Shown in pieces: positions 1 to 64,000 of a stretch of DNA of 64,000 nucleotides. A program made the translations under genes and the position numbers. Under the pieces are notes generated by a model. The model saw nothing but the letters and a program-made list of their open reading frames with translations. It did not search any database and was not told the origin of the DNA. The stretch is from Malacoraja senta (lineage: Eukaryota): contig CM075994.1 of assembly GCA_038087875.1 (NCBI GenBank), positions 620,001 through 684,000 of the forward strand. Reading direction: 5' to 3'. Numbering within the stretch: position 1 is the first letter of the stretch; every line of letters starts with the position of its first letter.

Positions 1-743
1 TGAATGGCGGAGTATACTTGATGGGGCGATTGACCTACTTCTGCTCCTATCACTTATGAACCCATGACAAAAACCTGCAGGTCACAAGTCTGAAAGAAAA
101 ACAGATTATCGGGGCTGCATGAAAGGTCGATCCGCATCCGTGGAGAAAAAAAGCAGACTTACTGTGTAGGAATGAACTGCAGTTGCCGGTTTACACTGAA
201 GATTGACACAAAATGCTGGAAGAACTCTGCGGGACAGACAGCCTCTGGAGAGATGGAATGGGTGGCGTTTCGGGTCCAGACCCATCTTCAGAACTGCTTA
301 TAACGCAGAACAATACAGGGACAGGCTCCTCGGCCCATAAGATCCACGTCGAGCATGATGCTAAGTAATCTCCTAATCTAACTAGTCTCCTCTGACATAT
401 TATATCCCTCCGTGCTCTACATATCTATGTGCCCGTCTAAACGCTTCTTAAATGTCACTATCGTAGCCGTCTCCGTTACCCCGGCACCGCGTTTCAGCCT
501 CCCTCCACTCTGTGGAATAAAACCTTCCCCCCACACCTCCATTAAATTCTGCCCCTCTCACCGTAAAGCCGTCCACTCCAATCTTGAACATTTCCAAGCT
601 GTGAAAAAATATTCTACGTATCTTCCCTATCTATGCCTGTAATGAGTTTACAAACTTCTATCAGGTCTCCCCTCAATCTTCAACGCTCCAGAAAACAATC
701 CAAGCTTGCCCTCCCTTTCTTTATAGCTTTATACCTTTCTTTA

Positions 744-1166
744 GGTGGCGCAGCGGCAGAGTTGCTGCCTTACAGCGGCAGAGTTGCTGCCTTACATCGC
801 AAGAGACCCGGGTTCGATCCGGACCACAGGTGCTGTATCTACGTAGTTTGTACGTTCTCCCCGTGACCGCATGGGTTTTCTCCGATATCTTCGGTTTCCT
901 CCCAAGCTCCAAAGACGTACAGGTTTGTAGGTTAATTGACGGTATAATTGTAAATCGTCCCTAGTGTGTGTGATAGTTGTCAGTGTGTGTGTATGTGTGT
1001 GTGTGTGTGTATGTGTGTGTGTGGGGAGGAGGGGGGGGGACAACAACTGTATGGTAGTTGCCAGCAAAGATTATGGTTGCCAGTGTGCGATGATCGCTGG
1101 TCGGTGCAGACTCGGTGGGCTGAAGGGCCTGTTTCCGCACTGTATCTCTAAACTAAACTAAACTAA
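744..1166 (+). mobile_element. tRNA-derived V-SINE (HE1-like)
   Basis: A-box-like GGTGGCGCAGCGG, B-box GGTTCGATCC, V-domain (GTTTGTACGTTCTCCCCGTG...GGTTTCCTCCCA), CR1-like tail ending (AAACT)n; internal (TG)n at about 965-1022. Confidence 0.85.
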
Positions 1167-1629
1167 TACACATCACCTCATAAAAATAATGCAGTCGATA
1201 TCGACTGCAATCATTATCAACCTTTATTATATTGTCAACATATCTAGTTGGGTTTGTCAAATATGATAAAAGTTTCAGATTCGGTCAATGTGATTTGCCA
1301 GCATCTGCCATTTGTTTGTTCTTTCTTTTATTGTCTGTAATAAATATCTGTTCTGTTCTGTTCTGTTTTGGAGAGGGTGCAGAAGAGATTTACTAGAATG
1401 CTGTCTCCGTGATAGCATATTGGTTACAAGGAGAGGTTGAATATACTTGGACTGTTGGGTTTTCTGGAGCATCGGAAAGGCTGAGGGGAAACCTGACATG
1501 AGACGCATAAATAGGATAGACCATTAGAACCGCTTTCCCAGGGTGGAAATGAAAGAGGCTAGAGGGCACAGCTTTAAGGGGCAAATTACATTGCATACAG
1601 GGTGGATCACTGGATCACTGTTGGGGCTG

Positions 1630-2128
1630 GTTTAGTTTAGTTTAGAGATACAGCGCGAAAACAGGCCCATCGGCCCACCGAACCATAAGGTCGTAACGTC
1701 AAAAGTGATAGGAGTAGAATTAGGCCATTCAGCCCATCAAGTCTACTCCGCCATTCAACCATGGCTGATCTACCTCTACATCCTAACCCCATTCTCCTGC
1801 CTTCTCCTCATAACCTCTGACACCCGTACTAATCAAAACATCTATCTATCTCTTCCTTAAAACTATCGATTGATTTGGCCTCAACAGCCTTATGTCCGCA
1901 CCGACCAGCGATCCCATTAAGGACAATTTTATATTTACACCAAGCCAATTAACCCTACAAACAAATATGTTCGTCTTCGGAGTGTGGGAGGAAACCGAAT
2001 ATCTCGGGCAAAACCCACGCAGGTCTCGGGAGATCGTGCAAACGCTGTACAGACAGCATCCGTAGTCACGAACGAACCCGGCTCCCTGGCGCTGTGATTG
2101 CAGCAACTTTACCGCTGCGCCACCGTGC
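1630..2128 (-). mobile_element. HE1-like V-SINE interrupted by a CR1 3' fragment (~1683-1885)
   Basis: Reverse-complement SINE tail at 1630-1680 resumes near 1890 and runs to the tRNA-like head at ~2128. Confidence 0.75.
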
Positions 2129-2770
2129 GGGGTGGTGAAACCAGTTGTAATATGACATTTAAGAGACGATTAGTTAGGGATCTGGATATGCAGAGGATGG
2201 AGGGTCTTGGATCACATGCAGGCAGGACAAATTGGTTTAATATTTGCATCATGTTCGGCACGGTCGTTGTGGGCTAACGGGTCTATTCCTGTGTTTTACT
2301 TTTCTAAATCTGTATAAGCGATTCAGAGTTCACGGAAAACAGAGAGGCTTTTCAAGCACCTGTGCATGGATGACCTTCAATAATATCAAGGTTAGGCCCA
2401 TCCTTGTATTGTTTGTACCTTCTCCCTGTGACCCCACCCAACAGAAATCCATTGATTACATACTTGAACGGCCCAATGTTTAGTTTAGTTTAGTTTAGTC
2501 CAGTTTAGTATAGTTTAGTTTAGTTTAATTTAGATACATAGATACATAGAAAATAGGTGCAGGAGTAGGCCATTCGGCCCTTCGAGCCTGCACCGCCATT
2601 CAATATGATCATGGCTGATCATCCAACTCAGTATCCCGTACCTGCCTTCTCTCCATACCCCCTGATCCCCTTAGCCGCAAGGGCCACATCTAACTCCCTC
2701 TTAAATATAGCCAATGAACTGGCCTCAACTACCCTCTGTGGCAGAGAGTTCCAGAGATTCACTACTCTCT

Positions 2771-3430
2771 AGTTTAGTTTAGTTTAGAGATACAGCGCGG
2801 ATAGAGGCGCTTCGGCCCACCCAATGTGCACGGACCAGCCATAACCCGTAACACACTAGGGACATTTTATAATTAACAATTTACAATTGATCATATAATT
2901 ACCGTCGCCTCTGCCAAGCCCTGCCCTGGGAGCGGGGCAGCGACGGCCGGGGCGTTCCCTCCTGCAGGGTATAGCCACAGTGAAAGAGGCCCCTGATACA
3001 GAAACAGCACTGAATGAAATTGAGAAGCTGCTGAAGATTATAATTAACCTGCCCTGCAAAGTAAGTATCATTATAGAGTCATATCGCGTAATATCGAGTC
3101 GTATCATATCTAGTCACATCGAGTCATATCGAGTAATATATTGGGAAGTTATGTGGAGAAGGCAAGTGAAAATAGTGTTAGGAGGGAGAGATAGATCAGC
3201 CATTATTGAATAGCGGAGTGGACTTGATAGGCCGAATAGCCTAATTTTACTCCTATCACTTTTGATCTTTGTCTTTGGGATGTGAGAGGAAACCGGAGAT
3301 CCCGGAAAAATCCTACGCGGTCACTGGGAAAACGTATAAATGCCGCACAGACAGCACCCATAGTCAGGATCGAACCCGGGTCTCTGGCGCTGTGAGGCAG
3401 CAACTCTGCCGCAGCGCCACCGTGCCGCCC
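2771..3430 (-). mobile_element. HE1-like V-SINE split by a ~380 bp insert (PXDC1-like fragment, (ATCGAGTCAT)n, CR1 tail)
   Basis: SINE 3' half at 2771-2890; SINE 5' half with V-domain and head at 3268-3430. Confidence 0.75.
2903..3066 (+). pseudogene. PXDC1: Isolated PXDC1-like coding fragment ending in a splice donor
   Basis: 2968-3060 translates as GIATVKEAPDTETALNEIEKLLKIIINLPCK followed by GTAAGT, matching vertebrate PXDC1 [31 protein letters not shown] (recalled). Upstream RRLCQALPWER / SLLQ resembles the preceding PXDC1 residues across one frameshift. No other exons seen. Confidence 0.7.
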
Positions 3431-4809
3431 GGAACGTATCCAATGCTTTTTTAAAAAACATTTCTTGGGATCCTAGGGTAACAGATGCAGGAAAAATGTT
3501 CCCGATGTTGGGAGAGTCCAGAACCAGGGGTCACAGTTTAAGAATAGGGGGTAGGCCATTTAGGACCGAGATGGGGGGGAATCTGTGAAAACGCACACCT
3601 CTAGATTCAGGGTCAGTTTCTTTCCAGCTGTTATCAGGCACCTGAATTGTGCTTCCACAACCAGAGTGGAGTCCTGAACTACTATCTACCTCAGTGATGA
3701 TCCTCGGATTATCCTTGAACGGACTTTGCTGGCTTTGCTTTGCACTGGGCGTTATTTCCTTATCATGTATCGGTACACTGCACATGGCTCGATTGCAATA
3801 ATGTATAGTCTTTCCGCTGCCCGGATAGCACACAACAAACGTTTTTCCACTGTACCTCAGTAGACGTGACAATAAACTAAACTGTAACTGTAATATTCTT
3901 CATACCTCTGCCATGGAAAAGATTATGTACATTCACCCTACCTATGCCTCTCAAGATTTTATTCAACCTTGTAGGATCACCCCCCGGTCTTCTACGGTTC
4001 AAGGAATGATCGCACATCCTGCCCGATCTCTCCCTAAAATGTCGCAAATATTCCTGCACCGATCAGTCCCAGTTCCTCAAGACTCCAGGATCAAAATAAA
4101 TCAAGTAAATGAGAAAAGACCAAAGATTCTTGTTTTAACAGTTGATTCCGAGCCAGTCTAGAGCACCAGTTCGGAATCCAACTTCTTCAGGTCTTAACCA
4201 GAAACATCACATTTTCCTTTTCTCCAGAGATGCTGCCTGACCCGTTGAGTTACTCCAGCACTTTCTGTCTATCTTCGATTTAACCCGGCATCTACAGTGC
4301 CTTCCCACACAACAGAATCGAACTATGGTTTGCAAGTATTCAGTAAGGAACACGGCGTTGTGAAGTGGGTGAAAGTATACAAGTGGAAGTGGGAACGCGT
4401 GAGATTGCCTGACCCATAAAACACTGGTACATTAAACCCAGCCTGAAAAACACGGACAAGAACAACAACAGCCTGTCAGAACCGATGTGTGTAATGGGAA
4501 ATGGTTACTGAAATCCCCATTCGATTCAATGTGCGACCAACTCAGCAACACAAAAGAGATGGAAAATGAGAACTCACAGCTTAAAGTTAGTGGATAGTCT
4601 GATAGATGAATGTAAAGTTTCATTACATTAACACCAATTGCATCATCTGTTTGTTTAAAGTGCCATGACTAATGTTAGTCGTTAGACAAACTAATTGAAT
4701 CACTGGAGATTTACGTCGGGTACAAATATAGGATTGTATTCACGTTGCTTGATCTGACTGTGGATCTGAGCACCCGAGTCCAGCAACATCGAGTCCCTGG
4801 GAGAGAGAG

Positions 4810-4879
4810 ATGAGTAGACTAATCCTTGTACAGATTAAGGCCGTTTTCTACCCTGTTCTCGTGGCGTTCGGGGTTCCAG
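4810..4879 (+). CDS. Exon 1 of a class A GPCR (GPR139-like family of cartilaginous fishes), MSRLILVQIKAVFYPVLVAFGVP plus 1 nt
   Basis: ATG at 4810, 70 nt open frame, donor CAG|GTGAGT at 4880. Phase 1 joins the acceptor at 6633 to give ...FGVP-A-NLLTVAIV (TM1). The same exon is conserved at 21067-21136. Confidence 0.88.
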
Positions 4880-6633
4880 GTGAGTCGCGTTATCGCTAGT
4901 CAATGTGACTTCGTCTTTTGAGATTTCACCCTCTTGTTCATTCGCGGTCAATTTGTTTTAACAAGGTTTTTAACAGTCCCTGTAACTATGAGTTACTGAG
5001 CTGAGGGGAGTGTTCCAATCAGTGGTCAGAGTAAGAAAACGAGAACGGGTGTTAGAAGACAACTGTAATTAACTGGTTGTCGAGCTGTACATCCCGCCGT
5101 CCGCTGCTCCAACGCTCACTGGGTCTTGTTTTCTGACCAGTAAGGGAATGGGCCTCAGCGGGAAATACGCCGCCCCTCCCAGTCTCCCGCATTTCCCCTG
5201 ACAGTCAATGGTAAGCAAAAATAGAGAACAGTGAGCCTGATTTTCTTATCGAGATATCCAAGTCCGTAGACTGACTACCCAACCCTAACGGGTGTTTATT
5301 TACCTCTTTAAAACGTTCACAACACAACAAAATACTTTAAAGAGATACAAAGTGCTAGAGTAACAAGGAGGGTCAGGCAACATCTCAGGACAGCATTGAT
5401 AGGTGCCGTATAATGTCGGGACTCTTCTTCAGTCTCTGAGAGTCAGAGTCAGATTAAACGGCCATCTGCAGTTCCTTGTGTCTAGGTTCTTCCACAGCAA
5501 AATACGTGTTTAGTTCTCATCACTTCACGCCCTATGATTTCCTGCTATTAACATCCCCATAATTCTGATGGAAGCAACATTTTGTGCTCGGGTGTTCGTG
5601 GTGGCGGCTTCCAGCAGCTGCCGTGCGGGGACAGTTGAGAGAGATTTTATTTAACTACTGTATTAAGGTTGCAATTAAATGGAGAATTACCACAACAACA
5701 TTTAAAGGCCATTCGGACAGGTACGTGAATAGGAAATGTTTGGAGGGATATGGGCCAAACGCAGACAGGTGGAATTTGTGTAGATGGACAAATAGGACCG
5801 AAGGATCTGCTTCAGTGCTGTATGACTCTAAGACTTGTCACTGTCCACTGAAGTGGCTCCGTCAGCCATTCTTGTGTATTTGGCCAACAGCGGATAGACA
5901 ATGCATTCTAAGTTGTAGAAAGTGTCCACACAACATGTACACGGCGGCTTTAACCGAGATTTACACAATTTCCAATCAGCCACCTTCTCTCATGATTACT
6001 CCAACGACACCCCCTCCGGCTCATGTTATTTTTTATCCCATTGCAACAGTTCGGAACCACCGTGATGAAACAGGCACCAAATACCTTCAGAGAAAAACGA
6101 AACCAGCTGAAACGGGAGACAAGAAAAGAAAGTTAGCAACCCGTGTAACAGACTGAACAGATGATGTAGTCAATTGCAGTCCGATCAAGGTGAGACTGAT
6201 TCACCTCCTTCTCTGGCGGAAGTCGGTGAGTCTGAGGAGCTTTGCCACAGAAGGCTGTAGAGGTCGATTCAATAGATATTTTTAAGGCAGAGTAAGATAA
6301 ATTCTTGATTAGTACGGGTGTCAGGGGTGACGAGGAGAAAGCAGGAAAATTGGGTTAGGAGGGATAGATAGATCCGCCATCACTGATTGGCGTAACCGAA
6401 TGGCGTAATTCAGCTCCTATCACTTATGCCTGTCATACTTTATTTATTGTTTGTTGCATTTAATTGCCCACTCTGTCCTGGTGGGATTTAAACTCATCTA
6501 CCTGGACCAACCCTTCACTCTACTGAATATTACACCAATTGTAGACCAACACTTCACTTCGCTTTCTTCCTCGCCTGTCTCAACCCCTTGTTCAGATGAC
6601 CATGTTTCTCACTTTCCCATTTCTTCCTTGCAG

Positions 6634-7559
6634 CAAATTTACTGACGGTCGCGATTGTGATCCGGGGAAGGTGCGGACTCTCCAAATGCATCAGCCGCTA
6701 CCTGTTGTCCATGGCACTCGTCGACCTCATGGTCCTGATCGTTAACGTCACTCTCGAACTTATTACGCCCATGTACTTCCCAGGGTCATTCCTGGACATC
6801 ACATCAGTCTGCAGCCTCATCTTCTACCTGGGCGTGGTGGCCATTGATTGTTCTGTCTGGTTAACTGTTCTCTTCACCTTCGATAGGTTTATCGCTATTC
6901 GTTTCCAGAATTTTAAAGCGAAATACTGCACCGAGAAAATCGCGACTGTGATTATAACGTCAGTGTGCGTGATCAGCCTTGCACTGAACGTTGGTTTTTA
7001 CTTTATATTTGAACCGGCAAAAGTAATTGACAACATATCAATGTTCTGTGTTGTAAAATCCACCTTCTACAAATCGCCGCTCTGGGTGGCTTATTATTGG
7101 CTGCGGGTAGCATTAACCCCGTTGCTTCCGTTTGTGCTGATCGCGCTGCTCAACGCTCTGACCATCAGACACATCACCCGGGCCAGCAGAGTCAGGAGGG
7201 AACTCCGGGGCAGCGGGAAGGGCGAGAGTCACAGTGACCCCGAGATAGAAAACCGAAGGAAATCCATCGTTTTACTGCTCGCCATCTCGGGCAGCTTCAT
7301 CCTGCTGTGGGCGGTGAATGTGGTGCATAAAATCTGCATCAGTATCGCCGCTACTACTTCCTCCCTGAGACACATCACCGACACCCTCACAATCATTCGC
7401 ATGACGGGAATCATGCTGCAGTCTTTGAGCTCCTGCACCAACACGGTGATTTACGCAGTGGCGCAGACCAAGTTCAGAGCTGAGATGGTGAACCTGATTC
7501 AATTTCCCTTTGATCTGATGCAGACTATAATTAAACTCTGTGTGAAGAAATACATCTGA
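6634..7559 (+). CDS. Exon 2 of the GPR139-like 7TM receptor (spliced protein 331 aa)
   Basis: Polypyrimidine tract plus CAG acceptor at 6631-6633, then an open frame to TGA. Seven hydrophobic segments, TM2 LSMALVDL, TM3 TFDRF, ECL2 Cys, TM5 PLLP, TM7 NTVIY. The RGRCGLSKCISRYL and DPEIENRRKSIVLL motifs are typical of the elasmobranch GPR139-like expansion. Confidence 0.92.
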
Positions 7560-9527
7560 AATGTAACTCCTTAACGGGAAAAATCGCTCAGAGCTGCTTC
7601 TCGCTTCGGGGATGTAGACGTTGGAGGCACTGGCCAAACCGCGTTGCTGCTGTTTACGCATTATCTGCTCCGTTTCTGGAGCAGAAGGTTCCTCACTCTG
7701 GTACTGTGATCACATAGCTCTCCTCCCTCACCTCCACGCGGGGGGACCACATTCTCCACGTACCGTCCACATCTGAACTCCCCGGTTCATTTTCCCTTGA
7801 TCACCCCGAGCACTCAATCATTCCCGACGCCTTCCGGTCTTTAATCGTCTCTCTCGTGTCTCCCAGATTCCCCAAACCACCTTCCACCGATACAGTGCTC
7901 GCCTTGCCTGTTTTTAAAGAATCATTATTTCTCCTCGACAGCCGGGTAACAATGTAGAACTATATTCCCGTTCAGTCTACAGCTCTGAGCCCGATCACCC
8001 TGATTTAGACGCGATAATGTTGACACGGCGATCATGACAGGAGCCCCCTCGTGGCGATGCCTGGAAGCGACGACACGATGCACCCTGTGACGCGTCGGGC
8101 GAGAATTGTGTCAACATGTTGGACGACGACAGAAGCCAACAGCGATCTACATCGTCTGATACACGAACGAACGATTGTTGACACGAAGGACGGCAGAAGC
8201 CTGTTTACAAATAACTCACAAAGTGCTGGAGTAACTGGCAGCGTCGCTGGACAACACTCATAGACGACAATTCCGGCCGGGACCCTTCTACAAACTGGAT
8301 GTAGTCGGGGTGTGGGAGAAAATGAGGTGGGGCGAGATGGAGGCTGGCAAGTGATAGGTGGATACAGGCGTGGGGGGCTTTAGTTTGCAGACTGTTGGAC
8401 AAAGGCCAGTATTAGTTAAGGAGATAAGAATAGAAAAGCCGAGATATGTGAAGCTCGAGGAATGACTATCGGTGATAGGGACAGGGAGGGGGAGGGAGAA
8501 ATGTGTGAGCGTCCATTTGGAGTACTGGTCCAATATGTCTGCACAAAACGTCATAAGTGATAGGAATATCAAGTCTACTCCGCCATTCAATCATGGCTGA
8601 TCGTTCTCCCTCTCGTAACCCCATTCTTCTACCTTCTCCCCATAGCCCTTGACGCCCGTACTAATCGTGCATCTAGCTATCTCTGCCTTAAATATATAAA
8701 TTGACGTCCTCCACAGGGGCAAAATAATTCCACATTCACCTCCTTGTGACGAAACAAATTCCTTCTCATTTTCCCAACGGAACGACCTTTAATTCTCAGG
8801 CTCTGCTTTCTCGTCCGAGACTCTGCAACAAGTGAAAACATCCTCTCCGCATCCACTGTCCATTGAAATCAGCGGGTCGGATGCATCTGGGGTGGGAATG
8901 GACAGATGATGATTTATATGTCTGTACTCTCCTAGTGTCAGATGAGGAGTGAGGAGGAGGAGTGAAATGTAAAGCCGTAGGAAGGATATGGTTAGAAGGG
9001 AAGAGGTGGATCGGAAATGGGTTGGAGATCGGAGACACTGTGTGATTATCGACGATTGAATGCGTGTATTTAAGCTGGTGAGCAGTTCGGTACCGCACGG
9101 CTCTGCTCGGGGACCAGCCGTGTGCTTTTGTACAGAGATATATAAACCATGTGGATGTGAACGTTGGAGGCACGGATTGTTCGTTGGCCAAATGACAATA
9201 CTTATCAGTGTTGTCCAGGGTGGTGGGCACTGCCAAAGGACGCAATTGATCGGGTTAGTAAGATAGGTCGATGAATGGCGGATAGTAGTTCATACTGAAA
9301 ACTTAATTCATTTTGAGTACACAGATAGGTCGAGAATAAACACAATGCTTCGGCTAATCGTAGCAACTATTGGGGAGTAGAGGGACGTCTGCCTGCACGT
9401 CCATGGTCCCCTGAAAGCAGTAACGCCGGTAAATACGTTAGTAAAAAGCTTAACACGATGTTTCCCTTCATTAAAGGACATTAAGTGCTGGAGTAACTCA
9501 GCGGACCGGGCAGCATTCCTGGCGAGG

Positions 9528-11710
9528 GTTTTTTTTAAATTTTTTTTTTAAATTTTTATTTATTAGAAGTACATTACATTACAACCACATACATTAGTAC
9601 TCGTCACTTATATCTTCTTACAATTAATGTACTCCATTTATTTTTTACACTAGAAAAAGAAAAGATTGAAAGAAAGAAGAAAGTGAAGGAAAAAGTGAAA
9701 GTGTAGAAAATGTGACAACAAAAAAGGACGAAGACCCTATAAGAGCAAAATTAAAAAACAAAAGAAAAAGAGTTAAGAAATAGACCCTAGAAAAGAAAGA
9801 GAAAGAGAAAGAGGAAAAAGAGAGAAACAAATATTTTTATGAGCATTACGTAAATGGGACATACCAACTCTTCAACTAGCATCCCCCCTTACCGGACCTC
9901 AATTTTTTTTTAAAAGTACTTTTGCACCCTATATTTGTAATAATTCTATAAATGCAGACCACGTCAGGTGGAAGTGATCTGGTTTACCTGCTAGGAGGAG
10001 TCTTATCTCTTCTAGGTGTAATGTTTCGAACATATTTGAAGTCCACATATTTATAGTTGGTATTGGAGCCTTCTTCCAAAATTTTAGAATTAGATTTTTC
10101 CAGTTATTAACCCATAGTCCATTAGTTTCTTTTGAAACACATTTAGTTCTGGGCCATCTTCCGTTATTCCGAAGATAATCCATTCTGCTTTGGGTATCAG
10201 TCTTATTTTAAATAACTTTGTAAAGATTTCAAAAATTTCATTCCAAAATTTTTGAATTTTTGTACAGAAAACGAATGAGTGCGCTATAGTAGCTTCTTGG
10301 GATTGACATTTATCACAAATAGATGATACATTTGGGAACATTTTATGAATTTTAGTTTTCGAATAATATAATCTATGTAAAATTTTAAATTGTATTAAAG
10401 TGTGTCTTACATTAATCGAACATTTATGCACGTTTAATAAGTGTTCATTCCAACTTTCCTTTGAAATTTTAATAGCTAACTCTTGTTCCCAGTCTCTTCT
10501 GATACCCTCCGTAGATGGTATTTGTACATTTAAGATAATATTATACAAATATGATATTAAGTTTGCTGATTCAGCTTTTATCTGCATGGCCTCATCCAAT
10601 ACATCTACTGGGTTATTATAATGATCTTTTGTATATTTTTTCAAATAGTCGCATATTTGAAAATATTTAAAATATTGATTAATTCCGAGTTTATATTTTA
10701 TTTGTAATTGTTGAAATGAAAGTAATTTTCCAGTTTCATACAAGTCACCAAGCGTTTTAATTCCTAGTCTATCCCAATGTGTAAAAGCTTTATCTATAAT
10801 AGAGGGATTAAACGAAGGGTTATTAACTATAGGTAATAAAAGTGATAAATTTCTTAATTTTAAATTTTGTTTTATTTGTTTCCAAATTCGGATTGTACTA
10901 TGAATAATTGGGTTCTTATTATAATTTATGTTATTCAATTTCATTGGAGAAAGGAGGTTCGCTCCAATGTTTCCAGAGGAGCAATCCTCTTTCTCCATTA
11001 CAATCCAGTCCACTTGCTGGGCGGAGTTATCCATCAGTTGAATCATATTTTTAATATTTACTGACCAATAATAATACATAAAGTTAGGTAGTGCTAAACC
11101 CCCTAATACTTTAGGTTTATTCAGATGAGTTTTTTGTATTCTATGTGATTTATAGTCCCATATAAAATTAGTGATATCTGAGTCGAGTTTTTAAAAAAAC
11201 TTCTTTGGTAAGTATATAGGAATCGATTGAAATAGGTATAAAATTTGTGTTAGAAAGATCATTTTTATTGCTTTTATTCGGCCTATTAAAGACATCGGGA
11301 GCGTTTTCCAGAATTTAATTAGTGTGTTTAATTTATTAAGTAGGGGGTCAAAATTTGCCCTAAACATACCTTGATATGTTCTGGTAATTTCGATTCCCAA
11401 GTATTTAAATTTTTCTGTAGCGATTTTAAAAGGGAATTTTAAAAGATGTGTTGAATCTTTCGGTTTTATTGACATAATTTCACTTTTATTCCAATTTATT
11501 CTATATCCAGAAAAAGATCCAAAGTCTTCAATTAAATTTAATATATTTGGTATAGTGATTTGAGGTTTTGTAATGTACAGTAATATATCATCCGCGTATA
11601 AAGATATTTTATTATATGAGTCTTTAGTATTATATCCATGGATATCAGGGTGTATTCTAATTTTTTCTGCTAGCGGTTCAATAATGAGAGCAAACAGCTG
11701 TGGTGATAAT
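9528..11710 (-). mobile_element. 5'-truncated L1 LINE (RT C-terminus, CCHC zinc-finger region, 3' UTR, poly-A)
   Basis: Minus-strand ORFs with YLGI and CDKC...HSFVFC motifs; ISLYADDI read at ~11580-11610; poly-T with TTTATT on the + strand at 9528-9565; frameshifted. Confidence 0.92.
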
Positions 11711-12623
11711 GAAGTAAGGGTTAACTGTAAGAGAGGAGAGGCAGGACGCGGCGTGGCACAGGCGATGGAACTTTTTGATAGGGGGAATGTAGGAATGTTC
11801 GTTCATTCATCTGAGATAGAATTTTAGAAATGGAGTGCGATGTAAAAAATACGTTAAATTTCAGCAACTGGGGTACTATGTGTAATTCACGTCGCCACCT
11901 GAAGAAAGGACGTGATTATATTCGAGGGCCTGCAAAGAGATTGACCAGACTTTGCCTGGAAAGGAGCGTGTCAGGTAAAAGTGGCGAATTAATATGCTGG
12001 GTTTGTTTACATTGCAGCAGGGAAGGCTGAGTGAACTAGGAATGTCATATACAATATTATAAGGGCTACATACAGGACCGATAATGAGTTGCACACAGGA
12101 GAGCAATCTACAGCATGAGATACGTGTTGGGGAAATGGGATTTCAGGTATCTATTTATTCACTGGACTACGTGGCCTGAAGGGTTGTTGGTCACAGATAC
12201 TATTAAGATATTTTAGATTTTTGGGGGGATAAGCACTTGGAACGTCTCAGGACAGAAGGCCGGAAAATGGGAGTGATGTGGATAGGTGCTTGCTGGCAGA
12301 AGCAGCGCGAAGGGCCGAAGAACACGTTTCTTCTTGAATGATCCAATGACTGGGAGTAATTCTGAGGAACAAGGATTCCAGAAGCAGAATTACCCGTGTG
12401 AACTCCTAAATTATGTTTCCCAAATGAAAAGCAAGCACCAGTATAGTTACTACTTTGTGTTTAGTTAAACGGCGGGTTAACTGGCCCTTCAGCCCACCGA
12501 GTCCGCATGGACCAGCGATCCCCTCACATTAACACTGTGACAATTTACATTTATACAAAGCCAATAAAACCTACAAACCTTTAGGTCTTTGGAGTATGAT
12601 AGGAAACCGGAGCTCAGGGAGAA

Positions 12624-13366
12624 AACATAGAAACATAGAAAATAGGTGCAGGAGTAGGCCATTCGGCCCTTCGAGCCTGCACCGCCATTTGATATGATCC
12701 AATTCAGTATCCCATCCCTGCCTTCTCTCCATAACCCCTGATCCCTTTAGCCTCAAGGGCCACATCTAACTCCCTCTTAAATATAGCCAATGAACTGGCC
12801 TCAACTACCTTCTGTGGCAGAGAGTTCCACAGATTCACCGCTCTCTGTGTAAAAAATGATTTCCTCATCTCGGTCCTAAAAGTCTTCCCTCTTATCCTTA
12901 AACTGTGACCCCTAGTTCTGGACTTCCCCAACATCGGGAATAATCTTCCTGCATCTAGCCTGGCCAACCCCTTAAGAATTTTGTAAGTTTCTATAAGATC
13001 CCCCCCTCAGTCTTCTGAATTCCAACGTGTACAAGCCGAGTCTATCCAGTCTTTCCTTATATGAAAGTCCTGCCATCCCAGGAATCAATCTGGTGAAACT
13101 TTCTCTGTACTCCCTCTATGGCAAGAATGTCTTTCCTCAGATTAGGAGACCAAAACTGTACGCAATACTCCAGGTGTGGTCTCACCAAGGCCCTGTACAA
13201 CTGCAGTAGAACCTCCCTGCTCCTATACTCAAATCCTTTTGCTATGAATGCTAACATACCATTTGCTTTCTTCACTGCCTGCTGCACCTGCATTCCTACT
13301 TTCAATGACTGGTGTACCATGACACCCAGGTCTCGTTGCATCTCCCCTTTTCCTAATCGGCCACCA
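12624..13366 (-). mobile_element. CR1 (HER1-like) 3' fragment inserted in a V-SINE (~12460-13480)
   Basis: LYRALVRPHLEYCVQFWSP and FFTQRAVNLWNSLP motifs, (CATAGAAA)n tail; SINE halves on both sides. Confidence 0.9.
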
Positions 13367-14149
13367 GGTCACGAGGAAATCGTACAAACCCCGTACATAT
13401 TGCGGCCATAGTCAGGTTTAAACCCGGTCCTCTAGCCCTGCAAGGCAGCAACACTACTGCTGCACCACTGAGCCACCCACGGTTGCTCACTAACGTTGCC
13501 AATGAACGAACGGCTGAGATAATTAAAACACATTGAGAAGAGATACAGCAGTCATGTTCCCTTCTCATCGGCTTGCCTTTCACCAACTGGTGAAAGCTGG
13601 TTGACACCAACATGCCTCCTGCCTTCAACTACCCTGTATTATTCCAGATAATTGGTTCCCTGCTGCGCCAGTTCCCGTGTAGGATGTTACCAGGTGTGGA
13701 GACGCGCCGGAAATTGAATTATTAAGCTGCTGTATCTGTTGTTCCTGACCAGGCGCCGAGGCACAAGCAATCAGTGCTGTTTGCCTGGAAAGGGGTCACG
13801 TGCATAAATGAAGGTGGGAATATCAGAAAAGGTGGGAAAAGAAACGCATCTCTACACATTTGCCAATCGTTCACCCCCAACCCATATTCCTGTATCTCAT
13901 TTGCCAGCCTTTTTCCCATCCCCGATTATCTTTCAGCCTGTTTACCGAGTCCTGCCTGATATCCCTCATTTAAGCTACCATGATCCAAATTGATCCTTCC
14001 TCTGCAACCGCGCTGAAAATGAATAATCAATTTGTTATGCCAAATCTTCAAGTATTGGCAGCAGAAACACATCAAATCGATACTCATATAATGTGGCTCT
14101 AAGATAATAAAATATTGGCATTCAACAACCCCCCGTTACCACGGTATCT

Positions 14150-14950
14150 CCTGTAATGATGCTGGAGCTCTTACAGTGCTGGAGATGAGGGTGGACGGCG
14201 CTGGAGAGGGGAGTATATAGATGGTGATAAATCAAGATGAGCTCGTCAGAACCAGAACGTCCCTGAATGGCCAACAGAACAGCCCAACAAACATATCTGC
14301 ATTTTGTAACAACAAACTAGAAGAGAGATCCATCACAGCACCTTGCATGAACATCTGCAAAAATAAAATGCCAGGCAGCATTTCCACAAATAATGGAAAC
14401 AACCCCATGAAGCCCAATACGTTCCCATCAACGGGCAGTTTCCCCACAGAACCACATCACGTGGGGAATCTAGTAGGTGCAAATTAGTCTCTGTATATCT
14501 TACAATATAATGGTACAGCATTTGAAAAGTATACTAGATGTATAAAGTGCAGTGCAAGTCCATGTGTAGACAAGTTGTCTATACTCCATCCCCAATTTTC
14601 CTGTGTGTTGTAGATTGGCAGATCGGGGTGGCAAGGTTCTGGTGAAACACGAACATGAGGGACCAATGGTGAAATAACCAGCTGGTATCTGTTATCGTTC
14701 AAGGCGTGAGGAACCGAGAGAGAACCCAACAGGTTTTGGCGGGTGTTCGCGAGGGCACCAGGGGCAATAGCGTCAATCCATATTCCATTCTAAATGGACA
14801 TACCAAGGGCCTGATTTATAGGTGCCGACCGAGAGCTGATGGATTCACAGTGAAATTGTTGAGAAGGGCTTTATTCACCAACGTTAACAATTTTTATGCT
14901 TATGAGCACGATTGTCAAACATTAATGTTCATGGGTGGCAACATTTCATA
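14150..14950 (-). mobile_element. Possible very old Tx1/L1-type 3' remnant
   Basis: Only broken motifs (VVL.GKLPV, FPLFVE, FVGLF...AI) resembling the zf-RVT C-terminal region; many frameshifts. Confidence 0.25.
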
Positions 14951-15089
14951 AACAAAATAGTTCACAAGTGTCTCCATGATAATAGACGACAATGATGACA
15001 CTGTACCTAAGTACAGTGAAGTCATTTGGGTTTTCCTATAGAGTACAGCGAAGAGTCGCCACGACGACGCCGACAAAGTTACAAAACGT

Positions 15090-15540
15090 ATTGTGTTGGA
15101 AGGAACTGCAAATGCTGGTTTAAACCGAAGATAGACAAAAATGTTAGAGTTACTGAGCGGGACAGGCAGCTTCTCTGGAGAAAAGGAATGGGTGACGTTT
15201 CTGGTCAAAACCGGTCTCCAGCCGAGTCAGGTGAAAGGGAAATTAGCGATATATACAGTGATGTGGAGAGATTAGAAAAATATGCAAACATGTAGTGATA
15301 AAGGAAACAGGCCATTGTTAGCTGTTTGCTAGGTGAGAACGAGAACCTGGAGCGACTTGGGTGGGGAGGGATGGAGAGAGGGGGAGTGCAGGAGTTACTT
15401 GAAGATGAAGGAACCAATATTCACACCACTGTGTTGTAAGCCACCACTGCGAAATATGAGAAGCTGTTCCATCAATTTGCGTTGGGCCTCATTCTGACAA
15501 TGGAGTAGACATAGGACAGAAAGGTCATTGTGGGAATGGC
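15090..15540 (-). mobile_element. Penelope-like element 3' part (GIY-YIG C-terminus and terminal repeat)
   Basis: Reverse complement of the KLEEQHLIF.LGSLQP.GMNI coding end and the ...CTCCAGAGATGCTGCCTGTCCCGCTGAGTTACTCCAGC... terminal block seen at 53813-54286. Confidence 0.75.
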
Positions 15541-16859
15541 AAGTACATGAAGTACTCACTCATTCTTCGTCCTTTTTAAAATTTAGTTTTACTCAGTTAC
15601 ATTCATTCCATTTGATATGAATGTACAGTGAAACTGCCTCCATGATAGTGGCATCCAATGTATCAAAAACAATGTCTCTTCAGCCACGTCAAATGAGAGC
15701 TCTTCCATCTCCTTGTCCATGGATAAACTAACCGTTCCACGAAATGTAGACGACTCCAACTTTCAATGTAACTGCTCCCAATAAAATGTCACTCGTCCGC
15801 CACTGATGTTTTGGGGACATATTTATGAATCGACGGTTAAGTCGAATTCTGGTTCAATCTTGGATTTTACACTGAGTGCACGATTTCATTACAAGCCTGC
15901 CTACAAACCCACTGTGAGGCAGCACATCACGCCACGTGTACACAAGTCTTCATGGAGGGTAGGAAGCCATTCGTCGATTGAAAGTTACAACGTGGATACC
16001 TGTCCTGCGGCCCACACTGAGTCCACTGCGGCCCACACTGAGTCCACGCTCACCATAGATAACATTTTTCATGCCTGTTCTATGTTATATCCATCCACTT
16101 CTTACACAGTAGGGGTATTTACAGAGTACAATTGACCTACATCCGCTGATATTTAGGATGAGGATGAAAACCGGAGTATCCGGGGGAATCCACCACGAGC
16201 AGTTGAAGAACGCGTGAACTCCACACAGGCAGCACCCGCAGTCAGAATCGAATGTGGGTCTTTGTGAAGCAGAAAGTCTTCCAGTTGCGCCATTGTACAG
16301 CCCAAACCCACACAAAAGATTTACTTCAAAGTGAATATTCCATTATGATTTTTATCGTTTGCCAATATACTAATTATGCACCCACAACCTCGCTGGCCTA
16401 GATTGTATATTAGTGTAACAAAACAACCCGCCTGGACGGTTGGCGCAGCAATCTCTGGGGGAAAGCAATTAATTACATTCCAGGTCGGGATCCTAGAGCA
16501 GAACTAGTTCTTTGTTCCAATGAATCTGTGCCCCTTGTTTGCCTAGATGGTACACCTGCAACAGTTCATTTCCCTTAAAAAAAACTAGCGTTTGCAATAA
16601 TACGATTATTTGGCTGCTAACCCGTTCAACTACGCATTTTAACTTGGCCCGATAAGCAACAGGTATTGATCTTTTTCTACCTCATTGGAGTTGTCACGAT
16701 TGTGTGAAATACCATTACAGTTTTTATTTGTTGCGAATTGCAAGAAATGACGGACTTTTCTCCACGTTATCAAAGGGAATTTTAATGTAGAAGAATGTAG
16801 GAGTCTAACAGTCTCCCTGGAAGATGCACACTGTATAGAGACTTTCTAACATTCCGGAA

Positions 16860-17415
16860 GATATTTCAGAGGCTTTACATGGCGCTTGTGCGGAAACATT
16901 TGGAATATGGTGGACAGTTGTGGGCCTTAGATTTGATGAAGGGTGCACTGGCTTTGCACCCAGTGATGATTAAGTTAACGTACAAGGGGCTTCTGATTCT
17001 GGGCCTGTACTCACTGGAGATAAGAAGGATGGGTGAGGATCTCATTGAAACCTACCGAATAATCAAAGGCCTAGATAGAGTGGATGTCGAGAGGATGTTT
17101 CTGGTATTTGGAAAGTCTCGGACGAGGGGGCTCAACTTCAGTAAGAAAATTTATATCTGTAACATGGAGATGAGGAGGAATTTATTTAGCAAGATGGTGG
17201 TGTATCTATGCAATTCTTTGTAACAGACGGTGGTGGAGGCCATGTCATTGGGTAATTTGAAAGCGGTGATTGACCGGTTCTTGATTAGTATGGGTGAGAA
17301 GGCCGGAGAATGGGGTTGAGAGGGCAAAATAGATGAGCCATTATCGAATGGCAGAGCAGACTCAATGGGTCTGATGGCCTAATCCTGCACATATGCCCTC
17401 TGGTCTTATGGTCGT
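16860..17415 (+). mobile_element. Old CR1 3' fragment (copied with block B; partner at ~32290-32705, minus strand)
   Basis: ALVRKHLEYGGQLWA and GLYSLEIRRMGEDLIETYRI motifs shared by both copies. Confidence 0.85.
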
Positions 17416-17451
17416 AGATTTAACAACGATGGGCAGAGAGGATTCACATTT

Positions 17452-18085
17452 GTGTTTCAAAGGTTTAAAAGTTATTTTATTGTCACGTGTACCAATTAAG
17501 GTACAGTGAAACTCGATTTACCATACAAGCATACTAAAAGAAGCAACAAGACACAGAACTACATAAAAGTTAACACCACAATCCACCAAAGCGGATCCCC
17601 ACATTCCTCACTGTGGTGGAAAGCAATAAAGTATAATCTTCTTCTATCTTTATTCTCCGGTGGTTGGGGCAGACGAACCATCCGCAGTCGAAGCTACCGT
17701 AGCCAGCGATCGAATCTCCCGCGTCGGGCAACCGTAGCCCCCGCGATCGGGGCGGTCGAAGCTCATGCGGCTTGGAGCTCCCGGTCGATCCCTAAACAGG
17801 GACCGTCAGTTCCACGATTTTAAGTGATGTTGGCTCCCACGGTTGGAGCTCCAGCAGTCGAAACCAAAAGGCGGCCAATTGCTCAATGTTAGGCCGCAGT
17901 GCGACGGGATATGATACGGAAAAAATGCTTCTCCTTCGAGGTAAGAGATTTAAAAAGTTTCCCCCAACCCCCCCCCCCCTCTCCACCTCCTCCAAAATAT
18001 AATAAAGTTAACACATACTAGAGAACAGCAAAGGAAAGGGACAAGGCAGAAGATTGGCGAGGCAGCCATTCCGGCGCCACCCGCT
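17452..18085 (-). mobile_element. Non-autonomous retroposon with GGTGGCGCC...ATGGCTGCC head and GTGACAATAAA(CTTTGAAAC)n tail; partner at 29035-29681 (+)
   Basis: Head resembles a LINE 5' end; internal AGCTTCGACCGCCCCGATCGCG subrepeats; tail shared with the Rex1-type fragments in this window. Confidence 0.55.
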
Positions 18086-18675
18086 GGTTTATTGTCAAAC
18101 CAAATAAACCAGAACGGATGAACTGATGCAGTCAATGTCTCTCATTGTTCAGAAAGGAAGAAAATATCATCAAACCCTTTCCGAAATGAGGAGTGACTGG
18201 GTAGAACGGAGCTGTATTCATCGGTGCAAAATCTATCCATATATCTGTCCAAATGTCGTTTAAATGTTGTTATTATATTAGTGACAGCCATTCTCTCTGG
18301 CAGCTCACCACCCTCTGTGTGACCATGTTGTCCTCACGGTTCATCACATCTATCCCCTCTCACCGTAAACCCCTGCCCTAAATCTTCTCCCTCTCCCATC
18401 AGACAAAAGGTACAGAAGTGTGGAACGCACATCTCCAGATTCAGGGATAGTTTCTTCCCAGTTATCAGGCAGTTGAATCGTCCTTCCAACACCATAGTGC
18501 AGTCCTGAACTACTATCTACCTCATTAATGGCCCTCGGACTATACTTGAACGGACATTGCTGTCTTTACTTTACACTAATCGTTATATCCTGATCATGCA
18601 TCTGTACACTGTAAAAGGCTCGATTGCAATAATGCATTGTCTTTCCGCTGACCGGATAGCACGCAACACAAGGTT

Positions 18676-19865
18676 TTAGAAACATAGAAAATAGGTGCAG
18701 GAGTAGGCCATTCTGCCCTTCGAGCCTGCACCGCCATTCAATATGATCATGGCTGATCATCCAACTCAGTGTCCCGTACCTGCCTTCTCTCCATACCCCC
18801 TGACCCGTTTAGTCACAAGGGCCACATCTAACTCCATCTTAAATATAGCCAATGAACTGGCCTCAACTACCTTCTGTGGCAGAGAGTTCCAGAGATTCAC
18901 CACTCTCTGTGTGAAAAATGTTTTTCTCATCTCGGTCCTAAAGGATTCCCCCTTAATCCTTAAACTGTGCCCCCTTGTCCTGGACTTCCCCAACATCGGG
19001 AACAATCTTCCTGCATCTAGCATGCCCAACCCCTTAAGAATTTTGTAAGTTTCTATAAGATCGCCCCTCAATCTTCTAAATTCTAGCGAGTACAAGCCGA
19101 GTCTATCCAGTCTTTCTTCATATGAAAGTCCTGACATCCCAGGAATCAATCTGGTGAACCTTCTCTGTACTCCCTCTATGGCAAGTATGTCTTTCCTCGG
19201 TTTTGGAGACCAAAACTGTACGCAATACTCCAGGTGTGGTCACACCAATACCCTGTACAACTGCAGTAGAACCTCCCTGCTCCTATACTCAAATCCTTTT
19301 GCTATGAATGCCAACATACCATTCGCTTTCTTCACTGCCTGCTGCACCTGCATGCCTACTTTCAATGACTGGTGTCCCATGACACCCGGGTCTCGTTGCA
19401 TTTCCCCTTTTCCTATTCGGCCACCATTTAGATAATAGTCTACTTTCCTGTTTTTGCCACCAAAGTGGATAACCTCACATTTATCCACATTATACTGCAC
19501 CTGCCGTGCATTTGCCCACTCACCCAACCTATCCAAGTCGCCTTGCAGTCTCCTAGCATCTTCCTCACAGCTAACACTGCCCCCCAGCTTAGTGTCATCC
19601 GCAAACTTGGAGATGTTGCATTCAATTCCCTCGTCCAAATCATTAATATATATTGTAAATAGCTGGGGTCCCAGCACTGAGCCTTGCGGTACCCCACTAG
19701 TCACTGCCTGCCATTCTGAAAAGGACCCGTTTACTCCAACTCTTTGCTTCCTGTCTGCCAGCCAGTTCTCTATCCACATCAATACTGAACTCCCAATACC
19801 GTGTGCTTTAAGTTTGTATACGAATCTCTTATGTGGGACCTTGTCGAAAGCCTTCTGAAAGTCTC
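18676..19865 (-). mobile_element. CR1 (HER1-like) LINE, 5'-truncated, RT to 3' tail
   Basis: SGVPQGSVLGPQLFTIYINDL and SKFADDTKL motifs; absent from the paralogous site near 3845. Confidence 0.93.
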
Positions 19866-21066
19866 TTTACCTCCGTAGACGTGACAATAAACCAAACTGT
19901 AAGTGTAATTTTCTTCATCCCCCTAGTACGGGAAAACATGTACATTCACCTTGCCTATGCCTTTCATGGTGTTATTCAACTTTGTAGGATCTCACCCAGT
20001 CTTCTGCTGCTCAACGAATGATCGGCTAGCCTGCCCGACCTCCCCCTAAAGTGTCGCGAATATTCCTGCACTGATCACAATCATAATCATACTTTATTCG
20101 CCAAGTATGCTTTGCAACATACGAAGAATTTGACTTGCCATACCGTAATACCAAAAAACAACATAATCTTATCTGTGGTGTAAATAATGTCTTCGTGGTG
20201 CTTGGAAAATCTTGACAGATGAGGAATTCCAAATAACTATCATAAGGGGTGGCCTTAGTCATCTGCTTCTTCTGTGTGCGTTGCCTGATACTGTGTTCGT
20301 TTTCCCCAGTTCACCAAAAACTCCAGGATCAAAATAAATAAAGTAAATAAAACACACCAAAGATTCATGTTTTAACAGTTTGAGTCCGAGCCAGCCTCGG
20401 AGCACCTGATCGGAATCCAACTGCTCCAGGTCTTAACACGAAACGTCACCTATTTATTTTGTCCAGATATGCTGCCTGACCCGCTGAGTTACTCCAGCAC
20501 TTTCTGTCTCTCTACGACGTAACCCAGCATCCCACACACCAGAAGCGAACTCTGGTTTGCCAGTATCCAGCAAGGAACACGGCGTTGTGAAGTGGGTGAA
20601 GGTATACAAGTGGAAGAGGGGACGTGTGAGATTGCTTGACTCATTAAACACTGGTACATTAAACTCAGCCTGTAAAAAACACGGCCAAGAACAACAACAA
20701 CTTGTAAGAACCGCTGTGTCTGATGAATGTAATGGGAAATGGTTCCTGAAATCACCATGTTATTTTGACATACCCATTCGATTCCATGTGCGACCAACTC
20801 CACAGCACAAAATAGACAGAAAAAGCTACCTCACTGTTTAAAGTTAGTGGATAGTGTGATAGATGAATGTAAAGTTTCATTACATGAACAACAATTGCAT
20901 CATCTGTTTGTTTAAACTACCATGACTAATGTTAGTCATCGGAGAAACTAATTGATTCACTGGAGATTTAAGTCGGGTTCAAATATAGGATGGGATTCAC
21001 GTTGCTTGATCTGACTGTGGATCTGAGCACCCGCCTCCAGCAGCATCGAGTTTCTGGGAGAGGGAG

Positions 21067-23769
21067 ATGAGTAGACCAATCCTTGTACAAATTAAGGCCG
21101 TTTTCTACCCTGTTCTCGTGGGGTTCGGGGTTCCAGGTGAGTCGCGTTATCGCTTGTCAATGTGACTTCGTCTTTTGAGATTTCACCGGTCTTGTTCATT
21201 CGCGGTCAGTTTGTTTTAACAATGTTTTTTATCTGTCCCTGTAAATATGACTTACTGAGCTGAGGGGAGGGTTAAAATCAAGAGTCAAGAGGGTCAAGAG
21301 TGTTTTATTGTCATATGTCCTGGCTGGGACAATGAAATTCTTACTTGCTGCCGCACAACAGAATATGTGAATATGTAAACATTGTATATAACGGGGGGGG
21401 GGGGGGGGCGTGGGGGGAGGGAAAAGTTCGATAAATAACAAATATAGTAAATAATAATATAGTATTTAGCAGTTCAGAGCTCATAGCTTATTCGTTGTGT
21501 TTAATAGCCTGATGGCTGTGGGGAAGTAGCTGTTCCTGAACCTGGACGTTACAGTCTTCAGGCTCATGTACCCTCTTCCCGATGGCAATGGCGAGATGAG
21601 TGTGTGGCCAGGATGGTGTGGGTCCTTGATGATTTTTGCTGCCTTTTTGAGGCAGCGAATACGATAGATCCCTTCGACGGTGGGGAGGTCAAAGCCGGCA
21701 ATGGACTGGGCAGTGGTCACAACTTTTTGTAGTCTTTTTCGCTCCTGGACGTTCAAGTTGCCGAACTAGGCCACGATACAACCAGTCAGAATGCTCTCTA
21801 CCGTGCACCTGTAGAAGTTTAGGAGAATTCTCTTCGAAATGCCGAATCTCCATAATCTTCTCAGGAAGTAGAGTCGCTGATGTGCCAACTTTATGATTGC
21901 ATCGGTGTGCTGGGTCCAGGAAAGGTTTTCTGATATATGCACGCCCAGGAGAGCCTGTGAAATTACATGCTCCGTTGACCTGTTGAGGCGGTAAGCGAAC
22001 TGTAGTTGGTCGAGGTTCTTGTTGAGGTAGGAGTTGATGTGCATCATAACCAACCTCTCAAAGCACTTCATCACCACAGACGTTAGTGCCACCGGTCGAT
22101 AGTCATTGGGGCACGTCACCTTACATTTCTTGGGCACCGGTATTATTGATGCCCTCTTAAAGCAGGGGAGAACCTCAGACCTCAGACCTCAGACGTGAGA
22201 GGTTGAAAATGTCTGCAAAAACTCCAGTCAGTTGGTCTGCACAGGCCTTGAGAACTCGACCGGGTAAACGACCAGGTCCAGGCGCTTTCCGAGGGTTCAA
22301 CCCCCTGAAGGATCTTCTGACATTGGTCAGAGTAAGAAAACGAGAACGGGGGTTAGAGACCAACTGTATTTAGCTGGTTGTCGCGCTGATATCCTCCCGC
22401 CGTCCGCTGCTCCCACGCTCACTGTGTCTTGCTTTCTAACCAGTAAGGGAATGGGCTACGACGGGAAATGCGCCGCCCTCTCCCAGTCTCCCGCATTTCT
22501 CCTGACAGTCAATGGTAAACAAAATAGAGAACAGTGAGCTGGATATTCTTATCGAGATATCCAAGTCCGTAAACTGATTGTCCAAATCCAACGGGTGTAT
22601 GTTTATTTCTGCCTAATTCTGCTCCCATCACTTACGGCCGTCTGTCTTTATTTATTGTTTGTTGCAATTAAACCCCCCCACTCTGTCCTGGTGGCATTTA
22701 AACTCATCTATGTGGACCAAACTTTCACTCTACTGAATAATAGACCAATTGTACACCAACACTTCACCTCGCTTTCTTCCTCGCCTGTCCCTGCCCCTTG
22801 TTCTGATGACCATGTTTCTCACTTTTCAATTTCTTCCTTGCAGCAAATTTACTGACGGTCGCGATTGTGATCCGGGGAAGGTGCGGACTCTCCAAATGCA
22901 TCAGCCGCTACCTGTTGTCCATGGCACTCGCCGACCTCATGGTCCTGATCGTTAACGTCACTCTCGAACTCATTAAGCCCATGTACTTCCCAGGGTCATT
23001 CCTGGACATCACTCCAGTCTGCAGTCTCATCTTCTACCTGGGCGTGGTTGCCATTGATTGTTCCGTCTGGTTTACTGTTCTATTCACCTTCGATAGGTTT
23101 ATCGCTATTTGTTTCCAGAATTTTTAAGTGAAATATTGTACCGAGAAAATCGCGACTGTAATTATAACGTCAGTGTGCGTGATCAGCCTTTTACTGAACG
23201 TTGGTTTTTACTTTATATTTGAACCGGCAAAAGTAATTGACAATATACCAATGTTCTGTGTTGTAAAATCCACCTTCTACACATCGCCGCTCTGGGCGGC
23301 TTATTACTGGCTGCGGGTAGCATTGACCCCGTTGCTTCCGTTTGTGCTGATCGCGCTGCTCAACGTTCTGACCATCAGACACATCACCCGGGCCAGCAGA
23401 GTCAGGAGGGAACTCCGGGGCAGCGGGAAGGGTGAGAGTCACAGTGACCCCGAGATGGAGAACCGAAGGAAATCCATCGTTTTACTGCTCGCCATCTCGG
23501 GAAGCTTCATCCTGCTGTGGGCGGTGAATGTGGTGCATAAAATCTGCATCAGTATTACCGATGCTGTATTCTTTCAGAAATATGTCACCAACGTCTTCAA
23601 CATCATTAGGATAACGGGATTGATGCTGCAATCTTTGAGCTCCTGCACCAACACGGTGATTTACGCAGTGGCGCAGACCAAGTTCAGAGCTGAGATGGTG
23701 ACTCTAATTAAATCCCCCTATGATTTAATGCATAGTCTAACTAAACTCTGCTTAAATAAATGTATTTGA
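21067..23769 (+). pseudogene. Paralogous GPR139-like gene with a premature stop (exon 1 21067-21136, exon 2 22844-23769)
   Basis: Same exon lengths and splice sites as the first copy. AAA(K) is replaced by TAA at 23125-23127 (codon 118, just after DRF), which splits the ORF track into 22867-23127 and 23128-23769 in one frame. Confidence 0.88.
21281..22321 (-). mobile_element. Rex1/Babar-type LINE fragment in the intron of the GPCR pseudogene, internally deleted
   Basis: [35 protein letters not shown] and RFRNSYFPTAIRLLN motifs; (TCTTGAC)n tail; empty site at ~5020 in copy 1. Confidence 0.9.
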
Positions 23770-23851
23770 ACTCCATCTTCCGTGTACCATTGACACCCCG
23801 GCGTACAACATCTGGCATTGGTGAGCTCAGACGGCCAAGTACCCTGTTTTA

Positions 23852-24195
23852 ACATAAAAACATAGAAAATAGAAAATAGGCGCAGGAGGAGGCCATTTGT
23901 CCCTTCGAGCAAGCACCGCCATTCATTGTGATCATGGCTGATCGTCCCCAATCAATAACCCGTGCCTACCTTCTCCCCATATCCCTTGATTCCACGAGCC
24001 CTTAGAGCTCTATCTAACTCTCTCTTAATTCAATCCAGTGACTTGGCCTCCACTGCCATCTGTGGCAGGGAATTCCACAAATTCACAACTCTCTGGGTGA
24101 AAATGTTTTTCATCACCTCAGTCTTAAATGGCCTCTTCTTTATTCGAAGACTGTGGCCCCTGGTTCTGGACTCGCCCAACATTGGGAACATTTTT
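23852..24195 (-). mobile_element. CR1 3' tail fragment
   Basis: CATAGAAAATAGG...GGCCATT...GCACCGCCATTCA tail and the end of ORF2. Confidence 0.85.
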
Positions 24196-25527
24196 ACTGC
24201 GCAGTTGCCCCTCCATTTCTAGAGTAGAGGTGCCACTCTCTCAATCCACATCAATCGCCAAAACACGGTTGGCGTACCAACGACCACCTCACTCTGCGAA
24301 GCCTTTTTTCAGAACACGCAGTCTTCATGATCTGGGTGTGATAACATAACCACACGATGAGGGCAGCGTGGTTGATGGTGACTCCATCGGCTCTGTGACG
24401 CCTTTCACAAGACACCGTATGGGAGACTTTTCACTGCCTGTTGTACGAATGTATGACTTTATTGTCCTCGTGTATCGTATCCTTTGGCTAGTTCGCACGT
24501 AAAGAGTTTTTTTGACTCTCGCTAATCTTTGACAATGAGGAACCAATACGAATACCTGTTGTCTGGGTGTCTGTTCATCGGATAAATAAACGAGAGGTTG
24601 GATGAACGATGTTATAGAGTGATATAGCGTGGAAACAGTACGTTCTGCCCAACTTGCCCACAACGCCCAACGTAGCCCAGGTACGTTAGTCCCATCAGCC
24701 CGTGTTTGGTCCATATCCCTCCAAACCTGTCCAATCCATGCAGCTGTGTTTCTTAAACATTGGGGTATTCCCAGCCTCAAATACCTCCTCTGGCAGTTGT
24801 TTCCATACACCCACCACTCTTTGCGTGAAAAAGGTTACGCCTTAGATTCCAAATTAAATATTTTCCCCATTACCTATTCTATTGTTGCACCTGTATAGGA
24901 GCTGAAATTGAGGCACGTCATGCGGTTGTATGTAATCATTCCCTCTGACTACAGGCGGGAATTGAACGCGCACCAGCTGCCCAATGCCACACACACAGAG
25001 GGCATTGTTTTCATTTTGCGTTCGTGTGAGAGGTCCCAGGTATTAGCAGCACGGCGGCGCAGCGGTAGAGTTGCTGCCTTGTAGCGCCAGAGACCCCGGT
25101 GCGATCCTGACAGCGGGTGCTGTCTGTACGGGATTATGTACTGTCTCCCCCTGACCGTGATGGAAAATAACTTTCGACAAGTGAACCTGTTTCCTTATTC
25201 AATAAGATTATAGTTGCTTCAATTTTGGCCTCAATAACATTTAAACGTGTCCATTGAGCAACGTGCACATCCCATCTCTGTTCACCTACATCCTGTATTT
25301 CTTCAATGGTTTCGCCCCAGCAACTCCCTGGACTGTGAATGCCAAAGAACTTCAAATCTGTCAGAGAAGATAGTCCCCGTCAACCTGCTCTTAAGCATTA
25401 GTGTTGGTTTATTATTGCCACGTGTAACGGGATACAGTGAATAACTTTGTTTCATGTGCTATTCAGTCAATGCATACCTTTCATGTACACATCAAATCAT
25501 ACACAAGTACAAATAGGAAATGCAAAT

Positions 25528-27497
25528 AGGACTCCTCTGTCAAACTTCTAAAGTTTGCGGATGCTCTTAAGACAGTGGAATTGATTGTAGACTTTAGGAG
25601 AGCTCCCCCTCCCCCCACCACACTCACCATCCACAACACCGCAGTCACACCTGTGGAGTCCTTTAAGTTCCTGGGAACCATCATCTCCAAGGACCTAAAA
25701 TGGGGGGGGGGGGGGGGGGGGGCACCATCGACTCCACAGTCAAAAATGCCCAACAGAGGATGTACTTCCTGCTGCAGCTGATAAAACGCAATCTGGCACA
25801 GGCAATGATGGTCCAATTCTACACGGCCATCGTAGAGTCTGTCCTCACCTTCTCCATCATGGTCTGGTTTGGCTCAGCCACCAAGCACGACACCTGGAGG
25901 CTGCAGCGAATCGTGCGATCAGCTGAGAAAGTTGTTGGCTGCGACCATCCCCCCATTGACGAACTGTACACTGCAAGGGCCAGGAAGCGAGCGGGTAAGA
26001 TCATCTCTGACCCCTCTCACCCTGGCCACAAACTCTTTAAGTCAACTCAAATCAAGTCACATTTATTTATATAGCACATTTAAAAAACAACTCTCGTTGG
26101 CCAAAGTGCTTTACATTTGTTATAAGAATAGCACAAACAAAACAAACTACATACATATATACATGTAGCCCTCACTCAGAGGACGTCAGGAAAGGCTTGG
26201 GAGTATAGATACGTCTTTAGTCTTGACTTAAAAGAGTCGATGGAGGGGGCAGTTCTGATGGGAAAGGGGATGCTGTTCCACAGTCTAGGGGCTGCAACCG
26301 CAAAGGCGCAGTCGCCCCTGAGCTTATGCCTAGACCGCGGGATATTCAGCAACCCCAAGTCGGCCGATCTGAGGGGCCTGGAGGTGGAGTGGTGGGTGAG
26401 AAGACTTTTTATGTAGGTGGGGGCAAGCCCATTGAGGGCTTTGTAGACATGGAGGAGGATCTTGAAGTTTATACGGAACCGCACAGGGAGCCAGTGGAGA
26501 GAGACCAGGATCGGGGTGATGTGGTCCCTTTTTCGGGTGCCCGTCAGGAGTCTCGCTGCGGCGTTTTGGACCAGTTGCAGGCGGGACAGGGAAGATTGGC
26601 TGATGCCAGTGTAAAGGGAGTTGCAGTAATCTAAGCGGGAGGAGATGAATGTGTGGATGATCTTTTCGAGGTCATCAAACTGGAGGAATTGTTTTATTTT
26701 AGCTATCGTCCGAAGCTGAAAGAAGCTAGCTTTTACCACGGCATTGAATTGTTTGTCAAATTTCAGTGCTGAGTCAAATATCACGCCAAGGTTTTTGACG
26801 TGAGGTTTGAGTAGTGGGGTAAGGCTTCCAAGGCTGCCTGCTATCATTTTGATTGAGTCCGAGGGGCCGAGAAGGATGACCTCAGACTTACTCTCGTTTA
26901 GTTGGAGGAAGTTCTGGGCCATCCAACACTTTATATCCTCGAGGCAGTGGGTAAGGTTAAACAGATTTGATTGTTTTTTGGGCTTCAGGGGGAGATAGAG
27001 TTGTGTATCGTCAGCGTAGCAATGGAAGGAAATGCCGTGCATTTCAATGACTTGGCCCAAGGGGAGCATATACAGGGAGAAGAGAATGGGGCCAAGGATG
27101 GAACCTTGTGGAACCCTACAGCAGAGATTAGCTGGGGAGGAGAAAGAGTTGCCTATGTTAGTCGAGGAACTCCTACCTTTGAGGTAGGAGATGAAGCACT
27201 TTAAAGTACTTCCCTCTGGAAGGCGATTCCGCACTGTCAAAGCCGCCATAGCCAGACATAATAACAGCTTTTTTCCACGAGCAGTAGCTCCACTCAATAT
27301 CCAAAAGTCTGTAGCCTCCTTTTGTTCTGGCATTTTATTTCATTCACATGTTTAAATTATAATGTTTTATTCTTATTGTTATAATGTTCTATGTTTTATT
27401 CTTAATGGTTTACTGCATGTCGTGTTGTTACTTGTGAGCGGATCACCAAGGCAAATTTAGTGTAAATACATGGCCAATAAACTTATCCATTCATTCA
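25528..27497 (+). mobile_element. Rex1-type LINE fragment interrupted by an L2
   Basis: SSVKLLKFAD, ELIVDFRR, FKFLGTIIS, AQQRMYFL and DPSHPGHKLF motifs; resumes LPSGRR after 27204; AATAAA and (CATT)n tail. Confidence 0.87.
26043..27204 (-). mobile_element. L2 LINE, 5'-truncated, RT C-terminal ~340 codons uninterrupted
   Basis: VPQGSILGPILFSLYM, FHCYADDTQLY, SRLDYCNSL, QLVQNAAARLL, LHWLPV and AFAVAAPRLWNS motifs; tail GTGCTATATAAATAAA. Confidence 0.93.
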
Positions 27498-28359
27498 AAG
27501 AGGACAATGGTGTAGAATATAGTGGTAATTTGACGGAGCAGGTTGAAAAGTGCAAGGACTGCAATGAGGTAGGCTGGGAGATCGGGGCATAAACATTTCG
27601 CTTATGAGAGGTCTGTTCAAAACAGATCAACATCGGGGAAGGGTGTGTTCCTGAAACAGGAGACCGCTGATTCTGTAACTATGCTCTCTAGTTGTGGATA
27701 ACGCAAAAAAAAAAAAATTAGAAGAAAACAACTTCTCAGCGTCGGGCCGGTCGCTATCTATCGGAATCCTTTTATGTTTTGATAATATCACCTCCCATTC
27801 TTCTAACCGACGATGACGCCCGAAGGACTCGACCTTTCTCAACTCGTCAACCTCCCACCTAGAAAATAAGAGTATTGTTGTTCTCTTCTCAGTTTCCAAT
27901 ACAAGTATGTCATGAAATATTGTTGATTAAACAACATCCATTCTCGTAGTGCACTAAACGAGGCAAAAATCCATTCGGGTTATCGTCAAACAACAGGCGG
28001 CGAAACACCGCCACTATTTGTAGCAAGATGTAGTCAAACTGCTAGATAATAAAATTGTGGGGGTCGATTCCGGAGAAGGTATCTCCGAATGAATGAATAA
28101 GCCAAAGGTCTTCAGCAAGGTATTAGTTGCAACCGTCCAAACCGGCAATAGGGGAATATGCCCAACCTAGTATACGTTAATGCTGGGGATTTCCCCACAT
28201 TTGTACAGTATCGCCTGATACCTCTGCTCCGTCGTAGCTGCAAATCACAACATCTAGTTGACCAGTCTCACAGTCACACCCAGAAACCAGTCAATATCTT
28301 TAAGGTTTAAGTTTAATGGGGAAAATTTAATGGGAATCTGAGTGGTTATCGACAAAGGA

Positions 28360-28854
28360 CAGCCCCCCGCGGCGTCCATCACATCACTGCCTTTGTGGCA
28401 ATTGGGGCAGCTTGGAGTCACTGCCACCACTTTACAAACGCAAGCTCAAGCTCCCCACACGCTCCGATCTCCCCCTCCCCCCCCCCCAGTCAGTGATGGG
28501 ATGGACGCGGGGGTCTGGACCAATCGCTGACAAGGTCTGGGACAAACCCTGTCCCCGGAGATGTCATGTCCGTTCAGCGGCTTTTCGATGTCATGCCCGT
28601 TTTGCGTTTTGTCTTTGCGGCATGGTGCCTATTCGGTTTCGTATCCGTTAGGCACGACGTATTTCGGTATCTTGGGTTTTCGGCGTGATGTACTTTGGCA
28701 TCTGGGCTTTTCGGCGTGATGTACTTTCGGTATCTTAGCTTTTCAGTGTGATGTACTTTCGGAATCTTGGCTTTTCGGCGTGATGCACTTTCGGTATCTT
28801 GGCTTCCACTTCTTGGCTTCGGCTTCTTGTCCTTCAATGTCTCGTCCCTACACG
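28360..28854. mobile_element. Remnant (mainly one arm) of the foldback family seen at 29682-32216
   Basis: Shares GATGGACGCGGGGGTCTGGACCAATCGCTGA and the terminus ...CGTCCCTACACG with the large element; about 4.5 copies of a 32 bp subrepeat at 28662-28805. Confidence 0.7.
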
Positions 28855-30185
28855 TATTTGGACAGATACAGGTACATGGACAGATTCCGCACCGATGAAT
28901 ACAGCTCCGTTCCACCCAGTCACTCCTCATTACGGAAAGGGTTTGAAGATACGTTCTTCCTTTCTGAACAATGAGAGACATTGACAGCGTCAATTCTTCC
29001 GTTCTGCTTTATTTGGTTTGACATTGAACCAGAGGCTGGTGCCGCAATGGCTGCCTCGCCAATAGTCTGTCCTGTCCTTTTCCTTCTTTGTTGTTATTAA
29101 GTATGTGTTAGCTTTGTTTTATGTTGGGGGTGGGGGGCAGGAGGGATTGGGGGAAACATTTTTAATCTCTTACCTCGAAGGAGATGCGTTTTTTTCCGTA
29201 TCATATCTCCGTCCGCATTGTGGCCGAACATCGAGCAACTGGCGGCCTCTTGATTTCTGATTGACTTTGGGACCTCCAATCGCGGAAGCCTGCAGGAATC
29301 GTGGAGCTGGCGGTCCTTAGTTAGGGTTCGACTTCGGAAGCTCAAAGCCGCAGGACCTTCGACCGCCCCGATGGCGGGAGCTTCAACCGCCCCGATCGCG
29401 TGGGCTATGATCGCCTAGACAAGGGAGCTTCTATCCCCGGCTGCGGTAGCTTCGACTGCGGATGGTTCGACTGCCCCAATCGCCGGAGAATAAGGAGCGA
29501 AGAAGATTAGACATTATTGCCTTCCATCACAGTGAAGAATGTGGAGAATCTGCTTTGGTGGACCTTAATATTAACTTTCATGTAGTTGTGGGTGTTGTTG
29601 CTTTTTCTTGTAAGGTTTTATGGTAAATCGAATTTCTCTATAACTTAATCGGTACACGTGACAATAAAAGGCCTTTGAAACCGTGTGCGGACGTGGCGCC
29701 GACGGACCAGAGGCCGAAGCAAAGAAGTCGAAACCGAAGAACCGAATGGAAACGAGGCCGAAATGCCAATAAACCGAAATATTACGAAGATGAAACGTCT
29801 ACTAACTGAAAGGATGGGACACCTGAATGCAAATTAACCAAAAGGGCGGGACGCCTAAAAGCCAACGAACCGAAAAGCTGCATCGCCTAAAAGCAAACTT
29901 GCCGAATGGCCGCTTTGTCAAAACGCCACCTACCAGAAAGGCGGCGTCGCCTACAAGCCAAAGGACCTACTGCCGCTCGACAGAAATGTCCAATAACGGA
30001 CATGACGTTGCAGGGGGGCGGGACTTGTCAGCAATTGGTCCAGACCCCTGCGTCCATCACATCACTGTGACGGCATGAACATTGTCCCAAACCTCCTCTA
30101 CTGGACCCGCAGCCCGCGGGAGGGTGGCTGTGGGAGAGTGGGGGCTGCACACCTTCGGCCGCTTTCAACTTGGTGCTTCGGTTCA

Positions 30186-30700
30186 TGTGATGTATATGCG
30201 AATGCACCTGCTACGATACGACCTGGAAATACGGTGGAAGCCATGACGTGGCTGCCCAGTGCAAATGCCTGCGGAAGAGCACACCGCATTGCCGAAAGTG
30301 ATACATGTTGTAGAAGTCATCCTACACATGTCAGACGCGTGCCTTGCACAGTTCAAAGCTGAAACCAAAAAAGATCGCACCCTAACATTGTTGTGCGAGT
30401 ATATAAGAAAGGGTTGGCCTCGTAACTCCGTTTCAAGCATACCATGACGAGCTGGTTGAAATCGATGGATTAGTCTTGAGGGAAAACCGAATTGTGGTCC
30501 CCCAAAGCATGCAAAGGCAGATGCTGAACGCGCTACATGAATCGCATCTGGGAGTAGTGAAACTGAAACAACGAGCCCGCAATTTATTTATGTGGCCTGG
30601 AATGAATGCACAGATTGAGAAAACTTGGCCAAGAATTATAAGGACTGGATAAGGGCATTCCACCTGTACGAGGTACAGGCACATTTGCATATACATCACA
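30186..30700 (+). mobile_element. 515 bp TGT...ACA element with ~25 bp TIRs, 5 bp TSD (GTTCA) and a Gypsy pol fragment
   Basis: Ends TGTGATGTATATGCGAATG / CATTTGCATATACATCACA. Internal LCEYIRKGWP and DELVEIDGLVLRENRIVVP...LHESHLGVVKLKQRAR...WPGM (integrase zinc-binding region). Empty site in the opposite foldback arm. Confidence 0.85.
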
Positions 30701-30759
30701 GTTCAGATTGCCCAGTCACCTATGGCTTGTGTGGGAAAATGAACCACACACTCCCATCT

Positions 30760-31524
30760 CCCCCTTCTCTCTCCCCTCTTGTCTCTGTCTCTCTCCCTTC
30801 TCTCTCTCCCTTCTCTCTCCTCCTCTCCTCTCTCCCCTCTTCTCTCTCTCCTCCTCTATCTCCACTCTTCTCTATCTCCTCCTCTCTCTTCCCCTCCTCA
30901 CCCCTTCCCTTCTCTGTCCCCCCCTCTCTCTCCCTCTCTCTCCCCCTTCTCTACCCCCCTCTCTCCCCCTTCTCTCTCTCCTCCGTCTCCACCCGCGGGA
31001 GCGTCCCACAGTCACTGAGACCACCATCCGATGCACCACCATCGGACCCCAAACTCCACACCAGGGTGATCCCCCCCTCCCTCCGATCGCGGTCAGCGAC
31101 TGTGGGACGCTCCCGCGGGTGGAGACGGAGGAGAGAGAGAAGGGAGAGAGAAGGGCGAGGGTGTGGGGGAGAGAGAAGGGGGGGAGAGAGAAGAGGGAGA
31201 GAGAGGAGGAGAGATAGAAGGGGGAGAGAGAGAAGAGAAGAGAGAGAAGGGAGGGAGAGGGGGAGAGAGAGGAGGGGAAGAGAGAGGAGAGAGAGAAGAG
31301 TGGAGAGAGAGGAGAGAGAGAAGAGTGGAGAGAGAGGAGAGAGAAGAGTGGAGAGAGAGAGGAGAGAGAGAGAGGAGGAGGAGAGAGAGAGAGAGAGAGG
31401 AGGAGAGGAGAGAGAGAGAGAGAGGAGGAGGAGAGAGAGAGAGAGGAGGAGAGAGAGAGAGAGAGAGAGAGGAGAGGAGGAGGAGAGGAGGAGGAGAGGA
31501 GGAGGAGAGAGGAGGAGAGAGGAG

Positions 31525-31600
<76 letters not shown>

Positions 31601-31655
31601 AGAGAAAGAGAAAGAAAGAAAGAAAGAGAGAGAAGAGGGAAAGAATGGGGGGAGG
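30760..31655. repeat. Paired polypyrimidine (~30760-30985) and polypurine (~31128-31655) low-complexity tracts inside the foldback
   Basis: CT-only then GA-only sequence, including pure (GA)n. Confidence 0.95.
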
Positions 31656-33454
31656 CGGGAGCATGAGGTTCATTTTCCCACACAAGCCATAGGTGACTGG
31701 GCAATCTGAACCCAAGCACCAAGTTGAAAGCGGCCGAAGGTGTGCATCGCTCGGGACAGCCCCCACTCTCCCACGGCCACCCTCCGCGGGCTGTGGGTCG
31801 GGTGGAGCGGAGGTGTGGGACAATGTTCATGCCTTCACAGTGATGTGATGGACGCGGGGGTCTGGACCAATCGCTGAAAAGTCCCGCCCCCCGGCAACGT
31901 CATGTCCGTTATTGGACACTACTTTTGAGCGGCAGTCGGTCCTTTGGCCTGAATGCGACGCCGACTTCCGGGTAGGTGGCGTTTCGACAGAGCGGCCATT
32001 CGGTAAGTTTGCTTTTAGGCGAGGCAGCTTTTCAGTTCGTTGGCTTTTAGGCGTCCCGCACTTTCGATTAGTTTGCATTTAGGCGTCCCATCCTATCGGT
32101 TAGTAGACGTTTCGTCTTCGGACTCTTTCGGTTTATTGGCGCTTCGGCCTCGTTTCCATTCCGTTCTTTGGCTTGGACTTCTATGCTTCGGCTTCTTGTC
32201 TGTCGGCCCCGGGTACCTTTGAAACCTTTGAAACATAAGTGTGATCCCCTCTCTGCACTCTCACATTGCCCATCATTGCTAAATGTAAGATCTTAAGATC
32301 AAAGGGCATATGTGCAGGATTAGGCCAATGACATGGCCTCCACCATCGCCTGTTACAATGAATTGCACTGATACATCACCATCTGGCTAAATAAAGTCCT
32401 CCTCATCTCCATTTTAAAGGTACATCCTTTATTTCTGATGTTGAGCCCTCTCATCCGAGACATTCCTAATACTGGAAACATCCTCTCGACATCCACTCTA
32501 TCTCAGCTATTGATTATTCGGTAGGTTTCAATGAGATCCTCACCCATCCTTCTTATCCACAGTGAGTACAGGCCCAGAGCTATCAGAAGCTCCTTGTACG
32601 TTAACTTAATCACCACTGGGTCCAAAGCCAGCGCATCCTTCATCAGATTTAAGGCCCACAACTGTCCACCATATTCCAAATGTTGTGGCACCAGCATCGT
32701 ATAAAGCATCTGAAATATCTTTCGGAATGTTTGAAAGTATTTCTACAGTGTGCATCTCCCAGGGAGACCGTTGGACACCTGCATTCTTCTACATTAAAAT
32801 TCCCATTGATTACGTGGAGAAAAGTCGGCCATTTCTTGCAAGCCTCAACAAATAACAACTGTCATGGTATTTCACTCAAGCGTGACATCTCCAATGAGGT
32901 AGAAAAAGATCAATACCTGTTGCTTGTCAGGCCAAGTTAAAATGCATTGTTGCATTTTAGCAGGCAAAGAATCGTATTAATAGTATTAGGCAGGCAAAGA
33001 ATCGTATTAATGCAAATGCCAGGTTTATTCAGGCAAGGAACTGTTGCAATGGTCAAGCAAGGGGAAGAGATTCACTGGAACAAAGAACTCGCCCTAATCT
33101 TGTATCCCGACCTGAAATGTCATTAATTGTTTTCTATGTAGGGTGGATGGACGGAACTGGTGTGAAAAAAAAAATCTTTGGTTTGCATGGACTCAGTGGG
33201 CCAAAGGACAGGTATCCACATTGTATCTTTCAATCGATGAATGGGCTCCTACTCTCCATGAAGACCTGTGTACATATGGGGTGATGTACTGCCTCAAAGT
33301 AGGTTTGTAGTCAGGCTTGTAATAAGATCATGCACTCTATGTAAACTCCAAGATTCAACCAGAATCCGACTAAACCGCCGATTCATAGAAAATGTCCCCA
33401 AAACATCAGTGGAGATGAGTGACATTTTATTGGGCGCAGTTGCCACAATTACTA

Positions 33455-34218
33455 TTAGATTACTATTTAAATGGGGTTAAGTTGGGAGAAGGGGAAGTAC
33501 AATGGGATCTGGGGGTCCTTGTACATCAGTCTATGAAAGTAAGCATGCAGGTACAGCAGGCAGTGAAGAAAGCGAATGGCATGTTGGCCTTTATAACAAG
33601 AGGAATCGAATATAGGAGCAAAGAGGTCCTTCTGCACTTGTACAGAGCCCTAGTGAGACCACACCTGGAGTATTGTGTGCAGTTTTGGTCCCCTGATTTG
33701 AGGAAGGACATTCTTGCTTTTGAGGGAGTGCAGCGTAGGTTTACAAGGTCAATTCCCGGGATGGCGGGACTGTCATATGCTGAGCGAATGGAGCAGCTGG
33801 GCTTGTACACTCTGGAGTTTCGAAGGATGAGAGGGGATCTCTTTGAAACATATAAGATTGTTAAGGGCTTGGACACGCTAGAGGCAGGAAACATGTCCCC
33901 GATGTTGGGGGAGACCAGAACCAGGGGCCACAGATTCAGAATAAGGAGTAAGCCATTTAGAACGGAGACTAGGAAACACGTTTTCTCACAGAGAGTGGTG
34001 AGCCTGTGGAATTCTCTGCCTCAGAAGGCAGTGGAGGCAGGTTCTCTGGATGCTTTTAAGAGAGAGCTAGATAGGGCTCTTAAAAATAACGGAGTCAGGG
34101 GATATGGGGAGAAGGCAGGTACGGGGTACTGTTTGGGGATGATCAGCCATGATCACATTGAATGGCGGTGCTGACTCGAAGGGCCGAATGGCCTACTCCT
34201 GCACCTATTGTCTATTGT
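33455..34218 (+). mobile_element. Young CR1 (HER1-like) 3' fragment
   Basis: Open frame 33419-34174 with VRPHLEYCVQFWSP; (CTATTGT)n tail; absent from block B at ~15765. Confidence 0.93.
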
Positions 34219-34636
34219 TGCAATCAAAGTTGGAGTCGTCTACATTTCGTGGAACGGTTAGTTCATCCTTGGACAAGGAGATGGAATAGCTCTCATTTAA
34301 CCTGCTTGGAGACACTGTTTTTGATACATTGTATGCCACAATCATGGAGGCACTTTCACTCTACTTTCATATCAACTGGAATTAAAGTAACTCAATAAAA
34401 CTAAAAAAAATTTAAAGGCTGAAGAATGAGTGAGTACCTTATGTACCTTCTATTCCCACACTGACCTTTCTGTCCTATGTCTCCTCCATTGTTAGAATGA
34501 GGCCCAATGCAAATTGAAGGAACAGCATTTCATATTTTGCTTGGGCAGCTTACAACCCAGTGGCATGCTGCCCAAGCGAAATATGAGATGCTGTACCTTC
34601 AATATTTCGCTTGGGCAGCTTACAACCCAGTGGCAT

Positions 34637-35891
34637 CATTGTTAATGCCAATAGCGAATAATCCTTTATTTAAACCATCTCTTATTGATAAAACATATAA
34701 TCAATGGGAAAGTTTAGGAATTAAAAGGATCGGGGATATGTATGAAATGGGAAATCTATTATCATTCCAACAATTACAATTAAAATTTAAATAGAAAAAC
34801 AACCAATATTTGAAATATCTTCAGATTTGCGATTTCATGAAGAAATATATACAAGGATATCAAAAAATAACTCCTGTCTTATTGGAAGAAGCAATGAAGA
34901 AGCTGACTCACAAAAATTAATATCATATTTATATAATAGTATTTTAAATATAGACCTACCATCGACAGAGGTACTTAGAGAAGAGTGGGAACGGGAATTA
35001 ATGATAAAAATTACGAAGGTTACATGGGAAAAGTACTTAATATACATTCACAAATGTTCAATTAATGCAAGACATAATATAATTCAATTTAAAATTTTAC
35101 ATAGATTATATTATTCAAAAACAAGACTGAATAAATTCTATCCAAATATATCCCCCATTTGCGATAAGTGTTTAACCCAAAACGCAACTATAACACACTC
35201 TTTTGTTTCCTGCAATAAAACTTTATAGATTTTGGAGTGATATTTTTGAAATATTTACAAAATTATTTAAGATAAGATTGGAACTAATACTGAAATGATT
35301 ATATTTGGAGTAATGGAAGATGGGAATAAATTGAACTCATCTCAAAATTATTTTTTAATTATGGTTTAATAATCGCAAAAAATTAATACTTAAATTTTGG
35401 AAAAATACACAAATACCAACGCTTAAAATGTGGATCGCAAGCATGTTGGACACCGCACATCTTGAGGAAATGCGATTCCTCCTAATAGATAAATCAGACC
35501 AATTCATAACGAGTTGTTCTCCATTTGTCGTCTTTTTGGAATCATATGGTGCAACACAATTGTAATAGCTAACTGTCTCAGGACTGGGCGAGGGATGGTC
35601 AAGATTATATATAATGATCTCCTTACTTCTTTTTTTTTTTACTCTCTTTTTCCTATTTTCTTTTCTTCAACTTTCTTTTCATTCTTTTTTTTTTCTTTTT
35701 CACACACTATATATCTCACGTTTTTCTATCCTTTATTATCTAATTTTTTTTGTCTTATTCTTCTTTATTATAATAACAAAATAAGAAGCTGTACATCAAA
35801 TGTATTATGAAAATATATATTAGGCACTTTGGTGCCATACGATTGTACTTACTTCTAATAAAATATATATATTTTTTTTAAACCCAAAAAA
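34637..35891 (+). mobile_element. 5'-truncated L1 with 15 bp TSD ACAACCCAGTGGCAT, inserted in a Penelope-like remnant
   Basis: TSD at 34622-34636 and 35892-35906; CDKC...HSFVSC motif, T-rich 3' UTR, AATAAA; same subfamily as 41774-44405. Confidence 0.92.
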
Positions 35892-36849
35892 ACAACCCAG
35901 TGGCATGAATATTGATTCTTTCATCTTGAAGTAACCCCTGCACTCCCTCTGTCTCCATCCCTCCCCACCCAAGTTGCACCAGGTTCCCGTTCTCACCTAG
36001 CAAACAGCTAAAAATGGCCTGTTTCCTTTATCACTACATGTTTGCATATTTTTTATTCATTTGTTCTGATCTCTCATCACTGTATATATCGCTCATTTCC
36101 CTTTCCCCTGACTCAGTTGAACTACCCTCTGACTACAGAAGTTCCCCCTCACCTCCTTTCTAAAGAGCGGCCTTAAATTCTGAGGCTGTGACCACTGGTC
36201 CTAGAATCTCCCACCATCCTCTCCACATCCACTCTATCTATACCTTTCACTATTCGGTAAGTTTCAATGAGGTCCCCCTTCAATCTTCTAAACTCCAACA
36301 TGTAGAGGCCCAGTAATGTCAAGCATTCATCATATGCTAACCCGCTCATTCCTACATCCACCTTGGGAATGGTTATCCCTCAGTTATCATTCTAGTTTCT
36401 TACCGCTACACCAGCATTTTGTGCCCATCTTCAGTGCAAACCAGCAACTGCAGTTCCTTCCAAACCACTTTCCTACATCTCTGATTAGTTCAGCTACTTC
36501 TTCTCATGGAGATATACAGCATGGAAACAGGCCCTTCGGCCCAACTCGTCCGTGCCAACCAAGGTGCTCCACCTGGGATAATGCATTTGCATATGCCTGC
36601 ACATCTCTCTAATCCTTTCCTATCCATCTACAGTATCTGTCCAAATGCTCCTCAAAGGTTTATGATAAAAACAGAGAGGAAATCTGGAAATCGGGGCAGC
36701 ACGGTGTCGCTGCCTTACAAAGCCATTGACCTGCGTTCGATCCTGACCAAGGAGTTTGTACGTTCTCCCCATGACCTGCGTGGGTTTTCTCCAGGTGCTC
36801 CCGTTTCCTCCCATACTCCAAAGATGTGCAGGTTTGTAGGTTAATTGGC

Positions 36850-37280
36850 TCCTCCTCGTGCAGCTCATTCCATACAACTGTTATGCAAAAGTTACCCTCC
36901 TTCAGGTTTCTATTAACTCTTCCCCCCACCCCCCGCTCACCTTAAACCTATGGCCCCTGGATCTGAATTCCCTTTCTTTGGGCAAGAGACTCTGTGCGTC
37001 TACCTGATCTATTCCTCTCATGACTTTGTACACCTCTATAAGATCACCTCTCATCCACCTGCGCTCCAGGGAATAGAGTCCTAGCCTACTCAACCTCTTG
37101 CTTTAGCTCAGACCCTCTAGTCCTGGCAACATCCTCGTAAATCTTCTCTGCACCCTTTCCATCTTGGCAACATCTTTCCTATAAACGGAGACCAGAAATG
37201 GACATGATACTCTAAATTGGGCCTCATCCACGGTTTATACAACTGCAACATGACCTCCCAACTTCTGTACTCAATAACTC
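36850..37280 (-). mobile_element. CR1 fragment
   Basis: LGLYSLERRWMRGDLIEVYK motif. Confidence 0.8.
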
Positions 37281-37579
37281 ATTCTACCATCAGACTCAAC
37301 ATTGAGGCTGTGCCATAACATCGGGCTCTCCAGAGATGCAGCCTGTCCCGCTGAGTTACTCCAGCATTTTGTGTTATCTTCGGTTTAAACCAGCATCTGC
37401 AGTTCCTTCCTACACTGATCACAATTAATGATTGTGGAGCATTGCTGCAGTTTAATCAAAGGATAACAAATTACTTCAGGTGAATCACTTGGGTAGTCTA
37501 GGGCGAGGAATGGTGTCGAATACAACCATACTTGCTCATATGTATAAAATCAAGAGATGAATAAATCGTTGTATCTATC

Positions 37580-37915
37580 GTGAAAGGAATAGACCGGGTA
37601 GATGCACAGAGTCTCTTGCCCAGAGTAGGGGAATCAAGAACCAGAGGACATAGGTTCAAGGTGAAGGGGAAAATATTTAAGAGGACTTTTTCACACAAAG
37701 GGCGGTGGGTGTACGGAACGAGCTGCCAGAGGAGGTAGTTGAGGCTGGGACTATCCCAACATTTTAGAAAGTTAGACAGGTAAATGGATGGGACAAGTTT
37801 TGAGCGATAATGGGCCAAATGCTGGTAGGTGGGACTAGTGTAGCTGGTGCATGTTGGCCAATGTGGGCAAATTGGGCCGAAGGGCCATTTTCCAGGCTGT
37901 ATGACCATATGACTC
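37580..37915 (+). mobile_element. CR1 3' fragment
   Basis: GAATCAAGAACCAGAGGACATAGG and TTTTTCACACAAAGGG blocks, CR1 tail. Confidence 0.8.
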
Positions 37916-38083
37916 CATCAGCTTGAGGTCCTGTTTACTTGTTCAGTTGGGCAACAAGGATATTAGGGACTATTCGAATAAACTCTAGGAATTCAAGCAA
38001 AACTCCTAACCATAATTTCTCCCTCAACAAAGGAACACTTGTCACATTGGGTGTTTGTGGAGCATCGCTGCAGTTTAATCATT

Positions 38084-38379
38084 GGGTGGCACGGTGTCTC
38101 AGCGGCAGAGTTGCTGCCTCACAGCGGCAGAGACCCAGGTTCGATATTGACTACAGGTGCTCTCTGTACGGAGGTTGTATTTTCTCCCCGTGTTACCTGC
38201 ATGCCTTTCCTCCCACACTCCAATGACGTACAGGTTTGCAGGTTAATTGGCTTGGCAACAATGTAAAATTGTCCCTAGTTTGTGTGGGATAGTGTTAGAG
38301 TGCAGTGATTGCTGGTCTGGGCGGACTCGGTGGGCCGAAACAGGGCCTGTTTCGGCACAGCATCTCTAAACTAAGCTAA
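38084..38379 (+). mobile_element. HE1-like V-SINE
   Basis: Head, V-domain and (CTAAA)n tail; empty site in the local duplicate at ~37460. Confidence 0.85.
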
Positions 38380-38885
38380 GATAACAATTTAATTCAAGTG
38401 AATCACTGTGGTAGCCTTAGGCTAAGTCTGGTAGCGGGTACAATCTTGTTTGCTCATTATGTACAAGTGTTGGTGATTCCTGCAATGTTTGACAATGCGG
38501 GTGTCTCAACGTGTTCGAACCTGTTCTACAAATCGCATGGTTCATGGCACTTTGAGGAATGAGATGTGATGCAGTCTCATTCTTATCCCACATGCTGTCC
38601 TTTGGAAATATAAACAATTTAATCTTACTGAACACTCATATAACTTTTCAAAAAACGGTAAACATTTTTTTTAAAGTCTGAAGAAGGGTCTCGACCCGAA
38701 ATGTCACCCATTCCTTCTCTCCAGAGATTCTGCCTGTCCCGCTGAGTTACTCCAGTATTTTGTGCCTATCTTCAGTTTAAACCAACATCTGCAGTTCTTT
38801 CCTGCAGATTAAAAAAATGTTTGTTGGACATATCTTCAGCTCAGGGACAGCTGGACCAGGTTCACTACATTCTTGCTCGCATCAA

Positions 38886-39097
38886 GTTTAGTTTAGTTTA
38901 GTTTAGAGATACAGCACGGAAACAGGCCCTTCGGCCCACCGAGTCCACACCGACCAGCGACCCGAACACAAACACTATTCTACACACACTGGGGACAATT
39001 TACATTTTTATCAAGCCAATTCACCTGCAAACCTGTACGTCTTTGGAATGTGGGAGGAAATCGAAGATCTCAGAGAAAACACGGGGAGAACGTACAA
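38886..39097 (-). mobile_element. HE1-like V-SINE, 5'-truncated
   Basis: (GTTTA)n GAGATACAGC...GGCCCTTCGGCCCACCGAG tail and partial V-domain. Confidence 0.8.
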
Positions 39098-39494
39098 GAG
39101 GCAGCAAGAAGAATCAATTTCAGACATTTTTCATCATTTTCTGCAGATCACAGCAATGAAGGAGGAAAGTCTATCCTGGCCTTGATCTCACAGGGAGCCA
39201 ATGAAGAGAGGGAGAAAAATACTGCGGTGAGGTTTAATACTTGCAGGGGGCATACCTATTGATGGGTCGAAGAGACTCCTCCTGGACTAGTAAAGGCATT
39301 ATGGGCCAATGGGGCTCTTTTAAATAAAATCTGAGTGAAATCTCAGTGAAAGGCACTTTTTCTGGACTTTTCCTGGCCTGGCACGGGCCTATTGGGCCAA
39401 AATGCCCTCCCCCCTGGGTTAATACGGGCATTTTGGGCAAAATGGACTGGTTTCTCGGCATTAGGGGATCTTGTGGGCCGATATTAGTGGTTTC

Positions 39495-41157
39495 GGGCAG
39501 GCCACACAGCTCATTTCATTTCCATTTTAATTTCAAGCACAGGGCAGGCCGAACAGCTCATTGCATTTTCATTTCACTTCCATTGCCATTGCAGTTTCAA
39601 GCACATGGCAGGCCGAACAGCACTCCATTTTCATTTCACTTCCATTGCCATTACAGTTTCAAGCACAGGGCAGGCCGAACAGCTCACTGCATTTTCATTT
39701 CACTTCCATTGCCATTGCAGTTTCAAAGCACAGGGCGGGCCAAACAGCTCACTGCATTTTAATTTTACTTCCATTGCCATTGCAGTTTCAAAGCACAGGG
39801 CAGGCCAAACAGCTCACTGCATTTTCATTCCACTTTCATTGACATTGCAGTTTCAAAGCACAGGGCAGGCCGAACAGCATTCCATTTTCATTTCACTTCC
39901 ATTGCCATTGCAGTTTCAAGCACAGGGCAGGCCGAACAGCTCACTGCATTTTCATTTCACTTCCATTGCCATTGCAGTTTCAAGCCACAGGGCAGGCCGA
40001 ACAGCTCACTGCATTTTCATTTCACTTCCATTGCCAGTGCAGTTTCAAACCACAGGGCAGGCCGAACAGCTCATTGCATTTTCATTCCACTGCCATTGCC
40101 ATTGAAATTTCAAGCACAGGGCAGGCCAAACAGCTCACTGCATTTTCATTTCACTTCCATTGCCATTGCAGTTTCAAGCCACAGGGCAGGCCGAACAGCT
40201 CACTGCATTTTCATTTCACTTCCATTGCCAGTGCAGTTTCAAACCACAGGGCAGGCCGAACAGCTCACTGCATTTTCATTCCACTGCCATTGCCATTGAA
40301 GTTTCAAGCACAGGGCAGGCCAAACAGCTCACTGCATTTTCATTTCACTTCCATTGGCATTGCAGTTTCAAGCCACAAGGCAGGCCAAACAGCTCACTGC
40401 CTTTTCATTTCACTTCCATTGCCAGTGCAGTTTCAAACCACAGGGCAGGCCGAACAGCTCACTGCATTTTCATTTCACTTCCATTGCCATTGCAGTTTCA
40501 AAGCACAGGGCAGGCCAAACAGCTCACTGCATTTTCATTTCACTTCCATTGGCATTGCAGTTTCAAAGCACAGGGCAGGCCAAACAGCTCACTGCATTTT
40601 CTTTTCACTTCCATTGCCATTGCAGTTTCAAAGCACAGGGCAGGCCGAACAGCTCACTGCATTTTCATTTCATATCCATTGACATTGCAGTTTCAAAGCC
40701 CAGTGCAGGCCAAAGAGCTCTTTGCATTTTCATTTCATTTTCAGCTCATTTCCATTGCCATTACAGTTTCAATGTACAGAGCAGGTGAAACAGCTTATTG
40801 CATTTCATCTAATTTCCATTGCCATTGCAGTTTCAAGCGCAGGGCACGCCAAACAGCTGATTGCATTTTCATCTAATTTCCATTGCCATTGCAGTTTCAA
40901 GCCACAGGGCAGCACAAACAGCTCACTGCATTTTCATTTCACTTCCATTGTCAGTGTAGTTTCAAACCACAGGGCAGGCCCGAACAGCTCACTGCATTTT
41001 CATTTCACTTCCATTGTCATTGCAGTTTCAAAGCACAGGACAGGCCAAACAGCTCACTGCATTTTCTTTTCACTTCCATTGCCATTGCAGTTTCAAAGCA
41101 CAGGGCGGGTCCAAACAGCTCACTGCATTTCATTTCACTTCCATTGCCATTGCAGAT
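39495..41157. repeat. 64-65 bp tandem satellite, left part (~25 units)
   Basis: Unit AAAGCACAGGGCAGGCCAAACAGCTCACTGCATTTTCATTTCACTTCCATTGCCATTGCAGTTTC repeated head to tail. Confidence 0.97.
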
Positions 41158-44100
41158 TCATAGAAACATAGAAACATAGAAAATAGGTGCAGGAGGAGGC
41201 CATTCGGCCCTTCGAGCCAGCACCGCCATTCATTGTGATATTGGCTGATCGTCCCCTATCAATAACCCGTGGCTGCCTTCTCCACATATCCCTCGATTCC
41301 ACTAGCCCCTAGAGCTCTATCTAACCCTCTCTTAAATCCATCCAGTGATTTGGCCTCCACTGCCCTCTGTGCCAGGGAATTCCATAAATTCACAACTCTC
41401 TGGGTGAAAAAGTTTTTTCTCACCTCAGTCTTAAATTACCTCCCCTTTATTCTAAGACTGTGGCTCCTGGTTCTGGACTCGCCCAACATTGGGAACATTT
41501 TTCCTGTATCTAGCCAGTCCTTTTATAATTTTATATGTTTCTATAAGATTTCCCCTCATCCCTCTAAACTCCAGTGAAATAAGCCTAGTCTTTTCAATCT
41601 TTCCTCATATGACAATCCCGCCATCCCAGGGATCAATCTCGTGAACCTACGCTGCACTGCTTCAATCACAAGGATGTCCTTCCTCAAATTAGGAGACCAA
41701 AACTGTACACAATACCCCAGATGTTGTCTCACCAGAGCCCTATACATATGCAGAAGAACCTCTTTACTCCTATCCTATGAGATAACGACCCCCTATCTAT
41801 TTAATTTATATACTTACGTTTTTAAAGAAAATAAACTACCTGAAACATTAGCAGAATCAACTATTACGCTTATTCCAAAGAAAGATAAAGATCTAGAGGA
41901 ACCGGGCTCTTATAGAGCTATATCACTTTTAAATACAGACCAGAAAAATTCTAGCAAAGACTTTAGCTAGAAGACTAAGCAAATATATTAGTAAATTGAT
42001 AAACCCTGATCAAACGGGGTTTATACCCAAAAGATATTCATTTAATAATTTGAGACGCCTGTTTAATATAATGTACTCACATAAAGTGGAGGAAAAAGAC
42101 TTAGCAATTATTTCTTTGGATGCAGAGAAAGCATTTGATCAGGTAGAATGGCAGTACTTATACAAAGTATTACAAAAATTTAATATGCGAGAGAATTTAT
42201 TGCATGGGTGAAATTATTATATGATAAACCGATGGCAAGAATATTAACTAACAGCATGTTATCTCAAAAATTTCAATTATCAAGGGGTAATAGGCAGGGA
42301 TGTGCTTTATCACCCCTGCTATTTACCCTTATGATAGAACCTCTGGCTGAAAGTATAAGAAGCCATCCGAATATTCAGGGTTATAATACTAGGGACTCAA
42401 ATAATAAAATTTCATTGTATGCAGACGATATTTTGTTATATATAACAAATTCACAAACGAGCATACCAAATTTATTAAATTTAATAGAGGAATTTGGGTC
42501 CTTTTCTGGATATAGAATAAACTGGAACAAAAGTGAAATCATGACGTTAAAACCTCAAGAATCCACACACTTATTGAAATTCCCCCTTTAAAATAGCAAC
42601 AGAAAAATTCAAATATTTGGGTATTCAGATTACTAGAAAACATAAAGCTTTATTTAATGCCAATTTTATACCCTTAATAAATAAACTTAATATAATGATA
42701 ACATTTTGGAAAACACTCCCTTTATCATTAATAGGCAGAATAAATGCTATTAAAATGAGCTTCCTACCACAGTTATTATACCTATTTCAATCTATACCAG
42801 TATATGTACCAAAATATTTTTTTTCTAAACTGAACGCTAATATTACTAATTTTGTTTGGGATTATAAATCACATAGAATTAAAAAAGAACACTTATGTAA
42901 ACCAAAAGATGTCGGGGGACTTTCACTCCCAAATTTTTTGTATTACTATTGGGCAATACATATTAAGAATATAATTTACTGGTTGGATAGTTCAACTCAA
43001 CAGACAGAATGGATAAAAATGGAGAAAGAGGATTGTTATCCTTGTAATATAGGAACAATCCTCTTCTCCCCGAAAAAAATGAACAATACAATATATCAGA
43101 AAAACCCAATTATACAAGATACAATAAGAATATGGAAACAAATAAAATTATCCTTAAAATTAAGAAACCTATCATTGTTAACACCGATAGCGAATAATCC
43201 TTTATTTAAACCATCTATGATGGATAAAATATATAATCAATGGGAAAGTTTAGGAATTAAAAGGATCGGGGACATGTATGAAATGGGAGATTTATTATCA
43301 TTTCAACAATTACAATTAAAATTTAAACTGAAAAACACTCATGATTTTAAATATTTTCAGATTTGTAATTTTTTGAAGACATACATACAGGGATATCAAA
43401 AAATAACTCCTGATTTACTAGAAGAAGTAATGAATATAAAAGCTGATACACAAAAATTAATATCATATTTATATAATAGTATCTTAAATATAGATTTACC
43501 TGTGACCGAGGTAATTAGAGAAGAGTGGGAACGGGAATTACGAAGGCTACATGGGAAAAGTATTTGACATACATTCACAAGTGTTCGATTAACGCAAGAC
43601 ATAATCTAATCCAATTTAAAATTTTACTTAGATTATATTACTCAAAAACAAGATTAAATAAATTTTATCCAAATATATCGCCCATTTGCGATAAATGTTT
43701 AACCCAAGACGCAACTATAACACACTCTTTTGTTTCTTGTATAAAACTTCATGGATTTTGGAGTGATATTTTCAAAATATTTACAAAACTATTTAAGACA
43801 AAAATGGAACCCAATAATGAATTGATTATATTTGGGGTAATGGAAGACGGGAACAAATTGAGCTCATCTCAAAAGTCAATTTTTAATTATGGTTTAATAA
43901 TAGCAAAAAAATTAATATTGAAATTTTGGAAAAATACACCAATACGAACGCTCAAAATGTGGATTGCAAGTATGTTGGATACCGCACATCTTGAGGAAAT
44001 GCGATTCCTCCTAATAGATAAATTTGACCAATTCATAACGAGTTGGTCTCCATTTGTCGTCTTTTTGGAAACATATGGTGCAAAACAGGTGTAAAAGCTA

Positions 44101-45030
44101 ATCCGTGACTGCGGATGGTCAAGATTATAAATGATCTCCTTCTATTTTCTTTTCTTCTCTTCTCTTCTTTTATTCTCTTTCTTCTATTTTCTATGTCTCA
44201 ACTTTCTTTTTTCATTCTTTATTTTTCTTTTTCACACACTATATATCTCACATTTTTCTATTTTTCATTATCTAACTTTTTTCTTTTTCTTCTTTATTAC
44301 AATTTTTTTTAATAAGCTGTACATAAAAGGTATTATGAAAATATGATTGTATACAATTGTACTTACTTCTAATAAAATTAAAATATTTAAAAAAAAAAAA
44401 AAAAAACTCCTATACTGAAATCCTCTTGTTATGAAGGCCAACATTCCATTAGCTTTCTTCACTGGCTGCTGTACCTGCACGCCAACTTTCAGTGACCGGT
44501 GTACAAGGACACCCAGGTCTCGCTGTACCTCCCCCTTACCTAACCTAACCCCATTGAGGTAATAATCTGCCCCCTTGTTTTTGCCACCAAAGTGGATAAC
44601 CTCACATTTATCTATATTATATACTGCATCTGCCCACTCATTCAACCTGTCCAGGTCACCCTGCAACCTCCTAACATCCTCTTCACAGTTCACACTGTCA
44701 CCCAGCTTTGTGTCATCCGCAAAATTGCTAGTGTTGCTCCTAATTCCCTCTTCCAAATCATTAATATATATGGTAAACAGTTGCAGCCCCAACACCGAGC
44801 CTTGCGGCACTCCACTCGTCACTGCCTGCCATTCTGAAAAGGACCCGTTCACTCCTACTCTTTGCTTCCATTCTGCCAACCAATTTTCTATCCATGTCAA
44901 CACCCTATCCCCAATACCATGTGCTCTAATTTTTGTCACCAGTCTCCCGTGCGGGACCTTATCAAAGGCTTTCTGAAAGTTTAGATACACTACATCCACT
45001 GGCACCCCTTTATCCATTTTACTTGTCACA
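41158..45030 (-). mobile_element. CR1 LINE (RT to tail) inserted in the satellite and interrupted by an L1
   Basis: VYLNFQKAFDKVPH, GVPQGSVLG and FADDTKL at 44410-45030; 3' part and (CATAGAAA)n at 41158-41773. Confidence 0.93.
41774..44405 (+). mobile_element. 5'-truncated L1 (RT to poly-A) with TSD ACTCCTAT
   Basis: SYRAISLLN, SLDAEKAFDQVEW, RQGCALSPLLF and SLYADDI motifs; poly-A at ~44388-44405; TSD at 41766-41773 and 44406-44413; several frameshifts. Confidence 0.95.
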
Positions 45031-46040
45031 TTCAAAGCACAGGACAGGCCAAACAGCTCACTGCATTTTCCTTTCCTTTCCATTGCCATTGCAGTCTCAT
45101 AGCCCAGGCCAGGCCAAACAGCTCACTGCATTTTCATTTCACTTCCGTTGCCATTGAAGTTTCAAAGCACAGGGCAGGCCGAACAGCTCACTGCATTTTC
45201 ATTTCACTTCCATTGCCATTGAAGTTTCAAAGCACAGGGCAGGCCGAATAGCTCACTGCATTTACATTTCACTTCCATTGCCATTGCAGTTTCACAGCAC
45301 AGGGCAGGCCGAACATCTCACTGCATTTTCATTGCATTTCCATTGCCATTGCTGTTTCAAAGCACAGGGCAGGCCAAAGAGCTCTTTGCATTTTCATTTC
45401 ATTTACATGGCCATTGCAGTTTCAAAGCACAGTGCAAGCCAAATAGCTCATTGCATATTCATCTCATTTCATTGCCATTGCAGTAGCAAAGCACAGGGCA
45501 GGCCAAACAGCTCATTGCATTTTCATCTCATTTCCATTGGCATTGCAGTTTCACAGCACATGGCTGGCCAAACAGCCCATTGCATTTTCATCTCATTTCC
45601 ACAGCCATTGCAGTTTCAATGTACAGGGCAGGTCAAACAGCACATTGCATTTTCATCTCATTTCCATTGCCATTGCAGTTTCAAAGCACGGGCAGGCCAA
45701 TGAGCTGATTGCATTTTCATCTAATTTCCATTGCCATTGCATTTTCAAAGCACAGGGCAGGCCAAACAGCTGATTGCATTTTCATTTCATTTCTATTGCC
45801 ATTGCAGTTTCAAAGCACAGGGCAGGCCAAACAGCTGATTGCATTTTCATTTAATTTCCATTGCAGTTACAAAGCACAGGGCAGGCCAAACAGCTCATTG
45901 GATTTTCATTTAATTTCCATTGCCTTTGCAGTATCAAAGCGCAGGGCAGGCCAAACAGCTCATTGCATTTTCATCTCATTTCCATTGCCACTGCAGTTTC
46001 AAAGCACAGGGCTGGCCAAACAACTCATTTCATTTTCATT
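45031..46040. repeat. 64-65 bp tandem satellite, right part (~15 more diverged units)
   Basis: Same unit and orientation as 39495-41157. Confidence 0.95.
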
Positions 46041-47409
46041 AAGGGCTAACAAAATATTTATTTCAAGTACATTGCAGACTCACAGTTCAGTTGATTCACA
46101 GCTTAGAATGAGAGTCATGGCCTCTCCCTCATGATCTTGCAGAGTGACTGAGTCACGTCCAGGCATCCGGGGTTTTATAGTCGTGCACTTCCCCCCCCCC
46201 CCCGGAAGGGGTGTTACCTTCATCGCGGTGATTGACTGGCAAGAGGATCTCAAGATTTTTAAAACACTCATACCTTTTTGATTTTTCATCGATGGGAAAA
46301 ATCCTCGGGGCCTGCTCAGCGGAGGAGGACTTTGAGTAAGATGGCCCAAAATCATAGTGATATATGGTAGCGTTTTTTCTAAAATCAATATACAGCGCAG
46401 ACAGGAAGTGGTCAAGATGAGACTTTTAATTATATACAGTGTGGAAACAGGCCCTTCGGCCCACTGAGTCTGCGCCAACCAGTGATCCCTGCACATTAAC
46501 ACTATCCTACACAGGAGGGACAATTTTACATTCATATCAAGCTATTTAACTTATAAACCTGTACGTCTTTGGAGTGTGGGCAGAAACTGAAATCTAAGGG
46601 TGGCACGGTAGAGTAGCTGCCTCACAGCACCAGAGACCCGGGTTCGATCCTGACTAGGGGTGCTGACTGTACAGAGTTTGTACGTTCTCGTGACCTGTGT
46701 GGGTTTTCTCCGGGAGCTCCGGTTTTCTGCGGGATGCGCCCCCTGGGGAACGAGGACTGAAGAGGGCCGGGCGAGGAGAGGGACGATGGTTCGCGGGACA
46801 AGTGGAACGGAAGTGATGGCTGCAACGGGCCTTTGTGGCCAGCTGCAGCTGGGACTGCAAAATGGTGCCAAAATGGCACCTGTTGCTCATGGGCTGAGTG
46901 GGCTGTTCTGTACACTCTGTACTGACCCGGGAATTGTGCTTATGTACGGTGATAGTTTTGCTGATTGGTATGCAAAAAAAGTGTTTTACTGTACCTTGAT
47001 ACAAGTGTAAGTAAAGAAACTGAATCTGAATCATCCAACTGAACCATTCTACCAACAACAAGGGAGAAGTCCTGAGCTACCATCTACCTCATTGGAGATC
47101 ATCGGATTATGTTTAATCAGACTTTACCTTGCACTGTAAGATCTCTACCCGATACGCCACCCATTCCTTCTCTCCAGAGATGCTGCCTGTCCTGCTGAGT
47201 TACTCCAACATTTTGTGTTTACCTCACACTAAATGAGATTCCCTTTTTCATCCATCTCTACACTGTAAATGGCTCGATTGTAAGCATGCATGGTCTTTCC
47301 GCTGACTGGTTAGGATGCAACAAAAATGTTTCACTGTACCTTGGTACGCGTGATAATAAACTAAATAAAACCATTGAACGATTAGTGCCTGATAGTCAAC
47401 TGCAACAAG

Positions 47410-49660
47410 TAAAATGGATGAAGGAGAGCCAGTGGATGTAGTGTATCTGGACTTTCAGAAAGTCTTTTATAAGGTCCCACACAGGAGATTAGTGGGCAAA
47501 ATTCCAGCACATGGTATTGGGGGTAGGGTATTGACATGGATAGAGAATTGGTTGGCAGACAGGAAACAAAGTGTAGGAATAAACGGGTCCCTGTCAGAAT
47601 GGCAGGCAGTAGCGAGTGGAGTGCCGCAAGGCTCGGTGCTGGGGCCGCAACTATTTACAATATATATTAATGATTTAGATGATAGAATTAAAAGTAACAC
47701 TAGCAAATTTGCAGATGACACAAAGCTGGGTGGCAGTATGAACTGCGACGAGGATGCTAGGAGGTTGCAGGGTGACTTGGACAGGTTGAGTGAGTGGGCA
47801 GATGCATGGCAGATGCAGTATAATGTAGCTCAATGTGAGGTTATCCACTTTGGCGGCAAGAACAAGGAAGCAGATTATTATCTCAATGGTGTCAGATTAG
47901 GAAAAAGGGGAAGTGCAACGAGACCTGGGTGTCCTTGTACACCAGTCACTGAAAGTTAACATGCAGGAATAGCAGGCAGTGAAGAAAGCTAATGGCATGT
48001 TGGCCTTCATTACGAGAGGATTTGAGTTTAAGAGTATAGAGGTCCTTCTGTAGTTGTACAGGGCCCTGGTGAGACCGCATCTGGAGTTGTGTGTGCAGTT
48101 TTGGTATTGTGGTGGCACCTGATAGCAACCCAATGTCACGACGAACCATCAGTTCTAGAGGGCGGCGTCTTGGTGGGGGAGGCGCGAGTCACGGGGTTGT
48201 TATCCGAGTTATTATTTAAGGCCGGGCAACGCCCGTGTCAGCGGAGGAGTAGGGAGCTGTATGTAGAAGAATAAACACATCTAGAGCACACACTTGTGTC
48301 CCACTAGTTTTGGCTGGACTCCTGCCAGTCCCCACCACAATTGGTGACCCCAGACGCCCAGGAGTGTAATCCTGGAAGGGAAATTTAAAAAAATGCATTC
48401 TGCTGTTCCCGCCTACAAGGCCGACGAGGCCGAAAACAACGCGGTCTCCCTGAAGCTCCCTACATTTTGGACCTCGCAGCCGGGGGTTTGGTTTCGATAG
48501 GCCGAATCCCAATTTCACATCAGCGGCGTTACAGCTGACGAGACTCGCTATCACTATGTGGTAAGCGCCCTTGACCAGCAGACGGCCGGTCGGGTTATTC
48601 CTTACCTGGATAACCCGCCGGTCGTGGGGAAATACACAGGCCTCAAGGAGCTGTTGCTCCGGATCTACGGGCCGAGCCGAATGCAGCGCGCCTGTCAGGT
48701 CCTTAACATGGGCGGGCTCGGTGACCGGATGCCCTCGGCCCTCATAAGCGAGATGCTAACGCTCATGGGTGGACATGGGAGGCTGGCGTGAAACGGTGTC
48801 TGTGGCTCATTTGAAATCAGCCCACTTGGACCTGAGCGAGCCAGTCCATGTGGCTCAACCTCCCCGACGCGGGCATCCGCCGTCCCGGGCTCCCGGAGAT
48901 TCTCCCGAACCGAGCAAGCCCCGGGGTGCAGGATTGTATCTACGCATTCGGGACGCCTCGTGCGACGTCCTGTGCGGTTCGGTGCCTCTGGTTCTGGGGG
49001 GGGGGGTCATGTGGCGGCACCTGATAGCAACCCAAGGTCACGATGAACCATCGGCTCTAGTGGTAGCGTCTTGGTGGGGGAGGCGCAAGTCACGGGGTCG
49101 TTATCTGAGTTATTATTTAAGGCCGGGCAACGCCCGTGTCAGCTGAGGAGTAGGGAGCTGTATGTAGAAGAATAAACACGTCTAGAGCACACACTTGTGT
49201 CCGACTAGTTTTTGGCTGGACTCCAGCTAGTCCCCGCCACAGTATCCTAATTTGTGGAAGGACATCCTTGCTATTGAGGCAGTGCAGCATAGGTTCATGA
49301 GGTTAATCCCCGGGATAGCGGGACTGTCATATGAGGAAAGATTGGAAAGAGTGATGTTGGGGGAGTCCAGAACCAGGAGCCAAAGTCTCTGATTAAAGGG
49401 GAGGCCAAACTGAGATGAGAAAAAAACTTTTCACCCAGAACGTTATGAATTTGTGGAATTCTCTGTAGAGGCCAATTTCCTGGATTAATTTAAAGAGAGT
49501 TTGATAGAGCTCTTGGGGCTAGCGGAATCAAGGGGTATGGGGAGAAGGCAGGCACAGGTTATTGATTGTGGATGATCAGTCATGATCACAATGATCACAA
49601 TGAATGGCGATGCTGGCTCGAAGGGCTAAATGGTCTCCTCCTTCGCCTATTTTCTATTTT
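47410..49660 (+). mobile_element. CR1 LINE (RT to tail) interrupted by an LTR element
   Basis: ORF 47414-47959 with GVPQGSVLGP and FADDTKL; resumes CCTAATTTGTGGAAGGACAT at 49246. Confidence 0.92.
48108..49241 (+). mobile_element. Internally deleted Gypsy LTR retrotransposon (CsRn1-like), LTRs 48108-48339 and 49010-49241, TSD GTAT
   Basis: Two ~232 bp TG...CA direct repeats, PBS TGGTGACCCC at 48342 (tRNA-Trp type), G-run PPT at 48996-49006, gag fragment LKLPTFW...WF.*AESQF fused to the integrase tail ETVSVAHLK. Confidence 0.93.
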
Positions 49661-50341
49661 AACCCGGTTGCCTGAATTATTTTGATTTAGTTTAGTTTGG
49701 TTTATTGTCACGTGTACCGAGATACAGTGAAAAGCTTTTGTTGCGTGCTGACCAGTCAGCGGAAAGACAATACATGATTACAATCGAGCCATTCACAGTG
49801 TACAGATACATGATAAGCGAATAACTTTCCGTTCATAAGTTCATAAGTGATAGGAACAGAATTAGGCCATTCGGCACATCAAGTCAACTCCGCCATTCAA
49901 CCATGGCTGATCGATCTCTCCTAATCCCATTCTCCTGCCTTCTCCCTGTAACCCCTGACGCCTGACCCCCAGTGCAAGATGAAGCCAGTGAAGTCCGATC
50001 AAAGATAGCCCGAGGATTTCCAAATGAGGTGGATAGTAGTTCAGGATTGCTGTAACACTAAGGAACAGCGGAGACGAAAGCATGAATGATATATTTGGTC
50101 AGCTTAATTAAGTGGCTTCACTCAGTATCAGCTCCATAATTGGTGCGACAATAATATTAGAGCAACATAAAAGAACTGGATGAAAAAAAAATTTACCTCC
50201 AGGATTAATCATTATCTATTAATAACTAATATATTCACTCTTTGAATCCAAAGTTCATACCAACACCTGTACATTTAGTGTAGTGATTACAATTACGTGG
50301 TTTGCTTATCCCAGCCAAGGCCAATGAAATGTTCATGATTA

Positions 50342-50657
50342 TTAGTTGAGTTTAGTTTAGAGATACAGCGCGAAAACAGGCCCTTCGGCCCACCGAGTCC
50401 GCACCAACCAGCGATCCCCGCACACTAACACTATCCTGCACGCACAAGGGAAAATTTTACATTTCTACCAAGCCAATTAACCTACAAACCTGCACGTCTT
50501 TGGAGTGTGGGAGGAAACGGAAGATCTCGGATAAAATCCACGCAAGTCAAGGGGAGAAGGTACAAACTCCATATAGACAAACACCCGTAGTCAGGATCGA
50601 ACCCAGGTCTCTGGTGTTTGAGGCAGTAGCTCTACCACTACGCCACTGTGCCACCCG
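50342..50657 (-). mobile_element. Full-length HE1-like V-SINE
   Basis: Tail, V-domain, B-box (GGATCGAACC on +) and head all present. Confidence 0.88.
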
Positions 50658-50734
50658 TCATTCTCTCCATTTCTGATTTCGAGAATTTTCCGTCTTTGAG
50701 GCACTCATGTGTGTCGTCCTTTCATTAGTTGGAA

Positions 50735-51222
50735 AGGTGAAGATGTCTGAGGATGTTGCCAGCACGAGAGGGTCTTAGCTGTAGGGGGGAGTTTAGTAGG
50801 CTGGGTCTCTATTCCTTGGAGCGCAGGGGATGAGGGGTGATCTTATAAAGGTGAATAAAATCATGAGAGGAATAGATTGGGTAGATGATGTACAGTGTCT
50901 CGTGCCCAGAGTAGGGGAATCGAGGACCAGAGGACATGGGTTTAAGGAGAAGGAGAAAAGATTTAATAGGAATCTGAGGGGTAGCTTTTTCACACAAAGG
51001 GTGGTGGGTGTATGGAACAATCTGCCAGAGGAGGTAGCTGAGGCTGGAACTATCCCAACGTTTAATGAACAGTTAGGCAGGTACATGGATTGGACAGGTT
51101 TGGAGGGATGTGGACCAAATATAGGCAGGTGGGACTAGGGTAGCTGGGACATGTTGGGCCGATGTGGGCAAGTTGGGCCGAAGGCCATTTTTCCATGCTG
51201 TACCACTCTATGACTCTTAGTC
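50735..51222 (+). mobile_element. CR1 3' fragment with TSD ATTAGTT
   Basis: FFTQRVVGVWNNLPEEV motif; ATTAGTT on both sides. Confidence 0.85.
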
Positions 51223-52190
51223 TATTAGTTGTTGCAGATGCAGATGATGGTATCTCCGCATATATCGTAGCTGGAATAATATTGATGAAGGTCTACAAAG
51301 ATATTAGACAAAGCTGATCACAAACTGAACCGATGTAAAATTAATGTGAATTTCTGAATCACCCTCAACATAATAAAATGATCAAAGGACATTTTGCGGT
51401 AAGGTAACTGAGCAAATATGACGGAATCATAAAAGATGAAAGGCCAAAGATTGATCAAAAAGATAAGTTTACAATGAATGAATGTAGTGAATGTTTTGGG
51501 AAGATTATCTCAATTTTGACTGAAACTCCAGCCACTAAAAGTTAATCAATACCGATTTACACAGCTTTGGGATCGGAGATTTCTAAGTTCATAAGTGATA
51601 GGAGCAGAATTAGGCCATTGCAGTTTAGTTTGGTGTGAAAACGCACACCTCCAGATTCAGGGACAGTTTCTTCCCAGCTGTTATCAGGCAACTGAACCAT
51701 CCTACCACAACCAGAGAGCAGTCCTGAACTACTACTACCTCTTTGATGTCCCTCAGACTATCATTGACCGGACTTTACTGGCTTTACCTTGCACTAAACG
51801 TTATTCCTTATCATGTATCTGTACACTGTAAATTAATTGATTGTAATCATGTATTGTCTTTCCACTGACTGGTTAACATGCAACAAAAAGCTTTTCACTG
51901 TACCTCGGTAGACGTGACAATAAACTAAACTGAGACTATTGCCACGTGTGCCAAGGTACGGTGAAAAGCTTTTGATGTATGCTAACCAGTCAGCAGAAAC
52001 ATAGAAACATGGAAAAATAGGTGCAGGAAGAAGCCATTTGGTCCATCGAGCCAATTCAATATGATCATGGCTGGTCATCTAAATTCAATACCCCGTTCCT
52101 TTTATTTCCCCCATATCCTTCGATTCCTTTAGCCCTAGGAAATCTAACACTCTCTTAAAAATATCCAGTGAATTGGCCTCCAGTGCCTCC

Positions 52191-53089
52191 TGTCTTTACT
52201 GGAGCTGAGGATGGCCGCCGGAGATCTCCAACTGAAGGGACAGGAAGGGGCACGGCCCGGCATGGGAGATGTCGCCAATCGGAAAGCGCAGAGTCTGATC
52301 CTGGCAGTGGAGAGCGTCCAGCACCCATTGCTTTGGTTGTAAGTTCCAAGCGCACCATCATCACAATGCCCCGCAGTTCTAGCCCCTTATCCTCTGGTCC
52401 CACTCGCTGGCTCCTGCCCCCCCTCACCCTGCAAACTCGAGATCCTGGAGAGGGAGAGTGGGGGGAGGGGGGGGTGTGGGGGGGCAGGGTGAGGGGATAG
52501 AGGGAGAGTAGGGTGGGTAGAGGAGTTATGGAGGGATGGAGGGAGTGGCTGGGGGTAGGGAAAAGGAGAGGTGAGGGAGGGATTGGGGGAGGGGAGGAGG
52601 AGAGGGAAAAGAAGAGGGAGGAGGGAGAGTGGGGGACGAGGGGGAATAGAGGGAGTGGGGGAGTAGAGGAGGGGGTAGTGGGGGAGGTAGGAAGTGGGAA
52701 TAGAGGGGGAGGAGGGCAGTGGGGGAGGTGAGGAGGGATAGTGGGGAGGATAGGGGAGGTGAGGAGTGGGAGATGTGGGGGGATAGAGGGATAGGAGGGG
52801 GGCAGGGAGGGGAGAGGAGTTATGGAGGGAGGGAGGGAGTGACTGAGGATCGGGGAAAGGAGAGGAAGAGAGAAAATGTGGGAGGGATTGCGGAGGGGAG
52901 GAGGAGAGGGGAAAGAAGAGGGAGGGTGAAGAGGAGGGGAAGAGTGCGTGAGGGATGAGGGGAAATGTGCTGCGCATGTGCAGTTGGGGGCTATGGGTGA
53001 GTGGTGGAATATTGCGTTGGGGGAACGGGTTGCATTGGGTGACCAAGCCTCCGGTGTAACAGGGACCCAACGGGTCCCACTTAGTCTAG
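52191..53089 (+). mobile_element. Non-autonomous Helitron 3' part with a G-rich purine tract
   Basis: Hairpin GGGACCC-AAC-GGGTCCC (53062-53078), then CTAG|T at 53086-53090; G-rich tract ~52445-52965; 5' end not recognised. Confidence 0.7.
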
Positions 53090-53550
53090 TGACCTTATAA
53101 GATTGAAAGCCACAGGAACAGGAATACTTTACTGTCACATGTGACTAGGCACAGTGAGATTCTTTGCTGCATACCCAATGTGTACAAATAGCGGCCACCT
53201 ACAGCACTGACTTTTGTGTCCCCCCCCACATTGGTTCCTCCATGCCGGGTCCCCATTGTGCTTTGTCCCCTCTCCCCCCCCCCCATTGCCCTCTCTCACG
53301 GCGGTTCCCCCACGCCAGGTCCTCCATTGGTCTTCCCCTTCCCCCCGCACGCTGGTCCTCCACACTCTAATCGACCCGCAAGAACTCGACACCGCCATGA
53401 GGCTTCACCACCGCCGAGGCCCATTGACTGGTTAAGGATGGGGAGATTTCAGGAACAATCTCCCCGCCTTGCAAACTGACGATTCTGACCCAAAGAGTGG
53501 ATTAATTAATATGTCCTTGGAGGCAAGAATAGGAGGAACACATATATTCT

Positions 53551-54286
53551 TCTGGAGTAACTCAGCGGGACAGGCAGCATCTCTGGTGCGAAGGAATGGG
53601 TGACATTTCGGGTTAAGACCCTTCTTCAGACTGGTTAGCGATAAGGGAAATGAGGGATGTAGACGGTGATGTGGAAAAATAAAGAAAAATGAATGAAAGT
53701 TAAGCAAAAACGCAACGATGATAAAGGAAACAGGCCATAGTTAGCTGTTTGCTGGGTGAAAACGAGAAGCTAATGCAACTTGGGTGGGGGAGGGATGGAG
53801 AGAGAGAGAATGAGTACATTGTGGATTCCTACACAGACCTTTCTGTCCCAGATCTCCTCCATTGTCAGAGTGAGGCTAAATGCAAATTGGAGGAACAGCA
53901 TCTCATATTTTGCATGGGCAGCTTACAGCCCAGTGGTATGAATATTGATTTCTCTAACTTCAGGTGGCCCCAGCATTCCCTCTCTCTCCATCCCCCCCCC
54001 CCACACCCAAGTCGCACCAGCTTCTCATTTTCACCCAGCAAACAGCTAACAATGGCCTTTTTTCTTTATCATCGCTACTTTTCTGAATATCTTTCATTCA
54101 TTGTTCTTTATCTCTCCACAACACCATCTATATCTCTCGTATCCCTTATCCCTAACCAGTCTGAAGAAGGGTCTCATCTCAAAACGTCACCTATTCCTTC
54201 TCTCCAGAGATGCTGCCTGTCCCGCTGAGTTACTCCAGCTTTTTGTGTCTATCTTCGGTTTAAACCAGCATCTGCAGTTCCCTCTT
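53551..54286 (+). mobile_element. Penelope-like element with inverted terminal repeat arrangement and 13 bp TSD
   Basis: Inverted copy of the terminal block at 53551-53812, then KCKLEEQHLIFCMGSLQPSGMNIDFSNF (GIY-YIG C-terminus) and the direct terminal block; ACACATATATTCT at 53538-53550 and 54287-54299. Confidence 0.85.
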
Positions 54287-54994
54287 ACACATATATTCTG
54301 CTTCCAGTTCCAGGCTAGAAGAGGTGAGAGAAATGAAAAGTCTTCAGAAGAGTCAGGCAAAACAGTGCAGTATTTACAGAGTACTCTGGTCCACTGAATA
54401 CAGAATAATGTGTCTGGATCTCTTTGAGATGCATTTATCAACATTGAGAGTGTGCTATTTATCATACCTGGGTCACCGGTTCTTCTCTGCTTGTAGTACT
54501 GGTATCTAACCAGGTGATGGCGGTGTCGTGCAGTTTCAGAGTGTGGACCTGCAGCTGCCCCTGACTGTGGAGACTGCAGATGCTGGAATCCCGAGCAAAG
54601 GTTAAACTGCTGGAAGAATTCTGTGGGTCAGGCAGCATCTGTGGAAGCAGAAGAATGGTCGATGTATCGGGTTGAGACGCTGCGTTTCAATGCCACTCTT
54701 GGGTGCACCACAACTCGATCTGAACACTAGTTCTTTTCCCCGAAGATAGACACAAAATGCCGGAGTAACTCATAATATTTCAAAATATGTCATCTCATTT
54801 AGTCAATTGACAGTGCATCAGAATGAGTCTTAACTGAGACTTCCGGTGGCGCTATGGAGGCTTGAGCCCAGCGTCAACTAGCTCCGTGCTGAAAAATCCG
54901 AAAACGGGAGAAAAATCGGGACCTACCTGAGGCGATTGCGAATTGAACTGCTGCCTGCTGCGAGTGACGTCATCAGGCGTGCGACTTTACCGGT

Positions 54995-56059
54995 ATGTCG
55001 ATACAACATACCCCCCCCAGGGTGACAAAAAAAGCCGGTAAAGCGAGACAACCGACGGAAGAGGTAGGCCCAACCGAGGCCTCGGCCTCAGGTACAACGA
55101 TGCTCCAGGAAGACCCATCGAAGAAACCAAAGCAAAAAAAATCTGAAATGGAAGAACTTAAAAACTTTATCTCCAATGAGATAAAAAATATTCAAACACA
55201 GCTGAAAACCTTTGAAGGAAAGCTGAATTTTAAAGAGGAACTTAAAGAGGAACTTAACTCTTTTAAGGTAGATTTTAAAGCAGAAATGCTCTCTACCGTT
55301 CAGGATATATTGGAAATCTGGAAGAGGTCGAGGGACGAAGAGGTCAAAGATCAGATGGAAGAGGTGGAAGGCAGGATCGCTTTGGTGGAATCGAGCCTTA
55401 AGGGAGAGATTGACCCTATCCTTCAGACACTGAAGCAACATATTATAGCGATAACTGAACTTGAGAGATGTGTGGCGACAAATGCGGAAACTGTAAATCG
55501 ACTCCTTACCGAAAATCAACGCCTCTCCGAAATGGTGACTAAATTAAGTGGAAAGTGTATCGACCTGGAGGGGCGTCAAAGACGCCAGAACTTAAGAATT
55601 GTAGGTGTGAAAGAAGGAAGTGAGAGGGATATGGGCACTCGGGATTTTGTGGCAGATCTACTACAAAAAGCCTTAAAGTTGGATCAAAAACCTGTACTTG
55701 GTCGAGCACATAGAGCGCAGGGGCGTCGTACACGAGATGATGCCTACCCAAGACAAATTATAGTAAAGGTGCAACTTGATTATGAATTTGACGAGATAAT
55801 GAAGAAAATTGCCCGTACCAGAGACCTCTCTTTTGAAGGAGTGAGGATCAGTATCTACAGAGACTACCTGGAGGTCTTCAAGAAAAGAGCGCTGTTTACT
55901 GAGACAAAAAGAATACTGAAGAATATAGCAAATTTGAGATACGGCTGGCTTTATCCCGCAACATTAAGAGTCACCTACATGAGCAAGGAGCAATTTTTTA
56001 CAGACCATGAAAAAGCACTGGAATTCGCCAAAGACATCGGGAATGTGACCGCAGACTGA
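54995..56059 (+). CDS. L1 ORF1p (coiled coil, RRM, CTD), 354 aa, open
   Basis: LEGRQRRQNLRIVGVKEG, RAHR, PRQIIVK, ISIYRDY and LYPATLRV motifs. Confidence 0.9.
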   Translation: MSIQHTPPRVTKKAGKARQPTEEVGPTEASASGTTMLQEDPSKKPKQKKSEMEELKNFISNEIKNIQTQLKTFEGKLNFKEELKEELNSFKVDFKAEMLSTVQDILEIWKRSRDEEVKDQMEEVEGRIALVESSLKGEIDPILQTLKQHIIAITELERCVATNAETVNRLLTENQRLSEMVTKLSGKCIDLEGRQRRQNLRIVGVKEGSERDMGTRDFVADLLQKALKLDQKPVLGRAHRAQGRRTRDDAYPRQIIVKVQLDYEFDEIMKKIARTRDLSFEGVRISIYRDYLEVFKKRALFTETKRILKNIANLRYGWLYPATLRVTYMSKEQFFTDHEKALEFAKDIGNVTAD

Positions 56060-57089
56060 ACAATATACATCACTCCTCAGGAGTCAAGGAATAACGGGAC
56101 CTCGCCAGGTCTAAAAGGATCTTTAAAGTACTTTTAAGAGCTTTAAGGACGTTTGAAAATTGAAATGGACATTGGAGAAAACCTGGGTTTTTTTGCTTCT
56201 CGTTTTTTAATTTTTTTTTTAAATTTCTCCTAATATCTCTAATTTTTTTAAATTATTCATTCTTCTTGTTTAGTATAAATTCTAAGAACAATAATATCAC
56301 AGTTATGATCAATTGCTACTAATCACTATTATTATTTAGTATTTTCATATTTAACCATACATGTAACTAGTAATACTTATTAAATATCATTATTACTATT
56401 AAAATTACTAAATCTATATTATTCATAAATATTTTTACCGTGTATGAATAATAACAATGATTAATAACTAACAGTTTCTGGTTAACGTAGAAATAGATTA
56501 CATACATATATTCCATAGGAATATAAGTAAGAGGTAATTTAGCCCATGTATTAATAAGGGTTGATGGTTTTCCTCTTTATTTTTCAATTAAAAATTAAAA
56601 ATACATACTTAAAGAAGATATTAATATGGTATTTAGAGAATAATAACGTTGTTAACTTTTACTGTTGTTTACCTTTTTTGGGTTTTTGAAAAGAAAACAA
56701 AAATTTTGCAACTCCCAAAGAAGTTATTTGATTGTTAGAAATATCATCTTTTTAAAAAAAAATTTTTAGCGCGGAGCTAGGATTTTTTTCTTTTACAAAG
56801 GCTACGGAAGTCTTTAGAATTCTAGCCATGCTAGTGTGGCTAACACTAACTACACTAATTGTAGTTGTAGTTTTTTTTCTTTCACCCTATACTAATCAAC
56901 TATATCACTTTTTTCACTTTAATTATTGTTATAATTTTAAGTTTGAATGGAACTACAAGGTTAATTCAAGGAGATGTGTTCAGAGGAGCGAAGTATGTTA
57001 TTTAAAATTCATCTATCTGAGGTTCGGGGACAAGGTCAGGTTTTATGTGTTGTACCTTCTCCTCGGCTATAGACCACCCTAGAAACAAT

Positions 57090-60000
57090 ATGCAAGATGG
57101 TAATATGACAAGAGGGGGTGAAGGAATAACGTTTTGTAGTTTGAATGTTAAGGGAATTAATGAACCAATTAAGAGAGGTAAAGTTTTAACACATTTAAAT
57201 TCACTCAAGACAGATATAATATTCCTCCAAGAAACACACCTTAAAAAGGAATCACAATATAGACTAAAAGCTAAGTGGATCGCTGAATCGTATCATGCCT
57301 CTTTTTCACACAAGTCCAGAGGAGTTGCAATATTAATTCGTAAAGGAATACCTTTTACACATTCCTCAACAATAGCGGATATAGATGGTAGATATATTAT
57401 ATTAGTTGGAGAGTTAAATGGGATAAAAGTGATTCTTCTTAATGTATATGGACCTAATTTTGATAATCCTATGTTTTTTAATAAAACATTTAATATAATC
57501 CCAGAATTTACACAATATAAATTAATAATTGGAGGAGATTTCAATTGTACATTAGACTCTTATTTAGATAGATCATCAAGGCAAAAAAAAGTAAAATCTC
57601 AATCAAGTGTATTTTTAAATTCATTTATTAATACCACTAATATTAAGGATGTCTGGAGAATTGAAAACCCAACTGGACGGGAATACTCATTTTACTCACC
57701 GGTACATAAAACATACTCAAGAATAGATTATTTTTTAGTCGACTCCACGTTTATCCCATTTACTTATAACTCAAAATACCATAATATTATAATCTCAGAC
57801 CACGCACCAGAAACATTTATGATTAAATTAAATGTAATGTCCGAGAAACAAACATATTGGAGATTTAACCCACAAATATTGAATGAAAGATCATGTCAGG
57901 AATATCTTATTAAACAGATGCAAACATTTTTCGAGGCAAATGACAACCCTGACACATCTGTCTCTCTTATTTGGGAAACATTTAAAGCGTTTGTCCGAGG
58001 CGCATTAATTTCTGCCCAAATATTTTATAACAAAGAGAACCGGATTAAACAACAAACACTGGACAGGGAAATAAAGCAACTAGATATAGAAAATGCGAGA
58101 ATGCCATCTATGTTAAAACATAACAAAATTGCTGTACTGAAATATAAACTAAACAAAATGTATTCAGAACAAGTAATAAAACTTTATCAACATACTAAAC
58201 AATTACATTTTGAGTTTGGAGACAAACCACAAAAACTATTAGCACGTCAGCTACGAAAAATGGAGGGGGAAAAAATAATTCATAAAATTAGAGCAGATAC
58301 AGGAGAATTATTAAAATTGCCCAAGGATATAAACGAGAGATTTCTCCAATACTATCATAATCTTTACTCAACTAAAACTGTAGTACAACCAGAAGGAATA
58401 GCAGATTTTTTACAAAAATGTAATTTAAAAGGTTTAGATTCAAAAGATAGAGAATTATTAGAAGCGGAGATTACGATAAAAGATATTGAAGAGTCTATTG
58501 GATCTTTAAAAAATGGTAAAGCAGTAGGACCAGATGGTTTAGGCTCTGAATTCTATAAAAAAAAATTATGATTTGCTTTCTCCACGTTTACAAATGCTGT
58601 ATGAACATATTTATACTCAACAGAAACTTCCAGATACCTTAAATGAATCTATAATAACACTTATTCCTAAAGCTGATAAGGATCCGGAAGATCCAGGATC
58701 ATATAGAGCAATTGCACTTTTAAATACAGATCAGAAAATACTAACAAAAATTTTAGTGCACAGATTAAGTACAGTGATGAATAAACTAATACACCCTGAC
58801 CAAACAGGTTTTATTCAGAAGCGGTATTCATATTACAATCTAAGAAGATTATTTAATATAATATATTCAAAGAGAAATATTAATGAAGATCTAGCAATAA
58901 TCTCACTCGATGCTGAAAAAGCTTTTGATCAGGTGGAATGGCCCTATTTATTTTCGGTGATGGAAAAATTGCAGCTGGGCGAAAAATTTTGTGCATGGAT
59001 AAAACTGTTATATACAAACCCTACGGCTAGAATATTAACAAACCAAAGGTTATCATCTAAATTTAACCTATCTAGAGGTTGTAGACAAGGATGCCCGTTG
59101 TCTCCATTATTATTTGCGCTTGTTATAGAGCCACTCGCCGAAAGAGTCAGGACCCATCCGGAAATATATGGGTATAACACAAAGGATACAGTGAATACAA
59201 TTTCTTTATACGCAGATGATGTATTAATTTACATTACAAAACCAGAAATTAGTATTCCAAATTTATTAAAGCTAATAACCCAATTTGGTTCACTCTCAGG
59301 ATACAGAATAAATTGGAATAAAAATGAAATTATGCCAATAAGGGAACATAATAAACATATAATACAACAATTTCCATTTAAAATAGTAAATGAAAAATTT
59401 AAATACCTAGGCATTTATGTTACTAAGACCTATACATCATTATTTAAAGCAAACTTTCCCCCATTACTGAACAAACTACATAAGAATATTCAGTATTGGA
59501 AAACACTTCCTATCTCAATGGTTGGCAAAATTAATGCCATAAAAATGATTTTCTTACCGCAAATATTATACCTTTTTCAAACAATTCCGATATACTTGTC
59601 AAAAAACCTTTTTAAAAAGTTAGATTCCATTGTCAGTGACTTTATCTGGGATTATAAGAATCATAGGATAAGCAAAAAACATCTGTGCAAATCAAAAATA
59701 AATGGAGATTTGGTTTTACCAAACTTTTTGTTTTATTTTTGGGCAGTTAACATTAAAAATATGAATTTTTGGTTGGAAGAAATAGATCAACAACCAGATT
59801 GGTTAAAAATGGAAAAGGAAGATTGCTCACCTTTTGAAATCGGCTCGATACTATTTGCTACTTCTAAATTAAATTAAAAAATTTATAGGGAAAATCCTAT
59901 AATATATAGTACTATGCGAATTTGGAAACAATTAAAAAAGACATTAAAACTAGATAATTTATCACTTTTTCTTCCAATTGCGAATAACCCTTTGTTTAAG

Positions 60001-60906
60001 CCCTCATGGTTGGACAAAGGTTTCACACAATGGAAAAACTATGGAATTAAAAAGATGGGACAACTTTATAAGGAAGGCACTTTTCTTTCATTTCAGGAGT
60101 TGCAACAGATTTATGGACTTCAAGTAAATGATTTTTTCAGATATCTCCAACTTAGAGATTACGTAAAAGCAAATACTCGAAATTTTAGAATTAGAAATTC
60201 AGAAATTTTTGACGACTGTTGGAATAAACATCCTAATACAGAAAAACTAATATCTTATATATATAATATTTTATTAGACAGTGATATTCCATTGACGGAC
60301 TTACACAGACAAACTTGGGAAAAAGAACTAAATCAAATAATAACGAAAGATACTTGGGAAGAAAGTTTACAACACATACATCAATGTTCATTAAATGCCA
60401 GACATTCTCTAATACAATTCAAAGTAATACATAGGTTACATTATTCAAAAACAAAATTACATAAAATCTTTCAACATATCTCACCTATATGTGATAAATG
60501 TCAACATTTAGAAGCTAACTTATCTCATATGTTTGCAAATTGCATAAAAATTAAAAATTTCTGCGTAAATATTTTCACAATAATATCTAAAGTGACTAGC
60601 ATTCAATTGGACCCGGATCCAAAATTAATAATACTTGGAACATTAGAACTAAATCAAACATTTACATCAACTCAAAGAAACGTTATTGATTATAGTATAA
60701 TAACTGGGAAAAAATTAATTCTAAAATTTTGGAAAGGCCCTATAACCCCCACAATCAAAATGTGGATTATAGAAATGACGGAGACCTTACACTTGGAAAG
60801 AATTAGACTTGTCCTGTTGGACAAACAGGAACTATTCGTCGGAACATGGTCTCCCTTTATTGACTATTTAAAGGGTCAGAATGGTTCAGCACAAGAACCT
60901 GACTAA
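57090..60906 (+). pseudogene. L1 ORF2 (APE endonuclease, RT, CCHC) with two lesions
   Basis: SLNVKGI, FLQETHL, GGDFN, SRIDYF, SDHAP, DAEKAFD, QGCPLSP and YADDV motifs; +1 frameshift in the A-run at ~58556-58565; in-frame TAA at 59875-59877. Confidence 0.93.
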
Positions 60907-61314
60907 CACCCGTGCCAAGGAATAGATGAAATGTTATACTCTGAAATGTACGAATATATCTCGAATGAAGTTTTTTATCGTAGTAAATTATTCCATTCTT
61001 CTTTATTATCTTTTTTTTTTGTTTTTGTTTTTTTTTGTTGTTGTTGTTTTTTTTTTGTTTTGTTTTGTTTCTTCTCTTTTTTCTCTTTCTTTCTTTATTT
61101 CATCTATATCTTTTTAGTTCTATTTAGTTTTAAAAAAAAAGAAAAAAGTATTGGAGACTGTAATAATAATGGACGATATTAGTAATTTAAAAATGTAAGA
61201 CTGGTATCGATTTTAATATGATATGTATCTACCTCCAATAAAAAATAATTTCAACAAAAAAAAAAGAATGAGTCTTAACTTCCAAATCATAACGGATGGA
61301 ATCATCTTCACATT

Positions 61315-61625
61315 CACAAGTTATAAGATTAGAATTAGGCCATTCGGCCAATCAAGTCTACTCCTCCATTCAATCATGGCTGATCTCTGCCTCCTAATCC
61401 CATTTTCCTTCCTTCTCCACATAACCCTTGACACCCTTTCTAATCAAGAATTTGTCTATCTCTGCCTTAAAAATATCCACTGACTTGGCCTCAACAGCCC
61501 TCTGTGGCAATTAACTACCCTCTGACTAAAGAAGTTCCTCCTCATCTCCTTTCTAAAGGGGGCCTTTAATTCTGAGGCTATGACCTCTGGTCCCTCCAGT
61601 GGAAACATCCTTTCTACATCCATTT
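61315..61625 (-). mobile_element. CR1 3' tail fragment
   Basis: AGAATTAGGCCATTCGGCC...CCATTCAATCATGGCTGATC tail. Confidence 0.8.
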
Positions 61626-62026
61626 TGCAATACGTGTTAAAACTCTGCTGTTGCCCTTGATAGCTCTTTCAGTTCATAAATTCATGTGATAAAGGGGGGA
61701 ACAAAATGAGGCCTAACATCTAGGACAGGGGTCGGCAATGGGATCCGGCCCGTAACCCGAAATCATCTGTCCCGCAGGTGTGTTTTTTTCGACCTGCGAA
61801 CTGCAGCCAGTCCCGGGGGAAGCAGGCGAACTGGGAACTGCAGCCGGACCATACGGCCGACCTGGGCACTACAGCCAGTCCCTGGCAGGTGAGCCGACCT
61901 GGGCGCGCAGGCGACCTGGGAACTGCAGGTCGTTTGGTCCACCGTGTCCGCGCCGACCAGCAATCATCCCATACACTAGCACCATCCGACACACTAAGGG
62001 CAATTTACAATTTACTGAAGCACTTA

Positions 62027-62496
62027 AGGGCTTGTCCCACTTACGCGACCTTGGCTCGCAAATTACGCAACCTCGTGGTCCCTTGAGGCGTACGGGCATC
62101 GTATGGCCGCGCGGGGCCGGTCCCACTTAGAAGCGCGGAGGCGTATGGAGTTGCGCGGGGCCGGTCCCGACATCGCGCGGGGCTCCGACATTCTTGCAGT
62201 GACCGAAATCTTCGCGCGCCAACGGCCTGTCGGCCCGCGTTCGCACGCAGGCGCATTGCTGTCGTACGCAGCTCTTAACGTCATACGCAGCGTCTTGACA
62301 GCATACGCCTAGCACGTGGCGTTGCGTGATGACGTCACCTCCCGACGCTGTGCGACGCCCAAATTCAGTCGGCCCGCCTCCTGCCCAGCTGATTTGTAAA
62401 CATGACGTAAAGACGTCACGCGCGAACTTCGTGCGACCTCCGCTTTCGGTTGGTCACGCCAAACGCACGCAATCGCATGCAAGTGGGACAGGCCCT
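62027..62496. mobile_element. PIF/Harbinger-type MITE, CpG-rich, inserted in a V-SINE
   Basis: TIRs AGGGCTTGTCCCACTT / AAGTGGGACAGGCCCT; TTA at 62024-62026 and 62497-62499; SINE sequence continues on both sides. Confidence 0.8.
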
Positions 62497-62934
62497 TTAA
62501 CCTACAAATCTGGACGTCTTTGGAGTGTGGGCAGGCGAGCCGACCTGGGACTGGCTGTAACGCCCAGGTCACAAAGCATGGGGGGGGATCGTCCCCCACC
62601 TCTCAAAACATGGGGGGACAGCCCCCCCCCCCAGGATTTCCGCCCATGATTGGCTCATCAAGTCTACTCCGCCATTCAATCATGGCTGATCCTTCTGCCA
62701 CAGATTCACCACCCTGTTGTGTTTCTTCATCTCATTACTGTCCTTGTTCTTCACACCAACGCTGTTTGTTGTTGAATCTTCTGCCTTCCACTCCCACCTT
62801 ATCATAAATGTTCCTTTATGACCTCCATTTCACTTCTGCCATTGGGACTAGGTACAGGAATCTGAAAAGTGTAACGTCCAAGTTCAGGAACAGCTTCTTC
62901 CCAACAGCCATCAAGCCATTGAACACTACCAGCT

Positions 62935-63140
62935 ATTTACTTTTTTACATATCTTTAATTTCATTATACCGCTGTCCACATCTCTCGTTTCTCTTTCCCG
63001 TGATTCTCAGTCTGAAGAAGGGTCTCGACCAGAAATGTCACCTATTCCTTTTCTCCAGAGATGCTGCCTGACCTGCTGAGTACTCCAGCTTTTTGTGTCT
63101 ATCTTTGGTTTAAACCAGCATCCGCAGTTCCTTCCTAACA
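62935..63140 (+). mobile_element. Penelope-like terminal fragment with hammerhead-like core
   Basis: CAGTCTGAAGAAGGGTCTCGACCAGAAATGTCACC plus the shared terminal block. Confidence 0.75.
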
Positions 63141-63769
63141 ATTCGATGAATTCCTTTCCCAGACACAGTCTCAAGTAATTCGAGAATTTCATAATAGTTT
63201 TCTCAATTTCTAATTTCGAGCACTTTTAGTCTTCTTTCCACCAACATGGATTTTCTCTTCATTCGTTCTTGCAGAATGAAGTGATGGTATCTCAGCATAT
63301 AACACAGTTGAGTTGTCGTTGATGAAGTCTGCAAGCAAATCCGATAAAGCAAGTCACAAACAGATCTGATGGACATAACCAGCAACGATGTGAACTTCAA
63401 CAGAGTAAAATGACCCAAGGCATTTCACTGGAGCATTATTGAGCAAAGTTTGACAATTGTTCTTAAGGAGACTTACTGTATTAAGATCAACACTAAATGC
63501 TGGAGTAACTCAGCCGGACAGGCAGCATCTCTGGAGAGATGAGATGGGTGACGTTTCGGGTCGAGACCCTTCTTCCACACTTACAGTATTAAGATTGAAA
63601 GTCAATGACTGGTCAAAGATGGGGAGATTTCAGGAAGAAACTCCCAACCCAGCAAACTGATGATACTGCCTCAAAGAGTGGATTAATGAATATATGATGC
63701 CCCTGGAGCTAAGAACAGGAGGAACACATACATTGCACAGTTCAAGGCCAGAAGAGGTGAGAAAGGAAG

Positions 63770-64000
63770 AGACCAGAAGAGATGTGCAAGCATGATTCCA
63801 GAGGCTCTGTGCAAGAATGGACAGAGACAGCTGGACTTTTTGAGGAGGCTCCACTCCTTCAACATCTGCATTGAGATGCAGCAGATGTTCTGCCAATCTG
63901 TGGTGGCCAGTGCCATGTTCTTCGCTGCCGTGTGATGGGGCAGCAGGGCAAAGGCCACAGACGCCAACAGGATCAACAAACTCATCAGGAAGGCTGGCTC
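63770..64000 (+). mobile_element. Rex1-type LINE fragment running off the window
   Basis: GQRQLDFLRRLHSF...SVVASAMFFAAV*WG...RINKLIRKAG. Confidence 0.8.

What the first reader, a model, noticed from the sequence alone, without database searches (positions are those of the whole stretch)
7341..7412. GPR139-like paralogues are homogenised in TM5-TM6 but hypervariable in ECL3
Seen: by-eye alignment of the two exon 2 copies (offset 16210) gives about 5 differences in 7141-7340 but about 25 in the next 70 nt (AATTSSLRHITDTLT vs TDAVFFQKYVTNVFN), with no indels or stops; the C-tail also diverges. Known: ECL3 and the top of TM6/TM7 line the ligand entrance of class A GPCRs, and GPR139 itself senses aromatic amino acids. 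Inference: gene conversion of the core plus diversifying selection or loop swapping, as in chemosensory or immune receptor repertoires. This could be a poorly characterised elasmobranch receptor repertoire.
Basis: partly seen in the sequence, partly recalled or inferred. Interest (0 to 1): 0.78.

Follow-up and report, generated by a model that had tools for sequence, protein, structure and literature searches.

The report
Conversion-proof loop in skate receptor pair
Two neighbouring skate receptor genes are nearly identical except for a short stretch at the predicted mouth of the binding pocket that follows gene type across skate species, likely because selection protected it from gene conversion; one copy is broken here, and both belong to a family of roughly a thousand or more receptor genes of untested, possibly chemosensory, function.

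Summary
Counts confirmed: copies A and B differ at 5/200 bases in 7141-7340 and 26/72 in 7341-7412; 0 of 20,000 permutations reach this. The block is not hypervariable but old and dimorphic. In three skate genomes the TM1-TM6 core groups by species, while the block and C-tail group by gene type; AU tests reject each tree on the other region. Synonymous divergence is also raised in the block (dS 0.41 vs 0.09), and dN/dS 1.4 is not significantly above 1. This is a conversion-resistant divergence island, like red/green opsin exon 5. The genes are not GPR139 orthologues (24% identity to the skate GPR139). They belong to a family with 1,069 and 937 exact motif hits in this assembly. One young clade shows positive selection mostly at pocket residues; ECL3 is not a family-wide hotspot. 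Expression and ligands are untested. This scan found the large family before in other genomes (three notes); eight literature searches found no description.

The parts
4810..4879 (+). Gene A exon 1 (Met to mid-TM1, 23 codons plus 1 base, GT donor)
   Evidence: tblastn with family N-termini; spliced frame open with one terminal stop
4648..4697 (+). Candidate proximal promoter motifs of gene A (forkhead-like at -162, homeodomain-like at -118 from ATG)
   Evidence: motifs chosen after seeing the promoters, weak evidence
6634..7559 (+). Gene A exon 2, intact class A GPCR (7tm_1), A-type
6634..7345 (+). Homogenised core (TM1-TM6), groups by species across skates
7344..7412 (+). Type-specific divergent block: end of TM6, ECL3, top of TM7 (exon-2 codons 237-259)
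7413..7490 (+). Second homogenised stretch (TM7 to helix 8), 1/78 differences A vs B
7491..7559 (+). Type-specific C-tail; the A and B 3' flanks lose homology after the stop
21067..21136 (+). Gene B exon 1
22844..23769 (+). Gene B exon 2, B-type, pseudogene
23125..23127 (+). Premature TAA in ICL2 of gene B
   Evidence: spanned without difference by one contig of run X2
23554..23622 (+). B-type version of the divergent block

Best explanation
A and B are tandem skate paralogues of a very large GPR139-related receptor family whose TM1-TM6 core groups by species, as repeated gene conversion would cause, while a 23-codon block at the predicted pocket mouth (ECL3 and top of TM7) keeps an old A-versus-B split, likely because conversion there would have erased a difference in ligand specificity and was selected against. 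Shown: the reciprocal tree conflict, the older synonymous age of the block, homogenised sequence on both sides, conservation of each block type between skate species, and recent breakage of both B-type copies in this assembly. Inferred: conversion as the mechanism, selection as the reason the island persisted, and the block as a specificity determinant. The C-tail stays type-specific probably because it abuts non-homologous 3' flanks. The family most likely works as a birth-and-death sensory repertoire (chemosensory, about even odds); this is inferred from copy number, pocket-focused selection in one clade and weak promoter motifs.
For: Quartet A, B, LeA (P0001), LeB (P0002): 6 species-grouping sites, all in codons 1-236, and 18 type-grouping sites, all in 238-304; 1 cross site. 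Ten sequences from three skate genomes: the core rejects the type tree (dlnL 54.6, p-AU 1.4e-6) and the block rejects the species tree (dlnL 51.1, p-AU 3e-37); block distance 0.17-0.19 within type and 0.68-0.73 between types. A vs B: dS 0.09 in the core, 0.41 in the block, 0.06 in TM7, 0.97 in the tail; core vs block+tail synonymous Fisher p=4e-5; TM7 P=0.001 if as old as block+tail. TM7 synonymous sites are not frozen family-wide (0.425 vs 0.55). Between types the block has dN/dS 1.25-1.58, against 0.26-0.36 in the tail; B vs B' block 0.29. Published signature: a divergence peak amid conversion marks selected sites in opsins (PMC3924837, passages). Clade X (30 of 39 copies after removing near-duplicates): pocket pN/pS 2.03 (CI 1.17-3.23) vs 0.41 for other TM sites; M2a vs M1a 2dlnL 83.7, 5 of 7 selected sites in the pocket set; holds in both gene halves with separate trees.
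Against: Block dN/dS is not significantly above 1 (Fisher p=0.78), so selection on this block is not directly shown. Both B-type copies are broken here and no further B-type copy was found, so the difference is not being maintained now in this genome. TM7 homogenisation is not significant for pairs with B' (P=0.24-0.28, alignment near a deletion). Gene A carries changes at otherwise conserved sites (exon-2 codons 29, 57, 135), and core dN/dS among the four copies is 0.28-0.70, which hints at relaxed constraint. Clade Z site test is not significant (p=0.12), and clade Y looks neutral with no pocket excess. PHI-like tests found no recombination signal in clades X, Y or Z, and none of 835 close pairs in the sample has an island as strong, so the pattern is not family-wide. 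The pocket set and helix numbering are recalled conventions, not computed from the model. No expression data.
Confidence: 0.6

Rival explanations
1. Neutral relic: the block is a remnant of old A/B divergence near the 3' edge of homology; once diverged it blocks pairing, so conversion tracts stop there without any selection on ligand specificity.
For: dS is raised with dN and dN/dS is not above 1 significantly; homology ends right after the stop codon; B copies are pseudogenes here; B vs B' also has old synonymous differences in block and tail (5/18, 3/16).
Against: Divergence is not monotonic towards the 3' edge (2.5%, 36%, 1.3%, 29%). The island sits exactly on ECL3 and the TM7 top. Between-type dN/dS is about 1.4 in the block and about 0.3 in the tail, though this contrast was not tested for significance and rests on few sites. 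The initial divergence still needs a cause.
Confidence: 0.27
2. Ongoing hypervariability: the loop is under continuing diversifying selection or cassette-like swapping, as in immune receptors.
For: A vs A' has 4 non-synonymous and 0 synonymous changes in the block; A-type codons 245-246 show 4 and 3 states in 5 sequences; P0123 looks like a B/C mosaic inside the block; within-type cross-species block distance 0.17 vs core 0.09; ECL3 site 240 is selected in clade X.
Against: B vs LeB differ at 1/23; the types persist across species; the ECL3 window ranks 13, 155 and 244 of 285 in clades X, Z and Y.
Confidence: 0.11
3. Assembly artefact: chimeric consensus between paralogues creates the mosaic.
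For: Fragmented assembly (6,182 contigs) with duplicate haplotigs.
Against: The same mosaic occurs on contig C3422 and in RefSeq proteins of two other skates; contigs of runs X2 and X3 match the B block with 0 differences (records 14 and 22).
Confidence: 0.02

Closest known systems
Red/green opsin exon 5 divergence peak under gene conversion (also RHD/RHCE, protocadherin clusters)
   Same: Tandem duplicates homogenised by conversion, with a local peak of divergence at the specificity-bearing region (PMC3924837, passages read). Opsins are class A GPCRs too.
   Different: The functional sites are proven for opsins and untested here; here the island is inside one exon with coding sequence homogenised on both sides, and one partner is a pseudogene.
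GPR139 (and paralogue GPR142), class A orphan receptors
   Same: Best sequence match among solved structures (E 2e-11); same phase-1 intron just before Asn1.50 and very short N-terminus; RefSeq names the relatives 'probable G-protein coupled receptor 139'.
   Different: The skate GPR139 orthologue lies elsewhere (G000:C5, one motif hit) and is 24% identical to A. The fold search ranks GPR139 14th among similar peptide receptors. Aromatic amino-acid sensing (recalled) cannot be transferred.
Vertebrate chemoreceptor repertoires (OR, TAAR, ORA/V1R, V2R)
   Same: Hundreds to over a thousand clustered copies on many contigs, birth-and-death turnover, short N-terminus, pocket-focused positive selection in one clade, compact TATA promoters with some homeodomain and O/E-like motifs.
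   Different: Different lineage (nearest named relatives are GPR139 and FMRFamide-receptor-like clusters); one coding intron; sensory expression not shown. The catshark is reported to have only 5-8 OR, ORA and TAAR genes each (PMC6368271, abstract).

Membership tests
Class A (rhodopsin) GPCR | 7tm_1 above curated cutoff, seven helices | tested here: met
   77.7 bits vs 30.5; seven TM helices plus helix 8, pLDDT 82.6, model of orthologue P0122
GPR139 orthologues | High identity to, and 1:1 relation with, the genome's GPR139 | tested here: not met
   separate locus; A 24% identical; 16 of 16 family representatives 22-35% over their best local alignment
GPR139/GPR142-related group | GPR139 best sequence hit among structures and shared intron position | tested here: met
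GPR139/GPR142-related group | Supported phylogenetic sister relation to GPR139/GPR142 | not tested
   no tree with outgroup receptors was built
GPR139/GPR142-related group | Activation by L-Trp or L-Phe (recalled) | not testable with these tools
   needs an assay
Divergence island under gene conversion | Flanking region groups by species, island by paralogue | tested here: met
Divergence island under gene conversion | Homogenised sequence on both sides of the island | tested here: met
   met for A/B and A'/B, not significant for pairs with B'
Divergence island under gene conversion | Island residues cause a functional difference | not testable with these tools
   needs chimeric receptor assays
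Hypervariable loop under diversifying selection | dN/dS significantly above 1 in the block | tested here: not met
   1.38, p=0.78
Hypervariable loop under diversifying selection | Family-wide ECL3 excess | tested here: inconclusive
   ECL3 pN/pS 1.94 (CI 0.79-3.66) in X, 0.52 in Z, 0.45 in Y; block ranks 15 of 277 windows among 16 old lineages
Chemosensory receptor repertoire | Large clustered multigene family | tested here: met
Chemosensory receptor repertoire | Positive selection on pocket residues | tested here: inconclusive
   significant in clade X only (1 of 3 clades); pocket-enriched but not significant by site model in Z; absent in Y
Chemosensory receptor repertoire | Olfactory-type promoter (homeodomain plus O/E sites) | tested here: inconclusive
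   strict motifs enriched (5/13 vs 1.1; 4/13 vs 0.6), loose motifs not (7/13 vs 4.4; 4/13 vs 2.5); post hoc choice
Chemosensory receptor repertoire | Sparse expression in sensory neurons | not testable with these tools
   no RNA holder listed; catshark atlas supplement unreadable

The most novel reading that the evidence does not exclude
Sharks, skates and rays carry an undescribed chemosensory receptor family of about a thousand genes, derived from the GPR139 branch independently of OR, TAAR, V1R and V2R, which would overturn the view that they have small smell-receptor repertoires. The skate A/B pair is then a natural chimera experiment that maps ligand specificity to 16 residues of ECL3 and the TM7 top on a nearly constant scaffold.
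Probability: 0.4. Interest if true: 0.92.

Novelty: new variant of a known kind. Interest (0 to 1): 0.64.

Why it matters
The island itself is a new example of a known process. Its value is practical: two receptor types that share about 95% of their core and differ in one pocket-mouth block are the cleanest pair for finding ligands and specificity rules in this family. The family is the larger point. Two motifs count 1,069 and 937 copies in one skate assembly, where published shark repertoires of the classic class A smell receptors are a handful of genes. If sensory expression is shown, this answers how cartilaginous fishes smell with so few known receptors. If the expression is immune or gut, it is still an unusually large orphan GPCR expansion.

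Tried and rejected
Expression: no RNA holder listed; run X1 (RNA is a guess) has a contig that runs into the intron, so it is not evidence of a transcript. Whether A's unusual substitutions occur in other samples stays open, as no read data were laid on A. The catshark atlas supplement could not be read and may hold expression values for this family; Teshima and Innan 2008 was not held and is cited only through PMC3924837. PHI-like recombination tests in clades X, Y, Z were negative. Fold search did not single out GPR139. Atlas search gave only the family's own clusters and FMRFamide-receptor-like relatives. C3422 as a simple haplotig of the window was rejected: collinear flanks are mostly 80-87% identical with different insertions, while other duplicates in the sample are within 0.3%; a very deep haplotype is not excluded. 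No further family member was found in C18:580001-714000. Rows dropped: of 129 places, 90 were fetched; 3 (L003 stop, L004 and L071 short) were left out of family alignments; near-duplicates were removed, leaving X 30 of 39, Y 11 of 12, Z 8 of 11. Promoters: exon 1 was found in 21 of 23 upstream regions, and 13 unrelated ones were tested. P0003 was left out of the AU tests. The GPR139 structure search and the passages gave no residue list, so the pocket set stays recalled. Complex prediction and the representative search were not used.

Full report
Observation. The window holds two copies of a two-exon class A GPCR gene: A (exon 1 4810-4879, exon 2 6634-7559) and B (21067-21136, 22844-23769). 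At offset 16210 they differ at 24/507 bases in 6634-7140, 5/200 in 7141-7340, 26/72 in 7341-7412, 1/78 in 7413-7490 and 21/72 in 7491-7562. The peak was reached in 0 of 20,000 permutations. An AlphaFold model of an A-type orthologue (P0122, 79-sequence alignment, pLDDT 82.6) puts TM6 up to exon-2 codon 238, ECL3 at 239-249 and TM7 from 250, so the block covers the loop and the top of TM7. One contig of run X2 spans it unchanged; that run may be the source sample.

Other copies. The assembly has a second A/B pair on C3422: A' is intact apart from a stop two codons early, and B' has a 13-base deletion in TM7. DNA searches with each block found only these four full-length matches (lower bounds). 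Both B-type copies are therefore broken, by different lesions. RefSeq proteins give A-type genes in Leucoraja erinacea (P0001) and Amblyraja radiata (P0121, P0122), B-type genes in L. erinacea (P0002, P0123, P0124) and a third type (P0003).

What the block is. In the quartet A, B, P0001, P0002, all 6 sites that group by species lie in codons 1-236, and all 18 that group by gene type lie in 238-304; one site fits neither. With ten sequences, the core rejects the type tree (p-AU 1.4e-6) and the block rejects the species tree (p-AU 3e-37). Among the four copies in this assembly, 31 of 33 type-diagnostic bases lie at or after 7347. Synonymous divergence A vs B is 0.09 in the core, 0.41 in the block, 0.06 in TM7 and 0.97 in the tail; upstream intron and exon 1 differ at 5-15 per 100 bases over full bins. 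So the block is older than its surroundings, which is what conversion of the surroundings predicts. It is not hypervariable: B differs from P0002 at 1/23 residues and from A at 16/23. Its dN/dS of 1.38 is not significantly above 1 (p=0.78).

Why it persisted. A published model reads a divergence peak amid conversion as a mark of selection against conversion, shown for red/green opsin exon 5 (PMC3924837, passages). In favour here: the island coincides with the pocket mouth; TM7 just downstream is homogenised (1/24 synonymous differences, while these sites vary at 0.425 among 16 old lineages); and between-type dN/dS is 1.25-1.58 in the block against 0.26-0.36 in the tail. Against: the TM7 result is not significant for pairs with B'; homology ends just after the stop, so a neutral 3' boundary explains the tail and perhaps more; B is dead in this genome; A has changes at conserved sites. 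I put the selected island at 0.6, the neutral relic at 0.27 and ongoing hypervariability at 0.11. The last has some support from A-type codons 245-246 and the apparent B/C mosaic P0123.

The family. A protein search of the assembly scored 129 of 3,328 candidates, all at 48% identity or more, and 118 of the 129 without an internal stop (biased to best scores). Two independent motifs give 1,069 and 937 exact hits against 1 and 0 for reversed controls. On contigs C1-C16, 44 of 89 and 95 listed hits pair up, which scales to a union near 1,500; this includes haplotigs (87 sampled genes collapse to 71 at 0.3%) and pseudogenes. The protein database holds 2,130 clusters at E<=1e-20; 118 of the 120 listed carry elasmobranch names and 2 carry none. 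These are not GPR139 orthologues: the skate GPR139 is a separate locus, 24% identical to A, but it shares the phase-1 intron before Asn1.50. GPR139 is the best sequence hit among solved structures and ranks 14th by fold.

Selection in the family. I used 41 pocket positions fixed beforehand from recalled Ballesteros-Weinstein conventions. In clade X (30 copies) pocket pN/pS is 2.03 (CI 1.17-3.23), other TM sites 0.41 and intracellular sites 0.29; 0 of 20,000 permutations match the pocket excess. My own M1a/M2a implementation (branch lengths fixed up to a scale) gives 2dlnL 83.7 and omega 6.5 on 4% of sites; 5 of 7 sites are pocket (2.57, 3.32, 5.38, 5.42, 7.43), one is ECL3 and one ECL2. These sites carry 3-6 amino-acid states, and the test holds in each gene half with its own tree. 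Clade Z (8 copies) has a pocket excess but no significant site test (p=0.12); clade Y (11 copies) looks neutral. ECL3 is not a general hotspot, PHI-like tests are negative, and none of 835 close pairs in the sample matches the A/B island.

Function. Untested. No RNA holder was listed. The motifs are recalled and were chosen after viewing the sequences, and O/E sites are also used in B cells (own knowledge), so this is a weak lean towards olfactory use.

Literature and novelty. Eight searches (listings only) returned no paper whose title or abstract start describes this family. Passages of the catshark sensory genome paper (PMC11979771) and of a chemoreceptor review (PMC12294341) do not mention it; the former's supplement could not be read, and most subscription journals are not held. 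The abstract of PMC6368271 reports 5-8 receptors each for OR, ORA and TAAR in the catshark. Three earlier notes of this scan describe the large family in other genomes; none on conversion was returned.

Verdict. The feature is real. It is a conversion-resistant, type-specific block rather than a hypervariable loop, in a pair whose B member is broken here. The island is a new case of a known process; the thousand-copy family around it is the novel part, and its role is still inferred. Interest 0.64.

Noticed in passing
window 22451-22514; RefSeq P0001, P0002, P0124: Three little-skate RefSeq models begin with a peptide that matches intron sequence here, not the TM1-coding exon 1 at 21067-21136 used by P0122 and P0123; probably a mis-predicted first exon, though a GT donor follows it.
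   Followed up: partly
G000:C3422:26810-27701: Decayed, frameshifted family pseudogene (about 40% identity) downstream of B', with no counterpart found in the window.
   Followed up: no
L007, L012, L014-L016, L018, L053, L056, L057, L075, L097, L100 (clade Y): Young tandem clade with overall pN/pS 1.19 and changes at conserved positions 2.50 and 7.49; looks like relaxed expansion.
   Followed up: partly
G000:C15:11.03-11.12 Mb and G000:C1:111.4-112.1 Mb: Dense tandem arrays of family motifs: 20 TM7 hits in about 85 kb on C15 and 23 TM3 hits in about 650 kb on C1.
   Followed up: no
window 54968-60906: Near full-length L1-like LINE with an ORF1-like frame and an ORF2-like frame broken into pieces; described only.
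   Followed up: no
window 39507-41163 and 45031-46040: Two arrays of a tandem repeat of about 65 bases, 85-89% alike (self-BLAST offsets).
   Followed up: no
window 7344-7412 against family: Both skate types have lost most of the ECL3/TM7 motif common in the family (5/23 and 6/23 identity to the majority, against 14-21/23 in 11 of 16 lineages), including a Glu-to-Arg change near the TM7 top, which suggests a ligand shift in this clade.
   Followed up: partly
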